64,000 bases of DNA. Origin: a bacterium (GTDB taxonomy: Bacteria; Zhuqueibacterota; Zhuqueibacteria; Residuimicrobiales; Krinioviventaceae). The stretch's first letter is position 1. Each line of letters opens with the position of its first letter. The stretch spans positions 1 to 64,000 of the forward strand of contig CAXXFV010000004.1 of the NCBI GenBank assembly GCA_963674595.2, given 5' to 3'. The position numbers and the translations under genes are program-made. Positions 1-64,000 of this stretch are shown here, piece after piece. The notes beneath the pieces were generated by a model, which had not been told where the DNA came from, did not search any database, and was given only the letters and a program-made list of their open reading frames with translations.

Positions 1-1112
1 GGTTTTCCGCACACGGCCGCAATATATCCATCCTCATCCAGCGTTTTCAGGTCCGTTATATTATAGCGGTCGTAATTATAAAAATCTTTATAGTGCGACC
101 TCATCTTTTCGGGATTATTAATTTCCTCTTTAACCTGCGGCATTTCCATGTATCTTACCATCTGATGTTTGGTAAGCCAGGACTTATAAAACCTTTTATC
201 ATCCGTTTCCAGTGAAACCGGGCCGGTACTCATGGTGTATGGAATGATGTTATCGTTCGGGCCAATCAGCTCAATAATTTTTTCACAGGTATTTGTAAAA
301 TCACCCGGTTGATCTGTTAATGAACATTTTATTAAAAGATGAGTATGGTTTTCAGGTATTTTTAAATTTTCAAGATGCAGGATTCGGCATTTCTGCCATT
401 TTGGAAAACCGTTACGCCATTCTATTGATTCACGAAAAGAGACAGGTCCGCTGTATTTTATATAACCATTGTTATATGGGCTCGTCCATATTGAAAGATG
501 TTCCGCCTTAATCCGGGTTGGCATGTCATTGTTTTTAATCAAACGAATAGCTTTAACAGGCCCCCGATATTCATAGGTACCCGGTCTTCGTTTTAAACAC
601 ATTTCCGGATGTTTTGCAGCAAAGGGGCTGGCTAAGGGTTTAATGCCGCGAATATCTTTGAATGCGACAGCACCCTTTGGAAACGGCAATGAGTGCGGTA
701 GCACCGGTCGAAATCCGCATTCTTCAAAGGGTTTTATTAACGCATAAAATTCCAGTCCATGAGCGTGTGCGGAATCAACCGCCTCGGCTAATATATCCAG
801 TCCATAGGGATGATTTTCATGAATAGACCATATAGTATAAATAATCCACTGGTGACGAGTGACTCCCAATTTTACAAGACATTTATGTAAATCATCCAAT
901 TGGGCCCTGTCCATAAAACTGTCATAATAAATAATGTTTCCAACATATTCTGATGTTGCAATCAGTTTTTTATTATCATTTGATTGTGATTTTGCAAACA
1001 CATTGCTGCTGTAAAACGGTTGACAGACTGTACTCAACACAGTAGTTCCGAGTCCGCAAGCAGTGCGGGATAAAAATGATCGTCGAGAAATTTGTCCTGT
1101 TGAATTATTCAT
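1..1112 (-). CDS. Tat-exported protein, possibly glycoside-hydrolase-like (3' end runs off the window)
   Basis: Not in the ORF track. ATG at 1112 reads MNNSTGQISRRSFLSRTACGLG (twin-arginine SRRSFL) and the frame is open to the window edge (~370 codons). LAEAVDSAHAHGLEFYA resembles TIM-barrel GH-like families. Starts 14 bp after the GH127 stop. Confidence 0.8.
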   Translation of the reverse strand, partial: MNNSTGQISRRSFLSRTACGLGTTVLSTVCQPFYSSNVFAKSQSNDNKKLIATSEYVGNIIYYDSFMDRAQLDDLHKCLVKLGVTRHQWIIYTIWSIHENHPYGLDILAEAVDSAHAHGLEFYALIKPFEECGFRPVLPHSLPFPKGAVAFKDIRGIKPLASPFAAKHPEMCLKRRPGTYEYRGPVKAIRLIKNNDMPTRIKAEHLSIWTSPYNNGYIKYSGPVSFRESIEWRNGFPKWQKCRILHLENLKIPENHTHLLIKCSLTDQPGDFTNTCEKIIELIGPNDNIIPYTMSTGPVSLETDDKRFYKSWLTKHQMVRYMEMPQVKEEINNPEKMRSHYKDFYNYDRYNITDLKTLDEDGYIAAVCGK

Positions 1113-1126
1113 AGTTATTTCAAATT

Positions 1127-3070
1127 TTACAGTTCACCAGATTGTTTTATCCACACAACCATCTCACCTTTATTACGATGCGCCCACGCGTAATAGGGAA
1201 CCATCGTCAGGTCCTGATGATCATTAATTTTTGCTTTAACCTGGACTATCCCATTGAGCATATCAGGCATATATTCAGTTGAAAATTTTGTTTCCGCAGG
1301 TAATTGTGAGTTGATTACATTACCATTATTATCCACCCCTTCCGCACAATACATCACAGGTCCGCGTTGTATCGCGACTTTTCCCGCATTCTCAGCAACA
1401 TTGTCATGAGCAATTACACGACGTACCGGCATCGGTAACTCCAGGTCTATATAATCTCCGGTCTTCCATGTTCGATTTATAACGATAAAACCGGATTCGG
1501 TCTTGATATCAACATGTTTATTATTAATCCATAACCTGATTTCGTCTTTAAAAGTATCAGCAAATTTATATAAATCGCCTGGAACAGGTTGATTTTGGGA
1601 CCATCCCGGCATACGAATGTAGACAGCAAATCGGGCCGTGTGCTGCGGTTTAATATTAATCTTTATTTTACCGTCCCATGGATATTTCGTTTTTTGGATA
1701 ATATGAACCATTTGGTTCTTAATTTGAATGTCGGCTTTACTACCGATGAACAGATTAATATAAATAATCTGCTGTTGTTTCGCATAAATATAGCCGGCTA
1801 TTGATGGCATAAAGCGGCACACATTACTGGGACAGCACGCTGTTCCAAACCAGGGCTGTCTCTCGCTTTCAGCAACATCTTGCAGCGGATTTACATAAAA
1901 AAAGCGGTCCCCGGATATTGACACACCGGATAAAAATCCATTATATAAAATACGTTCGAGTATGTCAAGATACTTTGATTCCCCATGTAAAAGGAACATA
2001 CGATGATTCCATAATGCATGACCAACGGCGGCACAGGTTTCACAATAAGCGCTTCTATTGGGAAGGTTATAGGCCTGCCCAAAAGCCTCTCCATCTTTAG
2101 TCGAACCGATTCCGCCTGTGACATACATTTTCGTTTTCACCAAATTGTCCCAAATTCGATCCAATGTTTTGACATAGCTTTTGTTCTTTTTAATCGCTGC
2201 CACATCAGTCATCCCGGCATAAAGATACATTGCACGCACCGCATGTCCGACAGGTTCTGTTTGATTTATTACACGAATATGGTCTTGAGCATAGGTACCG
2301 TATAATGTCTCGCGGGAAGTCGAATCCCCGCGCTGGTTGATAAAAAACTCAGCCAAGTCCAGATAGCGGGGATTTCGTGTAACACGATAAAGTTTGACCA
2401 AACCGATTTCAATTTCCTCATGGCCCGGCACATCTGATCGTTTACCCGGACCAAATTCGCTGACAATTAAATCTGCATTTTTTATGGCCACATCAAGCAA
2501 AGAGAGCCTACCGGTTGCCTGAAAATGGGCAACAGCCGCTTCATACAGATGACCAACATTATAAAGCTCATGGCTGTGTTCCAGATTTTCCCAGCGTGTT
2601 CGACCAATGGCATTTATCTCCCGATCTGTTTTCGTTTTTAGTTCCAGATCAATGCTGCGAACCGTATACAGATAACCATCTGTTTCCTGTGCGGCGGTAA
2701 TTTTACCTATCAAACCATCAAGATAAGCATCCAACTCCTGATTGGGATCAAGATGTAATGAATAGGACGCACCTTCAATTACCTTGAATACATCCGAGTC
2801 ATTATAACGTCGCCCGATGTGTTCTCCTTGCAGAATTCCACCGGCTTTTGCAAAATTATCTATTCTGCCTGTGGTTTCACAGTGTTTTAAGGCAATTGGA
2901 ATTGTCACCGTACGGTTTATATCCATACGTGGTGTCCAAAAATCATCATCCATTTCAACATCTGTAAACAGTACAGGCTGAATTGGATAATCTTGATTTA
3001 AACTTTTATCTGAGCACGCTACAAAAACGATAAATATTAATAAAATGTGAATGTAAGCAATACATTTCAT
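1127..3070 (-). CDS. GH127 beta-L-arabinofuranosidase-like glycoside hydrolase, lipoprotein
   Basis: HELYNVGHLYEAA, GHEEIE, GHAVRAMY, YCETCAA and TACCPSN (Zn-binding and nucleophile Cys) motifs; lipobox VFVAC. Confidence 0.92.
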   Translation of the reverse strand: MKCIAYIHILLIFIVFVACSDKSLNQDYPIQPVLFTDVEMDDDFWTPRMDINRTVTIPIALKHCETTGRIDNFAKAGGILQGEHIGRRYNDSDVFKVIEGASYSLHLDPNQELDAYLDGLIGKITAAQETDGYLYTVRSIDLELKTKTDREINAIGRTRWENLEHSHELYNVGHLYEAAVAHFQATGRLSLLDVAIKNADLIVSEFGPGKRSDVPGHEEIEIGLVKLYRVTRNPRYLDLAEFFINQRGDSTSRETLYGTYAQDHIRVINQTEPVGHAVRAMYLYAGMTDVAAIKKNKSYVKTLDRIWDNLVKTKMYVTGGIGSTKDGEAFGQAYNLPNRSAYCETCAAVGHALWNHRMFLLHGESKYLDILERILYNGFLSGVSISGDRFFYVNPLQDVAESERQPWFGTACCPSNVCRFMPSIAGYIYAKQQQIIYINLFIGSKADIQIKNQMVHIIQKTKYPWDGKIKINIKPQHTARFAVYIRMPGWSQNQPVPGDLYKFADTFKDEIRLWINNKHVDIKTESGFIVINRTWKTGDYIDLELPMPVRRVIAHDNVAENAGKVAIQRGPVMYCAEGVDNNGNVINSQLPAETKFSTEYMPDMLNGIVQVKAKINDHQDLTMVPYYAWAHRNKGEMVVWIKQSGEL

Positions 3071-3092
3071 TTCAGCGATCGACTCCTTGAGC

Positions 3093-4250
3093 TTAACGCT
3101 TTGACAGATACTTTTTATAAAGCAAGTCTAAACTTACACGAGTTACCTGTGTTGTGGCCAACTTTTGACTCTTTCCTTTTTGTGAACCGGCACAATATGC
3201 CAGCAAAATAGTATCACCTGTAAATTCAATGGCCGTATAGCAATACCAGCCATCCGGATCATCCTCTATTGTTTTCGTATTTTCCCATGTTGCGCCGCTA
3301 TTTTTGGAAACGGCAATATTTAAAGGTGTTCTGTTGCCTCCCAATCTTTGGGCATAGTCATAGGTATTGTTCCACACTAAAAGCAAATCATCGGTTGAGG
3401 GTATTCGTTTTATGGAAGCAGGTGAACGGGGTGATTTTATAATTCCAGGCTGAATAACTGACCATAATTCACCATCATCAGTAGAAAAGGATTCGTATTG
3501 AACACCAACATTGGTTCGGCAATACATCATCAATTGTCCATCAGACAATTCAACAACCCCGGGTTCTTGTAAGACAATATGATTCGGGTTTGACACTGGT
3601 TTACTTTGCATCCACGTATGCCCGTTATCATCTGAATAAAAACATACAATGTGGGATAACAAAAGAGATCCCATTTTACACATTTCCGATGTCTTTTGAT
3701 TTTGGACAACAGGAATAATAATTCTGCCGTTTTTTAACTGTACAACCCTGTCATTTATTAACTGATAAAAAGTTGTGTCATTGCTATTGGTACATGAAAC
3801 AGCATTGCCCCAGGTTTCAGTTTCATCATTTGAAATACGCATTTTTATTCCATCATCAGGATAAAACAATGCTATGGAACCATTCTGCAATCGCAGCAAA
3901 TTAACTGTTTTGGTAAAAATGCGGCCATTCGGAGTTGAAATAACAGAATCTTTGTCAGACCATGTTCTTCCGCTGTCAGCAGAAACACGGCTTACCAGAT
4001 AGGCAGGATTTGTTTCCCTTGAACCTTTTGTAAAATACGCATATATGAATAAAAGACGTCCATCGTCGAGCCAAACAAAATCACCTTCGCTATTGCGTTT
4101 GTTACCTTCCTCTGGTGCCAAACGTAATGTCCGCTCAACCTTGAATGTTTCATCAAGTATTGGGTTATCCTGTTTACATGAAATAATCAGGAATACTAAA
4201 AAAACGATAATCCATCTATACCTGACGACAAAATTCATATAACCGCACAT
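3093..4250 (-). CDS. BNR/Asp-box sialidase-family beta-propeller lipoprotein
   Basis: Five Asp boxes (SADSGRTW, SNDETETW, SDDNGHTW, STDDGELW, SKNSGATW), LQEP, RTPL, WYCY; lipobox IISC. Start may be the ATG at 4238. Confidence 0.85.
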   Translation of the reverse strand: MCGYMNFVVRYRWIIVFLVFLIISCKQDNPILDETFKVERTLRLAPEEGNKRNSEGDFVWLDDGRLLFIYAYFTKGSRETNPAYLVSRVSADSGRTWSDKDSVISTPNGRIFTKTVNLLRLQNGSIALFYPDDGIKMRISNDETETWGNAVSCTNSNDTTFYQLINDRVVQLKNGRIIIPVVQNQKTSEMCKMGSLLLSHIVCFYSDDNGHTWMQSKPVSNPNHIVLQEPGVVELSDGQLMMYCRTNVGVQYESFSTDDGELWSVIQPGIIKSPRSPASIKRIPSTDDLLLVWNNTYDYAQRLGGNRTPLNIAVSKNSGATWENTKTIEDDPDGWYCYTAIEFTGDTILLAYCAGSQKGKSQKLATTQVTRVSLDLLYKKYLSKR

Positions 4251-4600
4251 CCTCTTTTATTAATATCAAATACAAATAATTTTAAATATTGAGTTAGGCT
4301 GTTTTGTCCGATACTGTTTTGTAAGAACAACTTTTATCAAAGGTCATTCATTTTCCTCTCGGTCAACTGATATAATAATCTTCAGATATCGGATTATTAA
4401 TCGCATTGATTAAATGAAAGCCATCATTGATTAGAATTAAACTGATTTTCACATATCTGATTCTATAGGGTATTAAAAAAATCGCAACTCACCCAAATAT
4501 AAAAACAACAATAATTTTCTGCCCACCTGTGGGTCTAAAAACATCTACTATGCGTACAACCCGAATTTAAGTTGGAAATTTTCAAATGAATAAAAAAAGC

Positions 4601-7600
4601 TTATGATGATTTTAAATAATCGGAAGGAAGCTCCCCAAACTGTTTTTTAAAAGCCCTGGCAAAATGTGAAGGATTTTTAAAACCGACTTCATAACTGACT
4701 TGAGAAACAGTCTGACCTGACTGCTTTAAAAGTTTTGCCGCTCTTTTCAGTCTGATGTTGGTTATAAATTCCTGGACAGACATCCCTGTTAAAACTCTAA
4801 CTTTATTATATAAACCTGCACGGCTGACTCCTATTTTTTCTCCAAATACCTGCGGATCAAAATTGGTATCATCCATATGCTCTTCTATAATAGCTATAGC
4901 TCGACTCAAAAATTGTTCATCTACCGAATTGATAGTAATTTCTTTGGGTTGTATATAAATATCTTGCTGAAAGCGTTTCCAAAGTTTCTGCCGCGAATCT
5001 ATAATATTCCGTATTCGCATTTTCAGCTCTTCACTATCAAACGGCTTTGTAATATAATCGATGGCACCTGTTCCAAGTCCTTCCAGCTTGTCGGTTTGAG
5101 TTGTTCGGGCCGTTAAAAGTACAATAGGGATATGACATGTACGTTCATTTTCTCTAACGTTAGCACAAAATTCAATTCCATCCATATTCGGCATCATAAT
5201 GTCGCTAATAACCAGGTCAGGAGCTGTTTTTATAACCTGTTTTAAACCATCTTTACCATCTCCTGCCGTAAAAATTTGATACTCTGATACAAGCTCCGAT
5301 TGGATAAAAGAACGCATATCCACATCATCTTCTATTAACAAAATCTTAATTTTGTTATTATTCGCTGCTTTGTTTAATACATTTCCACTGGTTTGTTCAA
5401 TTTTAACTATTTTAGGTTGATCTAATATTGGTGCATCTTTTATTTTTTGCTTTTGATGAACATTATCTGTTATAACCGGAAATACCAGCTTGAAAACAGA
5501 GCCCTGCCCGGGTGTACTTTTTACACTAATTTCTCCAAAGTGTAATTCAACAAACTCTTTTGTTAATGACAGACCAATACCTGTTCCCCCAATGTTCGAA
5601 ACAGATTTATCATCCACCTGGTAAAATCTATCAAATATTTTATCAATTTTTTCCGGTGGAATCCCGATTCCGCTATCTGTAATTTTTATAACCAAACATT
5701 TGTCAAAGGTCAATTCCCCATTACCTTTTGTATAAATTTGTTTTTCATTTTCACAAAAAATTGTTTCCAACTCAAGCGTAATGGATCCATTTGTCGGTGT
5801 AAATTTACAGGCATTTGATAAAAGATTATATACTATTTTTTCAATTTTATCAGGATCGAAAAACATATACAAAGAAGAAATTTTGCAAACTATTTCAAAT
5901 TTCTGCACTTTGGCTTCAACCATTATCTGAAAACTGGAAAAAATATCATGAATGAACTTGACAATGTCTCCCCAAACTGGTTCAAATTTGGTGTGGCCCG
6001 ATTCCAGTTTTCGAAAATCCATAATTTGATTTACCAACCGCATTAATCGATTGCAATTTCTCTGGAGTAATATCATGGGTTGCTGCCAGGCGCTCTCTGT
6101 TTCTATCGAGCTTGCCATTTTATTCACACTGCCCACGATCAACGTCAAGGGGGTGCGAAGTTCATGTGAAATATTGGTAAATAATCTCTCTTTTGCTTCA
6201 GACAGTTCACGAATAATTTTATTTCGATGAAGCAGGTGAAAGATAAAAAAGGCTATGGTGGAAATAAAAAGTAAAAGAAATCCTAAAAATAAGGGCTGCT
6301 TCCATAAAGGAGGAATGACATAAAAAGAAACAGTAGCCGGCTGCGGATCGACATTTATGTCCAAATCCCGGGCCTTTACCTGAAATGTATGATATCCGCT
6401 GTTGACCTTGAAAAAAATATGTTTTTTTTCGATTGTAAAGGGTGACCAGTCATTATCATCCAAATGATATGAAAAACTAAGCATCTTGTCGGGCGTTATC
6501 CGCCAGGGGTCCTGTGCGGCCCATGACAATATAACATTACCGGGCTGCGAAATACGTTCTTGTGAGAAAGTAATGATTGTTTTCGGGGGATTTCTGTCCG
6601 GCTGATACCTGACAGAAATTAATTTATCACGATTATCAGCATCCAGCTTTTTCCCGGACAACGTTCTGCCAAGCCAACGGCCGGGAATGGTATTAAACCA
6701 AAGTGAACCATCTTTTGTCGAACGAATGAAAAATCGCGTATTCCTTATTTTAAAATCATTAAAAAATTCATTTTCGGTCCACACCTGTCCGTCAAAATAA
6801 CAAACATTACGGTCCGTAGCCACCCATACGCTTGTGTCTGATTTTGCATGGATGTGGATTATCGTATTACTGGATAATCCATCATTTGTCGTAAAATGAG
6901 TCCATTTTCCCGTACTAAATTGAAAATAGAATACCCCGTCTGTTCGAGTTCCAATCCAGAGATTACCGGCCGGAGATGATGATATACAATCGATATAACT
7001 GTCATCATATCCTGTTTGTTTTAAATTCCTGTTCCATTGTTTATTTTTATCATTATAGTAAAACAACGAATTTGCACCGACCCAAATAGTGCTATCTGTT
7101 GTTTGACCAATGCCGTATATGGCACTTAGATCAAATTCATTATTGAAATAATGATACTCTACTTTTTCATTCCGGTAAATTGAAGGTTTTACATGACGAA
7201 CAAGCCCCCCAAGCTGCCCTTTTTCAGCGATCAAATCTACACATGATCCAAACCACAATGAACCATCCAGTGCTTCCAAAACAGCGCGGGGATCGATACT
7301 CCACGACAATTTTGGATATGTTTTAATGACCCATTTATCTGAATCTTTATTTAAAAATGCTGTTGCAGCAACCTGGTTATGGCTTCCTGCCGCCCAGACC
7401 TGCCCACATTTAGTGACTAAAACCACAACCGGCGCATTGATCAATCCATCGCTTGTGTCATAACGTATCCAGTTCTGCATTGATGAATCGGATTTTACAA
7501 CAGCTCCATCGTGGGCCAGAAACCATTTATTACCATTTTTATCTTCCGCCTGAAAATTAATCCCCTGAAATGTGGCCCATCTTTTTTTAGATAAATCAAC

Positions 7601-8656
7601 CCGCCATACATTATTCCCCAGTCCGATTATCCATAAATTATTGTCTGACGTTTCATATAAATACCAGCGATTTGGAGGAAGTGACAGATCAGGTTTTGTA
7701 TACTTTTGCCACTGGTTCTCATTATAAGCAAAGATACCGCCACTAATGCCCACCAGAATAGTACCATCACTCAGCTTAACAATATCCGAATGAATATCAC
7801 TTCGGCCATACATTTTATAAAGTTGGAATTCACTCCAGTGTCTTCCATCATATATATTTATCCCTTTTCCTATTTCACCGCTGACAATAAATATTTTCCC
7901 CTGGTTATCTTTCTGGATTAAAGGGGATCGTGCTCTAACATATCCAGTATGTGTATCAATTCGCCGCCACCCCGGCAAAAAAGTCATATCTTTATAAAAA
8001 TGACATTGAAAAATCCGGCCATCCCGTAAACCCAGCAAAAGTTTACCGGGTTCTTCCTCAAAAATACTAAAAACATTAAATTCCGGCAGGTTTAGCACTT
8101 TAACAACATCATCAGGTTTTTGATTTATATCTGGAAAGGTATCTCCTTCACGGTATAATGTAACAGCACCGTTTTTTACACGTAAAATACCATTATGGGT
8201 CCCTATCCAGATACTCTTGTCCATACCCTCTATAATGGGAAACCTGTTGTTCGGAAAATCATATTTATCCCCTAATAAAAAGCGGGTGTTAAACGGCGCC
8301 CATTCCCCATTTTTAAAACGGCTTATACCATCACATGTTCCGACCCAGATAGTCCCGTCTGTTGCGGCACAAATGGCAATCACCGGAATTTCAGTAGAAT
8401 CATTATTAAACGGATAAAAATCCCAATGAATACCATTATATCGCTGAACCCCGCCGGTGAGCCCAAACCATAGAGATCCATTCCTGTCTTCAACCATACA
8501 CCGACAACCCTTCCCGTTTAATTCCGGGAATTCCTGCCATCGCCAGGGTTCAGAAAAAGGGTCTCTATATTGAGGAAAATATTCCTGAGCACCAAATACA
8601 ATCTGAAAAGTCAGCAAAACAATAAAAAATGAAATGTATTTTTTTCTTTGCATCAA
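4601..8656 (-). CDS. Hybrid two-component system (beta-propeller sensor, Y_Y_Y, TM, HisKA, HATPase, REC, AraC HTH)
   Basis: Repeated LWFG/LWIGT propeller blades, SHELRTPLT H-box, NLLSNA N-box, DSGIG and GTGIGL G-boxes, DIMMP receiver, YEVGFKNPSHFARAFKKQFG AraC terminus. Confidence 0.95.
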   Translation of the reverse strand: MMQRKKYISFFIVLLTFQIVFGAQEYFPQYRDPFSEPWRWQEFPELNGKGCRCMVEDRNGSLWFGLTGGVQRYNGIHWDFYPFNNDSTEIPVIAICAATDGTIWVGTCDGISRFKNGEWAPFNTRFLLGDKYDFPNNRFPIIEGMDKSIWIGTHNGILRVKNGAVTLYREGDTFPDINQKPDDVVKVLNLPEFNVFSIFEEEPGKLLLGLRDGRIFQCHFYKDMTFLPGWRRIDTHTGYVRARSPLIQKDNQGKIFIVSGEIGKGINIYDGRHWSEFQLYKMYGRSDIHSDIVKLSDGTILVGISGGIFAYNENQWQKYTKPDLSLPPNRWYLYETSDNNLWIIGLGNNVWRVDLSKKRWATFQGINFQAEDKNGNKWFLAHDGAVVKSDSSMQNWIRYDTSDGLINAPVVVLVTKCGQVWAAGSHNQVAATAFLNKDSDKWVIKTYPKLSWSIDPRAVLEALDGSLWFGSCVDLIAEKGQLGGLVRHVKPSIYRNEKVEYHYFNNEFDLSAIYGIGQTTDSTIWVGANSLFYYNDKNKQWNRNLKQTGYDDSYIDCISSSPAGNLWIGTRTDGVFYFQFSTGKWTHFTTNDGLSSNTIIHIHAKSDTSVWVATDRNVCYFDGQVWTENEFFNDFKIRNTRFFIRSTKDGSLWFNTIPGRWLGRTLSGKKLDADNRDKLISVRYQPDRNPPKTIITFSQERISQPGNVILSWAAQDPWRITPDKMLSFSYHLDDNDWSPFTIEKKHIFFKVNSGYHTFQVKARDLDINVDPQPATVSFYVIPPLWKQPLFLGFLLLFISTIAFFIFHLLHRNKIIRELSEAKERLFTNISHELRTPLTLIVGSVNKMASSIETESAWQQPMILLQRNCNRLMRLVNQIMDFRKLESGHTKFEPVWGDIVKFIHDIFSSFQIMVEAKVQKFEIVCKISSLYMFFDPDKIEKIVYNLLSNACKFTPTNGSITLELETIFCENEKQIYTKGNGELTFDKCLVIKITDSGIGIPPEKIDKIFDRFYQVDDKSVSNIGGTGIGLSLTKEFVELHFGEISVKSTPGQGSVFKLVFPVITDNVHQKQKIKDAPILDQPKIVKIEQTSGNVLNKAANNNKIKILLIEDDVDMRSFIQSELVSEYQIFTAGDGKDGLKQVIKTAPDLVISDIMMPNMDGIEFCANVRENERTCHIPIVLLTARTTQTDKLEGLGTGAIDYITKPFDSEELKMRIRNIIDSRQKLWKRFQQDIYIQPKEITINSVDEQFLSRAIAIIEEHMDDTNFDPQVFGEKIGVSRAGLYNKVRVLTGMSVQEFITNIRLKRAAKLLKQSGQTVSQVSYEVGFKNPSHFARAFKKQFGELPSDYLKSS

Positions 8657-8798
8657 TTCTTCAAATTAATATGAGAATATATTTCATAACAGTTTCTGAT
8701 ATAGAATTAAATAAAATGCATGTGAAAATCAAAGACAAATAAAATATTGAAATAATTTTTTTAAAGGAAGGATTAATTACAACAGATAAACCCCAAAC

Positions 8799-8827
8799 AA
8801 AAATAGCCCTCAAAATTGAGGGCTATT
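8799..8827 (-). terminator. Intrinsic terminator downstream of tRNA-Asp
   Basis: AATAGCCCTCAA/TTGAGGGCTATT inverted repeat followed by a T run on the minus strand. Confidence 0.8.
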
Positions 8828-8846
8828 ATGTATCATTGTTTTTAAT

Positions 8847-8923
8847 TGGCGGGGCCGACGGGACTTGAACCCGCGACCTTCGGCTTGACAGGCCGATGTG
8901 CTAACCATCTGCACCACGACCCC
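8847..8923 (-). tRNA. tRNA-Asp(GTC), CCA encoded
   Basis: GGGGTCGTGGTGCAGATGGTTAGCACATCGGCCT-GTC-AAGCCGAAGGTCGCGGGTTCAAGTCCCGTCGGCCCCGCCA folds as a 77-nt cloverleaf. Confidence 0.97.
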
Positions 8924-8937
8924 AAACAATGGAAAGA

Positions 8938-8966
8938 AATGTAATACTTTTTTAAAATAAAAGCAA
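8938..8966 (-). promoter_or_regulatory. sigma70-type promoter for tRNA-Asp
   Basis: TTGCTT-N17-TACATT ending 14 bp upstream of the tRNA. Confidence 0.6.
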
Positions 8967-9403
8967 GAAATAATTTTCAAATATAATCAAAAGTTAAAAT
9001 TATTTTCATACCCGCATCAAACTTGAACCGTTGGTGCTCAAAACCGGTCCATTCCAACTTGTCTTCCAATATTTCTTTAAAAAGCAAGCCTGTAAAGTTG
9101 GCCTGTTAAACTGCATTAAATAAATTGGTTGTGAATTAAATCAAGATCGACAAATTTAATCCAATTTTTATCCCCGTTAATATAAAAACTTGGTTACTTG
9201 TATAATGACTGATAAGAACCCAAATTTTCCATTAATTATTAATTGAAACGGATAAAGGCACTCGGCAGTTGGCACCTCAACTAAATCCCGGGAAACACGA
9301 ATATCAACACAGCAAGCGCTGTCTATAATAAGTATAATTGAAAAGAATTAAGAGGACCCCATTGTTTAATGTTCCGCACCTTATCGACTAAAAACATATA
9401 AAC

Positions 9404-9435
9404 AAAAAAAAGCCAGTAAATATTTACTGACTTTT
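9404..9435 (-). terminator. Intrinsic terminator after tRNA-Val
   Basis: AAAAGTCAGTAAATATTTACTGGCTTTTTTTT hairpin plus T tract directly after the tRNA. Confidence 0.8.
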
Positions 9436-9436
9436 G

Positions 9437-9511
9437 TGGGCGATACTGGATTCGAACCAGTGACTTCCTGCTTGTAAGGCAGGCGCTCTAAACCAGCTGA
9501 GCTAATCGCCC
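9437..9511 (-). tRNA. tRNA-Val(TAC), CCA not encoded
   Basis: GGGCGATTAGCTCAGCTGGTTTAGAGCGCCTGCCT-TAC-AAGCAGGAAGTCACTGGTTCGAATCCAGTATCGCCCA cloverleaf; followed by CAA rather than CCA. Confidence 0.97.
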
Positions 9512-9516
9512 AATTT

Positions 9517-9735
9517 TTATGATCTCTTTGCTTTCCAAAAGATAGCAACAGGTATGAGAACACAATATCCAAGACCTAAGAGTAAAGGGGCTACAACCAA
9601 AGACCATTTACTATCGGCCGGACCTTGTGCAAGACTGATATATCCCAAAACCAACACAACAATTGCTAAAGCAAAAATCTGATAATTTCGAGACGAAAAA
9701 ACTTTAAACTTTTTTTCTGCAGTCTTTTTATTCAT
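9517..9735 (-). CDS. Small two-TM membrane protein (DUF3098-like)
   Basis: F-x-x-x-NY followed by a TM segment, then VAPLLLGLGY and a second TM; GGAG RBS upstream; co-transcribed with tRNA-Val. Confidence 0.75.
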   Translation of the reverse strand: MNKKTAEKKFKVFSSRNYQIFALAIVVLVLGYISLAQGPADSKWSLVVAPLLLGLGYCVLIPVAIFWKAKRS

Positions 9736-9766
9736 TCCATTAACTCCGGCTAAAACAAAGAGTGAA

Positions 9767-9795
9767 AATATACATAAAAATATTTTTTATGTCAA
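9767..9795 (-). promoter_or_regulatory. sigma70-type promoter for the small membrane protein and tRNA-Val
   Basis: TTGACA-N17-TATATT. Confidence 0.75.
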
Positions 9796-9818
9796 GCTAT
9801 TTTATTTTTCAAATATTA

Positions 9819-11588
9819 TCAGTAATAATTTTTTAATAAATTTGCTTCTACTTTATCAGCCTTTACATCATCTAGATTATAAAGGGCTTCCAGCGCCTGC
9901 ATTCGAATATAGGAAACCGGATCTTTCAAGGCGACTTTTTGTAACAATGGAAACACCTGAGAGGTGTCTATTTTTTCCAATACATGTATAGCACGACTTC
10001 TTAAAACGTCATCCGGTGAGTTTAATACCACATCAGACATGGGTTTAAAAATGACCGGACCAGATAAATTTTCCAGTCTGTTAAACGCTTCCAACTGTAT
10101 TGCCCGGTCAGGATCATTTAAAACGACCTGATGCAAGATATCCACTTTATTCTTTGTATCCATATTTTCCGAAACATCCAGCATTCTCATTCTAATACCA
10201 GGTTCTCTTTCTCCGGCAAGGGCTGTTTTTATAACATCTGCTCTATCTTTTGCATACTCTAAATCAGAATTATTTTTACTTTTATCATTAGTCAAAAAAT
10301 AATCCTCTCCCTCTAATAAATTAATCGCCATCCAGCGAATATTTTCATTTTGGTCTTTTAAAGCAATTTTTACAAGAGGTAAAATATGGACCTGATGAAG
10401 ATTGTCCACCAATCCCAATACCTTTAAACGAGAATTACTATCCTGTTCTTGTTCAAATAAATCAATTATAAAATTTATATCTTTAACCGAATTTTTATGA
10501 AAACGGGAAAACTCTTTAGAATTATTGGTGTTATGAAAGTATAATGAATCCTGGCCATCAATCTGATTCAGAACCTCCAGCATTCTTTGTTTTATATTTG
10601 CATTTTCTTCCTGAGGTAATAGCTGCATTAATCGGAGGCCGGCAGAATAGGGCAAAAAATCATGAAAATAGGATAATATTTCATATTTAACATTTGGCTG
10701 AATACCTCTCTGCCACCTGTCGATCAATTCCTGTGCCGTTTCTTCATCCTGAAAAGATAAAAGTTTTTGAATGATATCCTGCCGCACAATGTCATTATGC
10801 TCCGAATCAAACACCGTAAAAAGAGCCACCCTGGCCTCATTTGTTTTAAAACTCGAAAGCTCATTTAATGCCTTTAATTTTAAAGCCATATCACTTTCAT
10901 AATGAATATAGTTTTCCAACACAGGTACTATCAAGTCCGGTGAAATATGCTGTGCCGCCTCCAAAGAGATAACCTTCATGTCCGGATTCACATCAGAAAA
11001 CAATACGTTTTCAAAAACAGGCACAGATTGGGGAGAGTTGTATTTCACGATAGCTTTTAACAAAAGCTGTTGTACCATTGGATCCAAATTCTGATGAAAA
11101 GCCTGAATTAATATTGGTAATGATTCTTTATCATCGATCTCCGTTAACGCAATAACAGATACTATTTTAACATTGGGGTCCGCACTCTTCAGGCCGTCTT
11201 TGATATATTTTTTACACTCTTTACAACCTTGTTTAACCAATGAAGCAGCAACCTGATTTCTTTTAATTAACCCGTCCTTATACCAGGAGTTTTTATAATT
11301 ATTTACCAATTCATTATAATGAACCAGCGCTTTTTTCGGCTCATCCAGTTTTTCATAACAAAATCCCAACCAAAAGTGGGTCTTTGCCGCATCGTCATCT
11401 GTCATGTTCATGTTTAGACAGGATTCGAATGACTTGACAGCTTTTTCGTATTGTTGCTGGTAAAAATATTGTTTTCCCTGAAAAAATGATTGATGTAAAG
11501 CCTTTTGATCATCGGCAAAAGAAAAATTTATAACAACGGCTGTTAAAATTAAAAAACTTTTATACAATATATATTTTAAACGGTCCAT
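9819..11588 (-). CDS. Exported TPR (BamD-like) plus HEAT-repeat protein
   Basis: Signal peptide ending FSFA; TPR (YEKAVKSF..HFWLGFCYEKL); many HEAT units (DPNVKIVSV, ENIRWMAINLL, DPVSYIRMQALEAL). ATG at 11588 preferred to TTG at 11603. Confidence 0.8.
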   Translation of the reverse strand: MDRLKYILYKSFLILTAVVINFSFADDQKALHQSFFQGKQYFYQQQYEKAVKSFESCLNMNMTDDDAAKTHFWLGFCYEKLDEPKKALVHYNELVNNYKNSWYKDGLIKRNQVAASLVKQGCKECKKYIKDGLKSADPNVKIVSVIALTEIDDKESLPILIQAFHQNLDPMVQQLLLKAIVKYNSPQSVPVFENVLFSDVNPDMKVISLEAAQHISPDLIVPVLENYIHYESDMALKLKALNELSSFKTNEARVALFTVFDSEHNDIVRQDIIQKLLSFQDEETAQELIDRWQRGIQPNVKYEILSYFHDFLPYSAGLRLMQLLPQEENANIKQRMLEVLNQIDGQDSLYFHNTNNSKEFSRFHKNSVKDINFIIDLFEQEQDSNSRLKVLGLVDNLHQVHILPLVKIALKDQNENIRWMAINLLEGEDYFLTNDKSKNNSDLEYAKDRADVIKTALAGEREPGIRMRMLDVSENMDTKNKVDILHQVVLNDPDRAIQLEAFNRLENLSGPVIFKPMSDVVLNSPDDVLRSRAIHVLEKIDTSQVFPLLQKVALKDPVSYIRMQALEALYNLDDVKADKVEANLLKNYY

Positions 11589-11609
11589 TTTTAATTCCTG
11601 CAAAATCTA

Positions 11610-12380
11610 TTAAAACTTGACCTCATTAATGAATGTACGATTTTTGGCTTTTGCTACATTTAATTTTAGCAAATACTGATTATTATGAATGGATTTTTTT
11701 AAAAAATCCATTGAAGGCTCATTATGCATTTGGTTTGTTTGATGAATGTCCCAAAAGACAGGTTCCAGCTCCTTAACCAAATCATATAAATATTTTTCAT
11801 CTTTATTGTGGTGAAAATTTTTAGAAATAAGCTCAGATTGAACTATTAGATTTTTAACCATCTCATTTTGCATGGAAGCTGTTCGAACCGGATCCGGGTT
11901 TATGCCGGATGTATTTTTAATATCGGTTAACAGTGCCTCACTGTTTTCCAGATAATCCTGAACTTGCTGACGAAATCCTTTTTGCTTTTTTGCCACAGTC
12001 ACATTCGTCGACTGCCTGTCCATAAAATAAAAATAATTTAAAATGAAAGCAAAAGCCAAAACAGTTATTCCAGCAAAAGCATATTTTGCTCTATTCATAA
12101 CAAAAATCCGGGAGAAAAAACCGTATAAATCAAAAAAACGAGTCTTTGATTTCACTTTATCCCGAGCAATTTGAGCAAACAATTTTTGCTCCAAATAAAA
12201 TGGAGGATCAGGACGTTCCAGATTATTTTCGACCAGAGTTTCCAGACTGTTAAACTCATCAAAAAGTTTTTGGCATGATTCACATTGCTGTAAATGGGCA
12301 AACATGCTTTCAACTTTAGCAGAGGAAAGCTGCGAATCAAGATACTGGGAAATATATTGTTTATATTTACTGCAATCCAT
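11610..12380 (-). CDS. Zinc-binding (zf-HC2/ZAS) transmembrane anti-sigma factor
   Basis: YLDSQLS..HLQQCESC (HxxxCxxC), one TM helix, helical extracytoplasmic domain; follows the ECF sigma by 2 bp. Confidence 0.88.
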   Translation of the reverse strand: MDCSKYKQYISQYLDSQLSSAKVESMFAHLQQCESCQKLFDEFNSLETLVENNLERPDPPFYLEQKLFAQIARDKVKSKTRFFDLYGFFSRIFVMNRAKYAFAGITVLAFAFILNYFYFMDRQSTNVTVAKKQKGFRQQVQDYLENSEALLTDIKNTSGINPDPVRTASMQNEMVKNLIVQSELISKNFHHNKDEKYLYDLVKELEPVFWDIHQTNQMHNEPSMDFLKKSIHNNQYLLKLNVAKAKNRTFINEVKF

Positions 12381-12382
12381 AA

Positions 12383-12967
12383 CTATTCTAAGACATTTTC
12401 ATATTTTTGTGTTAATTTTTCATTCAACATACTGCGGGCACGAAACACACGAGATTTTACGTTGCCGATGCTGCAATCCATAATTTCCGCAACATCCTGA
12501 TAGCTATGTTTTTCAATAACACCAAGAACAAAAGCTGTACGATAAATTTCCGGCAGTTCCGACAATAATTCATTAAAAACATGATTAAACTCTTTGCCAA
12601 TAAGGTGTTCTTCCAGAATATCATTCACCTCACATGGAAGCTGCAAAAGAGATTCATCGTCCATGCTGTTTTCAATAGAAATGTGTTTCTCTTTTTTATT
12701 TTTTCGCATTAATGAAATCGTTGAATTCCTTGCAATACTAAATAACCAGGAAGAGAAAAATTCAGGTTTTTTGCACGTATCTATTTTTTGATATACCTTA
12801 AAAAACACATCCTGCGTTATATCGGCTGCCTCGTCGGAATTTGTTACCATACGAAATATAAAACGATACACCGGTTTTTCAAAGGCCCGATATAGTTCAC
12901 GGAAAGCATTTTCATCACCTTTTTTCGCTTCTTCTACAACGCGTTCCTGGTCTTTAATTAATTTCAC
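12383..12967 (-). CDS. ECF RNA polymerase sigma factor
   Basis: GDENAFRELY, AADITQDVF, FSSWLFSIARN (region 2) and SYQDVAEIMDCSIGNVKSRVFRAR (region 4). Confidence 0.95.
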   Translation of the reverse strand: MKLIKDQERVVEEAKKGDENAFRELYRAFEKPVYRFIFRMVTNSDEAADITQDVFFKVYQKIDTCKKPEFFSSWLFSIARNSTISLMRKNKKEKHISIENSMDDESLLQLPCEVNDILEEHLIGKEFNHVFNELLSELPEIYRTAFVLGVIEKHSYQDVAEIMDCSIGNVKSRVFRARSMLNEKLTQKYENVLE

Positions 12968-12998
12968 AGATACGTTTCCACTAATATATTTATAACTA

Positions 12999-13027
12999 TA
13001 TGATTATTTTTTAAATTAAAGGTTACA
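12999..13027 (-). promoter_or_regulatory. Candidate ECF (sigmaE-like) autoregulatory promoter
   Basis: GTAACCT-N16-TCATA, 31 bp upstream of the sigma start; compare sigmaE GGAACTT-N16-TCAAA. Confidence 0.45.
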
Positions 13028-13159
13028 ATTTTTTTTTAAATTTCACCTCTGAATAACATATAATTTTAATACGCAAACAAGAGATGCTTGTTTCCTAATT
13101 CAGGAATGTCTATATTAAACAACGTGATTTCAAAAATATAAAATCCGGGAATTGATAGT

Positions 13160-14212
13160 ATGCTGAATGAATATTTGAAAAAGTACAAAAGGCTTACGGA
13201 AACCGTTAAATGTGCCGGCTGAGCGGCCAAACTGGCGCCAAATGAATTGGCCGCAGCTTTGGAAAAGCTGCCTGCAATAACCGATCCCAGAGTACTGGTC
13301 GGATTTAACACATCTGATGATGCCGGTGTTATTAAAATCAGTGATGATCTGGCACTGGTACATACAGTCGACATTTTTACACCAATTGTTGATGATCCCT
13401 ATCAATACGGACTCATTGCCGCTGCAAATGCCCTGAGTGATATTTATGCTATGGGCGCAACGCCATTGTCCGCTTTAAATATTGTCGGCTTTCCGAAAAA
13501 TCTGTTTCCGATGGAGCTCCTTGGAGATATACTCAAAGGCGGCGCGGACAAAACCCAGGAAGCGGGTATTTCGATTATCGGCGGACATACCATATCCGAT
13601 GATGAACTAAAATACGGACTGGCTGTTACAGGGTTGATTCATCCCGACAAGATCATCACCAACAACGGAGCCAAACCGGGTGATGTGCTGCTTTTGACAA
13701 AACCCATCGGTACCGGCACGATTACAACGGCCCTTAAAGCAGGTAAAGGCTCTGAGGAAATGGAGCAAAATGTTTGTCTCGTTATGGCTAAACTCAACCA
13801 AAAGGCGGCAGAAATCTGTTCAGATATCGGTGTTCATGCCTGTACGGATGTTACCGGATTTGGATTGGTCGGTCATGCCTATGAAATGGCCCAGGGCAGT
13901 AAAAATGGAATCATTCTGAACTATGAAAAGATACCGGTTTTACCGGATGCTCTTGTCACGGCAGAAAAAGGCTTTGTTCCGGGCGGAACAAAATCAAACC
14001 GATTATATGTCGGTCTTGATGTGGATATGGGTAAATACGGTGCGTTTGAAGAAAGTATTCTTTTCGACCCGCAAACTTCCGGCGGATTATTGATTGCTGT
14101 AAATCCCGATAAAGCCAAAGCCCTTGAAAACGCTCTAAATTCAGCCGGAATTTCCGCTCCTGTTATCGGACAAGTCATTAAAGAACATCCAGGCAAAGTA
14201 ATGATTCAATAA
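13160..14212 (+). CDS. selD: Selenide, water dikinase (selenophosphate synthetase), selenocysteine-containing, 350 aa
   Basis: ATG at 13160 reads MLNEYLKKYKRLTETVKCAG-(TGA 13220-13222)-AAKLAP in frame with the 13247 ORF; DDAGV, TVDIFTPIVDDP, ANALSDIYAMG, GGHT, TDVTGFGL and DPQTSGGLL motifs. Confidence 0.95.
13223..13254 (+). promoter_or_regulatory. Candidate bacterial SECIS hairpin
   Basis: GCGGCCAA...TTGGCCGC perfect 8-bp stem beginning at the base after the UGA. Confidence 0.6.
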
Positions 14213-14256
14213 TAGAAAATCGGGTTTTTATCGGTATAAAAACCTGATTTTCTATT
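14211..14256. terminator. Bidirectional terminator between convergent selD and the peptidase-like gene
   Basis: 21-bp arms AATAGAAAATCGGGTTTTTAT/ATAAAAACCTGATTTTCTATT (one G-U pair), 4-nt loop. Confidence 0.75.
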
Positions 14257-15685
14257 TTACCGGGAAACCAGTCAATTTACCATCCAAAACATCTTTTAAT
14301 ACCCGAAATTTATATAAGCCATTGAAAAATGGAACCGATTCATAAGGGATGGAAAACGAACTCGAAAAACAGGCTATCAAATTATTGGTATAAAGATTGT
14401 AAATCGAGACCTCATTTTCATTTGCCATAATGAGATACTTTTCTCCCCTGTAATTTTCGTCAGAAAAAATCTCATCATATTTTTTGCTTTTATAATTCAC
14501 AGGGATATTCTTTGCTGTGAGTAAAACAGTGTCCTTTACACAAAATTCATAGTATAAAGAATCATTGTATATTTTACAATTCGGGGCTTGATAGATCATC
14601 TGCTTTTCTTTTAAAGTAAATTTAAAATCAATGTTTCGGACTTTCTCATATCCTGCCAAATACTCCTGCCAGGCAGAAACCGGCGGTAAATCCTTTTCGG
14701 AAATAGCACTATTATCGATCTCTTTGGCCGTTCCGCTATATTTCAGATAAAGATCGAGATATTTTTCAATGCCAACCTCTTTAATTAAAAAGGCGGTATA
14801 TAATCCACAAAGAGGATAACTCAGGGAAGCATCCTGTTGGTAAAATCCGGTTTTGCTTAACAATTCCGAATAATCGAGCATTTTGGATTTTTGTAAAAAC
14901 AATCCCAGGTCAAGAATAACATTCGGTTCCTTACCGCCCCGGCCGCCAAAGGCAACGGCAATACCTTCCTGGAAAAACGGGTGGGTATATAACGGCAATG
15001 TTTGCAGTTTGTAATTGACCAGCAAATGTACCAGCTCGTGATAATGGGCATTAAACGTGGTTATAATATAATCATAGGCAAGATCGTACATTCCACGAAT
15101 ATGAAACCCGGTAATATTATTTATCTCATTTTCATTTTTACACAAATAATAGCGGATTTTTTTGTCCCGAATCCGTTCAACCATTAAAGGACTAAAACCA
15201 AGGTCCTTACACATTTTACTAAAAAACGTTTCCAAAACATCGATACAACAGGAATTGAAACAGATTGTATCACTGATTATAAAACAAAAATGTTCACTTT
15301 CGATAAACTCCCAATTCTGTGTAAAATAAGTCATAGGCGAAACCAGGTTCCGACCCTTGAAATAGAATTCTTTATGAATTTTTGATTGTGGGAGTTTTAA
15401 TAAAAGCTTTGAATAATTATCTCGCAGCGAAATAATTTCAATTTCAAAATTTTCATCGGAACGGATTTGTTCCATGTTATAAGAAATCAGATACTTGTAT
15501 TTTACATCTTTATATTCAATGCCAAGGCGATTGGACATCTGCAAATCATCAGGATCAACAAATTCATCCAAATGCTCTCCCCTGGTGATAAGTTCTTTAC
15601 AAAACAGTTGCGCCCGCTCATAGGACAGTTCCTGAGAAAAAAGACACATCGGCACAAAAAACAAAACCACTATTTTGGCAATCAT
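14252..15685 (-). CDS. Exported putative gluzincin (peptidase MA-like) metalloprotein
   Basis: Signal peptide; ESEHF; HELVH (HExxH) with downstream FFQEGIA third ligand; SYP motif. Confidence 0.65.
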   Translation of the reverse strand: MIAKIVVLFFVPMCLFSQELSYERAQLFCKELITRGEHLDEFVDPDDLQMSNRLGIEYKDVKYKYLISYNMEQIRSDENFEIEIISLRDNYSKLLLKLPQSKIHKEFYFKGRNLVSPMTYFTQNWEFIESEHFCFIISDTICFNSCCIDVLETFFSKMCKDLGFSPLMVERIRDKKIRYYLCKNENEINNITGFHIRGMYDLAYDYIITTFNAHYHELVHLLVNYKLQTLPLYTHPFFQEGIAVAFGGRGGKEPNVILDLGLFLQKSKMLDYSELLSKTGFYQQDASLSYPLCGLYTAFLIKEVGIEKYLDLYLKYSGTAKEIDNSAISEKDLPPVSAWQEYLAGYEKVRNIDFKFTLKEKQMIYQAPNCKIYNDSLYYEFCVKDTVLLTAKNIPVNYKSKKYDEIFSDENYRGEKYLIMANENEVSIYNLYTNNLIACFSSSFSIPYESVPFFNGLYKFRVLKDVLDGKLTGFPVK

Positions 15686-15730
15686 AAATCCATATTCCCT
15701 ATGCTGAATTTTCCAAAGAATAAAATCAAA

Positions 15731-17170
15731 CTACCCTTTAATGACACCGAGAGGTTTTAACCGGGCCACTTTTTTTGAAATACCCGCATTTGCCACGGCA
15801 TCTACAACATCTGAAACATCTTTATAAGCTTCGGGCATTTCTTCGGCCATGGTAGCATAACTGGAAGCGCGAACATAAATCCCTTTATTTTGCAGCTCTT
15901 CTTTTAAAGAGCGTCCCCTGGCGGCTTGCATGGCTTTTTTACGACTCATGACCCGGCCGGCGCCATGGCAGGTTGATCCAAAGGTTTCCTGCATCGCCTT
16001 ATCCGTTCCCAGCAAAACATAAGAGTATCGTCCCATATCGCCCGGGATTAAAACGGGCTGTCCGATTTCCCGGTAATCATCCGGAATATCCGGGTGATGT
16101 GCGGCAAACGCCCGTGTTGCACCCTTGCGATGCACACACAGTTCGACTTTTTTATCATTTACCACGTGTTTTTCAATTTTGGCGATATTATGGGCAACTT
16201 CATAAACAACCTGCATATTAATAGATCGTGTGCTCGCTCCCATGGCTTTTTCAAAAGCCAGTCGCGCCCAATGTGTGATCATTTGACGATTGCAAAAAGC
16301 AAAATTTACGGCACAGGCCATGGCGGCCAGATATCGTTGGCCTTCATCGGACTTGACGGGGGCGCAGCATAACTGCCGGTCCGGCAGTTCAATACCGTAT
16401 TTTTGAGCGGCACGAAGCATCACTTTGATATAATCATCACAAACCTGATGTCCGAATCCGCGCGAACCGGTGTGTACAATCAGCGTCACCTGGTTTTTTC
16501 TCAATCCCAAAACCGATGCTGCATGTTCATCGTAAATATGCTGCACAAATCCGACTTCAACAAAATGGTTACCGGAACCCAGGGTTCCGACCTGCGCCCT
16601 TCCACGGGTCAGGGCGCGGTCACTGACTTGAGAGGGATCAGCCCCGGACATGGCCCCGTTTTCCTCAATTTTGTCCAAATCAGCCGCAGAACCGAATCCG
16701 TTTTCCACAGCCCATTTTGCACCATGTGTTAGTACTTTTTTCTCATCAGCATTTTTCAACTTTATCGGACCTGTTGAACCGACACCACTGGGAATTTGTG
16801 CAAACAGTGTATCAACAATTTTGGTAATTTTCGGTTCCACATCTGTTCTGTCAAGATCGGTTTTCAAAAGCCTTACACCACAATTAATATCATAACCAAC
16901 GCCACCCGGCGAAACAATGCCATTTTCCATATCAAACGCTGCCACACCACCGATGGGAAAACCATAGCCCCAATGCATATCCGGCATGGCAAAAGAATAA
17001 CCGACAATACCGGGAAGCCAGGCAACATTCGACGCCTGCTGCGGGGCTTCATCTTTAACGATATCCGACAACATGGATTCAGAAGCATAAATACGGGCCG
17101 GTACTCGCATTTTCCCCTGTTGAGGGATTTCATACAAATAGTCGTGTATTTTTTTTATTTGAGAATTCAT
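15731..17170 (-). CDS. rtcB: RNA-splicing/repair ligase RtcB (long, archaeal/eukaryote-like type)
   Basis: MPDMHWGYGFPIGGV, GVGYDINCG, GTLGSGNHF, HTGSRG, HRKGAT, STCHGAGR, EEMPEAYK; catalytic motifs intact. Confidence 0.97.
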   Translation of the reverse strand: MNSQIKKIHDYLYEIPQQGKMRVPARIYASESMLSDIVKDEAPQQASNVAWLPGIVGYSFAMPDMHWGYGFPIGGVAAFDMENGIVSPGGVGYDINCGVRLLKTDLDRTDVEPKITKIVDTLFAQIPSGVGSTGPIKLKNADEKKVLTHGAKWAVENGFGSAADLDKIEENGAMSGADPSQVSDRALTRGRAQVGTLGSGNHFVEVGFVQHIYDEHAASVLGLRKNQVTLIVHTGSRGFGHQVCDDYIKVMLRAAQKYGIELPDRQLCCAPVKSDEGQRYLAAMACAVNFAFCNRQMITHWARLAFEKAMGASTRSINMQVVYEVAHNIAKIEKHVVNDKKVELCVHRKGATRAFAAHHPDIPDDYREIGQPVLIPGDMGRYSYVLLGTDKAMQETFGSTCHGAGRVMSRKKAMQAARGRSLKEELQNKGIYVRASSYATMAEEMPEAYKDVSDVVDAVANAGISKKVARLKPLGVIKG

Positions 17171-17179
17171 TTCAACTCC

Positions 17180-17599
17180 TTAAATATCAAAAATGACCCG
17201 TACCTGCCAGCGATGGTCCTGTTCTTCCAGCATCAGTTTATGAAAAGTGACGGCCTTTATTTCAATTTCAGCATTGTGTTTTTCAGGATCAAAGGTTTCA
17301 CCGGACACCAGCATTGAAAACCGGTATCCATCCCGGTCCATTTTTAAAATTTTTGCAGACATGTATTGTTGAGTTTGAAATAAAAAATTAAGTTCCGATA
17401 ACCAGTTAACCAGACACTCTTCAAGGTCTCCCCCTTCTATAGTTATTTCTTTTTCGAGAATGGATTGAATTTCGTAATGAGGACAGATTATCTGAAACAT
17501 ACCAAAAGCGGCTGTTTCAAAAACCTGATGCAGCGAGTCGGCATAAAAATGAATGCCGGTATCTCCGGTATGATCGATAAATGTAATTTCCGGTCGCAT
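17180..17599 (-). CDS. Archease (RtcB cofactor)
   Basis: IDHTGD, LVNWLSEL, EIKAVTFH and C-terminal VIFDI; 9 bp upstream of rtcB. Confidence 0.93.
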   Translation of the reverse strand: MRPEITFIDHTGDTGIHFYADSLHQVFETAAFGMFQIICPHYEIQSILEKEITIEGGDLEECLVNWLSELNFLFQTQQYMSAKILKMDRDGYRFSMLVSGETFDPEKHNAEIEIKAVTFHKLMLEEQDHRWQVRVIFDI

Positions 17600-17613
17600 G
17601 ATAATTCAAATAA

Positions 17614-17641
17614 ATTGGGTCAGAATGGCTTCCGACCCAAT
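17614..17641 (-). terminator. Hairpin downstream of gpmI, just upstream of archease
   Basis: ATTGGGTCGGAA-GCCA-TTCTGACCCAAT followed by TTATTT. Confidence 0.6.
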
Positions 17642-17672
17642 CGGTTAAAATATACAAATACTCTATTGACTA

Positions 17673-19302
17673 TTACTTGCTGGTAATCAGCGAAGCGTCA
17701 TAATCTTTGATTTTTTCAAAACCAAGCAAATTCAAAATTGTTGAAGCCACGTTACTGAGTCCGGGATTTTCAACCTTTGCCATTTCATATTCACCGTTAT
17801 ATTGCGGATCATAAATGATAAAGGGAACCGGATTCAGTGTGTGCGCTGTTTTTGGTGACCGTTTTCCGTTCTTTTCGGAAAACATTTCATCAGAGTTTCC
17901 GTGATCAGCAGTAATAATGGCAATACCGCCCATCTCTTCAACAACCGGTAAAATTCTGCCGATACATTGGTCAACAGTTTCAACGGCTGTGATAGCAGCT
18001 TCCATATTACCGGTATGCCCGACCATATCACCATTGGCAAAATTCAACCGGCCGAATCTGTATTCACCTGTTTCAAGCAGCTCAATTGTTTTGTCTGCAA
18101 TTTCAACGGCTTTCATTTTCGGCGCCTTATCAAATTCGATTCTGTCGGATGGAATTTCAATATATGTTTCCAGGTCTTCATTGATGTATCCGGACCGGTT
18201 TCCGTTCCAAAAATAGGTGACGTGACCAAATTTTTGTGTTTCTGAAATAGCAAACATTTTTACGCCTTCTGCACACAAATATTCCGAAACAGTGCGGTCT
18301 ATTTCCGGTGGTGCTACAAGGAAATTATTCGGGATATGCAAATCACCGTCATATTCCATCATACCGGCATAGGTTACGTCCGGATATGCGGCTCTGTCAA
18401 ATTCGTTAAAATCTTTTTCATCAAAAGCGCGGGAAATTTCAATGGCCCGGTCGCCACGGAAATTAAAATTTAACACACAATCGCCATCTAAAATTCGGCC
18501 GACCGGTTCATCATTTTCATCCACAACAACAAACTGACCCAGATATTGGTCCGTCATTTTCGGGTCCTGGTCGTATAATGATTGAACAGCCTCTTCAGCA
18601 GATTTGAATTTAGGGGCATTTCCGCAGACGTGTGTATTCCATCCGCGTTTAACAACGTCCCAATCTGCTCCGTAACGGTCCATGGTGGTCACCATTCTTT
18701 CCGCCGCCTGAGGCAATATTGTAATCAAAACCTTTTTCTTTGGAAATTTTGTCCAGCAATTCCTGTGTCGGACGGATGTATTCCAAAGCAGATTTTTCAC
18801 CAACATCCCGGCCATCCAACAGTGCATGGATTCTTAATTTTTTCACACCATTTTCAGCACAATTATTAATTAATGCAAACAGATGATTAATATGGGAATG
18901 TACATTGCCATCGGAAAGCAATCCCATAAAGTGAACAGTTTTTCCCTCCTGACCCTTTTTCAAAAAAGTCTTCCACAGATCAGATTCGAAAATTTGTCCG
19001 GTCTTGATGGAATTGTCCACCAGTTTGGCTCCCTGGGCAAAAACACGACCGGCGCCAAGAGCATTATGTCCGACTTCACTATTTCCCATATCGCCGTCAC
19101 TCGGCAACCCAACAGCCGGGCCATGGGCATTTAATTGTGTATATAACTTGCTGTTGAACAATTTATCCAAATTCGGCGTATTGGCTTTATAAACCGCATT
19201 TGCTTCATTCTGTTTACCAATACCAACGCCATCCATAATTACAAGTAAAACCGGACCTTTCCGTCCCTGAAATCCTTTACTTTTTGTCAACTCTAACTTC
19301 AT
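17673..19302 (-). pseudogene. gpmI: 2,3-bisphosphoglycerate-independent phosphoglycerate mutase split by a 1-nt insertion (or sequencing error)
   Basis: N-terminal part (MDGVG, MGNSEVGH, SDGNVHS, LDGRD, IASGGG) and C-terminal part (RMVTTMDRY, NFRGDR, SETQKFGHVTYF, NGDMVGHTG, TADHGN, HT) join if one A is removed from GGAAAGAATG at 18698-18700, giving 542 aa. Confidence 0.9.
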
Positions 19303-19437
19303 TATATTAATACCTTTCTGATACTATAGTTTACATATTGGTAGAATTATTTAAAGTACAAAAAATCTTTATCATTTAAAAATACTAAATTTCAACTAGA
19401 ATTTAAAAATAAGAAAAGTTTCGTAAGGTGATAAAAC

Positions 19438-19466
19438 TTGCTTAAATCATTTAAAATGTTTACCTT
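19438..19466 (+). promoter_or_regulatory. sigma70-type promoter for tkt
   Basis: TTGCTT-N17-TACCTT. Confidence 0.5.
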
Positions 19467-19509
19467 TACACAATTTTCGTCAAATATATATAGCACAAAT
19501 TAAGAGGTC

Positions 19510-21525
19510 ATGATGAAACAATTTGAACAAATACCAATAGATGAGTTATGTATAAACACGATTCGTACTTTGGCTATGGACGGTGTTCAACAAGCAAAAT
19601 CCGGTCATCCGGGCACGCCAATGGCACTTGCTCCTATGACATATGCTTTATACACTCGTTTTATGAATTATAATCCCAAAAATCCAAAATGGTTTAACAG
19701 AGACCGTTTTGTTTTATCAAACGGTCATGCATCAATGCTGCAATATGCCATACTGCACCTTGCCGGTTATGATTTACCACTTGAAGAATTGACAAAATTC
19801 AGACAATGGGGCAGCATGACACCGGGTCACCCGGAAAACCATGTGACACCCGGTGTGGAAACGACAACAGGTCCGTTGGGTCAGGGATTGGCAACGGCTG
19901 TTGGAATGGCAATTGCCGAGTCGCATTTGGCGGCAAAATTTAATACTCCGGACATCGAACTCGTAGACCATTACACCTATGTTATCTGCGGAGATGGCGA
20001 TTTAATGGAAGGTGTTTCTCACGAAGCCTCTTCTATGGCCGGACACCTGGGTTTAGGAAAACTCATCTGTTTGTATGACGACAATCATATTACCATCGAA
20101 GGTAAAACAGATCTTTCTTATTCAGACAATGTTGAAAAAAGATTTGAAAGTTACGGCTGGCAGGTTATCAATATCGGCGACAATGCCAATGATTTGGATA
20201 AAATTTCCGATGCTATAAGCGCTGCAAAAGCCGAATCAGGCAAACCCACTATGATCATCGTCAGAACACATATCGGTTTTGGGTCACCAAATTTGCAGGA
20301 CACATCAACAGTCCACGGTGCACCACTGGGTGAAGAAGAAATACGTCTAACTAAAAAAGCCTATGGCTGGCCTGAAGATGAAAAATTTCTGGTACCGGAC
20401 CAGGTTAAAAACCACATGCAGCAATTTATCGATGCCGGTAAAGTTAAAGAAAACGAGTGGAATGCTCTTTACAACTCTTATAAAGAAAAACATCCGGAGC
20501 TTGAGAAAAATTTCCAGACAGCACTTTCAGGTGAACTGCCAGCAGGTTGGGACAGCGATATTCCGGAATTTAAAGCAGAAGACGGTGCTATTGCTACACG
20601 ACAAGCATCCGGTAAAATTATAAACGCCTTTGCATCTAAAGTTCCGTTCTATGCCGGCGGCAGTGCGGACCTTTCTCCGTCTACAAACACACTTATAAAA
20701 AGTGAAGGTTATTTTTCCAAACAAGACCGTAAAAGCAGAAACATCCCCTGGGGTGTAAGAGAATTTGCCATGTGTACGGCCTGTTCCGGCCTCAGTTTAC
20801 ACGGCGGTGTTCGTCCATTTGCCAGCACATTTTTTGTCTTTTCAGATTATGCACGTCCGGCAATAAGACTGGCTTCATTGATGAAACTGCCTGTGATATA
20901 TGTTATGACACATGATTCCATCGGTGTTGGCGAAGACGGCCCCACTCACCAGCCTGTTGAGCATGTTGCTTCTTTTCGAATTATGCCGAACCTGTGCCTG
21001 ATTCGTCCTGCCGATGCAAATGAAACCGCTTATGCCTGGCGGACTGCCCTGCAACGCAAAGACGGTCCGACCATGCTGGTTTTGACGCGTCAGGGTTTGC
21101 CGACCCTTGATCAGTCAAAATACGGAAGCGCAAAAGGCGTATTCAAAGGCGCTTATATTTTGTCCAAAGAAAAAGGCAGCACACCTGATATTATTTTAAT
21201 GGCGTCCGGTTCAGAAGTCAGCCTGATTCTTCAGGCCCAGGCGCAATTATTGGAATCCGGTATTGATGCCCGTGTCGTCAGTATGCCAAGCTGGGAATTA
21301 TTCAAAGAACAATCCGAAGATTATCAAAAAGAGGTATTGCCGCCTGCCATAACCAAAAGACTCGCCGTTGAAGCAGGGGTCTCCACCGGTTGGCACCAGT
21401 GGACAGGTACCGAAGGTAAAATCATCAGCATTGATACATTCGGCGCCAGCGCTCCGGTTAAAACAGTTTTTGGTAAATTTGGATTTTCCGTTGAAAATAT
21501 CGTGGAAAAGGCCAAAACATTATAA
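19510..21525 (+). CDS. tkt: Transketolase
   Basis: SGHPG, RDRFVLSNGH, TTGPLGQG, GDGDLMEG, THDSIGVGEDGPTHQP. Confidence 0.98.
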   Translation: MMKQFEQIPIDELCINTIRTLAMDGVQQAKSGHPGTPMALAPMTYALYTRFMNYNPKNPKWFNRDRFVLSNGHASMLQYAILHLAGYDLPLEELTKFRQWGSMTPGHPENHVTPGVETTTGPLGQGLATAVGMAIAESHLAAKFNTPDIELVDHYTYVICGDGDLMEGVSHEASSMAGHLGLGKLICLYDDNHITIEGKTDLSYSDNVEKRFESYGWQVINIGDNANDLDKISDAISAAKAESGKPTMIIVRTHIGFGSPNLQDTSTVHGAPLGEEEIRLTKKAYGWPEDEKFLVPDQVKNHMQQFIDAGKVKENEWNALYNSYKEKHPELEKNFQTALSGELPAGWDSDIPEFKAEDGAIATRQASGKIINAFASKVPFYAGGSADLSPSTNTLIKSEGYFSKQDRKSRNIPWGVREFAMCTACSGLSLHGGVRPFASTFFVFSDYARPAIRLASLMKLPVIYVMTHDSIGVGEDGPTHQPVEHVASFRIMPNLCLIRPADANETAYAWRTALQRKDGPTMLVLTRQGLPTLDQSKYGSAKGVFKGAYILSKEKGSTPDIILMASGSEVSLILQAQAQLLESGIDARVVSMPSWELFKEQSEDYQKEVLPPAITKRLAVEAGVSTGWHQWTGTEGKIISIDTFGASAPVKTVFGKFGFSVENIVEKAKTL

Positions 21526-21542
21526 ACAAGGTTGTAAATTAC

Positions 21543-21577
21543 AAAAGCCTCTTGATAAAAAATCAAGGGGCTTTTTT
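21543..21577 (+). terminator. Intrinsic terminator after tkt
   Basis: AAAAGCCTCTTGAT..ATCAAGGGGCTTTTTT. Confidence 0.8.
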
Positions 21578-21682
21578 CTTTATATCCAAGATTATTAAAT
21601 CATATTGCGTTTCGATATTATTTTTTCTATTTTTACTTTTGCTCTTAAACGCAAATTGTGTTCATAAATAAAGGCAATACAA

Positions 21683-23572
21683 GTGAAAGAATCATTATCA
21701 AAAATCCTGGTCAATAACAGTTCAGAAATTGCGACTGAATGGGAAGAAAAAATCAAACGAATGCTTCCCCAAAATGAAAAGAAAAAAGCCAATATGCTAG
21801 TTCAACAGCTAATGGCAGTACTGGATATATATTTAATCGATTCTGAACTCGAAACAGCAGCAAATCACTGTAAAAAAACACAATCAGAGTTGTTCCCCAA
21901 TTCAGACAAAGCATTATCTTTTTTTGTAAACAGCCTGCTTGTCAGCCGATACATCCTTCTTTCCACAATTGCCAAAAAAAGCAAAAAACCCATAAACAGC
22001 CTGGAAACATTCGGATATATAAACGATACCTTTGATCCGCTTATAAAAGCAATCTATAATACGTTTAACGAGACTCCTCAGGACGATATAGACCGTTTGC
22101 CTACAAACTTGTCGCATGCGGTGGAGACCGGTCTGTTAAAAATAGACTTTGTAGGTATTGGTGTTTTTGTTATCGACAAAAACCACACAATTATTTACTG
22201 GAGCAATGGTATGAACAAATTTTTCCCCGAAACATCCATAGATGTTTTAGGAAAAAACCTGTTAAGCCATTTCCCGATTTTCCGGCAGGAACATACTATA
22301 TATAATGCGCTGGTTAAAGCTCTTAATGACGGCAAAGACACTGAAATTTATGCCAAACAACACAAGTTCTCAAACAGTAGCCCTTTATATGTAAATATAA
22401 AGGTTTCACCATTAAAAGACCAAAAAGACAATGTAATAGGTGCATCTGTTTTTATGCACGATATTACAGCACATCGAAAAAACGAACAAGCTTTAAAGAG
22501 ATATGAACAGTATTTTGAAAATATTTTAAACGATGCTGCCGATGCAATTATGATTTTAAACGAAGACGATAAAATAGTAATGTGGAACCAGGCAGCCGAA
22601 ATACTATACGGCTGGCCCCAAAATGAAGTTGTCGGCAAAACAATATCTTTTATCGTACCCAATGATCCTCAAGCACAGGAACAAATAAAAAAAATCAATA
22701 GAGCCGTTCGGGAAAAAGGTTTTGTTCGAAATTTTAGAACACATCGGTTGACGCGCGAAGGGAAAAAAATTGTTATTGAAGTTACAAGAACAGCCATAAA
22801 AAACGACCAGGATCAATATATCGGCAGCAGTGTTATTGCCCGTGATATATCCCAGGAAGAACAACTTCGGCAACAACTTATACAATCGGAAAAACTTTCA
22901 GCCGTCGGCACACTGGCGGCCGGCATTGCCCACGAAGTCGGTTCACCCCTTACTTCTATTTCATCCATTACGCAGATATTAAAAGTTAAAAGCGATGATG
23001 AATATTTTAAGGAAAAATTAAGTCTTATTCAGCAAAGTATCGACAGAATTGCAAGGACCGTAAAAACCCTTGTCGATTTTTCCAGACCGATTACACAAAA
23101 AGTGGAAAAAGTGTACCTTAACAATGTGATTGAGCATGTTATTCACATCATAAAATATGAAAAACGGCTCAAATACCATTCCATAGAAACAGAATTTGAG
23201 CCTGACATTCCGCTCGTGGAAGCTAGTTTCGACCAGCTTTTGCAGGTTTTTATCAATATTTGTCTTAATGCTGCAGACGCTATGGAAAAACAAAAAAATG
23301 GACTGTTATATATAAAAACGTGGTATGATTCTGAAAATATTTATGCGGCAATAACAGATAACGGCCGGGGCATCCCTGCAGAAAATGTCGACCATATTTT
23401 TGAACCTTTTTTTACGACCAAAAAAGAAGGCAAAGGTACCGGTTTGGGTTTATGGGTCAGTTATAACATTATGAAAAGTTTTTCCGGGGACATAAAGGTA
23501 AAAAGTGTTTTAGATAACGGCACGACCTTTACTTTATCATTACCCAAAAAAGTATCACCAAAGGATTTATAA
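21683..23572 (+). CDS. Cytoplasmic dual-PAS sensor histidine kinase (NtrB-like)
   Basis: Helical N-terminus, two PAS domains (YWSNG, MWNQAAE), [37 protein letters not shown]; no TM segment. Confidence 0.92.
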
Positions 23573-24931
23573 ATGTCACATAATATACTCATCGTTGATG
23601 ACGATGATATAACAAGAGAAAGTCTCGCCGCCATTCTTGTAAACAAAGGATTTCATTGCAAGCAGGCAGAAAACGGCCAAAAAGCTTTGGAAATAATAAA
23701 AATAACTGATTTTGACGTGGTTATCAGCGACATTGAAATGCCGACGATGAACGGTTTACAGCTTTTAGAACAAACCCATCAAATCGGTTCACGGGCATCG
23801 TTTATTATGATTACCGCTTATGCATCCGTAGAAACGGCCATTGAAGCTCTCCGCAAAGGCGCTCATGATTATTTATTAAAACCCTTAAATTTTGAAGACG
23901 TTGCTATCAAAGTTACCAAACTTTTGGAACATAAAGAGCTTGTTATTGAGAACCAGGCACTGCGCCAGGCAATAAATGCGCAATACGATTTTTCAAATAT
24001 AATCGGTAAAAGTCCTGCTATAAAGAAAATATTTAAAACCATTGAAAAAGTATCCGACAGTGACAGCAATGTTCTCATTAGCGGTAACAGCGGAACCGGA
24101 AAAGAACTGGTTGCCAAAGCAATTCACTATAACAGCGGCCGCAGAAAAGGCCATATTGTAGCGGTTAATTGCGGCGCTATCACCGAAACTCTTTTGGAAA
24201 GTGAACTTTTCGGCCATAAAAAAGGATCGTTTACAGGCGCTGTAAACGATAAAGACGGACTCTTTAAAGTTGCTCATAACGGAAGTTTGTTTTTAGACGA
24301 AATTGGTGAACTTTCCTTAACGGCACAGGCCAAGTTGTTAAGAGCTATTGAAACCAAAGAAATACTCCCTGTGGGCGGCACAACCCCGATAAAAACCGAT
24401 ATTCGTATTATTGCCGCCACAAACAGCAATCTTGAACAGGAAGTGCAAAACGGCAATTTCCGTGAAGATTTATTTTATCGACTCAATGTTATCGAAATTG
24501 AACTTCCCTCGCTATCAGAGAGACGTGAAGACATTCCTCTATTGGTGCAGCATTTTATAAAAAAATATAACCGTCAGATGAATAAACGAATAACGCACGT
24601 TGAACCCAAACTTATGCAAAAACTGGTTGATAAAAAATGGAGGGGTGAAGTACGTGAGCTTGAAAATTTTATTGAAAGATTAATGATTTTTGCCCAAAAA
24701 GACTTTTTGTCGTTTAAAGATGTAGCACCTTTTTTCCTGTCCGACACGGAAAAACCCTGTCCGCAAATAGACACACCGAACCTCAAGCTGGCTGTTGAAA
24801 ATTATGAAAAGGAATTTATACTCGATCAATTGAATAAAAATAACAACCATCGCGGGCAAACAGCAAAAATTTTAGGTATTGGGGAGGCGACTTTATACAG
24901 AAAAATGAAACAGCTTGGAATTGTTCAATAA
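23573..24931 (+). CDS. sigma-54-dependent response regulator (NtrC family)
   Basis: REC domain (DIEMP), GNSGTGKE, ESELFGHKKGSFTGA, FREDLFYRL, Fis-type HTH. Confidence 0.95.
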   Translation: MSHNILIVDDDDITRESLAAILVNKGFHCKQAENGQKALEIIKITDFDVVISDIEMPTMNGLQLLEQTHQIGSRASFIMITAYASVETAIEALRKGAHDYLLKPLNFEDVAIKVTKLLEHKELVIENQALRQAINAQYDFSNIIGKSPAIKKIFKTIEKVSDSDSNVLISGNSGTGKELVAKAIHYNSGRRKGHIVAVNCGAITETLLESELFGHKKGSFTGAVNDKDGLFKVAHNGSLFLDEIGELSLTAQAKLLRAIETKEILPVGGTTPIKTDIRIIAATNSNLEQEVQNGNFREDLFYRLNVIEIELPSLSERREDIPLLVQHFIKKYNRQMNKRITHVEPKLMQKLVDKKWRGEVRELENFIERLMIFAQKDFLSFKDVAPFFLSDTEKPCPQIDTPNLKLAVENYEKEFILDQLNKNNNHRGQTAKILGIGEATLYRKMKQLGIVQ

Positions 24932-24935
24932 CTGT

Positions 24936-25349
24936 TTATTCACCCATCACTTTTATCACAACTCTTTTTCGGCGTTGACCGTCAAACTCCGCATAATAAA
25001 CAGCCTGCCAGGGACCTAAATCCAAACGACCATTTGTAATGGGCAAAATGACCTGATGATGCATAAGAAGGCTCTTTAAATGGGAATCTCCGTTAACTTC
25101 ACCGGTACGATGGTGACGATAATCCGGTCCTTCCGGTGCAAGGTTTTGCAGCCAATCGTCAATATCCTGAATAAGGCCCGATTCCGCATCATTTACATAC
25201 ACAGCCGCTGTAATATGCATGGCGGAAACAAGGACCATACCTTCCCTGACACCACTTTTTGTAACGGCATCCCGGACTTTATCGGAAATATTGATATATT
25301 CCCGATGATTTTTAGTATCAAACCAAAGATAATCTGTAAAAAATTTCAT
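24936..25349 (-). CDS. yjbQ: YjbQ/UPF0047 family protein
   Basis: [28 protein letters not shown]. Confidence 0.92.
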
Positions 25350-25372
25350 TATACACCTGCTGTTATTCTTTA

Positions 25373-25888
25373 CTAGTAATCGTCCCCGAGCACCAATGCT
25401 TCACGTTCGAATAAGGCTTGATTAAAGTTATCCACAAAATCCTTTATATGCAAAAAATGATCGCGAAAAACATGACGATGTTTGGAATTTTTGCTCAATT
25501 CTGAAATTTCTTCAAAAAGGTTCGTAACTTCGTCCTTCATTCTTTGCTCAAAATCATAAATGTGTTCCTCACGGTATGAGGGTAATTTCTCTGATTTAAA
25601 AAATGAAGCGGATTCGTACGTTGGATTTTGCAAACTCTGGCAAATGGTGGATAATTTCCGTTGAGTACTTTTGACAAATTCATCCAAAAGTTCCTGGTCT
25701 TCAGGTTGGGCGGCTTGCGGGATCTCGCTAATTTGACTCAGCAGTTGATTTGTATTATTAATCAAGTGCTGACGAAATCGAATATCTGATTGTCTTCTCT
25801 GTCCTAATTTTTCGTAACCAGAATATCCCTCAATACTTTGAGAAAGTGCGTTCAAAGCAGTATTTTGACTGCTTGAGGGTTGGTTCAT
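25373..25888 (-). CDS. Helical hypothetical protein
   Basis: Open frame with AAGGAG RBS 8 nt before the ATG at 25888; IEGYSGY..RRQSD..R N-terminal motif; upstream of yjbQ. Confidence 0.7.
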
Positions 25889-26143
25889 AGCGTTCACTCC
25901 TTGATCTCTAACATGTTAATTTATCTATCTTAATAACCGCAAACCACAAAGTTCTTTAACGGCTGCAATTTTTTATTAACAATTAAACGTTTAAATATTG
26001 AAAATGATCCCATAAAATTGGGAAAAAGGTAATCAAACCAGGATAACATGAACTGCTTAATTTTAGTTGGACGATAATTTACTATTGACAAACTACAATG
26101 TCAATGTTTTTCTGAAAAACCGGATTATCTGTTGAATTATTTT

Positions 26144-28099
26144 TTAAAGGACAAGTTCATAAATTTTGGCATCAATAAATAACCGTAAAATTTCAGAATC
26201 AATTTTACCGGCCCTGCTTTCGCTCATCAAGATATCCAAAGCTTTATCCGGGGGGACGGCTCTTTTATAAGGTCTGTCTGATGCTGTTAATGCATCAAAA
26301 ATATCAGATATCGCCATCATTTTTGAAGGGAACGGTATTTCTGCAGAAGATAATTTTCTCGGATAACCCGTACCGTCCAGCTTTTCATGATGTGCATGTG
26401 CATAGTGAGGAACTTTTTTCAGATGTGAAGCCCAGGGTATTCTGCTTAAAAAATTATATGTATGTGTAACATGTGATTCTATTTCACGACGTTCTTCTTC
26501 ACTTAAACTGCCACGGGGGATAGACAACATATAAGCCTCGTGCTCGGAAAGGTAGTGCTGCAATTCATTATCATCTTCAAATACGATTTTGCTTATTTCA
26601 TTTAGCTGTTCAAAGCCACCTTCGGCCAGCACCCTCGGCTCATTTGCCTGTAGAATAAAATCAACATATTGATCAATTTCTTTTAATCTTTTTGTTAATT
26701 TTTCATCAATTTGAGGTAATTGTAAAATTTTATTATTGTTTTTTGAATGATTTAAATTGTCTAACTTTTCTTTTGTTAAATCCAGTTCAATTACTTTTTT
26801 AATCAATTTAAACCGGTTTTTAACCATTTCCAACTGTTCCGGGTACAATTTTTTGGCTTTGACCAGTACGGATTCACGTACGCCAATTTTACCAAAATCA
26901 TGTAATAAGGAAGCATAGTTTATCTGTTGAATGTCATCGCGGGAAAAATTGACATTTCTAAATGGTCCCGAGTCCAGGCGGTCAATCTGTTTTGCCAAAC
27001 CCACCGTCAGTTGCGCTACCCGCTCGGAATGACCGGAGGTTGTGGGGTCTCTTTGTTCAATGGCGTGTACAGAAGCGACAATAAAACCTTCAAACAATTT
27101 TTTAATTTCTTCATAAAGACGCATGTTCTCAATACTGATGGCAGCCTGACTGGCCAGAGAAGAGGCCAATTCTTCGCAGCGTTCATCAAAAGGGACAACC
27201 CGCATAGCGACGTTATCAAAAGTTAATTTAACCTTTTTTGAACCAACCTTGCGATTGATCAATTGCAGCACACCGATCAAATCACCCTGATGACTTTTCA
27301 TGGGAATACACAAAACAGCTCTTGTCCGGTACCCCATTTTTTCATCAAAACTCCGGTTATGGCGGACCTCACTGTTGTCCGGCAGGTTATAGGCGTCGGA
27401 TATATTTAACACACGGCCTGTTAACGCCGTAAACCCGGCCATACTCTCCTTTTTAACAGGCATGACAAATTCACGATAACTGGACTGAATGGAATCATTT
27501 TGGGCCAGTTTAAACCGAAGCTGTTTGTCTTTCCAAAAATCGTTTTCATCGGCCTGAATGTCCGGGTTCTTTTCAACCAGATACAAACTACCGGCGTCGG
27601 CGTAGGTTATTTCCCGTGCCTTTGTTAAAATAAGTTCCAACAAAGCTTCCGGATCACGTTCAGCCGAAAGCGCAATTCCGATATGATTTAAAACAGCAAG
27701 TTCCTGGGTTTTTAAATTCAACTTTTCATTCAGGGAACCTATTTGTTCCTTTGCTGATAACATCATCACAAGCTGCTGTAAACTTTTTAACACCTGCCAC
27801 TCTACCAAGGGCACTGAAACATAATCCACAAGTTCATCAAAAGCTTCAGACGGCTGGTTTTCGTCAAGAATCGTCAAAATTCCATAAAACCGGCCGTTTT
27901 CATTTTTGTAAAAATCCGATTTTAGCGAATCAGGCGTCTCATAGATCAGGATGACATGTGCCTCATCATCAAAAACTTTATCATCAAATGTGTTATCATT
28001 GACCTGACAAATAGACCAATGTTTATTTATTTTTTGCAAAAGCTGCTCAAACCAATGGTAATGTTTGGAGCCAAAATAAACTAATTTTACTTTATCCAT
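26144..28099 (-). CDS. GAF plus HD-GYP cyclic-dinucleotide phosphodiesterase
   Basis: GAF (ADAGSLY, IGVLQLINR), RDPTTSGHSERV, LHDFGKIG, HHEKLDGTGYP, DIFDALT..RPYK. Confidence 0.92.
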   Translation of the reverse strand: MDKVKLVYFGSKHYHWFEQLLQKINKHWSICQVNDNTFDDKVFDDEAHVILIYETPDSLKSDFYKNENGRFYGILTILDENQPSEAFDELVDYVSVPLVEWQVLKSLQQLVMMLSAKEQIGSLNEKLNLKTQELAVLNHIGIALSAERDPEALLELILTKAREITYADAGSLYLVEKNPDIQADENDFWKDKQLRFKLAQNDSIQSSYREFVMPVKKESMAGFTALTGRVLNISDAYNLPDNSEVRHNRSFDEKMGYRTRAVLCIPMKSHQGDLIGVLQLINRKVGSKKVKLTFDNVAMRVVPFDERCEELASSLASQAAISIENMRLYEEIKKLFEGFIVASVHAIEQRDPTTSGHSERVAQLTVGLAKQIDRLDSGPFRNVNFSRDDIQQINYASLLHDFGKIGVRESVLVKAKKLYPEQLEMVKNRFKLIKKVIELDLTKEKLDNLNHSKNNNKILQLPQIDEKLTKRLKEIDQYVDFILQANEPRVLAEGGFEQLNEISKIVFEDDNELQHYLSEHEAYMLSIPRGSLSEEERREIESHVTHTYNFLSRIPWASHLKKVPHYAHAHHEKLDGTGYPRKLSSAEIPFPSKMMAISDIFDALTASDRPYKRAVPPDKALDILMSESRAGKIDSEILRLFIDAKIYELVL

Positions 28100-28152
28100 T
28101 TTTATTTATCCGTTTTGATAATGCCATTACATGTTTAAACACTAAATTCTCA

Positions 28153-29031
28153 TCAGTATTCCTTTTGTTCTCCCTTTAACGTAACAGCCACTCCTGTTAA
28201 TATAAGCAATGCACTTGATATTTTCAACCATCCTATCGTTTCACCTAAAAAAATCCACGCTAAAACAGACGCGCCAACGGGTTCACCTAAAATAATAACA
28301 GCAACAGAAGTCGCAGATAAATATTTCAATGCCCAGTTAATGCTGGTATGACCGATAATTTGCGGGATAAAAGCAATAAGCAGTAATAACCACAACGTTT
28401 GGCTCGTATAATGAAACAATGTCATTTTTAAGAAAAAAGTAGCAAGTAAAAGAATGACGGCCGAGGCGCCATAAACCAATGTCACATAGGGGAATAATTC
28501 GACATGCTGCCGCAACTTTCTGCCAAGCACCAGATAAACAGCCGCTCCAATTGCCCCGGCGACAGCCAACAGGTTCCCCAAAAAAGAGGATGAATTATCA
28601 TTAAAATCCAGAATCCCGATAAAACTGCTGCCGATAACAGCAATAAAAATTCCGATCCAACTTGTGAGAGAGGGTTTTTCTTTTAAAAACAACAATCCGG
28701 CGAAAGCAACAAAAACCGGTGCTGTTTGGACCAGCACAACGGAACTGGCGACAGAAGTATAGCGTAGAGAACTGATCCATGTTATAAAATGAAAAGCAAG
28801 TGCACAGCCGGCCCACATAGCCGTCTTTTTTTTACCGGCCGGAAATGATTTTAAAACAGGTCCGCTTTTATAACGGCTGATACTCCAGTAAAATACGGAA
28901 GCGATGGAAACTCTGTATAATGCAATAATCAACGGTGGGGCCGTACACATTTTAATAAAAACAGATGCAGAAGAAATAGCAGCCAAACCAAAAAGTAAAA
29001 CAAAAACAATTTTAGACTTGGAAACAAACAA
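28153..29031 (-). CDS. DMT/EamA family transporter
   Basis: About 10 TM helices, two EamA repeats (FLKEK, GEPV..LAWIFLGE). Confidence 0.92.
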   Translation of the reverse strand: MFVSKSKIVFVLLFGLAAISSASVFIKMCTAPPLIIALYRVSIASVFYWSISRYKSGPVLKSFPAGKKKTAMWAGCALAFHFITWISSLRYTSVASSVVLVQTAPVFVAFAGLLFLKEKPSLTSWIGIFIAVIGSSFIGILDFNDNSSSFLGNLLAVAGAIGAAVYLVLGRKLRQHVELFPYVTLVYGASAVILLLATFFLKMTLFHYTSQTLWLLLLIAFIPQIIGHTSINWALKYLSATSVAVIILGEPVGASVLAWIFLGETIGWLKISSALLILTGVAVTLKGEQKEY

Positions 29032-29045
29032 TAAAAGTCATTGTC

Positions 29046-29975
29046 CTATTTTGTTCGGTAATTAAGGAAAATTTTTTGAAAATCCTGGGCCAATATTACA
29101 TCATTATGAATTTTTGCGGCCTGGTTCAGCATTTCAGTTTCCTGTTCCTCCAAATAGCGGGAACTTGTATGCCATAGCACTAATTTTTGTACCTGAGCAT
29201 CTTTGGCGAGCATGGCTGCTTCAGTACAAGTACTGTGGCCTGTTTGAACAGCACGTTCGGCATGCAATTCGGAAAAAGTACTGTCATGAACAAGAACATC
29301 TGCATCGACCGCCAACTGTTTTCCGGCCTTACAGGGACGTGTATCTGAGCAATAGGCAATACAACGTCCGGGTATGGGCGGACCTACAATTTCAGAAGGT
29401 AAAATTTCCCGGCCATTGACATGAATGGGTTTTCCCTGCAAAAGATGCTTTCGCAGTTCATTATTCGGCACGCCCAGTTTATCTGCTTTTTTAGAATTGA
29501 ACACGCCGGGTTTGGGCTTTTCAACAAAGCGAAAACCAAAACAATTGTCATTATGTACTAATTTTCTAACAAGGACCTGAAACGCATCAAAAGGATAGGA
29601 TTTACCATCCTCAATTTCAATAAATTTTAAATTATATTGAATCTCAAAACCGGTAATACTTTTAACAGATAAATAAAACTGTTCCAATCCTCGAGGTCCA
29701 TAGACTGTTAACTCTTTTTTCCGATCCATCATTTGCTGAGTCGTTAAAAATCCGGGGAGTCCAAAGATATGGTCACCATGCAAATGAGAAATAAAAATGG
29801 CATCAATTTTTCCTGCGGATATCGTAGTCCGTAAAAGAGCCATCTGAGTGCCTTCACCGCAATCAACCAGCAGAGCCGTGCCCTCACGTTCAATGACCAT
29901 CGCGGGCAGGCCCCGTCTTAAAGACGGCACAGCCCCACCTGTACCCAGAAATGTAATGGAGAGTTTACCACTCAT
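29046..29975 (-). CDS. rnz: Ribonuclease Z
   Basis: FLGTGGAVPS, DCGEGTQ, HLHGDH, exosite arm, SDTRP, GHST. Confidence 0.95.
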   Translation of the reverse strand: MSGKLSITFLGTGGAVPSLRRGLPAMVIEREGTALLVDCGEGTQMALLRTTISAGKIDAIFISHLHGDHIFGLPGFLTTQQMMDRKKELTVYGPRGLEQFYLSVKSITGFEIQYNLKFIEIEDGKSYPFDAFQVLVRKLVHNDNCFGFRFVEKPKPGVFNSKKADKLGVPNNELRKHLLQGKPIHVNGREILPSEIVGPPIPGRCIAYCSDTRPCKAGKQLAVDADVLVHDSTFSELHAERAVQTGHSTCTEAAMLAKDAQVQKLVLWHTSSRYLEEQETEMLNQAAKIHNDVILAQDFQKIFLNYRTK

Positions 29976-30003
29976 TATATTGGAATATTACCAGTCTGAT
30001 TGA

Positions 30004-30633
30004 TTATTTTTTCTTACCAAAACGATTTTCAGTTCCGTTCAATAACCGTCTAATATTTGAACGATGAGTAAAAATAATAAGTGCGGCGGCAAAAAAGCCA
30101 AAAAGATAAAGAGAAAATTCCACCTGAACATTAAACAAGTATCTAAAAATACTGAGAACAATCGGAAGAGAAACAGCGGCACTCATCGAGCTCACAGAGA
30201 CGATTCTGGTGATCGCAAGAACAATTCCAAAAACACCAATACAAATCAAAAAAGTCAACGGAAACATTGCCAACAGCATTCCGGCAGCCGTACCCACACC
30301 TTTTCCTCCGCGAAAACCGGCAAAAACAGACCAGATATGACCGATAATAGCGCTGCATCCGGCCAATATCTGTAAAACACCATAGTCAGAAACCATACCG
30401 TTTTTAGCGAGTTGTGCCACCCAAAATGTGGCGGCAAATCCTTTAAACAGATCAAACAGCATCACAAAAAGGCCGGGTTTCCACCCTAAAACACGAAATA
30501 CATTTGTTCCGCCGGCATTTCCGCTGCCATGCTCGCGGATGTCAATTCCGCGTAATACTTTTCCCACAATAATACTTGTTGGAATGGACCCCAAAAGATA
30601 TGATAATACGATAACAGCAAGCAATGAAACCAT
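30004..30633 (-). CDS. plsY: Glycerol-3-phosphate acyltransferase PlsY
   Basis: YLLGSIP, HGSGNAGGTN, FRGGKGV, HRSNIRRL. Confidence 0.96.
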   Translation of the reverse strand: MVSLLAVIVLSYLLGSIPTSIIVGKVLRGIDIREHGSGNAGGTNVFRVLGWKPGLFVMLFDLFKGFAATFWVAQLAKNGMVSDYGVLQILAGCSAIIGHIWSVFAGFRGGKGVGTAAGMLLAMFPLTFLICIGVFGIVLAITRIVSVSSMSAAVSLPIVLSIFRYLFNVQVEFSLYLFGFFAAALIIFTHRSNIRRLLNGTENRFGKKK

Positions 30634-30663
30634 AACTCTCCTCTATTTTAGCATCCTTTTAAA

Positions 30664-32466
30664 CTAATCTCCCAAAACAGCTATTGCGGCTGAGCCAATA
30701 CCCGTATGAAGTCCCAACGCAGGAGACGCATCCATTATAAACACATCATTTTTATTAAACAATTTTAATATTTCATCTTTATACCATCCAGCAACTTTTG
30801 GCGATAAAACGTGAACAATACTAAAACGGGGGTTTTCAACTGTTTTTGCATATTCAACAGCGAGCTCTAACGTCTTTTTAACAACCTGACGGCGGCCGAC
30901 AACTTTTTTCGCTTCCACGGCCCGACCTTCGGAATCCAGGGTGAGGACAGGTTTCAGGTTCAATAAAGTACCGATAAGACCTTTAACAGGATTTATTCGG
31001 CCGCTTTTAATAATATATTTCAATGTTGGAATACTAATATAAATTCTTGTCTTTTCAATATATTTTTTCAATTTATCGACAATTTCCTGAATGGGCCGCT
31101 CAAGTTCGATAAGCCGCGCTGCCTCACAAACCAGTAATCCCAATGCTGCTGATGTGGTTTTTGAGTTAAGGATTTGCAAATTAATCTTGTCCTTAAACTC
31201 ACGGGCAGCCACCTGAGCGCCATTAAAGGTGCCGCTCAAACTTTCAGAAATATGTAATGAAATAGCAGAACGATATTGGTTGGAAATTTTATTATACATA
31301 TCACGATATTGTGAAAGAGAAGGTTGAGATGTTGATAAAGCATTGTCCGTTGTTTTCAAAATCTCGTAAAATTCGCTGGAGGTTATTTCGACACGATCCA
31401 GATAGTTTTTTTCACCTACCCGAACAACAACCGGAACGATATTTATATTATATTTTTTAAAAAACTCGTCAGGCAAATCACATGTTGAATCTGTTACCAA
31501 TGCAATTTGTTCTTTTTTAATGGTATTTTCATTAGAATCAACCTGGATCTGCATATCCTCAATTTTCTTTTGAACAACTTTACCACAATCAGAAGCTATG
31601 GCCAAAACAGAATCCGGTGTATTGGTATGAATATGAATCCTGACTTTTTGATGGCTGCCGATCACAATTAAAGAATCACCCAAATCGTTCAGTTTTTCTT
31701 TTAATAAAGACCGTGCTATATTCTTTCCCTCGATTAAACATTCGGTACAATATTTAAAACGAACATTTTGGTGACTATGCAGAATATGATGATGACGAAT
31801 TTTATCAACAACGTGTGTTCCGGCTGTCAAGGCAACCAGTTTCCCGGAATCAATAAAATCGATCATGCCTTCAATAATGTGCACAAAACCTTCAGCACCG
31901 GCATCCACAACACCGGAATCACCCAATATTTTCAATTTTTTCGGTGTATCGGCCAGAGATTTTTTTGCGCGGACAAGAGAGCTTTTTAACAATTCCACAA
32001 AATCACTTTTAGAATTTGCATGATCTGTTAAATGGACCGCCCAGTCCTTCATAACGGTGATTATAGTTCCTTCCCTGGGATTGGAAATAGCTGTTCGGGC
32101 GCGTTCAGCCGCATTTTTTACCGCAATGGCAAATGTTTCTGTGCTTACCCTGACCTTGCCTCTTGTTTCTTCTGCAAGGCCCTGAAAAAACTGGGCTAAA
32201 ATTACTCCGGAATTTCCTCTGGCGCCGCTCAGGGCCGAGTCTGCAATGGCATTGCTGACACCTTCAAAACTGGTATCATGACATCTTTCCGCTCCTTCTG
32301 CAATGACCTGCATTGTCTGGGCCATATTCGTACCTGTATCACCATCGGGCACTGGAAAAACATTTATATCATTTAAATGGTCCTGCATTTGCATGACACG
32401 ACGGGCAGAGGCAATAATGGACCTCTTTAACCGAGGACCATCAATATATTTTATTTTCACACGCAT
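30664..32466 (-). CDS. DAK2 (FakA-like) and DegV (FakB-like) fusion, probable fatty acid kinase
   Basis: INVFPVPDGDTGTNM, GARGNSGVILAQ, EGTIITV, VVDAG, YCTE, HIHT, then DegV motifs VTDSTCD, STSQPS, ISESLSGT, SGRI, KPVL, HTG. Confidence 0.92.
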   Translation of the reverse strand: MRVKIKYIDGPRLKRSIIASARRVMQMQDHLNDINVFPVPDGDTGTNMAQTMQVIAEGAERCHDTSFEGVSNAIADSALSGARGNSGVILAQFFQGLAEETRGKVRVSTETFAIAVKNAAERARTAISNPREGTIITVMKDWAVHLTDHANSKSDFVELLKSSLVRAKKSLADTPKKLKILGDSGVVDAGAEGFVHIIEGMIDFIDSGKLVALTAGTHVVDKIRHHHILHSHQNVRFKYCTECLIEGKNIARSLLKEKLNDLGDSLIVIGSHQKVRIHIHTNTPDSVLAIASDCGKVVQKKIEDMQIQVDSNENTIKKEQIALVTDSTCDLPDEFFKKYNINIVPVVVRVGEKNYLDRVEITSSEFYEILKTTDNALSTSQPSLSQYRDMYNKISNQYRSAISLHISESLSGTFNGAQVAAREFKDKINLQILNSKTTSAALGLLVCEAARLIELERPIQEIVDKLKKYIEKTRIYISIPTLKYIIKSGRINPVKGLIGTLLNLKPVLTLDSEGRAVEAKKVVGRRQVVKKTLELAVEYAKTVENPRFSIVHVLSPKVAGWYKDEILKLFNKNDVFIMDASPALGLHTGIGSAAIAVLGD

Positions 32467-32561
32467 AGATCTATCACACTTGTAAAATTAGAAATCCAAA
32501 GTAAATGAAAATAAAGACAGATGCAACTGAATTTTATTCAATCTTTTCTCACAAATTCAAC

Positions 32562-33497
32562 CTAATTTTTAGACTGTAACCGATTAAAGGCCAGCTTTAT
32601 ATCGTGCTCAAAAACACCATTTAATGCCAATGCAAGTTGAGTTTCCAAAAGGCCCAGAGGCGTTCCCATGTCCAGGCGCTCACCTTGAATTTCCAATCCG
32701 ACAGCTCCCTCTGCTGCACACAGTTCAGCCTGGGCGGTCGTCAGTTGAATTTCCCCATTCTGACGGACATTATTTTTAATATGATTTTGTAATATTTCAA
32801 ATATTTTAGTGGATAATACATGCATTCCAAAAAATGTTAAAAACATATCAGCAGGCAATCCCTCTATGGCCAAATTTTCACGTGCATAGGCAACCTGGGG
32901 TTTTTCAACTATTTTATTTAATTGATAAGCATTCGGGGATTCCGGTATCTGTTCACCTGCAACCGTTCCAAACAGATATAAAAGTTCGGCAGGCGTTTGC
33001 TTTACAGCATAAATTGATTTTTTAAAAAGCTTGTATCCTTCAATAACCTGTTGAACACAGGAAACATCTGTTTGGGAAACATATAGATGATCACCCAGTA
33101 ACAGTAAAAAAGGTTCATCACCCACCCAGTCAGCAGCACAATTGACGGCATGACCATAACCTTCCTGTTGCTCCTGGTATAAATAGGTTATACTATTTTC
33201 CAGATGGGCCAGCATTTCAGACTGACGTAATCCCCATTTTTTATTTGTAAAAGAACTTTTTTCATTTTCAGACAAACTTTTAAAGTGAGACTTGAACTGC
33301 CTTTCCTCTCCGGGATTTACAATAATTGCAATTTCATCAATTCCGGCCCGGACAACCTGTTCGGCAATAATTTGAATCACAGGTTTTGTTATGCCGTCAC
33401 GATCAACAAGAGGGAACAGCTCTTTTTGTATGGAATTGGTTGCCGGGTATTGACGCGTTCCTTTTCCCGCAGCAGTTATAACTGCTTTTTTAATCAT
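32562..33497 (-). CDS. Sugar-1-phosphate nucleotidyltransferase (GalU-like)
   Basis: KAVITAAGKGTR, KELFP, QEGYGHAV, LLGDH, IVEKP, GEIQLT, DMGTP. Confidence 0.88.
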   Translation of the reverse strand: MIKKAVITAAGKGTRQYPATNSIQKELFPLVDRDGITKPVIQIIAEQVVRAGIDEIAIIVNPGEERQFKSHFKSLSENEKSSFTNKKWGLRQSEMLAHLENSITYLYQEQQEGYGHAVNCAADWVGDEPFLLLLGDHLYVSQTDVSCVQQVIEGYKLFKKSIYAVKQTPAELLYLFGTVAGEQIPESPNAYQLNKIVEKPQVAYARENLAIEGLPADMFLTFFGMHVLSTKIFEILQNHIKNNVRQNGEIQLTTAQAELCAAEGAVGLEIQGERLDMGTPLGLLETQLALALNGVFEHDIKLAFNRLQSKN

Positions 33498-33507
33498 GTT
33501 TTCACCA

Positions 33508-34527
33508 TTATTTGAGTATATTATATTTTTTTAATATTTTTTGTAACACAGGCTCTATCTGCCGATATAAGGTTTCATTAGCATAGGCCACCCAGGAAAC
33601 ATTGCTCATTACATTCAGACATGGATTTAAAAAATTTCCTTCAAGATCGGTAATAATAACCCCGGCCTCTCTGGCGACAAGTTCGGTACAAACATCATAA
33701 GGGTGGGCCGCCATCCCGGGCGGGATGCCGTTCAGGCCCGTTGCTTTCATCAGGTCGGCGCGAAAATCTCCGCTAAACCGGTCATGACCGACAGCCAACT
33801 CGTAAAATTGTCCGCCGGTGCTGATATATTGATCATCAAACACAAACGTTGTTTCAAGGTCATCTAAAAGGCCAAGCTCCGATAACAATTCTTCTTCAAT
33901 AGCGGCCGTAATCTGCTTTCTTCCGGGGAAAAATTTTGTCAACATGGCAAAACCATGTTTAAGGGTTTTGGCTGAGCTTGGTTTGGGGTAAAACGTTTCG
34001 TTCTCACCGGTGATTAAATTCATCCTCTCCCCTTTTGTTCCTCTGCCGCGAACAGCATAAAGCATATCGGCCAGGTATTGTTTACGCAAAGGAACTTCAG
34101 TCTGAATAGCAAGCTCAATATCCATTAAAGAGGTTTCCGGCCCAAGATTAGGGGCAAGAGCGGATAAAATCCAGGCGCTTCGTTTCTCATACATGATGCC
34201 ACGGGTTCCGTCAATCGGGTCGACAATCAGTCGAAACACAGCATCTTCAGGGTCCGCATCTTCGGGAAATATCATCGGGTCTCTTTCATCAAAACCCTCG
34301 GCAACAAGAATAAACGGTTCTTCTTCTCCCCAGATTTTACACTCTTTAAGAAGAATATCCTCACAGCTCTGATCGATGTTGTAAATAAAATCCGATTCCG
34401 CTTTTCTGGCAACAGAAGCCATTTCAATGTAATCGTGTTTTTTAGTATGTAAAACGATGGCATCTCGCATGGCCAGATGAATATTTTTAAGCCTGCTCAA
34501 TGCCCGGGTTAAAAAATCGGTATCCAT
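33508..34527 (-). CDS. Inositol monophosphatase/FIG superfamily phosphatase
   Basis: IYNID..CE, VAEG, IVDPIDGT, HPYD, AREAG. Confidence 0.85.
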   Translation of the reverse strand: MDTDFLTRALSRLKNIHLAMRDAIVLHTKKHDYIEMASVARKAESDFIYNIDQSCEDILLKECKIWGEEEPFILVAEGFDERDPMIFPEDADPEDAVFRLIVDPIDGTRGIMYEKRSAWILSALAPNLGPETSLMDIELAIQTEVPLRKQYLADMLYAVRGRGTKGERMNLITGENETFYPKPSSAKTLKHGFAMLTKFFPGRKQITAAIEEELLSELGLLDDLETTFVFDDQYISTGGQFYELAVGHDRFSGDFRADLMKATGLNGIPPGMAAHPYDVCTELVAREAGVIITDLEGNFLNPCLNVMSNVSWVAYANETLYRQIEPVLQKILKKYNILK

Positions 34528-34536
34528 TAAAACTCC

Positions 34537-35961
34537 CTAAAATTTAACAATACTAGTTCCAATCGCTATGGCGCCGGGAGAAGATCCCCAAAAAACATAG
34601 GGTGTCAATCCTGTTGCATCCTTGTAAAGGGCCGCAATATTTTCTATAACATTCCGGGTGCCGGCGCGGGCCAAAACAGCAACAGTTCCTCCACTGCCGC
34701 CGCCGGTAATCTTGGCGCCATACAATCCGGATTCAACACCAGCCTCTTTAACCAAATCAACAATTACGTCCGTTTCTTTTGCACCCAATCCACAATTCTT
34801 GCTGTAACTTTCATGCGACTCATACAAAAGCCTGCCTGCACCAATCAAAATATCTTCAGAGGGATCTTTGGCATAAAAGTCCAGCGCTTCGATGAATTGA
34901 TACACTCTTTCATTTTCCATAATAGCATGTTCAGCCCGTGAACGCGGACGATAATTTTTTTCAGGATCAATCACGGTTACCGGATCATCATGAGATTTTA
35001 ATTTTTCGAGAAACTCTTTTCCTGTAATTTTTACAGGCACACTTTTTTTATACTTTTCTTCCCAATCTTTTGATGACACATTACACAAATATCCGGCAAA
35101 GGGCTGTTCATTCCTATCTGTTTTAACTTTATGAAATATATATTTTCTTCCCATAAACGTTGCAATTCGCGTATCCGTATAGGGGTTACCGTTCACAGCA
35201 TGCCGTACATTTGAAAAAATCCCGATAAACTGAATTCCTTTTGGAATGGTCATCATTCGAACAATTTCATGCGGCTGGCATTTAAGAACAACAAATTTAT
35301 TCTCTTCACCAAAAGCGGTGGTTACCTGGTCCATAATACCACAGGCAGCGCCGACAACAGAATTTTCCAAAATCTGGCACAACCGTGCTAATTGAAAAGA
35401 GTCTATTTGTATATTAAATGCTTTTGTCAAGGCCTGAACAACAGCAACCTCTAAAGAAGCCGAAGAACTGACACCGGAACCAAAGGGGATTGTTCCAACA
35501 ATACCGATTGTTGCACCAAATTCAAAATTTGAGCAAATATTTTCCGTCAAAAGAACATGAAAGGCGCCCAACACATAAGCAGACCAGGCTATTTCCAGAG
35601 TTTTCAATAATTCGTCATGTATTGTTTGATAGGATTTTAATTTGTCCCCGGTGTAAAAATCATCCAAATTAAATTGAACAGTAGAAGTATATCCTTCTGA
35701 TTTTGCGGCAAGACTTTTTACTAAAATTCGGCGGTCCCGACGCTTTTGTACGCCGACAATGGTTGATTCGGCCAAAGGCAGTTCCAGCACCACAGAACCG
35801 GAATAATCGGCTATGCCTCCCAAAACATCCAGCCTTGCCGGAGCCCGAGCAATGACCACATCTCTATCCGGTAAGAACAAACCGCCAAAATTATACCTGA
35901 TTTTATTTGTAAAATCTATCAGATCATTCGGATAATTTTCTGGTGAAAGACGATGGCCCAT
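34537..35961 (-). CDS. GHMP sugar-1-kinase (galactokinase/L-arabinokinase-like)
   Basis: [46 protein letters not shown]. Confidence 0.9.
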   Translation of the reverse strand: [474 protein letters not shown]

Positions 35962-36110
35962 GACATTTCTTTCTTATATTCTAGTTTTTATATACTTGGC
36001 AATATACTAAAATTAAGAAAAAATACAAACACAACTCAAAAAAAATAAAAAAAATTTTCATATTACACGGTAACGGAAACGGTTAAGAAATAAAGACTTT
36101 GATAAAAAAC

Positions 36111-36139
36111 TTGACTAGGTGATTCAGAAATTATATATT
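36111..36139 (+). promoter_or_regulatory. sigma70-type promoter for the SDR/flavoprotein pair
   Basis: TTGACT-N17-TATATT. Confidence 0.65.
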
Positions 36140-36183
36140 GTTTTACATTAATTTATTAGTAACAAAAGATAACGTGAGGAAAT

Positions 36184-36957
36184 ATGAACAAACCTGTTGC
36201 ATTAATTACAGGAGCTGGACGGGGAATTGGACGGGGAATTGCAGAAAAACTTGCTGAAACCGGATATAATATTGCTATTGATGATATACATAACGAATCT
36301 GACATTAAAGATACATTAGATACAATTAAAAGTAAAGGTGCTTCCGTTTTATATATTCAAGCTGACATATCTATTGCAGATGAAAGACTCGATATTATAA
36401 ACAAAATAGGGAAAGAATTTGGCAGACTGGATTTACTGGTAAACAATGCCGGGGTTGCACCCAAACAACGTTTAGATATTTTAGAAGCAACAGAAGAGAG
36501 CTTTGACAGGGTAATGACAATAAACCTGAAAAGCCCCTATTTTTTAACACAACTTGTTGCAAACTGGATGATTGAACAGCAAAAAGAAAATCCAGACCGT
36601 AATTACAGAGTTATCAACACCAGCTCTATATCTGCTTACACATCATCACCTGCCCGTGGTGAATATTGTTTATCCAAAGCAGGCATTGCCATGATGACAA
36701 AACTCTATGCAGATCGCTTGTCGGAATATAATATCGGTGTTTATGAAATCAGACCCGGTATTATCATGACGGATATGACCAAAGTTGTACAGGAAAAATA
36801 TGACAAAATGATTAGCGACGGCCTGCTGCCCCTTAAAAGATGGGGCTACCCGGAAGACATTGCCAAGGCTGTTGCCGGTATCGCTTTAGGTTATTTTGAT
36901 TATTCCACCGGTGAAGTGATCAATGTAGATGGTGGATTTCATTTACGCAGGTTATAG
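36184..36957 (+). CDS. Short-chain dehydrogenase/reductase (FabG-like)
   Basis: TGAGRGIG, NNAG, YCLSK (YxxxK), PG..TDM, VDGG. Confidence 0.93.
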   Translation: MNKPVALITGAGRGIGRGIAEKLAETGYNIAIDDIHNESDIKDTLDTIKSKGASVLYIQADISIADERLDIINKIGKEFGRLDLLVNNAGVAPKQRLDILEATEESFDRVMTINLKSPYFLTQLVANWMIEQQKENPDRNYRVINTSSISAYTSSPARGEYCLSKAGIAMMTKLYADRLSEYNIGVYEIRPGIIMTDMTKVVQEKYDKMISDGLLPLKRWGYPEDIAKAVAGIALGYFDYSTGEVINVDGGFHLRRL

Positions 36958-37002
36958 CTATATTCCCTGTCTCGCAGCAGGGTTTGTAATTATGGAGAAT
37001 TT

Positions 37003-39003
37003 ATGAATAAAACATTATTGAAAATAAATAATATAGAATTTCCATTATGGGAACTGGAAACACTTGTTATAGGCAGCGGTGCTGCCTCCCTTAATTGTGC
37101 TGATCACCTTTTTACCTATGGAAAAACCGACATTGCCATCGTTACAGAAAAAATCGGTGGCGGAACCTCAAACAATACCGGCTCTGACAAGCAAACCTAT
37201 TACAAACTCTCGGTCAGCGGTAAAGAACCAGACTCTCCTTTTGAAATGGCAAAATCGCTGTTTGACGGAGGAGCAATGCATGGTGACCTTGCCCTGATTG
37301 AAGCAACCATGTCGGCGCAGGAATTTTTCCATCTTGCCCAGATCGGCGTTCAGTTTCCACACAATGGAATTGGCGGCTACGTAGGTTACAAAACCGATCA
37401 TGACCCAAGACAGCGGGCTACCTCCGCAGGTCCATGGACTTCCAATCAGATGTTTCAATGCCTTTTCCAGGAAGTCTCAAAGAAAAAAATCCCTATATTT
37501 GACGAACATGACGTAGTCGCCCTTCTTACTGAAAATGATATGGCTGTTGGAATTATTGCCATTGACAAAAACAATATGGATGACGAAACCTTTGGTTTGG
37601 TTTTCTTTAAAGCAAATGATATTGTTTTTGGAACTGGTGGTCCCGGCGGTATATACAAAACGTCAGTTTATCCAAAAGTACATATCGGTGCTATCGGCCT
37701 GGCAATTGAAGCGGGCGCCGTATGCCGCAACCTGACGGAATCACAATATGGTCTCGCTTCAACCAAATTCAGATGGAACGTTTCCGGTACTTATCAGCAG
37801 GTCATTCCGACCTATATCAGTACCGACGAAAACGGCAACGATGAAAAAGAATTTTTAAATGATTATTTTCCGGATATGGGAACACTGGCAACAGATGTTT
37901 TCCTGAAAGGCTATCAATGGCCCTTTGATCCGCGAAAAATCCCCGATTACGGTTCGTCTCTGGTAGATGTACTTGTATATATTGAAACAGTTGTTAAAGG
38001 CCGACGGGTTTTCATGGATTTCCGTAAAAATCCACAAGGCGATGCTCGTATCGGCTCTTTTTCTTTTGATACACTTGAACCGGAAGCCTACAAGTATCTT
38101 GAAAATTCTAACGCCCTTTTTGGCACCCCAATCCAGCGTTTGGAAAAAATGAATCCGCTGGCCATCGAATTATATAATAAAAATGGTATCGACATTAAAA
38201 CAGAACCTCTTGAAGTGGCCGTATGTGCACAACATAATAACGGCGGGCTTGCCGGTGATATTTGGTGGGAATCAAACATCAAACATCTTTATCCGATTGG
38301 TGAAGTCAACGGCAGCCACGGTGTATATCGACCCGGCGGTTCCGCTTTAAATTCAGGACAAGTTGGTTCATTGCGCGCTGCACAGCGTATCGCTAAAGCC
38401 GGAAAGACCAATCCGGTTGATAAAAATGGATTTCTCAAAGCAGCAACAAGCAAAGGTGAAGAAATTTTTAAAATTTGTCAACAATTCACATCCGGCAATA
38501 AAACAGCCAAAACGGCTGAACAATATAGAGATGAATTCCAATTGCGCATGACAAATTACGGGTCCCACATCCGTGATTTGGACAATGTCAAAAAAGCTAT
38601 AGATGAAGCTTATCAACAAATCAAGGACTTTGGCCAACAGTCAATCAATGACCGTAAAGACCTGCCGTATATTTTTCAAAACCGGCACCTGGTGCTCGCC
38701 CATGCCGCATACCTGGAAGCTGTACGAGCTTTTCTTGAAAATGACGGCGGCAGTCGCGGCTCTTATATGGTGATGGACAAAAACGGTCAACCCGTTCTTG
38801 ACAAATTAGGTGACGAATGGCGCTATAAACTTGAAACCCCGGAATTACGCAATCAGGTTTTGGAAACTGTTTTGGGAAAAGACGGTAAATTCACTTCCTC
38901 CTGGAAAACAGTCAGACCGCTGCCTGAAGAAGAATCCTGGTTCGAAAACGTTTGGGGCAAATACATGAAAAACGAAATTTTTAACGAAACCAGCGACATA
39001 TAA
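37003..39003 (+). CDS. FAD-binding oxidoreductase of the SdhA/FrdA/NadB superfamily
   Basis: LVIGSGAAS dinucleotide fold, GTGG, QHNNGGL, LYPIGEV..HG..RPGGSAL, SRG; no Fe-S subunit adjacent. Confidence 0.8.
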   Translation: MNKTLLKINNIEFPLWELETLVIGSGAASLNCADHLFTYGKTDIAIVTEKIGGGTSNNTGSDKQTYYKLSVSGKEPDSPFEMAKSLFDGGAMHGDLALIEATMSAQEFFHLAQIGVQFPHNGIGGYVGYKTDHDPRQRATSAGPWTSNQMFQCLFQEVSKKKIPIFDEHDVVALLTENDMAVGIIAIDKNNMDDETFGLVFFKANDIVFGTGGPGGIYKTSVYPKVHIGAIGLAIEAGAVCRNLTESQYGLASTKFRWNVSGTYQQVIPTYISTDENGNDEKEFLNDYFPDMGTLATDVFLKGYQWPFDPRKIPDYGSSLVDVLVYIETVVKGRRVFMDFRKNPQGDARIGSFSFDTLEPEAYKYLENSNALFGTPIQRLEKMNPLAIELYNKNGIDIKTEPLEVAVCAQHNNGGLAGDIWWESNIKHLYPIGEVNGSHGVYRPGGSALNSGQVGSLRAAQRIAKAGKTNPVDKNGFLKAATSKGEEIFKICQQFTSGNKTAKTAEQYRDEFQLRMTNYGSHIRDLDNVKKAIDEAYQQIKDFGQQSINDRKDLPYIFQNRHLVLAHAAYLEAVRAFLENDGGSRGSYMVMDKNGQPVLDKLGDEWRYKLETPELRNQVLETVLGKDGKFTSSWKTVRPLPEEESWFENVWGKYMKNEIFNETSDI

Positions 39004-39026
39004 TATTATAGAAAATACCCCCCTTT

Positions 39027-39081
39027 ATAGGCTGCCTGATTGAAATTCGACAAATAGAATTATTGGACAGCCTATTTTTTT
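39027..39081 (+). terminator. Probable terminator after the flavoprotein gene
   Basis: ATAGGCTG...CAGCCTAT followed by a T tract (long loop). Confidence 0.5.
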
Positions 39082-39171
39082 ATCATTATTCATACAAATT
39101 CTGGCATCAAAATAAAATTATTAATATATTTAAAAATATAAGTTTTATTTTAAAAAATTGAAGAGGGAGTA

Positions 39172-40602
39172 ATGAATATCTTTTCAAACAACCTTCCTAA
39201 AGACCAGAAAATTCGATCCATCTTTCAACAAAAATCCATTGATATAGAAAACAAAATCAATCATGTTCGTTTTCTTCTCTTTTTTGGCGGGGCCTTTTGC
39301 GATACAATCTATCTTTTAGTAACGACTGAATTTTCCATATTTTTAAAAACATTTCTTCCGCTGATTATTATTTTTATGGTCCCTTTTGCTGCCTACTCTT
39401 TTATCATCCACAAGTTAACCAAAACAAATATATATCGTCCGTGGCTAAAATTTTTAACTATTACTTTTGATATTTTATTACTTTTTGCTGCTTTTTATGA
39501 ATTTTATCACAACGAGGTTTTTCTATCTGTATTTTCAAAGAACGAATTTATCTGGATGAGCACTTTTCTTTTACTTTTATTTACTCTTTTTGGATTTGTG
39601 CGTCTGGACAAACCGGCAATTATCTATAATACAATTTTAACATTTACTATCAATCTACTGATTTTCTATTTTGCGGATTTTAGATCCCATTATATCATTT
39701 ATGGCAGTTCCATCGGTCTTTTATTTCTAGGTATTTTTAGTTTATGGATTACAGAACATTCGATAAGGCATTTAATCGCCGGTGTTCAATTGACACTCAC
39801 CAACAAAGAGCTGGAAAAAGCAAACAACCAGATATCTCTACAGAAAAATGAATTACAAGACGCCCTTGATACACTGAAAGACGCACAAGCCCAGCTTGTA
39901 CAGTCCGGTAAAATGGCGGCTCTGGGAAAATTAGTAGCAGGTATAGCCCATGAGGTAAATAACCCGATTGGTGCTGTTATAAGTTCATCAAACAACATAA
40001 GCCGCTGCCTGAAAATTCTCACCTCACCCGTCAAAACAGGTCAAACTAGTAATGTTATGGCTATTCTTGAACAAAACAATAACGTTATTAACGATGCCTC
40101 TCAGCGAATATCTCAAATCGTAAAAAGCCTGAAAAGTTTTTCCCGGCTTGATGAAGCAGAATATAAAAAAACAAACATCCACAACGATATTGAAAACACG
40201 TTGATGATTCTTGCTCATAAAACAAAAGGGAAAATTGACATTGTAAAAAACTTTGGCGAGGTTCCGGAACTGAAATGTTACCCAAACCAGTTAAACCAGG
40301 TTTTTATGAATATTTTGTCAAACGCAATTGATGCTATCGAAAACAAGGGGAGCATTTCAATTACTACGGAGACACAAAACAGCACATTATTAATCCATAT
40401 AAAAGATAGTGGTAAGGGCATCTCTCCGCAAATTATGGATAAAATTTTTGATCCCGGATTTACAACAAAAGGCGTTGGTGTTGGAACGGGTTTGGGACTT
40501 TCTATCAGTTACAATATCATTCAAAAACATCATGGAGATATAAGCGTATCAAGTAATCCCGATGAGGGCACCTGCTTTACCCTGGCGCTTCCTTTATCAT
40601 AA
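39172..40602 (+). CDS. Membrane-bound orphan sensor histidine kinase
   Basis: About 6 TM helices, coiled coil, QSGKMAALGKLVAGIAHEVNNP, NQVFMNILSNA, FDPGFTTK, GTGLGL. Confidence 0.92.
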   Translation: MNIFSNNLPKDQKIRSIFQQKSIDIENKINHVRFLLFFGGAFCDTIYLLVTTEFSIFLKTFLPLIIIFMVPFAAYSFIIHKLTKTNIYRPWLKFLTITFDILLLFAAFYEFYHNEVFLSVFSKNEFIWMSTFLLLLFTLFGFVRLDKPAIIYNTILTFTINLLIFYFADFRSHYIIYGSSIGLLFLGIFSLWITEHSIRHLIAGVQLTLTNKELEKANNQISLQKNELQDALDTLKDAQAQLVQSGKMAALGKLVAGIAHEVNNPIGAVISSSNNISRCLKILTSPVKTGQTSNVMAILEQNNNVINDASQRISQIVKSLKSFSRLDEAEYKKTNIHNDIENTLMILAHKTKGKIDIVKNFGEVPELKCYPNQLNQVFMNILSNAIDAIENKGSISITTETQNSTLLIHIKDSGKGISPQIMDKIFDPGFTTKGVGVGTGLGLSISYNIIQKHHGDISVSSNPDEGTCFTLALPLS

Positions 40603-40641
40603 GCCAATCTGACTTTTAAAAACACCTAAATTTTTATTGAT

Positions 40642-41730
40642 CTAATGAATAACCTTGACGGGGATTTGAAACTCAAAGCCTAAATTAAACAACCATTTTT
40701 CATAATAAAGGCTGGGCAAAGGGGATTCGTTTTTATACCAGGCAGAGCGAAACATAATTGCCAGATTTTGCATAACATCTCTGGAATAATCAAAAACGAA
40801 AAAATTGCTTTGTTCCTTTTCCGTATCCAAATCGACCGGTAAAAGCGGCAAAAAATCATCGAGATAGGATTTATTTTGCATGGTAATAAATCCACGAAAC
40901 AGATTCTTTCCAAAACTTTTCGCAAGCATGACCGTAACAATATGACGATCAAAATCAAAACCATAACTATTGGAGCGATTTTGTTCATAATGATAAGATG
41001 CATTGACAAGAAATCCGGCAAATATCCAATCTGTGTTCAAGCCCATAATTTTACACTTGTCATTTTGGCTATCGTCTGTCAGAACCCAATCAGACATATC
41101 AGGAGCCGGTTCATAGGCCATTCTGTTGTGGTCAATCGTTCCAAAACGAAAATCCGGTGAAAATGTAAACCGGCCTATTTTTTTTGTTAATTGAAAATAT
41201 AATTGCGGGCTTTTGAAATCATAATAATCCGTTTCTCTGTAATTAAGATCATCCTGGCGAAAGCCTGTTTCAAAAACAACAGAAGGTGAATATCGCCATT
41301 GAATAAAAGGACTGAATTCTCCCAGCGAATAATCCGTATCTGCGTTTATAAACATCTTGAGCCGGCCAAACACATGCACCCCGGCATAAATAAAAGGGCT
41401 TAATTTAAGCAACATACGGCCTTTTATTTCATGAATACTTTTGTTTTCCGAATCAAAGGACGGGTAAAGTTGAAAACCTCCCTGATAACAAAAGTGGAAT
41501 AAAATACGCTTACCGTTTTTTTGAACTTTGGAATAAAGCGCTGTCCGAAAAGAATGGCCTTCTTCAGGAGCATTTAACCGTTCTTCTACATTACTGTCAT
41601 ATTCAACAGCACACTGAATTCGGTTTTTAAACAACCATCGCCCGTTATTCACCGATTGCGCAGAATGAGCACAGCATGCGCCGGTTAAAACACTTATAAA
41701 AATAATTAATTTTACAGGATCAATCGCCAT
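40642..41730 (-). CDS. Putative outer-membrane beta-barrel protein
   Basis: Signal peptide, YDSNV motif, alternating aromatic beta strands, C-terminal LFNLGFEFQI. Confidence 0.65.
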   Translation of the reverse strand: MAIDPVKLIIFISVLTGACCAHSAQSVNNGRWLFKNRIQCAVEYDSNVEERLNAPEEGHSFRTALYSKVQKNGKRILFHFCYQGGFQLYPSFDSENKSIHEIKGRMLLKLSPFIYAGVHVFGRLKMFINADTDYSLGEFSPFIQWRYSPSVVFETGFRQDDLNYRETDYYDFKSPQLYFQLTKKIGRFTFSPDFRFGTIDHNRMAYEPAPDMSDWVLTDDSQNDKCKIMGLNTDWIFAGFLVNASYHYEQNRSNSYGFDFDRHIVTVMLAKSFGKNLFRGFITMQNKSYLDDFLPLLPVDLDTEKEQSNFFVFDYSRDVMQNLAIMFRSAWYKNESPLPSLYYEKWLFNLGFEFQIPVKVIH

Positions 41731-42740
41731 TATTCTTTTGGTTGACTCAGGCTGTTTCGCAATTCCTCTGCCTGTTTTTCATATTGATTTGCAATATTTG
41801 CCATACTATCGGCAGCCGTATTTAATTTATTCTGTTCTTTGGATAATTTTGCCAAATATTCTTCGGCATCATAAACAGGTAATGAGTTGAAATCAAAATT
41901 TAACAGCTTGTCTGCCTCGCGTATCAAAGGGGTGTTACTGATACCATACATGTCAGAATTGCGTTCCCATTGATTATCCAGATAATTGGATTTTTCACCA
42001 CCAAACCAGATTCCGGCACTCTTTGTTTCCCTGCCGGCAAAAGCTTCGTCTCTTTGGTCAAACATGCGAACATCTTCCACCATGTCCGACATACGTTGAC
42101 GTAATTCCATCTCTTCCTGAACGTCTTTAAATTTTTTCGCCAAATCTTTTGCCTTTTCACGATACTTATCTTCACGATCACGGAAAAACTCTGCCTTGGC
42201 GTCAATTTCATCCGGCAAATCATCCGGCCCGACAACAGGTTCGCCGAAAGAGTTGCTTGTTTGCTTTACACTCATCAAGGCATTTATTTGGGTCCGCTTT
42301 TCCATGAGCATGTTTATCTGTTCAACCCATTTTTTTCTTTGTGAATCTGATATTTTTGATCCGGCAAGCAATGCATGAAGCGAATCTATGGAATTTGTAA
42401 AAAATACATCAGCCTGTTGCTGGTATGTACCAAACTCTTTGACCAGACCCTGGTGATAAACAACTGTTTGTTCCTGAAGCATGGCGATAGTGTGAGCGTC
42501 TTTTAACAGATCATCCAGTTCACGGCGCTTTCCATAGGATAAATTTTCGCCCTCTTTTAAAACAGCTATTTTGGCTGAAACAGAATCCAGGTCCTGTACA
42601 TATTGATTAAGTACGGTGTTGACGGAATCCAGTTTTAAATAACACCCAAGTACAACGGATTCATGCTTTTCCACAAATTCCTGTGCGAACAGGCCCTGAA
42701 AGCCCGATAATATAAATATTAAATAAACAAAAGATTTCAT
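41730..42740 (-). CDS. Exported coiled-coil hypothetical protein
   Basis: Signal peptide ending GLFA/Q; long heptad-rich helices; TAATG coupling to the next gene. Confidence 0.75.
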   Translation of the reverse strand: MKSFVYLIFILSGFQGLFAQEFVEKHESVVLGCYLKLDSVNTVLNQYVQDLDSVSAKIAVLKEGENLSYGKRRELDDLLKDAHTIAMLQEQTVVYHQGLVKEFGTYQQQADVFFTNSIDSLHALLAGSKISDSQRKKWVEQINMLMEKRTQINALMSVKQTSNSFGEPVVGPDDLPDEIDAKAEFFRDREDKYREKAKDLAKKFKDVQEEMELRQRMSDMVEDVRMFDQRDEAFAGRETKSAGIWFGGEKSNYLDNQWERNSDMYGISNTPLIREADKLLNFDFNSLPVYDAEEYLAKLSKEQNKLNTAADSMANIANQYEKQAEELRNSLSQPKE

Positions 42741-42748
42741 AAAACAAA

Positions 42749-43987
42749 CTAGCTCTTTAAATTAACAACTTTTCCAACAAACAACATAGCGCCGGTTTCC
42801 TGTTCGTGGATAACAAACAAAAACGGCCGGTCAACGGTCATTACAAAATAGGGATCATGATTACCTATACCATACTCTTTCATAACAACAACAGTCACTG
42901 CCGCAGCTTCGGTACCCTTTTCATCAACAGAGACAACAGCTTTATGGTCGACTTTATCGATATATAATTCGCCATTTTTATTAATACCGCGAAAATCAGC
43001 ACCGCCGCTAAAAGCGATGCCCATGCCCATTTTTGACAAAACGTCTTTCAGGTCTTTTCTATATTCCACATCAAACTTTGGAAAAGAGAAAGAACCTTTC
43101 ATAGTTTGAAAACTTGTCATCCATTGGGTCCATTTATCAGAATCCATCACCATAATCAGAGAATCCAAATCACAAGATGTCTGCGGCAGGATAACAGCCA
43201 TCCGGCAGGCGCCGCCTCCATAGGGTAAATCAATGGCCTGGATTTTATCGTTTCCAAAATAGGAAAAATTGTTTTCCTGATGCATCATTTTACAGGAGAC
43301 CTCTGCGGTTTTTCCATAAAAAGTGCCGTTATGGGTGTTGGATTCGTCAAATTCACTGGTCCAGGTGCCGTTAAAATAGATGGCATTTATTAGAAACATA
43401 ATGGTTGACGGATCTATAAAATCAATCATTTCGGGTATTTTATCGGCTGTATTTTCACTAATCCAGTTATTAATCTCATCCGGGGCCGTCGGTAACGAAA
43501 AATCCAACGGGAACACACCCGCATCAAAATTGGATTGATTTAACTCTAAAAATTCATCTTCAACAGTGAACCCTAAACGATACCAAATAGAATTGGCAAT
43601 ATCAAATTGAATTTTGGCATCCAGACTTGCAAAATAATCCATTAAATTTTTGTAGGACTGGTTGATCTCTGCCTTTGTAAGCTCACCAAATCCCAGAGTA
43701 TTTCGCATGGCTGATTCGGTCGTTGTTTGTGCTCCGTTATAGGTCATACCCAGGGCCATGGAAACGGAAAAAGGTGAAAAGAAAACATCCGTATCTTTAT
43801 CATCCTGACTGAGTTGTTTTAACAAATTAATACCAAACTCATTACTGACCCTGGCAACATCAACATCAACCTTTGACAAATTGTGTTTTTTGATAATTTC
43901 CGTATCACTCATTAAACTGCTTTCACAATTTACAAGCAAGATAGAAACACAAACAGCTAAAATTGTTAAAAATTTAACTTTAATCAT
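42749..43987 (-). CDS. Serpin (serine protease inhibitor), probable lipoprotein
   Basis: FFSPFSVSMALGM, ANSIW, INNWI, LINAIYFNGTW, VDEKGTEAAAVT hinge, DRPFLF; lipobox-like LLVNC. Confidence 0.95.
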   Translation of the reverse strand: MIKVKFLTILAVCVSILLVNCESSLMSDTEIIKKHNLSKVDVDVARVSNEFGINLLKQLSQDDKDTDVFFSPFSVSMALGMTYNGAQTTTESAMRNTLGFGELTKAEINQSYKNLMDYFASLDAKIQFDIANSIWYRLGFTVEDEFLELNQSNFDAGVFPLDFSLPTAPDEINNWISENTADKIPEMIDFIDPSTIMFLINAIYFNGTWTSEFDESNTHNGTFYGKTAEVSCKMMHQENNFSYFGNDKIQAIDLPYGGGACRMAVILPQTSCDLDSLIMVMDSDKWTQWMTSFQTMKGSFSFPKFDVEYRKDLKDVLSKMGMGIAFSGGADFRGINKNGELYIDKVDHKAVVSVDEKGTEAAAVTVVVMKEYGIGNHDPYFVMTVDRPFLFVIHEQETGAMLFVGKVVNLKS

Positions 43988-45368
43988 GTTGATCTTCCCC
44001 TTCTTTTGTTATAAAACCATACTTTTCCAACTTGTAATACAACGCACTGGTTTTAATGCCGAGTTTTTGTGCCGCCTTGGATTTTATACCATGTGCCGCC
44101 TCCAAAGCGGATTTAATTGTCTTACGTTCCACCTCTGCCAAAATTTCATTCAAATCTGTCGTTTCAGTCGGTTTCGGATTGTTTTCGGTAAACAAAATCA
44201 AATCGGATACTTTTAACTCACTGTCTTCCGCCAACACAGCAGACCGCTCCAAAATATTTTTCAGTTCCCGAATGTTTCCGGGCCAGCGGTAATGGATCAG
44301 TTTGTTTAATGCTTCGTCATTTATGGTCAGGTCGGGAACACCGATTTCTTTACCGATCTGCTTTAAAAAATACCGGCAAAGCAGAGGAATATCTATGGGA
44401 CGTTCACGTAAAGGCGGTAAATAGATGGGAATGATGTGCAAACGATAATACAGGTCCTGGCGAAAAATATTCTTTTCAACCAACTCTTGCAGATTTTTAT
44501 TTGTGGCGGCAATAACTCGCACGTCGGCTGTCAAGGTTTCTTCTCCGCCGACGCGCTCAAATTCACGTTCCTGTAAAACCCGCAACAGTTTAACCTGCGT
44601 TTCAGCGGGCAGATCACCGATCTCATCTAAAAAAATGGTGCCCTTTTCAGCCAGTTCAAACCGGCCGCGCTTTCGTCTTACCGCACCGGTAAAGGCCCCT
44701 TTTTCATGTCCGAACAATTCAGACTCTAAAACACCGGCTGCCAAAGCACCGCAATTTACACGTACAAAAGATTTATCAGCCCGGTTACCGGCTTTATGGA
44801 TCGCCCTTGCCACAAGCTCCTTGCCGGTACCGCTTTCTCCATAAACAATAACAGTAGAATCTGTTCGGGAGACTTTATCAATCGTTTTATAAATGGCCTG
44901 CATTTTTTCGGAATGACCGATAATTTCTCCAAAATTACATTTTTCTTCCAACTCTTCTTTCAAGTACAGATTTTCATCTGCCAGCCGCACCAGTTCATCC
45001 TTTTGTTGAATATCATCCAACTGCTTTTCAACCTTGATAACCAGTTCATTGTGAGAAAACGGTTTGGTAATAAAATCACCGGCGCCTTTTTGCATGGCCT
45101 CCACGGCCATATCCACGCTGCCATAAGCGGTAATAATAATTACAGCGATCCGGCTGTTTATTGATTTTACTTTATCCAAAACCTCCAGTCCGTTCATACC
45201 GGGCAAACGATAATCAGATATAATCAAATCAACTTTATGATGTTCCAGTTTAAAAAACGCATCTTCACCATTTTCACAGGAAAACACCTGGTACCCGGCT
45301 TTTTTCAAAACCTGGACCATACCCTCACGCATGGTTTCGTTATCTTCTATGATTAAAATTGCGGCCAA
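43980..45368 (-). CDS. sigma-54-dependent response regulator (NtrC/ZraR family)
   Basis: REC domain (DYRLP), GESGTGKE, ESELFGHEKGAFTGA, WPGNIREL, HTH. Confidence 0.95.
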   Translation of the reverse strand: MAAILIIEDNETMREGMVQVLKKAGYQVFSCENGEDAFFKLEHHKVDLIISDYRLPGMNGLEVLDKVKSINSRIAVIIITAYGSVDMAVEAMQKGAGDFITKPFSHNELVIKVEKQLDDIQQKDELVRLADENLYLKEELEEKCNFGEIIGHSEKMQAIYKTIDKVSRTDSTVIVYGESGTGKELVARAIHKAGNRADKSFVRVNCGALAAGVLESELFGHEKGAFTGAVRRKRGRFELAEKGTIFLDEIGDLPAETQVKLLRVLQEREFERVGGEETLTADVRVIAATNKNLQELVEKNIFRQDLYYRLHIIPIYLPPLRERPIDIPLLCRYFLKQIGKEIGVPDLTINDEALNKLIHYRWPGNIRELKNILERSAVLAEDSELKVSDLILFTENNPKPTETTDLNEILAEVERKTIKSALEAAHGIKSKAAQKLGIKTSALYYKLEKYGFITKEGEDQHD

Positions 45369-45378
45369 ACTTTATTTC

Positions 45379-45585
45379 CTATTTTTGAGATTTGTCTAAT
45401 AAAAAAACATAATGCTTTTTTACAGATAAAATATTTGTATAACAACACTTTTTTGTGGAATCCGATTTTTTGAGATTAACTTTAGTCAAACTTGGTCTGG
45501 TTTGAAAGTTATATACAGATTTTGGTGAAAAATGTGCACAACAGCACCCGGAAACCAGACAGCACAGTAAAAAAACCTTTTTCAT
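45379..45585 (-). CDS. Small Cys-rich basic exported peptide (68 aa)
   Basis: Fills the kinase-regulator gap (12 and 10 bp spacers), GGGGGTG RBS, MKK plus hydrophobic leader, 7 Cys. Confidence 0.55.
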   Translation of the reverse strand: MKKVFLLCCLVSGCCCAHFSPKSVYNFQTRPSLTKVNLKKSDSTKKCCYTNILSVKKHYVFLLDKSQK

Positions 45586-45597
45586 AACACCCCCATT

Positions 45598-47004
45598 TCA
45601 TAAATTGGACACTCCATTTATTTTTGGTAAAGTAATTAAAAAAACAGCTCCATTTGACTCGTTAAAAACCAATTCTATATTTCCACTGTTTTGTGTAATC
45701 AGACTTTTAACCATGGGCAAGCCTAAACCAAGGCCTTTTTCCTTATTACTAAAAAACGGTTCAAAAACCCTTTCCACATCCTGTTCGGCAATACCCGGTC
45801 CATTATCAGAAAAACATATCTGAACATTGTCACTATTGTCTGATATTATAATTTTTATAACACCCTTTTTTTTCACAGCCTGCGCAGCATTTAACGCCAG
45901 GTTCATAAAAACCTGTTTTAAATGCTGCGGATCAACAAAAACCTGAGCATCACCCTCTTCTACAATTCGGACCTGTCTTTTTTCAAATTCCGGACCGAGT
46001 AATTCTTTTGCTTCCCGCCAGCAATTAAAAACATTACAAATTCTCCTATTTGGTTTTATGGGACGAGCAAAATCCAAAAAATTTTGCACCAATTGTTTTA
46101 AATTACGAGTTTCTTTTAGTATTTTTTCAGCATGGTTTTGAACCGGCTGATTTTTAAATTCATCATATAAAAGGCCGGCAAAAAGTTCAATGCCGCCTAA
46201 CGGATTTCTTATTTCATGAGCAACGCCTGCCATCATGGCCATCTGCTGTTCATCGCGCTGAACAATTGCCCGGCGCATATCTTCCATTGCTTTGGCCAGG
46301 TAGGATATTTCATCTTTGCCCTTAACCTCTATTTTTGTTTCCAAATCACCTTGCCCGATACGCTTTGCTGACTTTTGCAGGTTTGATATGGACTCGGTTA
46401 TTTTTTTTGAAAAAATCAGGGCTAAAAAAACAGAAAAAATTAATGAGACAATGCCAATCCGTATTAAATCATTTTGAATATTTTTTACTGCCTTTAGTGA
46501 CTGAGCGCTGCCCTCAACGGCAACAGCGCCGACAATTTTATCTTCAAGTGTTATCGGGGCAAAAGCAGACTTGTATAACTGATTATCATAACCTTTAAAA
46601 AGTACGGAACTGCTCATCTGTCCGTTAACTGCCTGCGATATTTCCGCCAGATTAATCGAATATTGAGAATACAACGTTCCGACCGGCTGCTGCATTTGCG
46701 TATCAACCCAAATACCACCGGACGGGGTAATCAACAAAATACGCGCCATATCGGTTTTTTCCAAAATTCGCTCAAGGCGCTGTTTTAAATTTCGATATAT
46801 TCGTGTATTTTCATCACCGGGCCCTAAAAGGACAACAAGTGATGCATCTATTTGTCCTGATACCGAAGCAGCAACAGCTTCCAGTTTTGCGGCCAGTTCT
46901 TTTTCGAGTACATTTTTTAAATGATATCGCAAATAAAAACCGGAAACCAGCAAAACAATAGCAATTTGCATTGTAAACAAAAAAACCAGTCGTTTTCTAA
47001 TCAC
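45598..47004 (-). CDS. Periplasmic-sensing HAMP histidine kinase
   Basis: Two TM helices flanking a Cache-like domain, HAMP (DEISYLA), GVAHEIRNPL, DNGPGI, FEPFF, GLGLGL. Confidence 0.93.
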   Translation of the reverse strand: MIRKRLVFLFTMQIAIVLLVSGFYLRYHLKNVLEKELAAKLEAVAASVSGQIDASLVVLLGPGDENTRIYRNLKQRLERILEKTDMARILLITPSGGIWVDTQMQQPVGTLYSQYSINLAEISQAVNGQMSSSVLFKGYDNQLYKSAFAPITLEDKIVGAVAVEGSAQSLKAVKNIQNDLIRIGIVSLIFSVFLALIFSKKITESISNLQKSAKRIGQGDLETKIEVKGKDEISYLAKAMEDMRRAIVQRDEQQMAMMAGVAHEIRNPLGGIELFAGLLYDEFKNQPVQNHAEKILKETRNLKQLVQNFLDFARPIKPNRRICNVFNCWREAKELLGPEFEKRQVRIVEEGDAQVFVDPQHLKQVFMNLALNAAQAVKKKGVIKIIISDNSDNVQICFSDNGPGIAEQDVERVFEPFFSNKEKGLGLGLPMVKSLITQNSGNIELVFNESNGAVFLITLPKINGVSNL

Positions 47005-47029
47005 TACATAACCTTTCTTCAGGCTACAG

Positions 47030-47045
47030 GCAAATCACATACCAG
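47030..47045 (-). promoter_or_regulatory. sigma-54 -24/-12 promoter
   Basis: CTGGTATGTGATTTGC (GG-N10-GC), 25 bp upstream of the kinase start. Confidence 0.65.
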
Positions 47046-47104
47046 AAACCATGCTAAAGGGACAAAATAAACCCAAGAAAAACAATACCCATAAATGAAA
47101 ATTT

Positions 47105-47148
47105 AAAAAAAGTATCAGATATTTGAAAGATTTTTCAAATATCTGATA
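47105..47148 (-). terminator. Terminator after bshA
   Basis: Perfect 16-bp arms TATCAGATATTTGAAA/TTTCAAATATCTGATA followed by CTTTTTTT. Confidence 0.8.
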
Positions 47149-47151
47149 GTA

Positions 47152-48273
47152 TTATTGGTTTAATATTTTTTCATAATATGCTTCATATTGAGGGATAATA
47201 ATGTGCGATTCAAAAACAGAAACAGCTTTTTTTCTGGCTTCATCTTTAAACTCTTGCAAAACGGATTCGTTCGACAACAATTCAATAACGCTTGCGGCCA
47301 TTGCATCCGTATCGCCGACAGGATGTAAAAATCCATTTATCTGGTGGTCCACAACTTCAGGGAGACCACCGATATTTGAACCGACAACCGGTGTTTTACT
47401 GCTTAACGCTTCCAAAGCCGCCAGACCAAAACTTTCCTCGCTACTGGGAAGAAGGAACACATCAGCACACCCTAAAAGCGTTTCTACATAGTCCTGTGTT
47501 CCCAAATAAATTACATCCTGCAACACGCCCAATTGAGCAGCCAGGTCATGTGATTCCTTACGGTCCGGGCCTTCTCCAATAAGCAACAATTTTGCAGGTA
47601 TATGTTCCCTGACTTTGGCCAGAATTTGAATGGTATCTGTCAATCGCTTAACCGGACGAAAATTAGAAGCGTGTACTAAAATTTTTTCTCTGTTCGGTGC
47701 ATATTGTTTAATATTACAATTCGTAACAACTCCGTTAAAACGGTCCGTATCCACAAAATTGTAAAGGACCTTAATATCTTTTTCAATCTTAAACTCTTTT
47801 TTTGTACGATCACCAAGATATTTGGAAACAGCCGTCACGCCGTCGGAAATATCAATACTGAATTTGACGGCTTCAAAAAAAGATTCATCTTTACCGACCA
47901 GTGTTATATCCGTACCATGTAAAGTCGTAACGATTTTTGGACTGTTTTCTCCAATCATCTGCTTGGCAAGATATGCACTAATAGCGTGCGGAATGGCATA
48001 ATGGGCATGGATAATATCCAACTGATGTTCCCGTGATACTTCCATAATTTTTGTTGCCAAACTCAAATCATAGGGCGGATATTTAAAAAGCGGATAAGCT
48101 GATACATCCACTTCGTGATAATATACATTCTGCTGAAAACCTCTTAAACGAAACGGAGAACTGTAAGAGATAAAATGGACCTCATGTCCTCGCCGCGCCA
48201 GTTCAACACCAAGTTCCGTAGCAACGACACCACTCCCTCCATGTGTTGGATAACATACCATAGCTATCTTCAT
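47152..48273 (-). CDS. bshA: N-acetyl-alpha-D-glucosaminyl L-malate synthase (bacillithiol biosynthesis, GT4)
   Basis: [67 protein letters not shown]. Confidence 0.95.
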
Positions 48274-48404
48274 CTATATTCCTCATTTTATCATATTGCA
48301 AATATAAAGAAAATTAATATCCCTTTAAACAATTGAATGATTAATATTGTTTCATAAATAATACATGACACCGGATTTCAGAAAAATTATTTTATTTGAT
48401 AAAA

Positions 48405-49874
48405 TCAACCGGCTGTAAAATGTTCTTCATTAACATCATTCCCGTCCACATCGCAATGAGTAAATGAAATATGCGGCACTCCGTTTTGACGGAAAATATG
48501 GACCTTTAAATAACCGCCCTTAACTCTTAAAAACCGATGCTGGGGACGTTTATCGTACTGATACCATCCACCGGCGTGTGAATCAGAGCCTGCACCGCAA
48601 CTAAATTCCCAAAGATTTGTTTCCGGCAAATGGGTCACATATTGCCAATGCCTGTCACCATTACAAATAAAAACATTCTTTTGCTGATTAATAAATTCCC
48701 GGATTTGGTAACCTTCATATTTAAAGCCTGAATTGGCATAATTATCATTTTTATTTTTACGGTCCGGCCCTAAAATCGGAGTGGGAGTAATAATTATTTT
48801 AAAGGAGGCATTCGATTTTTCCAGTGTGGAAAACAACCACTGTTTTTGTTCTTTACCCCAAATTGTTTTATCCGGGCCGTCAGGCTCTGAATTTTTACTA
48901 CGAAAATTACGGCCTTCCACAAGCCAAACCTGCAAATCTTTACCCCACCGAACTGTTTTGTAACGTTTGTCATTTTCCGGAAACTGTTCCTTGTCAAAAA
49001 TCTCTAATCCCCTTTCAAAGGGAACTGTTCCATAGGTCATTCCGGGATAGACATCATCACAAAGGGTATCATGGTCATCCTTTAAAAAATATGTCGTAAT
49101 TTGAGTAAAAAAATGGCGCTGGAACGGCAATGCAAACAACCGGTCCCATTTAAACCGCATTAAATCTTCAGTAAGGGCATAGGGGTCTGGTTTGTCATAA
49201 TATTCAACATCCCCTGTGTGAACATAAAAATCAGGATTAATTTTCAACATGAATGGATATATTTTATGACCGTTTTTTAAATCATCCCGGCGAATAAAAT
49301 CATGACATGTAACCACACAAAAAGTAATTTCCTTTTCAAGTTCAGGCTGGGGCGGTGTTATAAATGTTCCGGTAATTTTATCTGAAATACCTGAATCGGC
49401 ATTTTTACGGGCCAAAAGTTCGATAAAATAGCGGGTTCCGGACATCAGGTTTTCAACTTTCCATTGTTTAGTATAATTTTTTAAAGAATCAACATCTTCC
49501 CATTCGGTTTTAATTTTGTCACCATTTTCCGTATAATATACCAGTTTAACCTGCCCAAAAGTTCCGGGACATGCTCCATACATATCGTCTAACGAACAAC
49601 CCTCCGGAATTTGAGAATCATAAAGAACCTGAGCATCCCGACATTTTTTCAGTTCCTTGTGGCGTTCTGAAGAAACAGGTAAAAATTTCTCGCCCTTTTC
49701 ATTCATTTCAGGATCTTGTGTCAATCTTGTCCATATAACAATAGAGTTCTGATCCGCCCACCCGTTATGAAATCCATTGCCGAAAAATGGCCCCTGCTCC
49801 TGCTTTTTATGCGAACACATGCTTATTGTTGTCAATACAAAACCTACAAGAATATAAAAATGACATTTTTTCAT
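48405..49874 (-). CDS. PhoD-family alkaline phosphatase/metallophosphoesterase
   Basis: IVIWTR, HTGDVEYYD, DDHD, WGKEQKQWL, NGDRH, EFSCG. Confidence 0.88.
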   Translation of the reverse strand: MKKCHFYILVGFVLTTISMCSHKKQEQGPFFGNGFHNGWADQNSIVIWTRLTQDPEMNEKGEKFLPVSSERHKELKKCRDAQVLYDSQIPEGCSLDDMYGACPGTFGQVKLVYYTENGDKIKTEWEDVDSLKNYTKQWKVENLMSGTRYFIELLARKNADSGISDKITGTFITPPQPELEKEITFCVVTCHDFIRRDDLKNGHKIYPFMLKINPDFYVHTGDVEYYDKPDPYALTEDLMRFKWDRLFALPFQRHFFTQITTYFLKDDHDTLCDDVYPGMTYGTVPFERGLEIFDKEQFPENDKRYKTVRWGKDLQVWLVEGRNFRSKNSEPDGPDKTIWGKEQKQWLFSTLEKSNASFKIIITPTPILGPDRKNKNDNYANSGFKYEGYQIREFINQQKNVFICNGDRHWQYVTHLPETNLWEFSCGAGSDSHAGGWYQYDKRPQHRFLRVKGGYLKVHIFRQNGVPHISFTHCDVDGNDVNEEHFTAG

Positions 49875-50056
49875 AAAACCTCCGCAGGTTATGTTTTTAT
49901 TTTTTTATCATTAAAAATAAAAAATGGAACAAAATACCTTTCAAGTAGTAAATAAAATAGCAATACTTGAAGAATAGTAAAAATTATACAAAAGCGCAAT
50001 TAAGACTTGTGCTTCTCCCAAATTTAAATAAATGATTTTCCTTACTACTCTACTTG

Positions 50057-50091
50057 AAAAACAGACAGCATGACATCTGTCTGTTTTTTTT
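50057..50091 (+). terminator. Orphan intrinsic terminator (end of a candidate sRNA)
   Basis: AAAAACAGACAG-CATGACAT-CTGTCTGTTTTTTTT between divergent genes. Confidence 0.75.
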
Positions 50092-50149
50092 ATGCCCTCA
50101 CCTCACGTTCATTTCCAAAACACGTAATTTATATTTTATATTAAAAAGG

Positions 50150-50178
50150 TTGATTAACATCATATAAAATATTACATT
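50150..50178 (+). promoter_or_regulatory. sigma70-type promoter for asnA
   Basis: TTGATT-N17-TACATT. Confidence 0.55.
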
Positions 50179-50356
50179 TTTAAACCAAAAACAGACATCT
50201 TTCCCCTTGTACAATAGCTCCAATAAAACACTAGTGGGGCACACCTTATATTTCCATTATTCATAACAGATGAACAACCAGACACAACGACAATTCTTTA
50301 TTAATATACATTAATCAAAAAACGGCTGAAAACACATAATATGGAGTAAAGTTGAA

Positions 50357-51394
50357 ATGAATAATCTTTTTATTCCTGAAAACTATCAATCTGTACTGGA
50401 CCTGAAAAAAACAGAAAGAGCAATAAAAGAAGTTAAAGATTTTTTTCAATTAAACCTCTCTACGGAATTACGTCTGAGAAGGGTAACGGCCCCATTATAT
50501 GTTAAAAAAGGAACAGGAATTAACGACAATTTAAACGGTGTTGAAAGGCCGGTTACTTTTCCCATAAAAGCGATGAATGACGCTCATGCTGAAATAGTAC
50601 ATTCATTAGCAAAGTGGAAAAGACTTGTGCTGTCAGATTATGACATACCAACAGGATATGGTATATATACGGATATGAATGCCATCCGGCCGGATGAAGA
50701 TCTGGACAATATCCATTCACTTTATGTTGATCAATGGGATTGGGAAAGTGTTATGACCAGCGAACAGCGTAATATAGATTTTTTAAAACAAATTGTGCGT
50801 AAACTCTATGAAATAATGAAACGGACCGAATATTTCGTTTTTGAACTGCATCCGGAAATCGAACCGTCCCTGCCGGATGACATTACATTTATACATGCCG
50901 AAGAGTTATTACAGCTTTACCCCGATCTAAACCCCAAAGAGCGTGAAAACAAAATAGTTGAAAAACATAAAGCCGTATTTGTCATTGGAATCGGCGGGGC
51001 GCTCTCTGATGGTAAACCACACGATGGACGTGCACCGGATTATGATGACTGGATAACACCGTCAAATAACGGCTATAAAGGTTTAAATGGCGATATTTTA
51101 ATCTGGAATCCGGTTTTACAGAGTTCCTTTGAAATATCATCAATGGGCATCCGTGTCAATCCGGAATCTTTGGTACAACAACTGAAAATTACAGGTAATT
51201 TGGACCGAAAAGAATTATATTTTCATAAAAGATTACTGGAAAACGATTTACCCTTATCCATTGGCGGTGGTATCGGCCAGTCACGTTTATGTATGCTCTT
51301 TTTACGTAAAGCACATATTGGAGAAATTCAGGTCAGTCTTTGGCCGGACAACATGGTAGACAAATGCAGATCAAACGGAATTGTGCTTTTATAA
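50357..51394 (+). CDS. asnA: Aspartate-ammonia ligase
   Basis: DNLNGVERPV, VHSLAKWKR, HSLYVDQWDWE, RAPDYDDW, SSMGIRV, IGGGIGQSR. Confidence 0.97.
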   Translation: MNNLFIPENYQSVLDLKKTERAIKEVKDFFQLNLSTELRLRRVTAPLYVKKGTGINDNLNGVERPVTFPIKAMNDAHAEIVHSLAKWKRLVLSDYDIPTGYGIYTDMNAIRPDEDLDNIHSLYVDQWDWESVMTSEQRNIDFLKQIVRKLYEIMKRTEYFVFELHPEIEPSLPDDITFIHAEELLQLYPDLNPKERENKIVEKHKAVFVIGIGGALSDGKPHDGRAPDYDDWITPSNNGYKGLNGDILIWNPVLQSSFEISSMGIRVNPESLVQQLKITGNLDRKELYFHKRLLENDLPLSIGGGIGQSRLCMLFLRKAHIGEIQVSLWPDNMVDKCRSNGIVLL

Positions 51395-51493
51395 TCTAAC
51401 AAATAAAGTCAGAGCCGACAGCTTTTCAAGTTTCATCTTGCGTATCATTGGGATTTTTCCTATAATCTATAAATGATTCATCAAGAGGTTTGA

Positions 51494-52408
51494 ATGAAGG
51501 TTTTACTAACAGGTGCATCCGGATTTGTCGGCACGCATGTTCAAAAGGCCTTACTTGACGATGGGCATACAATTCGATGCCTGGTTCATAGTAAAAAAAA
51601 CATACCTCGACAAACCGGCGTCGAAACAGTGACCGGAGATATTACACAACCAAACTCTCTGAAACAAGCGCTAAAAGATTGCGATGCAATCATTCATCTG
51701 GTCGCCATAATTGAAGAAAACAAATCAAAAGGCATTACCTTCGACAAGTTAAACCTGGAAGGAACTGTCAATCTGGCAGATACGGCCGTAAAAAATGGCG
51801 TCAATAGATTTATATATACAAGCGCCCTCGGTGCTGATCCCAACGGCCCGACCGCCTATTTTCAATCAAAAGGTAAAGCCGAAGAATATATAAAAAACAG
51901 CCCTTTAATCTATACCATATTCCGGCCGTCATTTATCTATGGACAGGGCGATGCCGTTTATTCTATGTTGAGCCGGGTTATACAAAAAACTCCCTATGGA
52001 ATTTATCCTCTTTTCGGAAACGGATTGTACCGGCATCAACCGGTCTGGGTGCAACATGTCAGTAAAGGCATTGTAAACGCCTTATCTGAACCTTTAACAT
52101 ATTACAAAACATATAATGTCGGCGGCCCTGAACAATTGACGTTCAAAAAACAACTGGAAATTCTGGCCGAAATTACGAACTCAAAAATCCGCTTTTTATC
52201 ATTGCCTTTATGGTTTTCAAAATGGATTGCTGCAATTGGTAATATTCTTCCCTTTTTGCCGATTGACAGCGATCGTTTAAAAATGCTCACACAAGATAAT
52301 GTTTGTAACGCATCTGCATTTTATAAAGAGTTAAAGATCAAACCTGTATTTTTTAAAGATATCCTTTCCCGGGAATTAAACGAAATAACTGGAGGTAAAA
52401 ATGAGTGA
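51494..52408 (+). CDS. NAD(P)-binding atypical SDR (NDUFA9/epimerase family)
   Basis: TGASGFVG, SALGA, YFQSK..AE, RPSFIYG, QPVWV, GGPE. Confidence 0.88.
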   Translation: MKVLLTGASGFVGTHVQKALLDDGHTIRCLVHSKKNIPRQTGVETVTGDITQPNSLKQALKDCDAIIHLVAIIEENKSKGITFDKLNLEGTVNLADTAVKNGVNRFIYTSALGADPNGPTAYFQSKGKAEEYIKNSPLIYTIFRPSFIYGQGDAVYSMLSRVIQKTPYGIYPLFGNGLYRHQPVWVQHVSKGIVNALSEPLTYYKTYNVGGPEQLTFKKQLEILAEITNSKIRFLSLPLWFSKWIAAIGNILPFLPIDSDRLKMLTQDNVCNASAFYKELKIKPVFFKDILSRELNEITGGKNE

Positions 52409-52877
52409 TGTCATTAAATTAGAAAAAGGTGATACCGCACCTGACTTTTCATTATCAGCCTCTACAGGCGAAACAATTTCTTTAAAAGATTTTTTAAACA
52501 AAAAACGCGTCGTTTTATATTTTTATCCCAAAGACAACACGCCAGGATGTACAAAAGAAGCATGTTCCTTTCGGGATAACCAGGATGCCATTCAGGCCAA
52601 AGATACTGTTGTATTAGGCGTCAGTGCAGACAGCCTGGCATCTCACGAAAAATTTATAACAAAATTTGATTTAAATTTCCCCTTGTTGTCGGACCCGGAC
52701 CATAAAACAGCAGAAGCTTACGGCGCCTGGGGCGAAAAAAAATTATATGGAAAAACCTATTTTGGCATGATTCGTAAAACATTTATTATTGGTAAAGACG
52801 GTAAACTGGAGCATGTTTTTCACAAGGTTAAAGCCGATGGTCATGGAGAAGAAATTCTAAAACTATTAAATAATTAG
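52401..52877 (+). CDS. bcp: Thioredoxin-dependent thiol peroxidase (BCP/PrxQ)
   Basis: LYFYPKDNTPGCTKEACSFRD, LLSDPD, GMIRKTF. Confidence 0.95.
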   Translation: MSDVIKLEKGDTAPDFSLSASTGETISLKDFLNKKRVVLYFYPKDNTPGCTKEACSFRDNQDAIQAKDTVVLGVSADSLASHEKFITKFDLNFPLLSDPDHKTAEAYGAWGEKKLYGKTYFGMIRKTFIIGKDGKLEHVFHKVKADGHGEEILKLLNN

Positions 52878-52905
52878 TAAATGGAATTCCAAATTGGAGG
52901 GAAAC

Positions 52906-53379
52906 ATGGCAAATTTATTTTTAGCAAGTGAAATTCTGGAAATGAACATTGCGGAAGAGCAAAATGGCGCCGCATTTTATCAAGCTTTATCAGAATCAGC
53001 ACAAAGCACTGCACTAAAAAAAGCTGCTCATGAAATAGCAGAACAGGAAATAATGCATGAAAAACGATTTGCCCAACTATTAGCAGAGGTTGAACATCGT
53101 GAACCAGAGGAAAGCTATCCGGGTGAATTTGATGCATACATTCAATCACTGATGCGATTTAAAATGTTTCCTGACAAAGAGTCGGCTATTGCCGAAGCGA
53201 ACCAGCTTGATGATATACCCGCCGTTGAATATGCTATAAAAACCGAACAGGCGACATTAAACTTGTTAAATGAATTAAAAAAACATATCGATTCACATGT
53301 AATTATTGATTTAACAATAAACGAAGAAAAAGACCACATTGAACAGTTGAACCAAATTTTAAAAAGCATAAAACCATGA
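52906..53379 (+). CDS. Ferritin-like di-iron (rubrerythrin-family) protein
   Basis: EQNGAAFY, EQEIMH, EEKDH (ExxH pairs); GGAGG RBS before the ATG at 52906. Confidence 0.85.
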   Translation: MANLFLASEILEMNIAEEQNGAAFYQALSESAQSTALKKAAHEIAEQEIMHEKRFAQLLAEVEHREPEESYPGEFDAYIQSLMRFKMFPDKESAIAEANQLDDIPAVEYAIKTEQATLNLLNELKKHIDSHVIIDLTINEEKDHIEQLNQILKSIKP

Positions 53380-54635
53380 AACTGAATTATGGGAAAAAGG
53401 GCGTTGAAATAAATCTGCCTGACAACATTACATGGGGTGTTCTTGATAAAGAAATGCCGTTTGTTCCAAAAGATGAAACAGAAATTATTTTATCCGGCAT
53501 TGAATCATTATTAGAACAATTGGACCCAAAAATAAACACCGGTTGCCGGTTATTATTGGTTGTACCGGACCACACCAGACGTTGTCGGCTTGAATTGATC
53601 TTACCTCCTTTAATCGAAGCCCTGGAACAGGAATTCGAAGCTACAATCGATATTTTGGTCGCAAACGGCAGCCATATAATTCAACCTGAAGAAAAGGTAC
53701 GAGAACTGTTAAGCCCGAAAATTTTCGACAAATATCCGGTGACACAACATGATTATATGGATGCGGATACTTTATTGTACCTGGGAGAAACCTCTTTCGG
53801 GACACCGATTTGGTTAAACAAAAAGGTAAAAGAAGCAGATTTTATCATTACCATTGGCGGTATTCTTTATCACTATTTTGCAGGATTTGGCGGCGGCCCC
53901 AAAATGCTGTTACCCGGTATAGCCGGACAAAAGACAATTCTCAACAATCACCGCCGTACGATTGATCCGGAAACCGGACAATTTCACAAAAACATCCACG
54001 AAGGCAACATAACGACAAATCCTGTCTTTAGGGATTTATCTGAAAGTGTAGATTTTGTTCCAAACAGTTTATCATTACAATTTGCTTTGAGTCCAAAGGG
54101 TTCGATTGTATATGCTGAAGCGGGATCCATTTTGGGAACTCACAAAAGTGTTTGTGAAAAGGTTAAAGATATTTACAGCATTGAAATAAAAGAAAAAGCT
54201 GACATTGTTGTTGCAAGCGCGGGCGGATTTCCGTCTGATGTCAATTTGATCCAGTCTCATAAATCAATCCATCATGCCTTTCAGGCCGTTAAAAAAAACG
54301 GCGTGATCATCGTTTTTGCGGAATGTTCCGAAGGTGTCGGGTCAAACTCATTTATGCCCTTTTTTGAAGAAAAAGATTCTTTGGCAATCGGCCACCGGCT
54401 TTTAAAGGATTACAGAATAAACGGACATACGGCTTTGACTCTAAAAACCAAAACAGAAAACGCACATATAATTTTTGTAACGCAAATGGAGGCAGAACTT
54501 GTTCAAAAAACAGGTATGATTCCGGCTAAAACTGCTGACGAAGCGTTCGAAATTGCACAAAATCTGCTACCGAAAAGAGGCAAAGGATACATCCTGCCCA
54601 CCGGTCAAATACATGTCCCTGTTTTCGTAAATTAA
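53376..54635 (+). CDS. larA: Nickel-pincer-dependent lactate racemase family (LarA superfamily)
   Basis: VPDHTR, ANGSH, HYFAGFGGGPK, NNH, GGFPSDVNLIQSHK, AECSEG. Substrate need not be lactate. Confidence 0.88.
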   Translation: MKLNYGKKGVEINLPDNITWGVLDKEMPFVPKDETEIILSGIESLLEQLDPKINTGCRLLLVVPDHTRRCRLELILPPLIEALEQEFEATIDILVANGSHIIQPEEKVRELLSPKIFDKYPVTQHDYMDADTLLYLGETSFGTPIWLNKKVKEADFIITIGGILYHYFAGFGGGPKMLLPGIAGQKTILNNHRRTIDPETGQFHKNIHEGNITTNPVFRDLSESVDFVPNSLSLQFALSPKGSIVYAEAGSILGTHKSVCEKVKDIYSIEIKEKADIVVASAGGFPSDVNLIQSHKSIHHAFQAVKKNGVIIVFAECSEGVGSNSFMPFFEEKDSLAIGHRLLKDYRINGHTALTLKTKTENAHIIFVTQMEAELVQKTGMIPAKTADEAFEIAQNLLPKRGKGYILPTGQIHVPVFVN

Positions 54636-54639
54636 TTTC

Positions 54640-54670
54640 AAAAGCCCTGTATAAAAACACAGGGCTTTTT
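54640..54670 (+). terminator. Terminator after larA
   Basis: AAAAGCCCTGT..ACAGGGCTTTTT. Confidence 0.8.
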
Positions 54671-54790
54671 ATCATATAAAATCATTTTATTACCTGACAT
54701 TTCCCTTGATAAGCTTTTATCTTTTTGTTAATTTACACCTGCCTTTTCACCAAGCAAACCATGACATTTAACTAAAATACAGGAATTAAA

Positions 54791-56269
54791 ATGGCGGAAG
54801 AAAAATCTAAAGGATTATTACGATCATTTCCCCGGGTGTTCTGGATTTCCAATATTATGGAACTTTTTGAACGCGCTGCCTATTACGGCCTGAATTCAGT
54901 TTTAGCCGTTTACTTGAGCAATTCCGTTCGCGAAGGCGGATTAGGATTTACCGAACAGTCCGTAGGCTTTTTACAAAGTCTGGTGTATGCATTTACCTAT
55001 ATTGTCCCAATCCTTGGAGGCGCCCTGGCTGACCGGTATGGCTACCGACGCATGCTGCTGGCTGCTTTTTCATTTTTAACAGCAGGATATTTCATTTCAG
55101 GACATGTCAGTTCCTACGGTATTGTATTTGCCAGTCTTTTAATTATGGCAACAGGTTCCGGTTTATTTAAGCCTATTATTTCCGGTTCCATAGCACGAAC
55201 AACAAACGAAGAAAATTCGGGTTTTGGATTCGGTATTTATTACTGGATGATAAACCTGGGTGCTTTTCTGGCCCCTCTCCTTGTCAGCTATCTTAAAGGA
55301 TTTTCCTGGAGATATGTTTTTATTGCATCTTCATTATATTGTGCCTTAATGTTGATTCCAACATTAATTATTTACAAAGACCCTCCAAAGCCTGAAAGCA
55401 GCAAGTCTTTAAAACAAGTTTTAAGCGGTGCTGCTTTGGTATTGGGAGATGCACGCTTTATGCTGATGATCTTTGTCTATTCCTGTTTTTGGATTTTATA
55501 TTTCCAAAATTTCGGTTCTGTCTTGTGGTTTTTACGCGACTTTATCGATAAAGCACCGGTAGATAATGCCTTTGCGGCCATCGGCATTCCGTTAAAATTT
55601 GATGTGGAACATGTTACCGTTATTAACGCCGGCACAATTATCCTGCTACAGGTACTGGTCAGCAGGATCGTTAAAAATGTAAAACCTTTACCGACCATGG
55701 TTGCCGGTATTCTCATTGGTTCTTTAGGATTTGTATGTTTGGCCTTTGCACACAATGCCTGGCTGTTTATTTTGGGTATTGCTGTTTTTTCCATAGGCGA
55801 AATGACCGCCCATCCAAAATATTACAGCTATATCGGTTTGGTTGCTCCTTCCGACAAAAAAGCTGTTTATATGGGTTATGCTTTTCTTTATGGTGTTATC
55901 GGTAGTTTGGTGGGAAGTAATGTCGGTGGTGTTATGTATGAATCGATTTTAAAACCACTTATCGGGCAAACAGGTATTGAAAGTGATTTGAGAAATTTCT
56001 GGCTTATATTTGCGGCTTTAGGTGTGCTGGCCATGGCAGGGCTTGTTTTGTATAACAAATTTTTTGCAGAAGATACACCGCAAACAAACCGGCAAGCACG
56101 CTATATTATGATTGGTGTGTATTCAATGTTGTTTTTACTGGGAGCCTGGTTCTTTTACAGTGCTGCATTTGCCGGCGAAATTGTTCAATATAAAACAATG
56201 GTTCAAGCCATTATCATGTTGTTAATCGGCAGCGGTGGTGCGGCCATTAGTTTTAAACATAAAGCTTAA
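54791..56269 (+). CDS. POT/PTR-type MFS (di/tripeptide) transporter
   Basis: ELFERAAYYG (ExxER), GGALADRYG, GLFKP, YWMINLG, SIGE. Confidence 0.9.
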   Translation: MAEEKSKGLLRSFPRVFWISNIMELFERAAYYGLNSVLAVYLSNSVREGGLGFTEQSVGFLQSLVYAFTYIVPILGGALADRYGYRRMLLAAFSFLTAGYFISGHVSSYGIVFASLLIMATGSGLFKPIISGSIARTTNEENSGFGFGIYYWMINLGAFLAPLLVSYLKGFSWRYVFIASSLYCALMLIPTLIIYKDPPKPESSKSLKQVLSGAALVLGDARFMLMIFVYSCFWILYFQNFGSVLWFLRDFIDKAPVDNAFAAIGIPLKFDVEHVTVINAGTIILLQVLVSRIVKNVKPLPTMVAGILIGSLGFVCLAFAHNAWLFILGIAVFSIGEMTAHPKYYSYIGLVAPSDKKAVYMGYAFLYGVIGSLVGSNVGGVMYESILKPLIGQTGIESDLRNFWLIFAALGVLAMAGLVLYNKFFAEDTPQTNRQARYIMIGVYSMLFLLGAWFFYSAAFAGEIVQYKTMVQAIIMLLIGSGGAAISFKHKA

Positions 56270-56299
56270 AAAAAAGGAGTCTAAAGACTCCTTTTTTTT
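56268..56299. terminator. Bidirectional terminator
   Basis: A8-GGAGTCT-AA-AGACTCC-T8 between convergent genes. Confidence 0.85.
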
Positions 56300-56300
56300 G

Positions 56301-57581
56301 TTATTCTTTTTCAACCAGCACAATATAAGAAGTTCCGGGCCTGGTACGGTCCCCTTTACCTGTTACGACAATCAACTCATTTTTACCGTCATTATCCGCA
56401 TCACCAACATCAATCCATGAAGATTCTGCAGTTTCGTTAAAGTTGACCAATAATTCTTTTTTAATCTCGGAATTTTCAACTTTAAACATAAAAACATGGC
56501 CCAAATGCCGGCTGCCGGCAACCTTTTCCGAATGTTCGTCACCCCGGGTTGAAATAACTATTTCGTTTTTACCGTCATTATCCACATCATTAACGACCAT
56601 CATTTTTTCAAAATAGGCTAAATCAAAATCAGGGTCTTCATAGGCAAGTGTATAAACCTGGTTTGCCTGTTCTTTAATATCATAAACGAGGATTGTCGCT
56701 TTATTTATGTCCTGTTTTACTTTCCAGCCGACAACAAGTTCATTTTGTTGATCATTATCAACATCACCAACCATAGCGGAAGAGTAGAAACATTTATTAC
56801 CGTCAAATCCGTCTATAACGATTCGCGGCGGCGTAACCAGTTCACCTTTATCGTCAAACTCGTAAATTTCTACCGTCGCTTTACCGTGACGAAAACCGTT
56901 GGACGTAATATATTCAACCTGTCCGTCGTTATCCACATCGGAGATCAGAGACTCTTCACCTGATCCGGAAAGGTGATAAATCTTACGTGAAGTTATTTGA
57001 TTCAGATCATTATCAAAATCATAACGAATCACTTCACCTCCGCCGCAATAAGCGGAAACAACTTCCATTATTCCGTCTTTATCCAAATCACAGGATGCCA
57101 AATTATGGGTATAGGAACTGGAATTATATTCCGATCTTACAGCATGTTTTGTTATTAATTTTCCATCTATATAATCAAAAAGATAAAACAGGGCCGTTTC
57201 ACCGGTCTCCTGGCCTGTCCCCAGAATAATTTCGTTTTTCTTGTCAAAATTTAAATCGACTACCTTAACAGCCAAACCCATACCGGGAAAAGCTTGAGCG
57301 AGGTTATCAGCAAGCATTTTTGTTTCCCAGGTAGTGTTAATTTTTTTAGATATGTACAAACGGCTGTTTGGGCACCCGGTCGTTAGAATTTCATTTTGAC
57401 CGTCATTGTCAGCATCACCGATCTCAACATCCCATCCGGCATAACTCTGGTCGACGCCGGCTATTATTTCACCACGCCATCCATCTGCCAACAGGGCAAT
57501 ACTGTTTATCTTTGGAGATGTTTTACACCCTGTCATTTGAATAACTAAAACACTCAACAAAAACAATCGTACTATTTTCAT
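56301..57581 (-). CDS. FG-GAP/VCBS-repeat seven-bladed propeller lipoprotein
   Basis: Seven DxDxDGxxE-type motifs; lipobox MTGC from the ATG at 57581. Confidence 0.85.
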   Translation of the reverse strand: MKIVRLFLLSVLVIQMTGCKTSPKINSIALLADGWRGEIIAGVDQSYAGWDVEIGDADNDGQNEILTTGCPNSRLYISKKINTTWETKMLADNLAQAFPGMGLAVKVVDLNFDKKNEIILGTGQETGETALFYLFDYIDGKLITKHAVRSEYNSSSYTHNLASCDLDKDGIMEVVSAYCGGGEVIRYDFDNDLNQITSRKIYHLSGSGEESLISDVDNDGQVEYITSNGFRHGKATVEIYEFDDKGELVTPPRIVIDGFDGNKCFYSSAMVGDVDNDQQNELVVGWKVKQDINKATILVYDIKEQANQVYTLAYEDPDFDLAYFEKMMVVNDVDNDGKNEIVISTRGDEHSEKVAGSRHLGHVFMFKVENSEIKKELLVNFNETAESSWIDVGDADNDGKNELIVVTGKGDRTRPGTSYIVLVEKE

Positions 57582-57721
57582 TACTGTTCCCTTATATTTT
57601 CTAATAACTTTATATAACAACCAGGATAAATTTTAATATAATAATAGGGAAAGATAAAGGAATTGATTTTAAAAAATTTGGGATACCGTAGCAGCAGGTA
57701 GTTAATAATCAGTAATAAATT

Positions 57722-58270
57722 TTAGGCAGGAATTCCCTTTTCAAGCACGCTTAATTTTTTACCAAGTTCAATTGTCCATGTATTGATAAAATCCCAATCA
57801 CGTGTATCAACACTTCCATTAACCGGTAGTCCGGTTTTTTCCAAAACGCGTCGCATTAATCCCTGCATAACAGGATTTAACTGATCAAAATCAATTTTCC
57901 CGCCAAAAGCTTCTATTGCAACCGGTTCCATTTCAGGATATTTTTCAGTAATCTGGGACAGATAATCTTTTTTCACTTTGTCGCGGCCCTGTTCACAATT
58001 GGCAGTCAAACAAACAGCAAAAAGGACAAAACTTTTTTTATCTAATACAGACCGGAATCTGGCAAAAAAATCTCTTACATTGGCTAATGGCCGGTCCGCC
58101 CGAACGGAACTTCCGACAATGACCGTATCATAGGGGGACAAATCGTTTATGTCATCAATAGATTTTGTTTCGATATTAAAGCCAAAATTTTCTTTTAAAA
58201 CATCATCAATTTTAAAAGCGATTTCACGAGTGGACCCAAATCCGCTACTATAGGTTATAAGAATGTTCAT
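57722..58270 (-). CDS. Flavodoxin-domain protein (HemG/Flavodoxin_5-like)
   Basis: TYSSGFGSTREIA, YDTVIVGS, FGG, DTRDW. Confidence 0.85.
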   Translation of the reverse strand: MNILITYSSGFGSTREIAFKIDDVLKENFGFNIETKSIDDINDLSPYDTVIVGSSVRADRPLANVRDFFARFRSVLDKKSFVLFAVCLTANCEQGRDKVKKDYLSQITEKYPEMEPVAIEAFGGKIDFDQLNPVMQGLMRRVLEKTGLPVNGSVDTRDWDFINTWTIELGKKLSVLEKGIPA

Positions 58271-58344
58271 AGTTTTTCCAGATTTCAATTTAATTTGGTT
58301 AATATAACATACTAGAGATAAAAAACAAAATATTTATTATATTT

Positions 58345-58872
58345 TTAATCTGAAACAAGGCTCATTTTTAGTTCTTTGGCCCACTTTTCAATTACAGACC
58401 AATCTTTAATGGAATTACCTTCTGAAAAACCTTTTTTATCCATGACATTTTTCACAATGCTTTTCATAACGGGATTAAACTGGTCCAAATTCACACTGCC
58501 GCCAAAAGCAGCAATTTTAAAAAAGTGAATTTGAGGATATTTTTCTAAAAATTGAGGTAAATACTCATTTAAAACGATTCTCTCCCCTTCAGCAGAATTT
58601 GCCGTCAAACAAACAACAAACAGTGCAACTTTTTTCTCTGATAATTCTTTATTTTTTGTATGAATAAAATCCCTGGTATTAGCTAAAATGCGATCAGCTC
58701 TGACAGATGTACCTATTATAACCGTATCATAAAACCCAAGAGAGTCCACCTGATCGATACTGGCGATTTGAACATTTAAATCGCTATCCTGGATTGTATT
58801 ACCGATAACATGGGCAATTTCTTTAGTTGTCCCATAACCGCTGCTATAAACAATTAAAACAGACTTTGCCAA
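58345..58872 (-). CDS. Flavodoxin-domain protein, tandem paralog
   Basis: VYSSGYGTTKEIA, YDTVIIGT, FGG, KDW; TTG start. Confidence 0.85.
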   Translation of the reverse strand: MAKSVLIVYSSGYGTTKEIAHVIGNTIQDSDLNVQIASIDQVDSLGFYDTVIIGTSVRADRILANTRDFIHTKNKELSEKKVALFVVCLTANSAEGERIVLNEYLPQFLEKYPQIHFFKIAAFGGSVNLDQFNPVMKSIVKNVMDKKGFSEGNSIKDWSVIEKWAKELKMSLVSD

Positions 58873-58974
58873 ACAGTTCTAATCCTTTTTTAAAATTGAT
58901 CCGTTTCTCAAACTAAATAACACCCGTTTATTGTAAAATATTCTCATTAATATAAAAAAGATACTTTATAAAAT

Positions 58975-59006
58975 AAAAGGCGCTTTTATTAAAAAAAGCG
59001 CCTTTT
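58975..59006 (-). terminator. Terminator after the symporter gene
   Basis: AAAAGGCGCTTTT/AAAAGCGCCTTTT inverted repeat. Confidence 0.8.
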
Positions 59007-59031
59007 GTAAAAACATTTATATGAATAAATA

Positions 59032-60762
59032 TTATTCGTTTCTAGTCCACCAGGTGGTCCGTTTTAACGATTCGGGTGTAGGTGCCGGCCAAAATAAACT
59101 GGCCAACAAACCAACGAAAAGAACGGTCAAATTTCCAAAAACATTTATAACAAACGGATGAATACCGCTGGTAATGGAATAGGGTAACAGTTTTTTATTG
59201 ATCGAATTTTCCATAATTACAGAATGATATTCATCGGCATTTTCTGAACCTATGTTATCTTCCAGCTGATTTAAAAAGGGACTTTTACCCCGAATTTCAT
59301 TGTCCTTTAAAGATTCAAGTTTTAAAACAATATTTTCAGGCACGCCTTGCATTAAAAGAGTTTCAATTGTGGTGTCTGTTACTTTAAATGTAGCCAAATT
59401 ACTTGCCGTTAAATAAAGAATCACCAAAACTCCGGCAGCAACACCAATTTTGCCGCCTTGCTTATTGGCCCGTTTAAAAAAGAAACCCAATAAAAAGAAA
59501 CCTCCCAAACCGGCAGAAAACACGGCCCCAAGGAAAAAAGCCAGATCTAAAAAAGTTTTGGTATTCATTTGTGCCAGGCCGATTGCCGCAAAAATTCCCA
59601 GTCCACCCATAATAAAAGTAATAACACGAGCTGCATTCAAATAATGCTTATCTTCTTTATCTCTGACAAAAAATTTCTTATACCAATCAACTGTAACAAC
59701 CGTGGCTCCGGCATTCATACCGGAATCAATGGTAGACATGGCTGCCGCCATAACAGCCGCAACAACAAACCCGCCAATACCGGACGGTAATTGTGTTAAA
59801 ATAAAATGAGGAAAAACTTCATCCGGGCGTAATCCACTTTGCAGTAAATTTGGATAAACCTGATAAAACACCCAGATACATGTTCCGACAAACATAAACA
59901 ACACCCAGACAGGAATACATCCCAATCCAACAGTCAACACAGCCCTTTTTGCTTCAGTCTCTGAAGATGGGGCCGCATATCTTTGGATCTTGACCTGGTC
60001 TGTTGAAAATTCATGGACGTTTCCGATAATTCCTGTCAACGCAAACATCCAAAAGGTATCACGCGTTAAATCCCAATCCCATGAGGTTGTTATGTCAAAC
60101 TTGCCGGCGGCAGAAGCGGCGCTTAATACTTCAAACATACCACCTTTTACTTTAACGAAAACAATAATAATCGTTAACACACCGCCAAGCACTAAAAAAA
60201 CTGTTTGGATCACATCCGTCCAGATAACGGCTTCAAGTCCCCCCATCACAGTATAAATTGTAACCAAAATACCAACAATAACAATAATTGTTGATAATTC
60301 CCATCCTGTGAGGACCCGCACAGGTAAAGCCAGCAAAAACAAAACCGTCCCTATGCGAAAAACAGCATAAAGAATATAAACAAAGCTGGCATAAGTACGT
60401 CCCCAACCCCCAAAGCGGGCCTCAAAATACTCATAAGCGCTGACAAACCCACTTCTTCGATAAAACACAACAAAAAAGATAATGGCGATAACGGCGGCTA
60501 TCGGCAGCATAAATCCAGGTACCAGCCGACTCCAGTTCCCTTCAAATGCCGAACCGGGATAAGCCAAAAAAGTGACGGAACTTATTGCCGTTCCCAGTAA
60601 AGAGATGCCGACAGCCCATCCCGGCATGGCACGTCCGCCGACAAAATAATCTTCTGTGGCATTAATTTTTTTTGTTGTCCACAGCCCCAGTCCGATTAAA
60701 CCGGCGAAATAGATAATAATCGTTATTACATCACCGGCCCGAAAACTAAACTGATCTCCCAT
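59032..60762 (-). CDS. Sodium:solute symporter (SSS, sugar/sialic-acid-type)
   Basis: DYFVGGR, ISSVTFLAYPG, SAYEYFEARF, YTVMGGLEAVIWTDVIQ, AAAMSTID. Confidence 0.93.
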   Translation of the reverse strand: MGDQFSFRAGDVITIIIYFAGLIGLGLWTTKKINATEDYFVGGRAMPGWAVGISLLGTAISSVTFLAYPGSAFEGNWSRLVPGFMLPIAAVIAIIFFVVFYRRSGFVSAYEYFEARFGGWGRTYASFVYILYAVFRIGTVLFLLALPVRVLTGWELSTIIVIVGILVTIYTVMGGLEAVIWTDVIQTVFLVLGGVLTIIIVFVKVKGGMFEVLSAASAAGKFDITTSWDWDLTRDTFWMFALTGIIGNVHEFSTDQVKIQRYAAPSSETEAKRAVLTVGLGCIPVWVLFMFVGTCIWVFYQVYPNLLQSGLRPDEVFPHFILTQLPSGIGGFVVAAVMAAAMSTIDSGMNAGATVVTVDWYKKFFVRDKEDKHYLNAARVITFIMGGLGIFAAIGLAQMNTKTFLDLAFFLGAVFSAGLGGFFLLGFFFKRANKQGGKIGVAAGVLVILYLTASNLATFKVTDTTIETLLMQGVPENIVLKLESLKDNEIRGKSPFLNQLEDNIGSENADEYHSVIMENSINKKLLPYSITSGIHPFVINVFGNLTVLFVGLLASLFWPAPTPESLKRTTWWTRNE

Positions 60763-60795
60763 TTAAAAAACCTCTCTTCTTGTAGCCTCAATTTT

Positions 60796-63700
60796 TTATA
60801 TTACCTGCAATTTTAGTGTTTTTATTTCATAGGGATTAATCTGAAACCAAAAACTCTGGTCATTAAATTCTACAGGACCTGTTTCCTCCTCCATCAAATT
60901 ACATTCAATAACCCTGATGATATTTTTAAAACAGTTGATCTTTACCTTTCCCCGTTTGTTATATGTTTCATAAACTCGTATAATAATATTATTATCATCT
61001 TCTGCTTTTTTTATAGTATCAATTATCACATGATCTGTATCAATTTGAAAAAACGAAAAATCTGTAATAGACGGTGTAGCAACGAACTTGACACATTTAA
61101 TTTCATCATTAAATTCATAGGCCATTTTGACAATATGGCCGTCTTTCCAGGAGCCGGTATGAGGCACAAGTGAATAATTAAAATAATGAATACCTATATC
61201 CGCATTGGGGTCGGGAGCGATGCCGGACTTGATCAACGTCAGCCGAATAGTATTTTCATGAATGTCATAACCGTATTTGCAGTCATTTAACAGACTGACG
61301 CCGTATCCTTCCTCTGAAAGGTCCGCCCATTTTTGTGCCGGTACTTCGAATCGGCCATAATCCCAGTTTGTGTTTTTATGGGTGGGACGTTCAATCGTAC
61401 CGAAGGGTATTTCATAAACCGCTTTATTCGAATGAATATCAACCGGAAAAGCAACCTTTAACAAAGTTTGGTGCTGGTTCCAGTTGACAATGGTTTCAAA
61501 ATCAATTCTGGGAATTTTATCATAAATATAAATTCGCTGCGTTATGGTTGAATTTAAAAACGTTCGTTTTACCAGAATTCCGGCACGTACGGGGCCTTCT
61601 TCAATCACTTTGATTTTTGTCAGGTTTAAAATTTCCTGATGTTTTTCATCGTAAAAAATATCAATGTCCCAGGCATTGTTTCGCGCCGGTCTGTCTTCAA
61701 AAAGCTGAAAAACATTGCCGGATTTGCCTGTCTGCAAAACCTGCCGATTTATTCTTTTATCAAAAATTGACGTTATGTTGCCGAAATTATCCAACTGAAT
61801 TTCAAAAAACCGGTTCTCCATTAAATGCTGGGAAATTTTTAAACTTGACAGAGTATCTTTTTTCGTTCCATTTTTTATATAAAATGATTGTATTCCCATA
61901 GCTGGCAGGGACGAAGTATAAAAATAGAAGGTATTTGCATATTTGTCAAATTGCACCGGCAATGAATTACCGGATGTGTCGGTAATATGAAAATCCTCAT
62001 CCTGATTTTCAAACATCGGACACCTAACGATGGCAGCACGGTCCCAGCATAATGAATTAAATGCTGTTAAAACTGTTTTATCAGAAACATGACCTGCTTT
62101 TAAACGCACAATATCCTGCTGCGCTTTTTGTAAAATTTCCTGGCCCTTTGAAAAAATTTGGTTATAGTCAGCATCACAATCTTTATAAACCTGAGGAATT
62201 GATGATCCGGGAAGAATATCATGGAACTGATTAAGCAGCACCAGTTCCCATAAATTATTGATCTCCTGAGGATATTCCACACCGTTTAACAAATTAATAG
62301 CACTGAAAAGCTCTATCTGCCTTAACAACAGTTCAGCTTTACGGTTGGCACGTTTAACAGCGGCCTGGGACGTATAACAGCCCCGGTGAAACTGTAAATA
62401 CAATTCCTCGTTCCATACCGGAAAATTCCCGGCGTTTTCTTCCAGAACATTAAAAAACTCTCTGACAGTCGTATTTTTTTGCTGCGGCAAACATTGAATG
62501 GCTTTTAAACGACGGCTGTTTTCCATCATTTCGGGTACCGGACCACCACCGCCGTCTCCCCACCCGTAGGACATGAGCACATTGTCATTTTGCTGTTTTT
62601 GCCGGTAATTTTCCCAGCAGTTATTCAAATTGTCGGCGCTCAAATCAACGCTGTAATCATTCCATCCACGCGGATCAGGTGTGGTGATAAAATGTGTTAA
62701 TATACGCGAACCATCCACGCCCTGCCACCAAAACGTGTCATAGGGAATTTTTATAAACTGACTCCAGCTCAACTTTGTCGTCATAAAATATTTTATGCCG
62801 GATTTCAGCATAATTTGTGGTAAGGAGTAACAAAAACCGAATGCATCCGGGATCCACATGATTTTGGAATCGATGCCAAACTCTTTTTTAAAATATCGTT
62901 TTCCGAATAAAAACTGGCGAACAAGAGACTCTCCGGACGGTAAATTACAGTCCGGTTCAACCCACATTCCCCCTTCTGCTTCCCACTGCCCGGTTGCTAC
63001 TTTTTTCCTGATTTGATCAAAAATATAGGGATACTGCTGCTGTACGTATTTATAAAGCTGGGGCTGACTCTGGATAAATCGATACTCCGGATAAAGCGAC
63101 ATCAAACGCAAGGCATTTGCAAAAGTACGGGCTGCTTTTTTCTTACTGTGTTTGATCTGCCACATCCAGGCGATATCAATATGGGCATGACCTGTACAAA
63201 AAACAGTCGGCCGATGCAACGTCTTGATGTTTGTTTCAAACACTTTATTTTCGACATATTGGATTGCCTGATCGACAGAGTCTATAAAGACACTATTGCC
63301 TTCGTTTAAAAAATCTACAATTTTCAATGTTTCACGTAATACATTCAACAAAAATGAGTGCTGCGGATTTTCCGGCCGGCAAATTAAAATGGAATCGTAA
63401 ATATTTTTACAATGATAATATAATTTTTCAACATTTTCCCGGACCGCAACCAAATCCACCTGTTCAAAAATATGCTGGTGTTGTTCCAGACCGCTAAAGG
63501 CTTCAACAGCCAGAACATTATGTTCCTCAAGATTATCAATGTCCCATAATGGAATAACATTTCTGCGAACATCAATACTTTGTAATGGCAGGCTGTTTAA
63601 ATAGACCAGCAATTCATATTCCCGTAGATCCCCGCCCTCACTGCTTTTGAAAAAGAAGCGTTTTCCCGGTTGAAGTATTACAGCCGGTTTTCCCGGCATT

Positions 63701-63942
63701 TTATCAGGAATATTGAAACGAATTCGAAACCAACAGGTTTTGTCCTCACCACCCCAGGATTTACCAACAGAAAACGTCTTCCACTGGCTGTCATCATAAT
63801 CAATAGCTTCAGCGCTGTATGTGTTCTCCGGTGAAATGCGAATGTCCGTTAAAGGAGTCTGAACAGTATATATATGCGCTTTTAAACTGTTGATTTTTTT
63901 AGCAATATAATCCAATTCAAGTTTTTTATAGGTATCATCCAT
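60796..63942 (-). CDS. GH38 alpha-mannosidase (cytoplasmic)
   Basis: GHAHIDIAWMW, GGMWVEPD, WIPDAFG, GWGDGGGGP, ELYLQFHRG, LNQFHDILPGS, RFEVPAQKW, LLNDCKYG. Confidence 0.95.
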   Translation of the reverse strand: MDDTYKKLELDYIAKKINSLKAHIYTVQTPLTDIRISPENTYSAEAIDYDDSQWKTFSVGKSWGGEDKTCWFRIRFNIPDKMPGKPAVILQPGKRFFFKSSEGGDLREYELLVYLNSLPLQSIDVRRNVIPLWDIDNLEEHNVLAVEAFSGLEQHQHIFEQVDLVAVRENVEKLYYHCKNIYDSILICRPENPQHSFLLNVLRETLKIVDFLNEGNSVFIDSVDQAIQYVENKVFETNIKTLHRPTVFCTGHAHIDIAWMWQIKHSKKKAARTFANALRLMSLYPEYRFIQSQPQLYKYVQQQYPYIFDQIRKKVATGQWEAEGGMWVEPDCNLPSGESLVRQFLFGKRYFKKEFGIDSKIMWIPDAFGFCYSLPQIMLKSGIKYFMTTKLSWSQFIKIPYDTFWWQGVDGSRILTHFITTPDPRGWNDYSVDLSADNLNNCWENYRQKQQNDNVLMSYGWGDGGGGPVPEMMENSRRLKAIQCLPQQKNTTVREFFNVLEENAGNFPVWNEELYLQFHRGCYTSQAAVKRANRKAELLLRQIELFSAINLLNGVEYPQEINNLWELVLLNQFHDILPGSSIPQVYKDCDADYNQIFSKGQEILQKAQQDIVRLKAGHVSDKTVLTAFNSLCWDRAAIVRCPMFENQDEDFHITDTSGNSLPVQFDKYANTFYFYTSSLPAMGIQSFYIKNGTKKDTLSSLKISQHLMENRFFEIQLDNFGNITSIFDKRINRQVLQTGKSGNVFQLFEDRPARNNAWDIDIFYDEKHQEILNLTKIKVIEEGPVRAGILVKRTFLNSTITQRIYIYDKIPRIDFETIVNWNQHQTLLKVAFPVDIHSNKAVYEIPFGTIERPTHKNTNWDYGRFEVPAQKWADLSEEGYGVSLLNDCKYGYDIHENTIRLTLIKSGIAPDPNADIGIHYFNYSLVPHTGSWKDGHIVKMAYEFNDEIKCVKFVATPSITDFSFFQIDTDHVIIDTIKKAEDDNNIIIRVYETYNKRGKVKINCFKNIIRVIECNLMEEETGPVEFNDQSFWFQINPYEIKTLKLQVI

Positions 63943-64000
63943 GACGATTTTCCTATTTAATACAACTTGTTTTTTTCAATCGGACGGATATTATCAACAA

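Follow-up and report, generated by a model that had tools for sequence, protein, structure and literature searches.

Three consecutive minus-strand genes, at positions 32562-35961 of the 64,000-nucleotide stretch of DNA analysed here (the window), encode an ARA1-type sugar kinase, an IMPase-fold protein and a GalU-like nucleotidyltransferase. We propose, with a probability of about 0.4, that they constitute an operon for a Leloir/Isselbacher-type route acting on pentoses, by which L-arabinose would be converted to D-xylose.

The coordinates of the locus are summarized in Table 1. As the preliminary description had stated, the three genes are tightly coupled, the junctions reading TAG-GGAGTTTTA-ATG between kinase and phosphatase genes and TAA-TGGTGAAAAC-ATG between phosphatase and nucleotidyltransferase genes, and these short gaps imply co-translation. 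Its observation that galT and galE are missing also holds for the window when assessed with Pfam. Judged by its position, the divergent intergenic region upstream of the kinase gene presumably carries the operon promoter; a consensus scan of this region revealed no sigma-70-like site on the minus strand, and a promoter/terminator scan yielded no usable signal at the operon ends.

Table 1. Features of the three-gene locus (positions refer to the window)
Feature	Coordinates	Strand	Basis
ARA1-type GHMP sugar-1-kinase (predicted), 474 aa	34537..35961	-	ORF map, translation
IMPase/FBPase-fold protein (predicted), 339 aa	33508..34527	-	ORF map, PF00459
Divergent GalU-like UTP:sugar-1-phosphate uridylyltransferase (predicted), 311 aa	32562..33497	-	PF00483
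Kinase-phosphatase junction, 9 nt, GGAG ribosome-binding motif	34528..34536	-	sequence read
Phosphatase-nucleotidyltransferase junction, 10 nt	33498..33507	-	sequence read
Kinase/SDR divergent intergenic region, presumed operon promoter region	35962..36183	.	ORF map, position only

The kinase belongs to the GHMP superfamily, as indicated by matches to PF00288 (64.6 bits) and PF08544 (29.9 bits; GHMP_kinases_N/C) that both exceed the Pfam cut-offs. It remains below every NCBIfam cut-off for GalK (TIGR00131, NF003472, NF003006, NF003705 and NF001816), scoring for example 160.1 against 226.65 for TIGR00131 and 171.9 against 499 for another model, whereas the two canonical GalKs of the same genome, to both of which it is ∼25% identical, do exceed them. 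Moreover, the galactose-binding signature of GalK (PF10509, GEHTDY-type motif) was not reported for the kinase at E<=0.001, and the alignment places D45, G49, A51 and S54 in columns that are occupied by N, E, T and N in the genome's own GalKs. Plant L-arabinokinases are 37-41% identical to the kinase over 92-98% of the query (E ∼1e-87 to 1e-92). Of 79 alignment columns with a conservation of 95% or more in a set of 86 ARA1-like rows, the kinase retains 75, among them the positions that differ from GalK. Similarly, the phylogenetic tree unites the kinase and plant ARA1 in one clade with a support of 100, apart from both GalKs of this genome. Within this clade the plant proteins are nested among bacterial ones, and the subclade of the kinase lies outside the 99-support clade that contains the plants. 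The kinase consists of GHMP domains only and lacks the N-terminal glycosyltransferase-like domain of the plant proteins (474 versus ∼990 aa), some of which carry PF13528. The preliminary description had called the kinase motif unlike GalK and like plant ARA1; the 22-residue motif is present in the translation, and this view is borne out by sequence identity, conserved columns and phylogeny. On these sequence criteria the protein is not a GalK, and we predict it to be an ARA1-type GHMP sugar-1-kinase acting as L-arabinokinase (EC 2.7.1.46).

The second protein matches PF00459 (Inositol_P) by a slim margin (27.5 bits, cut-off 27), and a homologue from L074 reaches 33.7 bits. The NCBIfam cut-offs for the named IMPase-family enzymes (SuhB, HisN, FBPase/IMPase and NADP phosphatase) are not attained, the best score being 27.8 against 264, and the L074 homologue has zero NCBIfam matches at 1e-10. 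The AlphaFold model (pLDDT 89.3) retrieved the AF2372 FBPase/IMPase, FBPase I, SuhB and PAP nucleotidase in Foldseek (TM ∼0.6-0.67, 12-18% identity), and among 269 PDB matches at E<=0.001 the top-ranked ones listed are IMPase, FBPase and PAP-nucleotidase entries, in agreement with a predicted five-layer sugar-phosphatase fold. Residues E77, D103, D106, G107 and D278 are invariant across 31 homologues, and the DPIDGT and WD-like motifs align to the metal-binding motifs of SuhB. We accordingly designate the protein a predicted sugar-1-phosphate phosphatase of a highly conserved subfamily without characterised member. This family is large (6994 of 8000 candidates scored match at E<=0.001); the names of the 120 matches listed are generic only, as are the ESM Atlas clusters ('inositol monophosphatase family'). 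It is not bound to the kinase. In the phylum sample, 16 of the 28 genomes with an IMPase-like homologue (>=40% identity) have no kinase, and at the 12 kinase-less loci inspected the gene stands alone in unconserved contexts. In turn, an IMPase-like gene is missing genome-wide (E<=1e-40) from 31 of the 45 kinase genomes that do not have it at the locus.

The nucleotidyltransferase matches PF00483 (NTP_transferase) and scores 174 against the GalU cut-off of 326.8 (TIGR01099), though it aligns end to end with this model (positions 1-261). Among PDB entries YngB ranks first (1.6e-35), and the GalU motifs line up with it. It is the highest-scoring GalU-like gene of the genome, in which no gene meets the GalU cut-off.

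We surveyed 80 related kinase loci. The most frequent neighbours are GalT (36 loci), the IMPase-like gene (34), a sugar-binding protein (19), GalE (17) and a GH51 arabinofuranosidase (14), followed by mutarotase (13), XylB (9), XylA (7) and GalU-like orthologues, which lie downstream of the kinase in 9/80 loci; sugar ABC transporters are also common. The neighbour identities exceed the NCBIfam cut-offs (XylA 546 versus 447, XylB 568 versus 380, GalE 436 versus 262, GalT 303 versus 102). XylA occurs in 29 of the 32 genomes with a GalT-IMPase-kinase cluster, at a distance of 10 kb or less from the kinase in 12 of them. In addition, the kinase is fused to the IMPase-like protein in P0126 and to GalT in P0121 and six further proteins. 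Of the roles that the preliminary description had suggested for the phosphatase, the comparative data agree most closely with release of a converted sugar, given how often XylA, XylB, GalE and GH51 occur as neighbours. AraA was found in none of the 32 cluster genomes; we do not count this absence in support of the route, since the background in the Acidobacteriota sample is only 8/201, which makes it uninformative.

The full kinase-IMPase-nucleotidyltransferase triad was found in the window, in G091, G082/L001 and G106, and, with a generic SDR as one extra gene, in G136. The linkage of all three genes, on which the earlier reading of a three-gene pathway relied, was found only within the window's own order, and that reading is not supported in the form given. 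No epimerase was found in the triads of relatives, and XylA is present in 4/5 triad relatives searched. AraA gave no match in G091, G082, G136 and G106 and only a weak one in G092. Within the order, strong AraA matches occur in 4/23 kinase-bearing versus 9/14 kinase-less genomes, a comparison among kin that does not amount to a statistical test, and across the whole phylum sample the frequencies are about equal (9/52 with and 21/99 without kinase).

The genome itself holds XylA, a near-XylB, GH51 and a GH127 beta-L-arabinofuranosidase. It also contains a canonical AraD-AraA pair, so that the general statement that bacteria normally use AraABD holds for this very genome, and growth on arabinose does not require a UDP-sugar route here. 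A single cluster-type GalT query returned nothing genome-wide (tblastn, E<=1e-8). A kinase/nucleotidyltransferase fusion of 875 aa is encoded beside an epimerase-like gene on contig C3.

From the observed gene identities, family placement, linkage and fusions we infer the following scheme of substrates, reactions, flux direction and epimerase. The ARA1-type kinase would phosphorylate free L-arabinose at C1 to beta-L-Ara-1-P, from which the GalU-like enzyme would form UDP-L-Ara with UTP. A GalE-type 4-epimerase encoded elsewhere may then convert UDP-L-Ara to UDP-D-Xyl, and the nucleotidyltransferase, operating in reverse with PPi, would yield alpha-D-Xyl-1-P. For this step Acidobacteriota, Chloroflexota and others could instead rely on a GalT paralogue that swaps UMP between the two pentose-1-phosphates. 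Finally, the IMPase-fold enzyme would hydrolyse Xyl-1-P to D-xylose for entry into XylA/XylB. A phosphatase, not a phosphoglucomutase, would be needed at this point, since a pentopyranose-1-phosphate lacks a free primary hydroxyl that could accept the phosphate. The route might also supply UDP-L-Ara and UDP-Xyl. Activity of UDP-sugar pyrophosphorylases on L-Ara-1-P and Xyl-1-P has been evaluated (PMC5974040).

Several observations stand against this route, among them the AraD-AraA pair of this genome, the frequent separation of IMPase-like gene and kinase, the similar AraA frequencies across the phylum sample and the retention of the nucleotidyltransferase in kinase-less relatives described below. 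The window cluster contains no epimerase, and the GalE-like genes elsewhere in the genome reach no more than 24-31% identity to the cluster-type epimerase. Two ATP equivalents would be spent per pentose, and the reverse pyrophosphorylase step requires PPi. Furthermore, the kinase-phosphatase fusion is compatible with action on the same position, for which the fused kinase and phosphatase of PFK-2/FBPase-2 provide a precedent.

The same genes could alternatively serve plant-like salvage only, the kinase and nucleotidyltransferase activating L-arabinose, or a sugar much like it, to a UDP-sugar destined for glycan synthesis and the IMPase-fold enzyme acting as safety valve or proofreader on excess or wrong sugar-1-phosphate, in line with the first of the two phosphatase roles named in the preliminary description. 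We regard this as rather unlikely. The kinase-nucleotidyltransferase pair without phosphatase is the commoner form (8/80 loci, whose contexts are unrelated and show no recurring third partner), and the genes after the nucleotidyltransferase in other phyla share no family; the pair also occurs in G094, G131, G051, G085 and G080 of the window's phylum, and most pair-only genomes lack the IMPase-like gene genome-wide. The AraD-AraA pair of this genome would cover catabolism, and in plants the same two steps constitute a recycling pathway, the flux of arabinose into nucleotide sugars being toxic (PMC12281597). However, salvage alone leaves unexplained why the phosphatase clusters with XylA, XylB, GalE, GH51 and transporters, and a kinase coupled or fused to a phosphatase of its own product would run a futile cycle unless regulated. 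Nor does any glycosyltransferase adjoin the cluster, the nearest being the GT4 gene at 47152-48273.

The conservation of the nucleotidyltransferase raises the question of whether the three genes constitute one pathway at all. Kinase-less relatives keep this gene in the same slot, before fakA/plsY and beside SDR/FAD genes, and it is therefore not a dedicated pathway gene; 17 of the ∼31 genomes with an orthologue have no kinase. Between the SDR/FAD genes and plsY, the nucleotidyltransferase gene stands alone in G004, G079, G044, G072, G101 and G111, and other relatives hold kinase-nucleotidyltransferase, kinase-IMPase-nucleotidyltransferase or the kinase alone (G019, G086 and G052). Such variable content, together with the lack of another GalU above cut-off in the genome, would suit a housekeeping UDP-glucose pyrophosphorylase of an ntt-fakA-plsY unit, upstream of which a mobile kinase(±phosphatase) module has landed; the functional unit would then comprise kinase and phosphatase, with a nucleotidyl-transfer partner unknown or absent. 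Against this improbable alternative, a kinase followed by a GalU-like gene of the same divergent subfamily is found again, independently, in Armatimonadota, Gemmatimonadota and unclassified lineages. The short gaps likewise speak for one translated unit, and the IMPase-like gene adjoins the nucleotidyltransferase gene on the G027 contig. The preliminary proposal that kinase and nucleotidyltransferase together make an NDP-sugar from a free sugar stands in part: it gains from the ARA1 type of the kinase and the 9/80 recurrence, and it is weakened by the restriction of the triad to the window's own order and by retention of the nucleotidyltransferase in kinase-less relatives.

We consider it very unlikely that the kinase represents an additional galactokinase, or a kinase for GalA, L-Fuc or another galacto-configured sugar, within a variant hexose Leloir/Isselbacher set. 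Its top NCBIfam matches are GalK models, some homologues carry the JGI label 'galactokinase', and GalT, GalE and GalM are usual neighbours elsewhere. Nevertheless, this genome already has two canonical GalKs, and 28/32 genomes with the GalT-IMPase-kinase cluster have a canonical GalK above cut-off. In 8 of these, two sets are visible, one a GalK-GalT pair, the other a further GalT next to the IMPase-like gene and the ARA1-like kinase. The low identity to GalK and signature positions deviating as in plant ARA1 also argue against it, and both the phosphatase and XylA/XylB would be superfluous for a hexose route. Oxygenation of myo-inositol to UDP-glucuronate (IMPase to inositol, MIOX to glucuronate, kinase to GlcA-1-P, nucleotidyltransferase to UDP-GlcA) is hardly credible, even though the gene types correspond to the plant pathway and the genome encodes an inositol-1-phosphate synthase, since the kinase groups with ARA1, two ordinary IMPases are already present, arabinose/xylose genes are the neighbours elsewhere and, a weak point given equally silent control genomes, MIOX has no match in the genome.

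Returning to the pentose route, we put forward as a tentative, somewhat doubtful generalization that an undescribed 'pentose Leloir pathway' is widespread in bacteria. L-Arabinose would be catabolised through C4-epimerisation of a UDP-sugar to D-xylose, with a new IMPase-fold xylose-1-phosphate phosphatase as the committed last step. Uridylyl transfer would fall to a GalT paralogue in Acidobacteriota, Chloroflexota and Planctomycetota and to a GalU-like enzyme in the window, and plant ARA1 would owe its kinase domain to this bacterial family. L-Arabinose is among the most abundant plant-derived pentoses, and bacteria are known to use it by the AraA/B/D isomerase pathway and by oxidative pathways. 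If correct, a route through UDP-sugars to free xylose would represent a further way of using arabinose and a candidate for lineages in which AraA is rare, such as the Acidobacteriota sampled here. It would also assign a function to two large unannotated families, the IMPase-like proteins and the bacterial ARA1-like kinases, provide enzymes for UDP-L-Ara and UDP-Xyl production and be relevant to where plant arabinokinase came from. If incorrect, bacteria would still have, in this cluster, an equivalent of the plant pair for arabinose salvage. A literature search excluding subscription journals and supplements returned no description of a bacterial ARA1-type kinase or of a UDP-sugar arabinose route.

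The closest solved relative of the kinase is AbGHMP (PDB 9ulx/9uly, 498 aa; E 1.3e-102 for 9ulx), which aligns over residues 26-468 and carries a same-type 18-residue motif; for this protein, the literature search gave neither a paper nor a substrate. Bacteroides FKP-type bifunctional enzymes likewise combine a GHMP anomeric kinase with a nucleotidyltransferase for sugar salvage, whereas in the window kinase and nucleotidyltransferase are two proteins, the second of GalU-like type, and a phosphatase is added. For the latter, plant VTC4, an IMPase-family L-Gal-1-P phosphatase, offers a family precedent for sugar-1-phosphate hydrolysis. Fold and metal-binding motifs are shared with such enzymes, but the window protein is 12-18% identical to solved members, has ∼70 extra residues and falls into no curated family.

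In plant L-arabinose salvage, ARA1, a protein of two-domain architecture, converts L-Ara to L-Ara-1-P, from which USP forms UDP-L-Ara (PMC12281597). The kinase domains are homologous (∼40% identity over 93-95% of the bacterial protein, same family-specific residues), and the logic from free sugar through sugar-1-phosphate to UDP-sugar would be the same. The bacterial system differs by the missing N-terminal glycosyltransferase-like domain, by a GalU-type (PF00483) nucleotidyltransferase in place of the eukaryotic USP and by its operon, in which a phosphatase gene lies between the other two. With the Leloir (GalK-GalT-GalE, phosphoglucomutase)/Isselbacher routes, the proposed pathway would share a GalK-superfamily kinase acting at the anomeric position, transfer of the uridylyl group by GalT (in other phyla) or a pyrophosphorylase (here) and, in many clusters of other genomes, a GalE-type epimerase and mutarotase. 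It would differ from them in that the predicted substrate is a pentose and an IMPase-fold phosphatase replaces phosphoglucomutase, with free sugar delivered to XylA/XylB as predicted output, and in at least eight genomes the cluster-type set coexists with a canonical GalK-GalT pair.

Reading of the junction sequences places 9 nt between the kinase stop and the start of the IMPase-like gene (TAG GGAGTTTTA ATG) and 10 nt between the latter and the nucleotidyltransferase gene. The three-gene arrangement of the preliminary description was borne out by the ORFs, both gaps and the Pfam families, and the kinase motif quoted there was found in the kinase translation. Beyond the nucleotidyltransferase gene, a 95-nt gap is followed by a FakA-DegV fusion gene, whose product looks like a fatty-acid kinase with fused catalytic and binding subunits, and then by plsY, with conservation in relatives. 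Upstream of the kinase gene lie, divergently, an SDR gene and a gene for a 666-aa flavoprotein. Further observations in the window include two glycosidase genes, which fit a glycan-degrading lifestyle, a bacterial serpin gene, and a split phosphoglycerate mutase that may reflect a frameshift or an assembly error.

Coordinates of the three genes and of further features noted in the window, its genome and other genomes
Feature	Location	Strand	Description
Kinase ORF	window 34537-35961	minus	474 aa; Pfam GHMP_kinases_N/C
IMPase-like ORF	window 33508-34527	minus	339 aa; Pfam Inositol_P, 27.5 bits (cut-off 27)
Nucleotidyltransferase ORF	window 32562-33497	minus	311 aa; Pfam NTP_transferase
FakA-DegV fusion	window 30664-32466	minus	600 aa; FakA-type Dak2 and middle domains joined to full DegV/FakB-type domain (253.8 bits)
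GH127 beta-L-arabinofuranosidase	window 1127-3070	minus	~30 kb from the three genes
GH38 alpha-mannosidase	window 60796-63942	minus	~30 kb from the three genes
Cofactor-independent phosphoglycerate mutase	window 17673-19302	minus	two overlapping ORFs (217 and 384 aa), each with half of the iPGM_N and Metalloenzyme domains
Serpin	window 42749-43987	minus	412 aa; PF00079, 367 bits; adjoins sigma-54-type response regulator
Second sugar-activation system, window's genome	G000:C3:339979-343560 (L085 349-2976; L162)		875-aa fusion, N-terminal NTP_transferase and C-terminal GalK-like GHMP kinase
Amidase-kinase fusion, Armatimonadota	L005 1184-3115 (also P0066, P0073)		~640-650 aa; N-acetylmuramoyl-L-alanine amidase domain (PF01510) and ARA1-like kinase
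Extra generic SDR gene	L129 9514-10299 (G136:C324)		between IMPase-like and nucleotidyltransferase genes
ARA1-like kinase match in two pieces	L160 7779-9340 (G080:C2)		residues 3-362 and a separate 131-aa piece
GalT fragment	L116 9212-9376 (G008:C5)		55 residues, 80% identical to cluster-type GalT

PMC12281597 describes the phosphorylation of L-arabinose to L-Ara-1-P by plant ARA1. In a search among longer proteins, plant L-arabinokinases were 37-41% identical to the window kinase over 92-98% of the query. Both a FastTree tree (89 rows) and an IQ-TREE quick tree (52 rows) placed all ARA1-like sequences in one clade (support 100) that excludes the GalKs of the window's genome. Within it, the plant ARA1 kinase domains were nested among bacterial kinases (Acidobacteriota, Chloroflexota, Planctomycetota) in a clade with support 99, which suggests a possible bacterial origin for the plant domain. 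The window kinase paired with those of loci L001 and L002 (support 97), outside the inner clade holding the plants. Of 79 columns with at least 95% conservation across 86 ARA1-like rows, it retains 75, the four differences being conservative, and it carries ARA1-type residues at the GalK signature positions. We therefore consider the protein a predicted L-arabinokinase by homology, although its basal placement among these kinases weakens the prediction somewhat. The best match among solved structures is 'AbGHMP' (PDB 9ulx/9uly, E 1.3e-102), for which our literature search found no paper and whose existence shows that a bacterial homologue has already been studied by someone. An ARA1-like kinase (42% identity) also occurs on a contig assigned to an Asgard archaeon (L013, a Promethearchaeota MAG), with no partner gene within 7 kb, and Armatimonadota proteins fuse such a kinase to an amidase domain.

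To survey the surroundings of kinase relatives, a pattern scan over one genome per species was used, which found 470 stretches; the best 80 were kept, so that the sample leans toward close relatives, and neighbours were called by tblastn (E<=1e-20, at least 60% coverage) in flanks of up to 7 kb, shorter in some loci. Among these best 80 of 470, the neighbours were GalT-like (36), IMPase-like (34), sugar-binding protein (19), GalE-like (17), GH51 alpha-L-arabinofuranosidase (14), mutarotase (13), GalU-like (9), XylB (9) and XylA (7). In the same 80, GalT and IMPase occurred together in 28 loci, GalT only in 8, IMPase only in 5, GalU-like only in 8, IMPase with GalU-like in one (L001) and none of the three in 30. 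Representative XylA, XylB, GalE and GalT neighbours exceed curated cut-offs. Cultured carriers include Dictyobacter aurantiacus S27 (L027) and Paludisphaera soli JC670 (L044). The kinase is fused to GalT in seven proteins and to the IMPase-like protein in one; a fusion of each kind was checked by pairwise alignment. All 32 other genomes with a GalT-IMPase-kinase cluster have GalT, eight of them in two separate sets (GalK-GalT, and GalT'-IMPase-ARA1-like kinase, GalT' being the cluster-type copy), and 29 have XylA, which lies within 10 kb of the kinase in 12.

The pentose homologues of D-galactose and D-glucose are L-arabinose and D-xylose, respectively. These gene sets match the requirements of a Leloir pathway for pentoses, a reading to which we assign a probability of about 40%. 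The kinase would form L-Ara-1-P, which GalT', or in the window the GalU-like enzyme in Isselbacher style, would convert to UDP-L-Ara; a GalE-type enzyme would then yield UDP-Xyl, the transferase would release Xyl-1-P and the phosphatase would free D-xylose for XylA/XylB. A phosphatase would be needed because pentopyranose-1-phosphates lack a free primary hydroxyl onto which a mutase could shift the phosphate. Such a pathway would explain the presence of a phosphatase and of a second GalT and GalE, the proximity of XylA/XylB and GH51 genes, and the gene fusions.

That the genes serve salvage only, with the phosphatase acting as a valve, we regard as rather unlikely. The IMPase-like protein approaches no curated NCBIfam model and its PDB sequence matches are marginal. 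At E<=0.001 it matches 6994 of 8000 scored candidates, the names of the 120 matches listed being all generic, as is its ESM Atlas label. Thirty-one homologues from several phyla show 61% identity per column, with the metal-ligand positions E77, D103, D106, G107 and D278 invariant in all. An AlphaFold model built on this alignment (pLDDT 89.3) resembled AF2372 (an archaeal FBPase/IMPase), class I FBPases, SuhB and a PAP nucleotidase to a similar degree (TM ~0.6-0.67, 12-18% identity). The protein thus genuinely has the sugar-phosphatase fold but falls in an uncharacterised subfamily.

Among 151 genomes of the window's phylum (tallies here include the unpublished G088 and G144), the kinase occurs in 52 (E<=1e-50), the IMPase-like gene in 40 (E<=1e-20) and the nucleotidyltransferase in 58 (E<=1e-40; ~31 at orthologue level); kinase and IMPase-like gene co-occur in 19 and are adjacent in 10. 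Within the window's order, the slot from SDR/FAD to plsY is a mosaic: kinase, IMPase-like gene and nucleotidyltransferase (with or without fakA) in the window, G091, G082 (the L001 contig) and G106; the same with an intervening SDR gene in G136; kinase and nucleotidyltransferase in G094, G131, G085, G080 and G051; kinase alone in G019, G086 and G052; and nucleotidyltransferase alone in G004, G079, G044, G072, G101 and G111. This mosaic marks the nucleotidyltransferase gene as part of the backbone, directly ahead of which the kinase, either alone or together with the phosphatase, forms an indel module. The kinase of G080, ahead of an intact nucleotidyltransferase, is probably a frameshifted or broken copy. 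The full triad was found only in the window's order among the genomes sampled, and GalT-IMPase-kinase sets are present in other families of the phylum, their GalT and IMPase-like genes being ~63-76% identical to acidobacterial ones.

Of the 28 phylum-sample genomes with an IMPase-like gene sharing at least 40% identity with that of the window, 16 lack the kinase; in 12 such kinase-less loci inspected, this gene is isolated and its surroundings are not conserved, and one of them, in G008, has a GalT remnant next to it and looks like a decayed cluster. Conversely, the IMPase-like gene is missing genome-wide (E<=1e-40) in 31 of 45 kinase genomes lacking it in the locus (unpublished G220 included), and no third partner is conserved in the kinase-GalU-like pairs of Armatimonadota and Gemmatimonadota. 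The window's genome has AraD-AraA, XylA and a near-XylB, and no epimerase lies near the cluster. All of these results speak against the three genes forming a tight pathway. We consider it unlikely that the unit is in essence a module of two genes next to a GalU-like housekeeping gene. XylA was found in four of five triad relatives searched in the order; AraA had no match in four, and only a weak one in the fifth (G092). Within the order, AraA is matched strongly in 4 of 23 genomes with the kinase and in 9 of 14 without it, a contrast that is only suggestive among kin and vanishes over the whole phylum sample (9 of 52 versus 21 of 99). The absence of AraA from all 32 cluster genomes carries no information, since it occurs in just 8 of 201 genomes in the sample of that phylum, the Acidobacteriota.

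A second galactokinase is very unlikely: the GalT neighbours would suit it, but the window kinase falls under every NCBIfam galactokinase cut-off (TIGR00131, 160.1 versus 226.65), two other genes of the genome pass GalK cut-offs (C6, 372 bits; C23, 303 bits) at only ~25% identity to it, and canonical GalK is also present in 28 of the 32 cluster genomes. An inositol/glucuronate route is highly improbable; two ordinary IMPase-family genes occur elsewhere in the genome. A second sugar-activation system was observed on contig C3, where a fusion gene immediately follows a gene for a GalE-like epimerase. In at least nine of the acidobacterial cluster genomes, ORFs of 731-903 aa show a similarly weak GalK-model match below the cut-off.

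Our literature search, covering few subscription journals, found neither a bacterial ARA1-type kinase nor such a route described. The nucleotidyltransferase is GalU-like, aligning end to end with the GalU model and at its GalU motifs with B. subtilis YngB, yet stays under the curated threshold (174 versus 326.8), which no gene in the genome reaches and to which it comes closest. The IMPase-like protein shares the common fold of IMPase/FBPase enzymes and fits no named enzyme family. The window kinase belongs to the plant ARA1 kinase-domain family and, as we infer from sequence, may work like ARA1, although it stands outside the two-domain architecture, the extra N-terminal glycosyltransferase-like domain of plant ARA1 (PMC12281597) being absent from the bacterial kinase. 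Overall, the proposed pathway resembles the Leloir/Isselbacher pathways and plant salvage in its logic and would differ from them in sugar class and in its terminal phosphatase.
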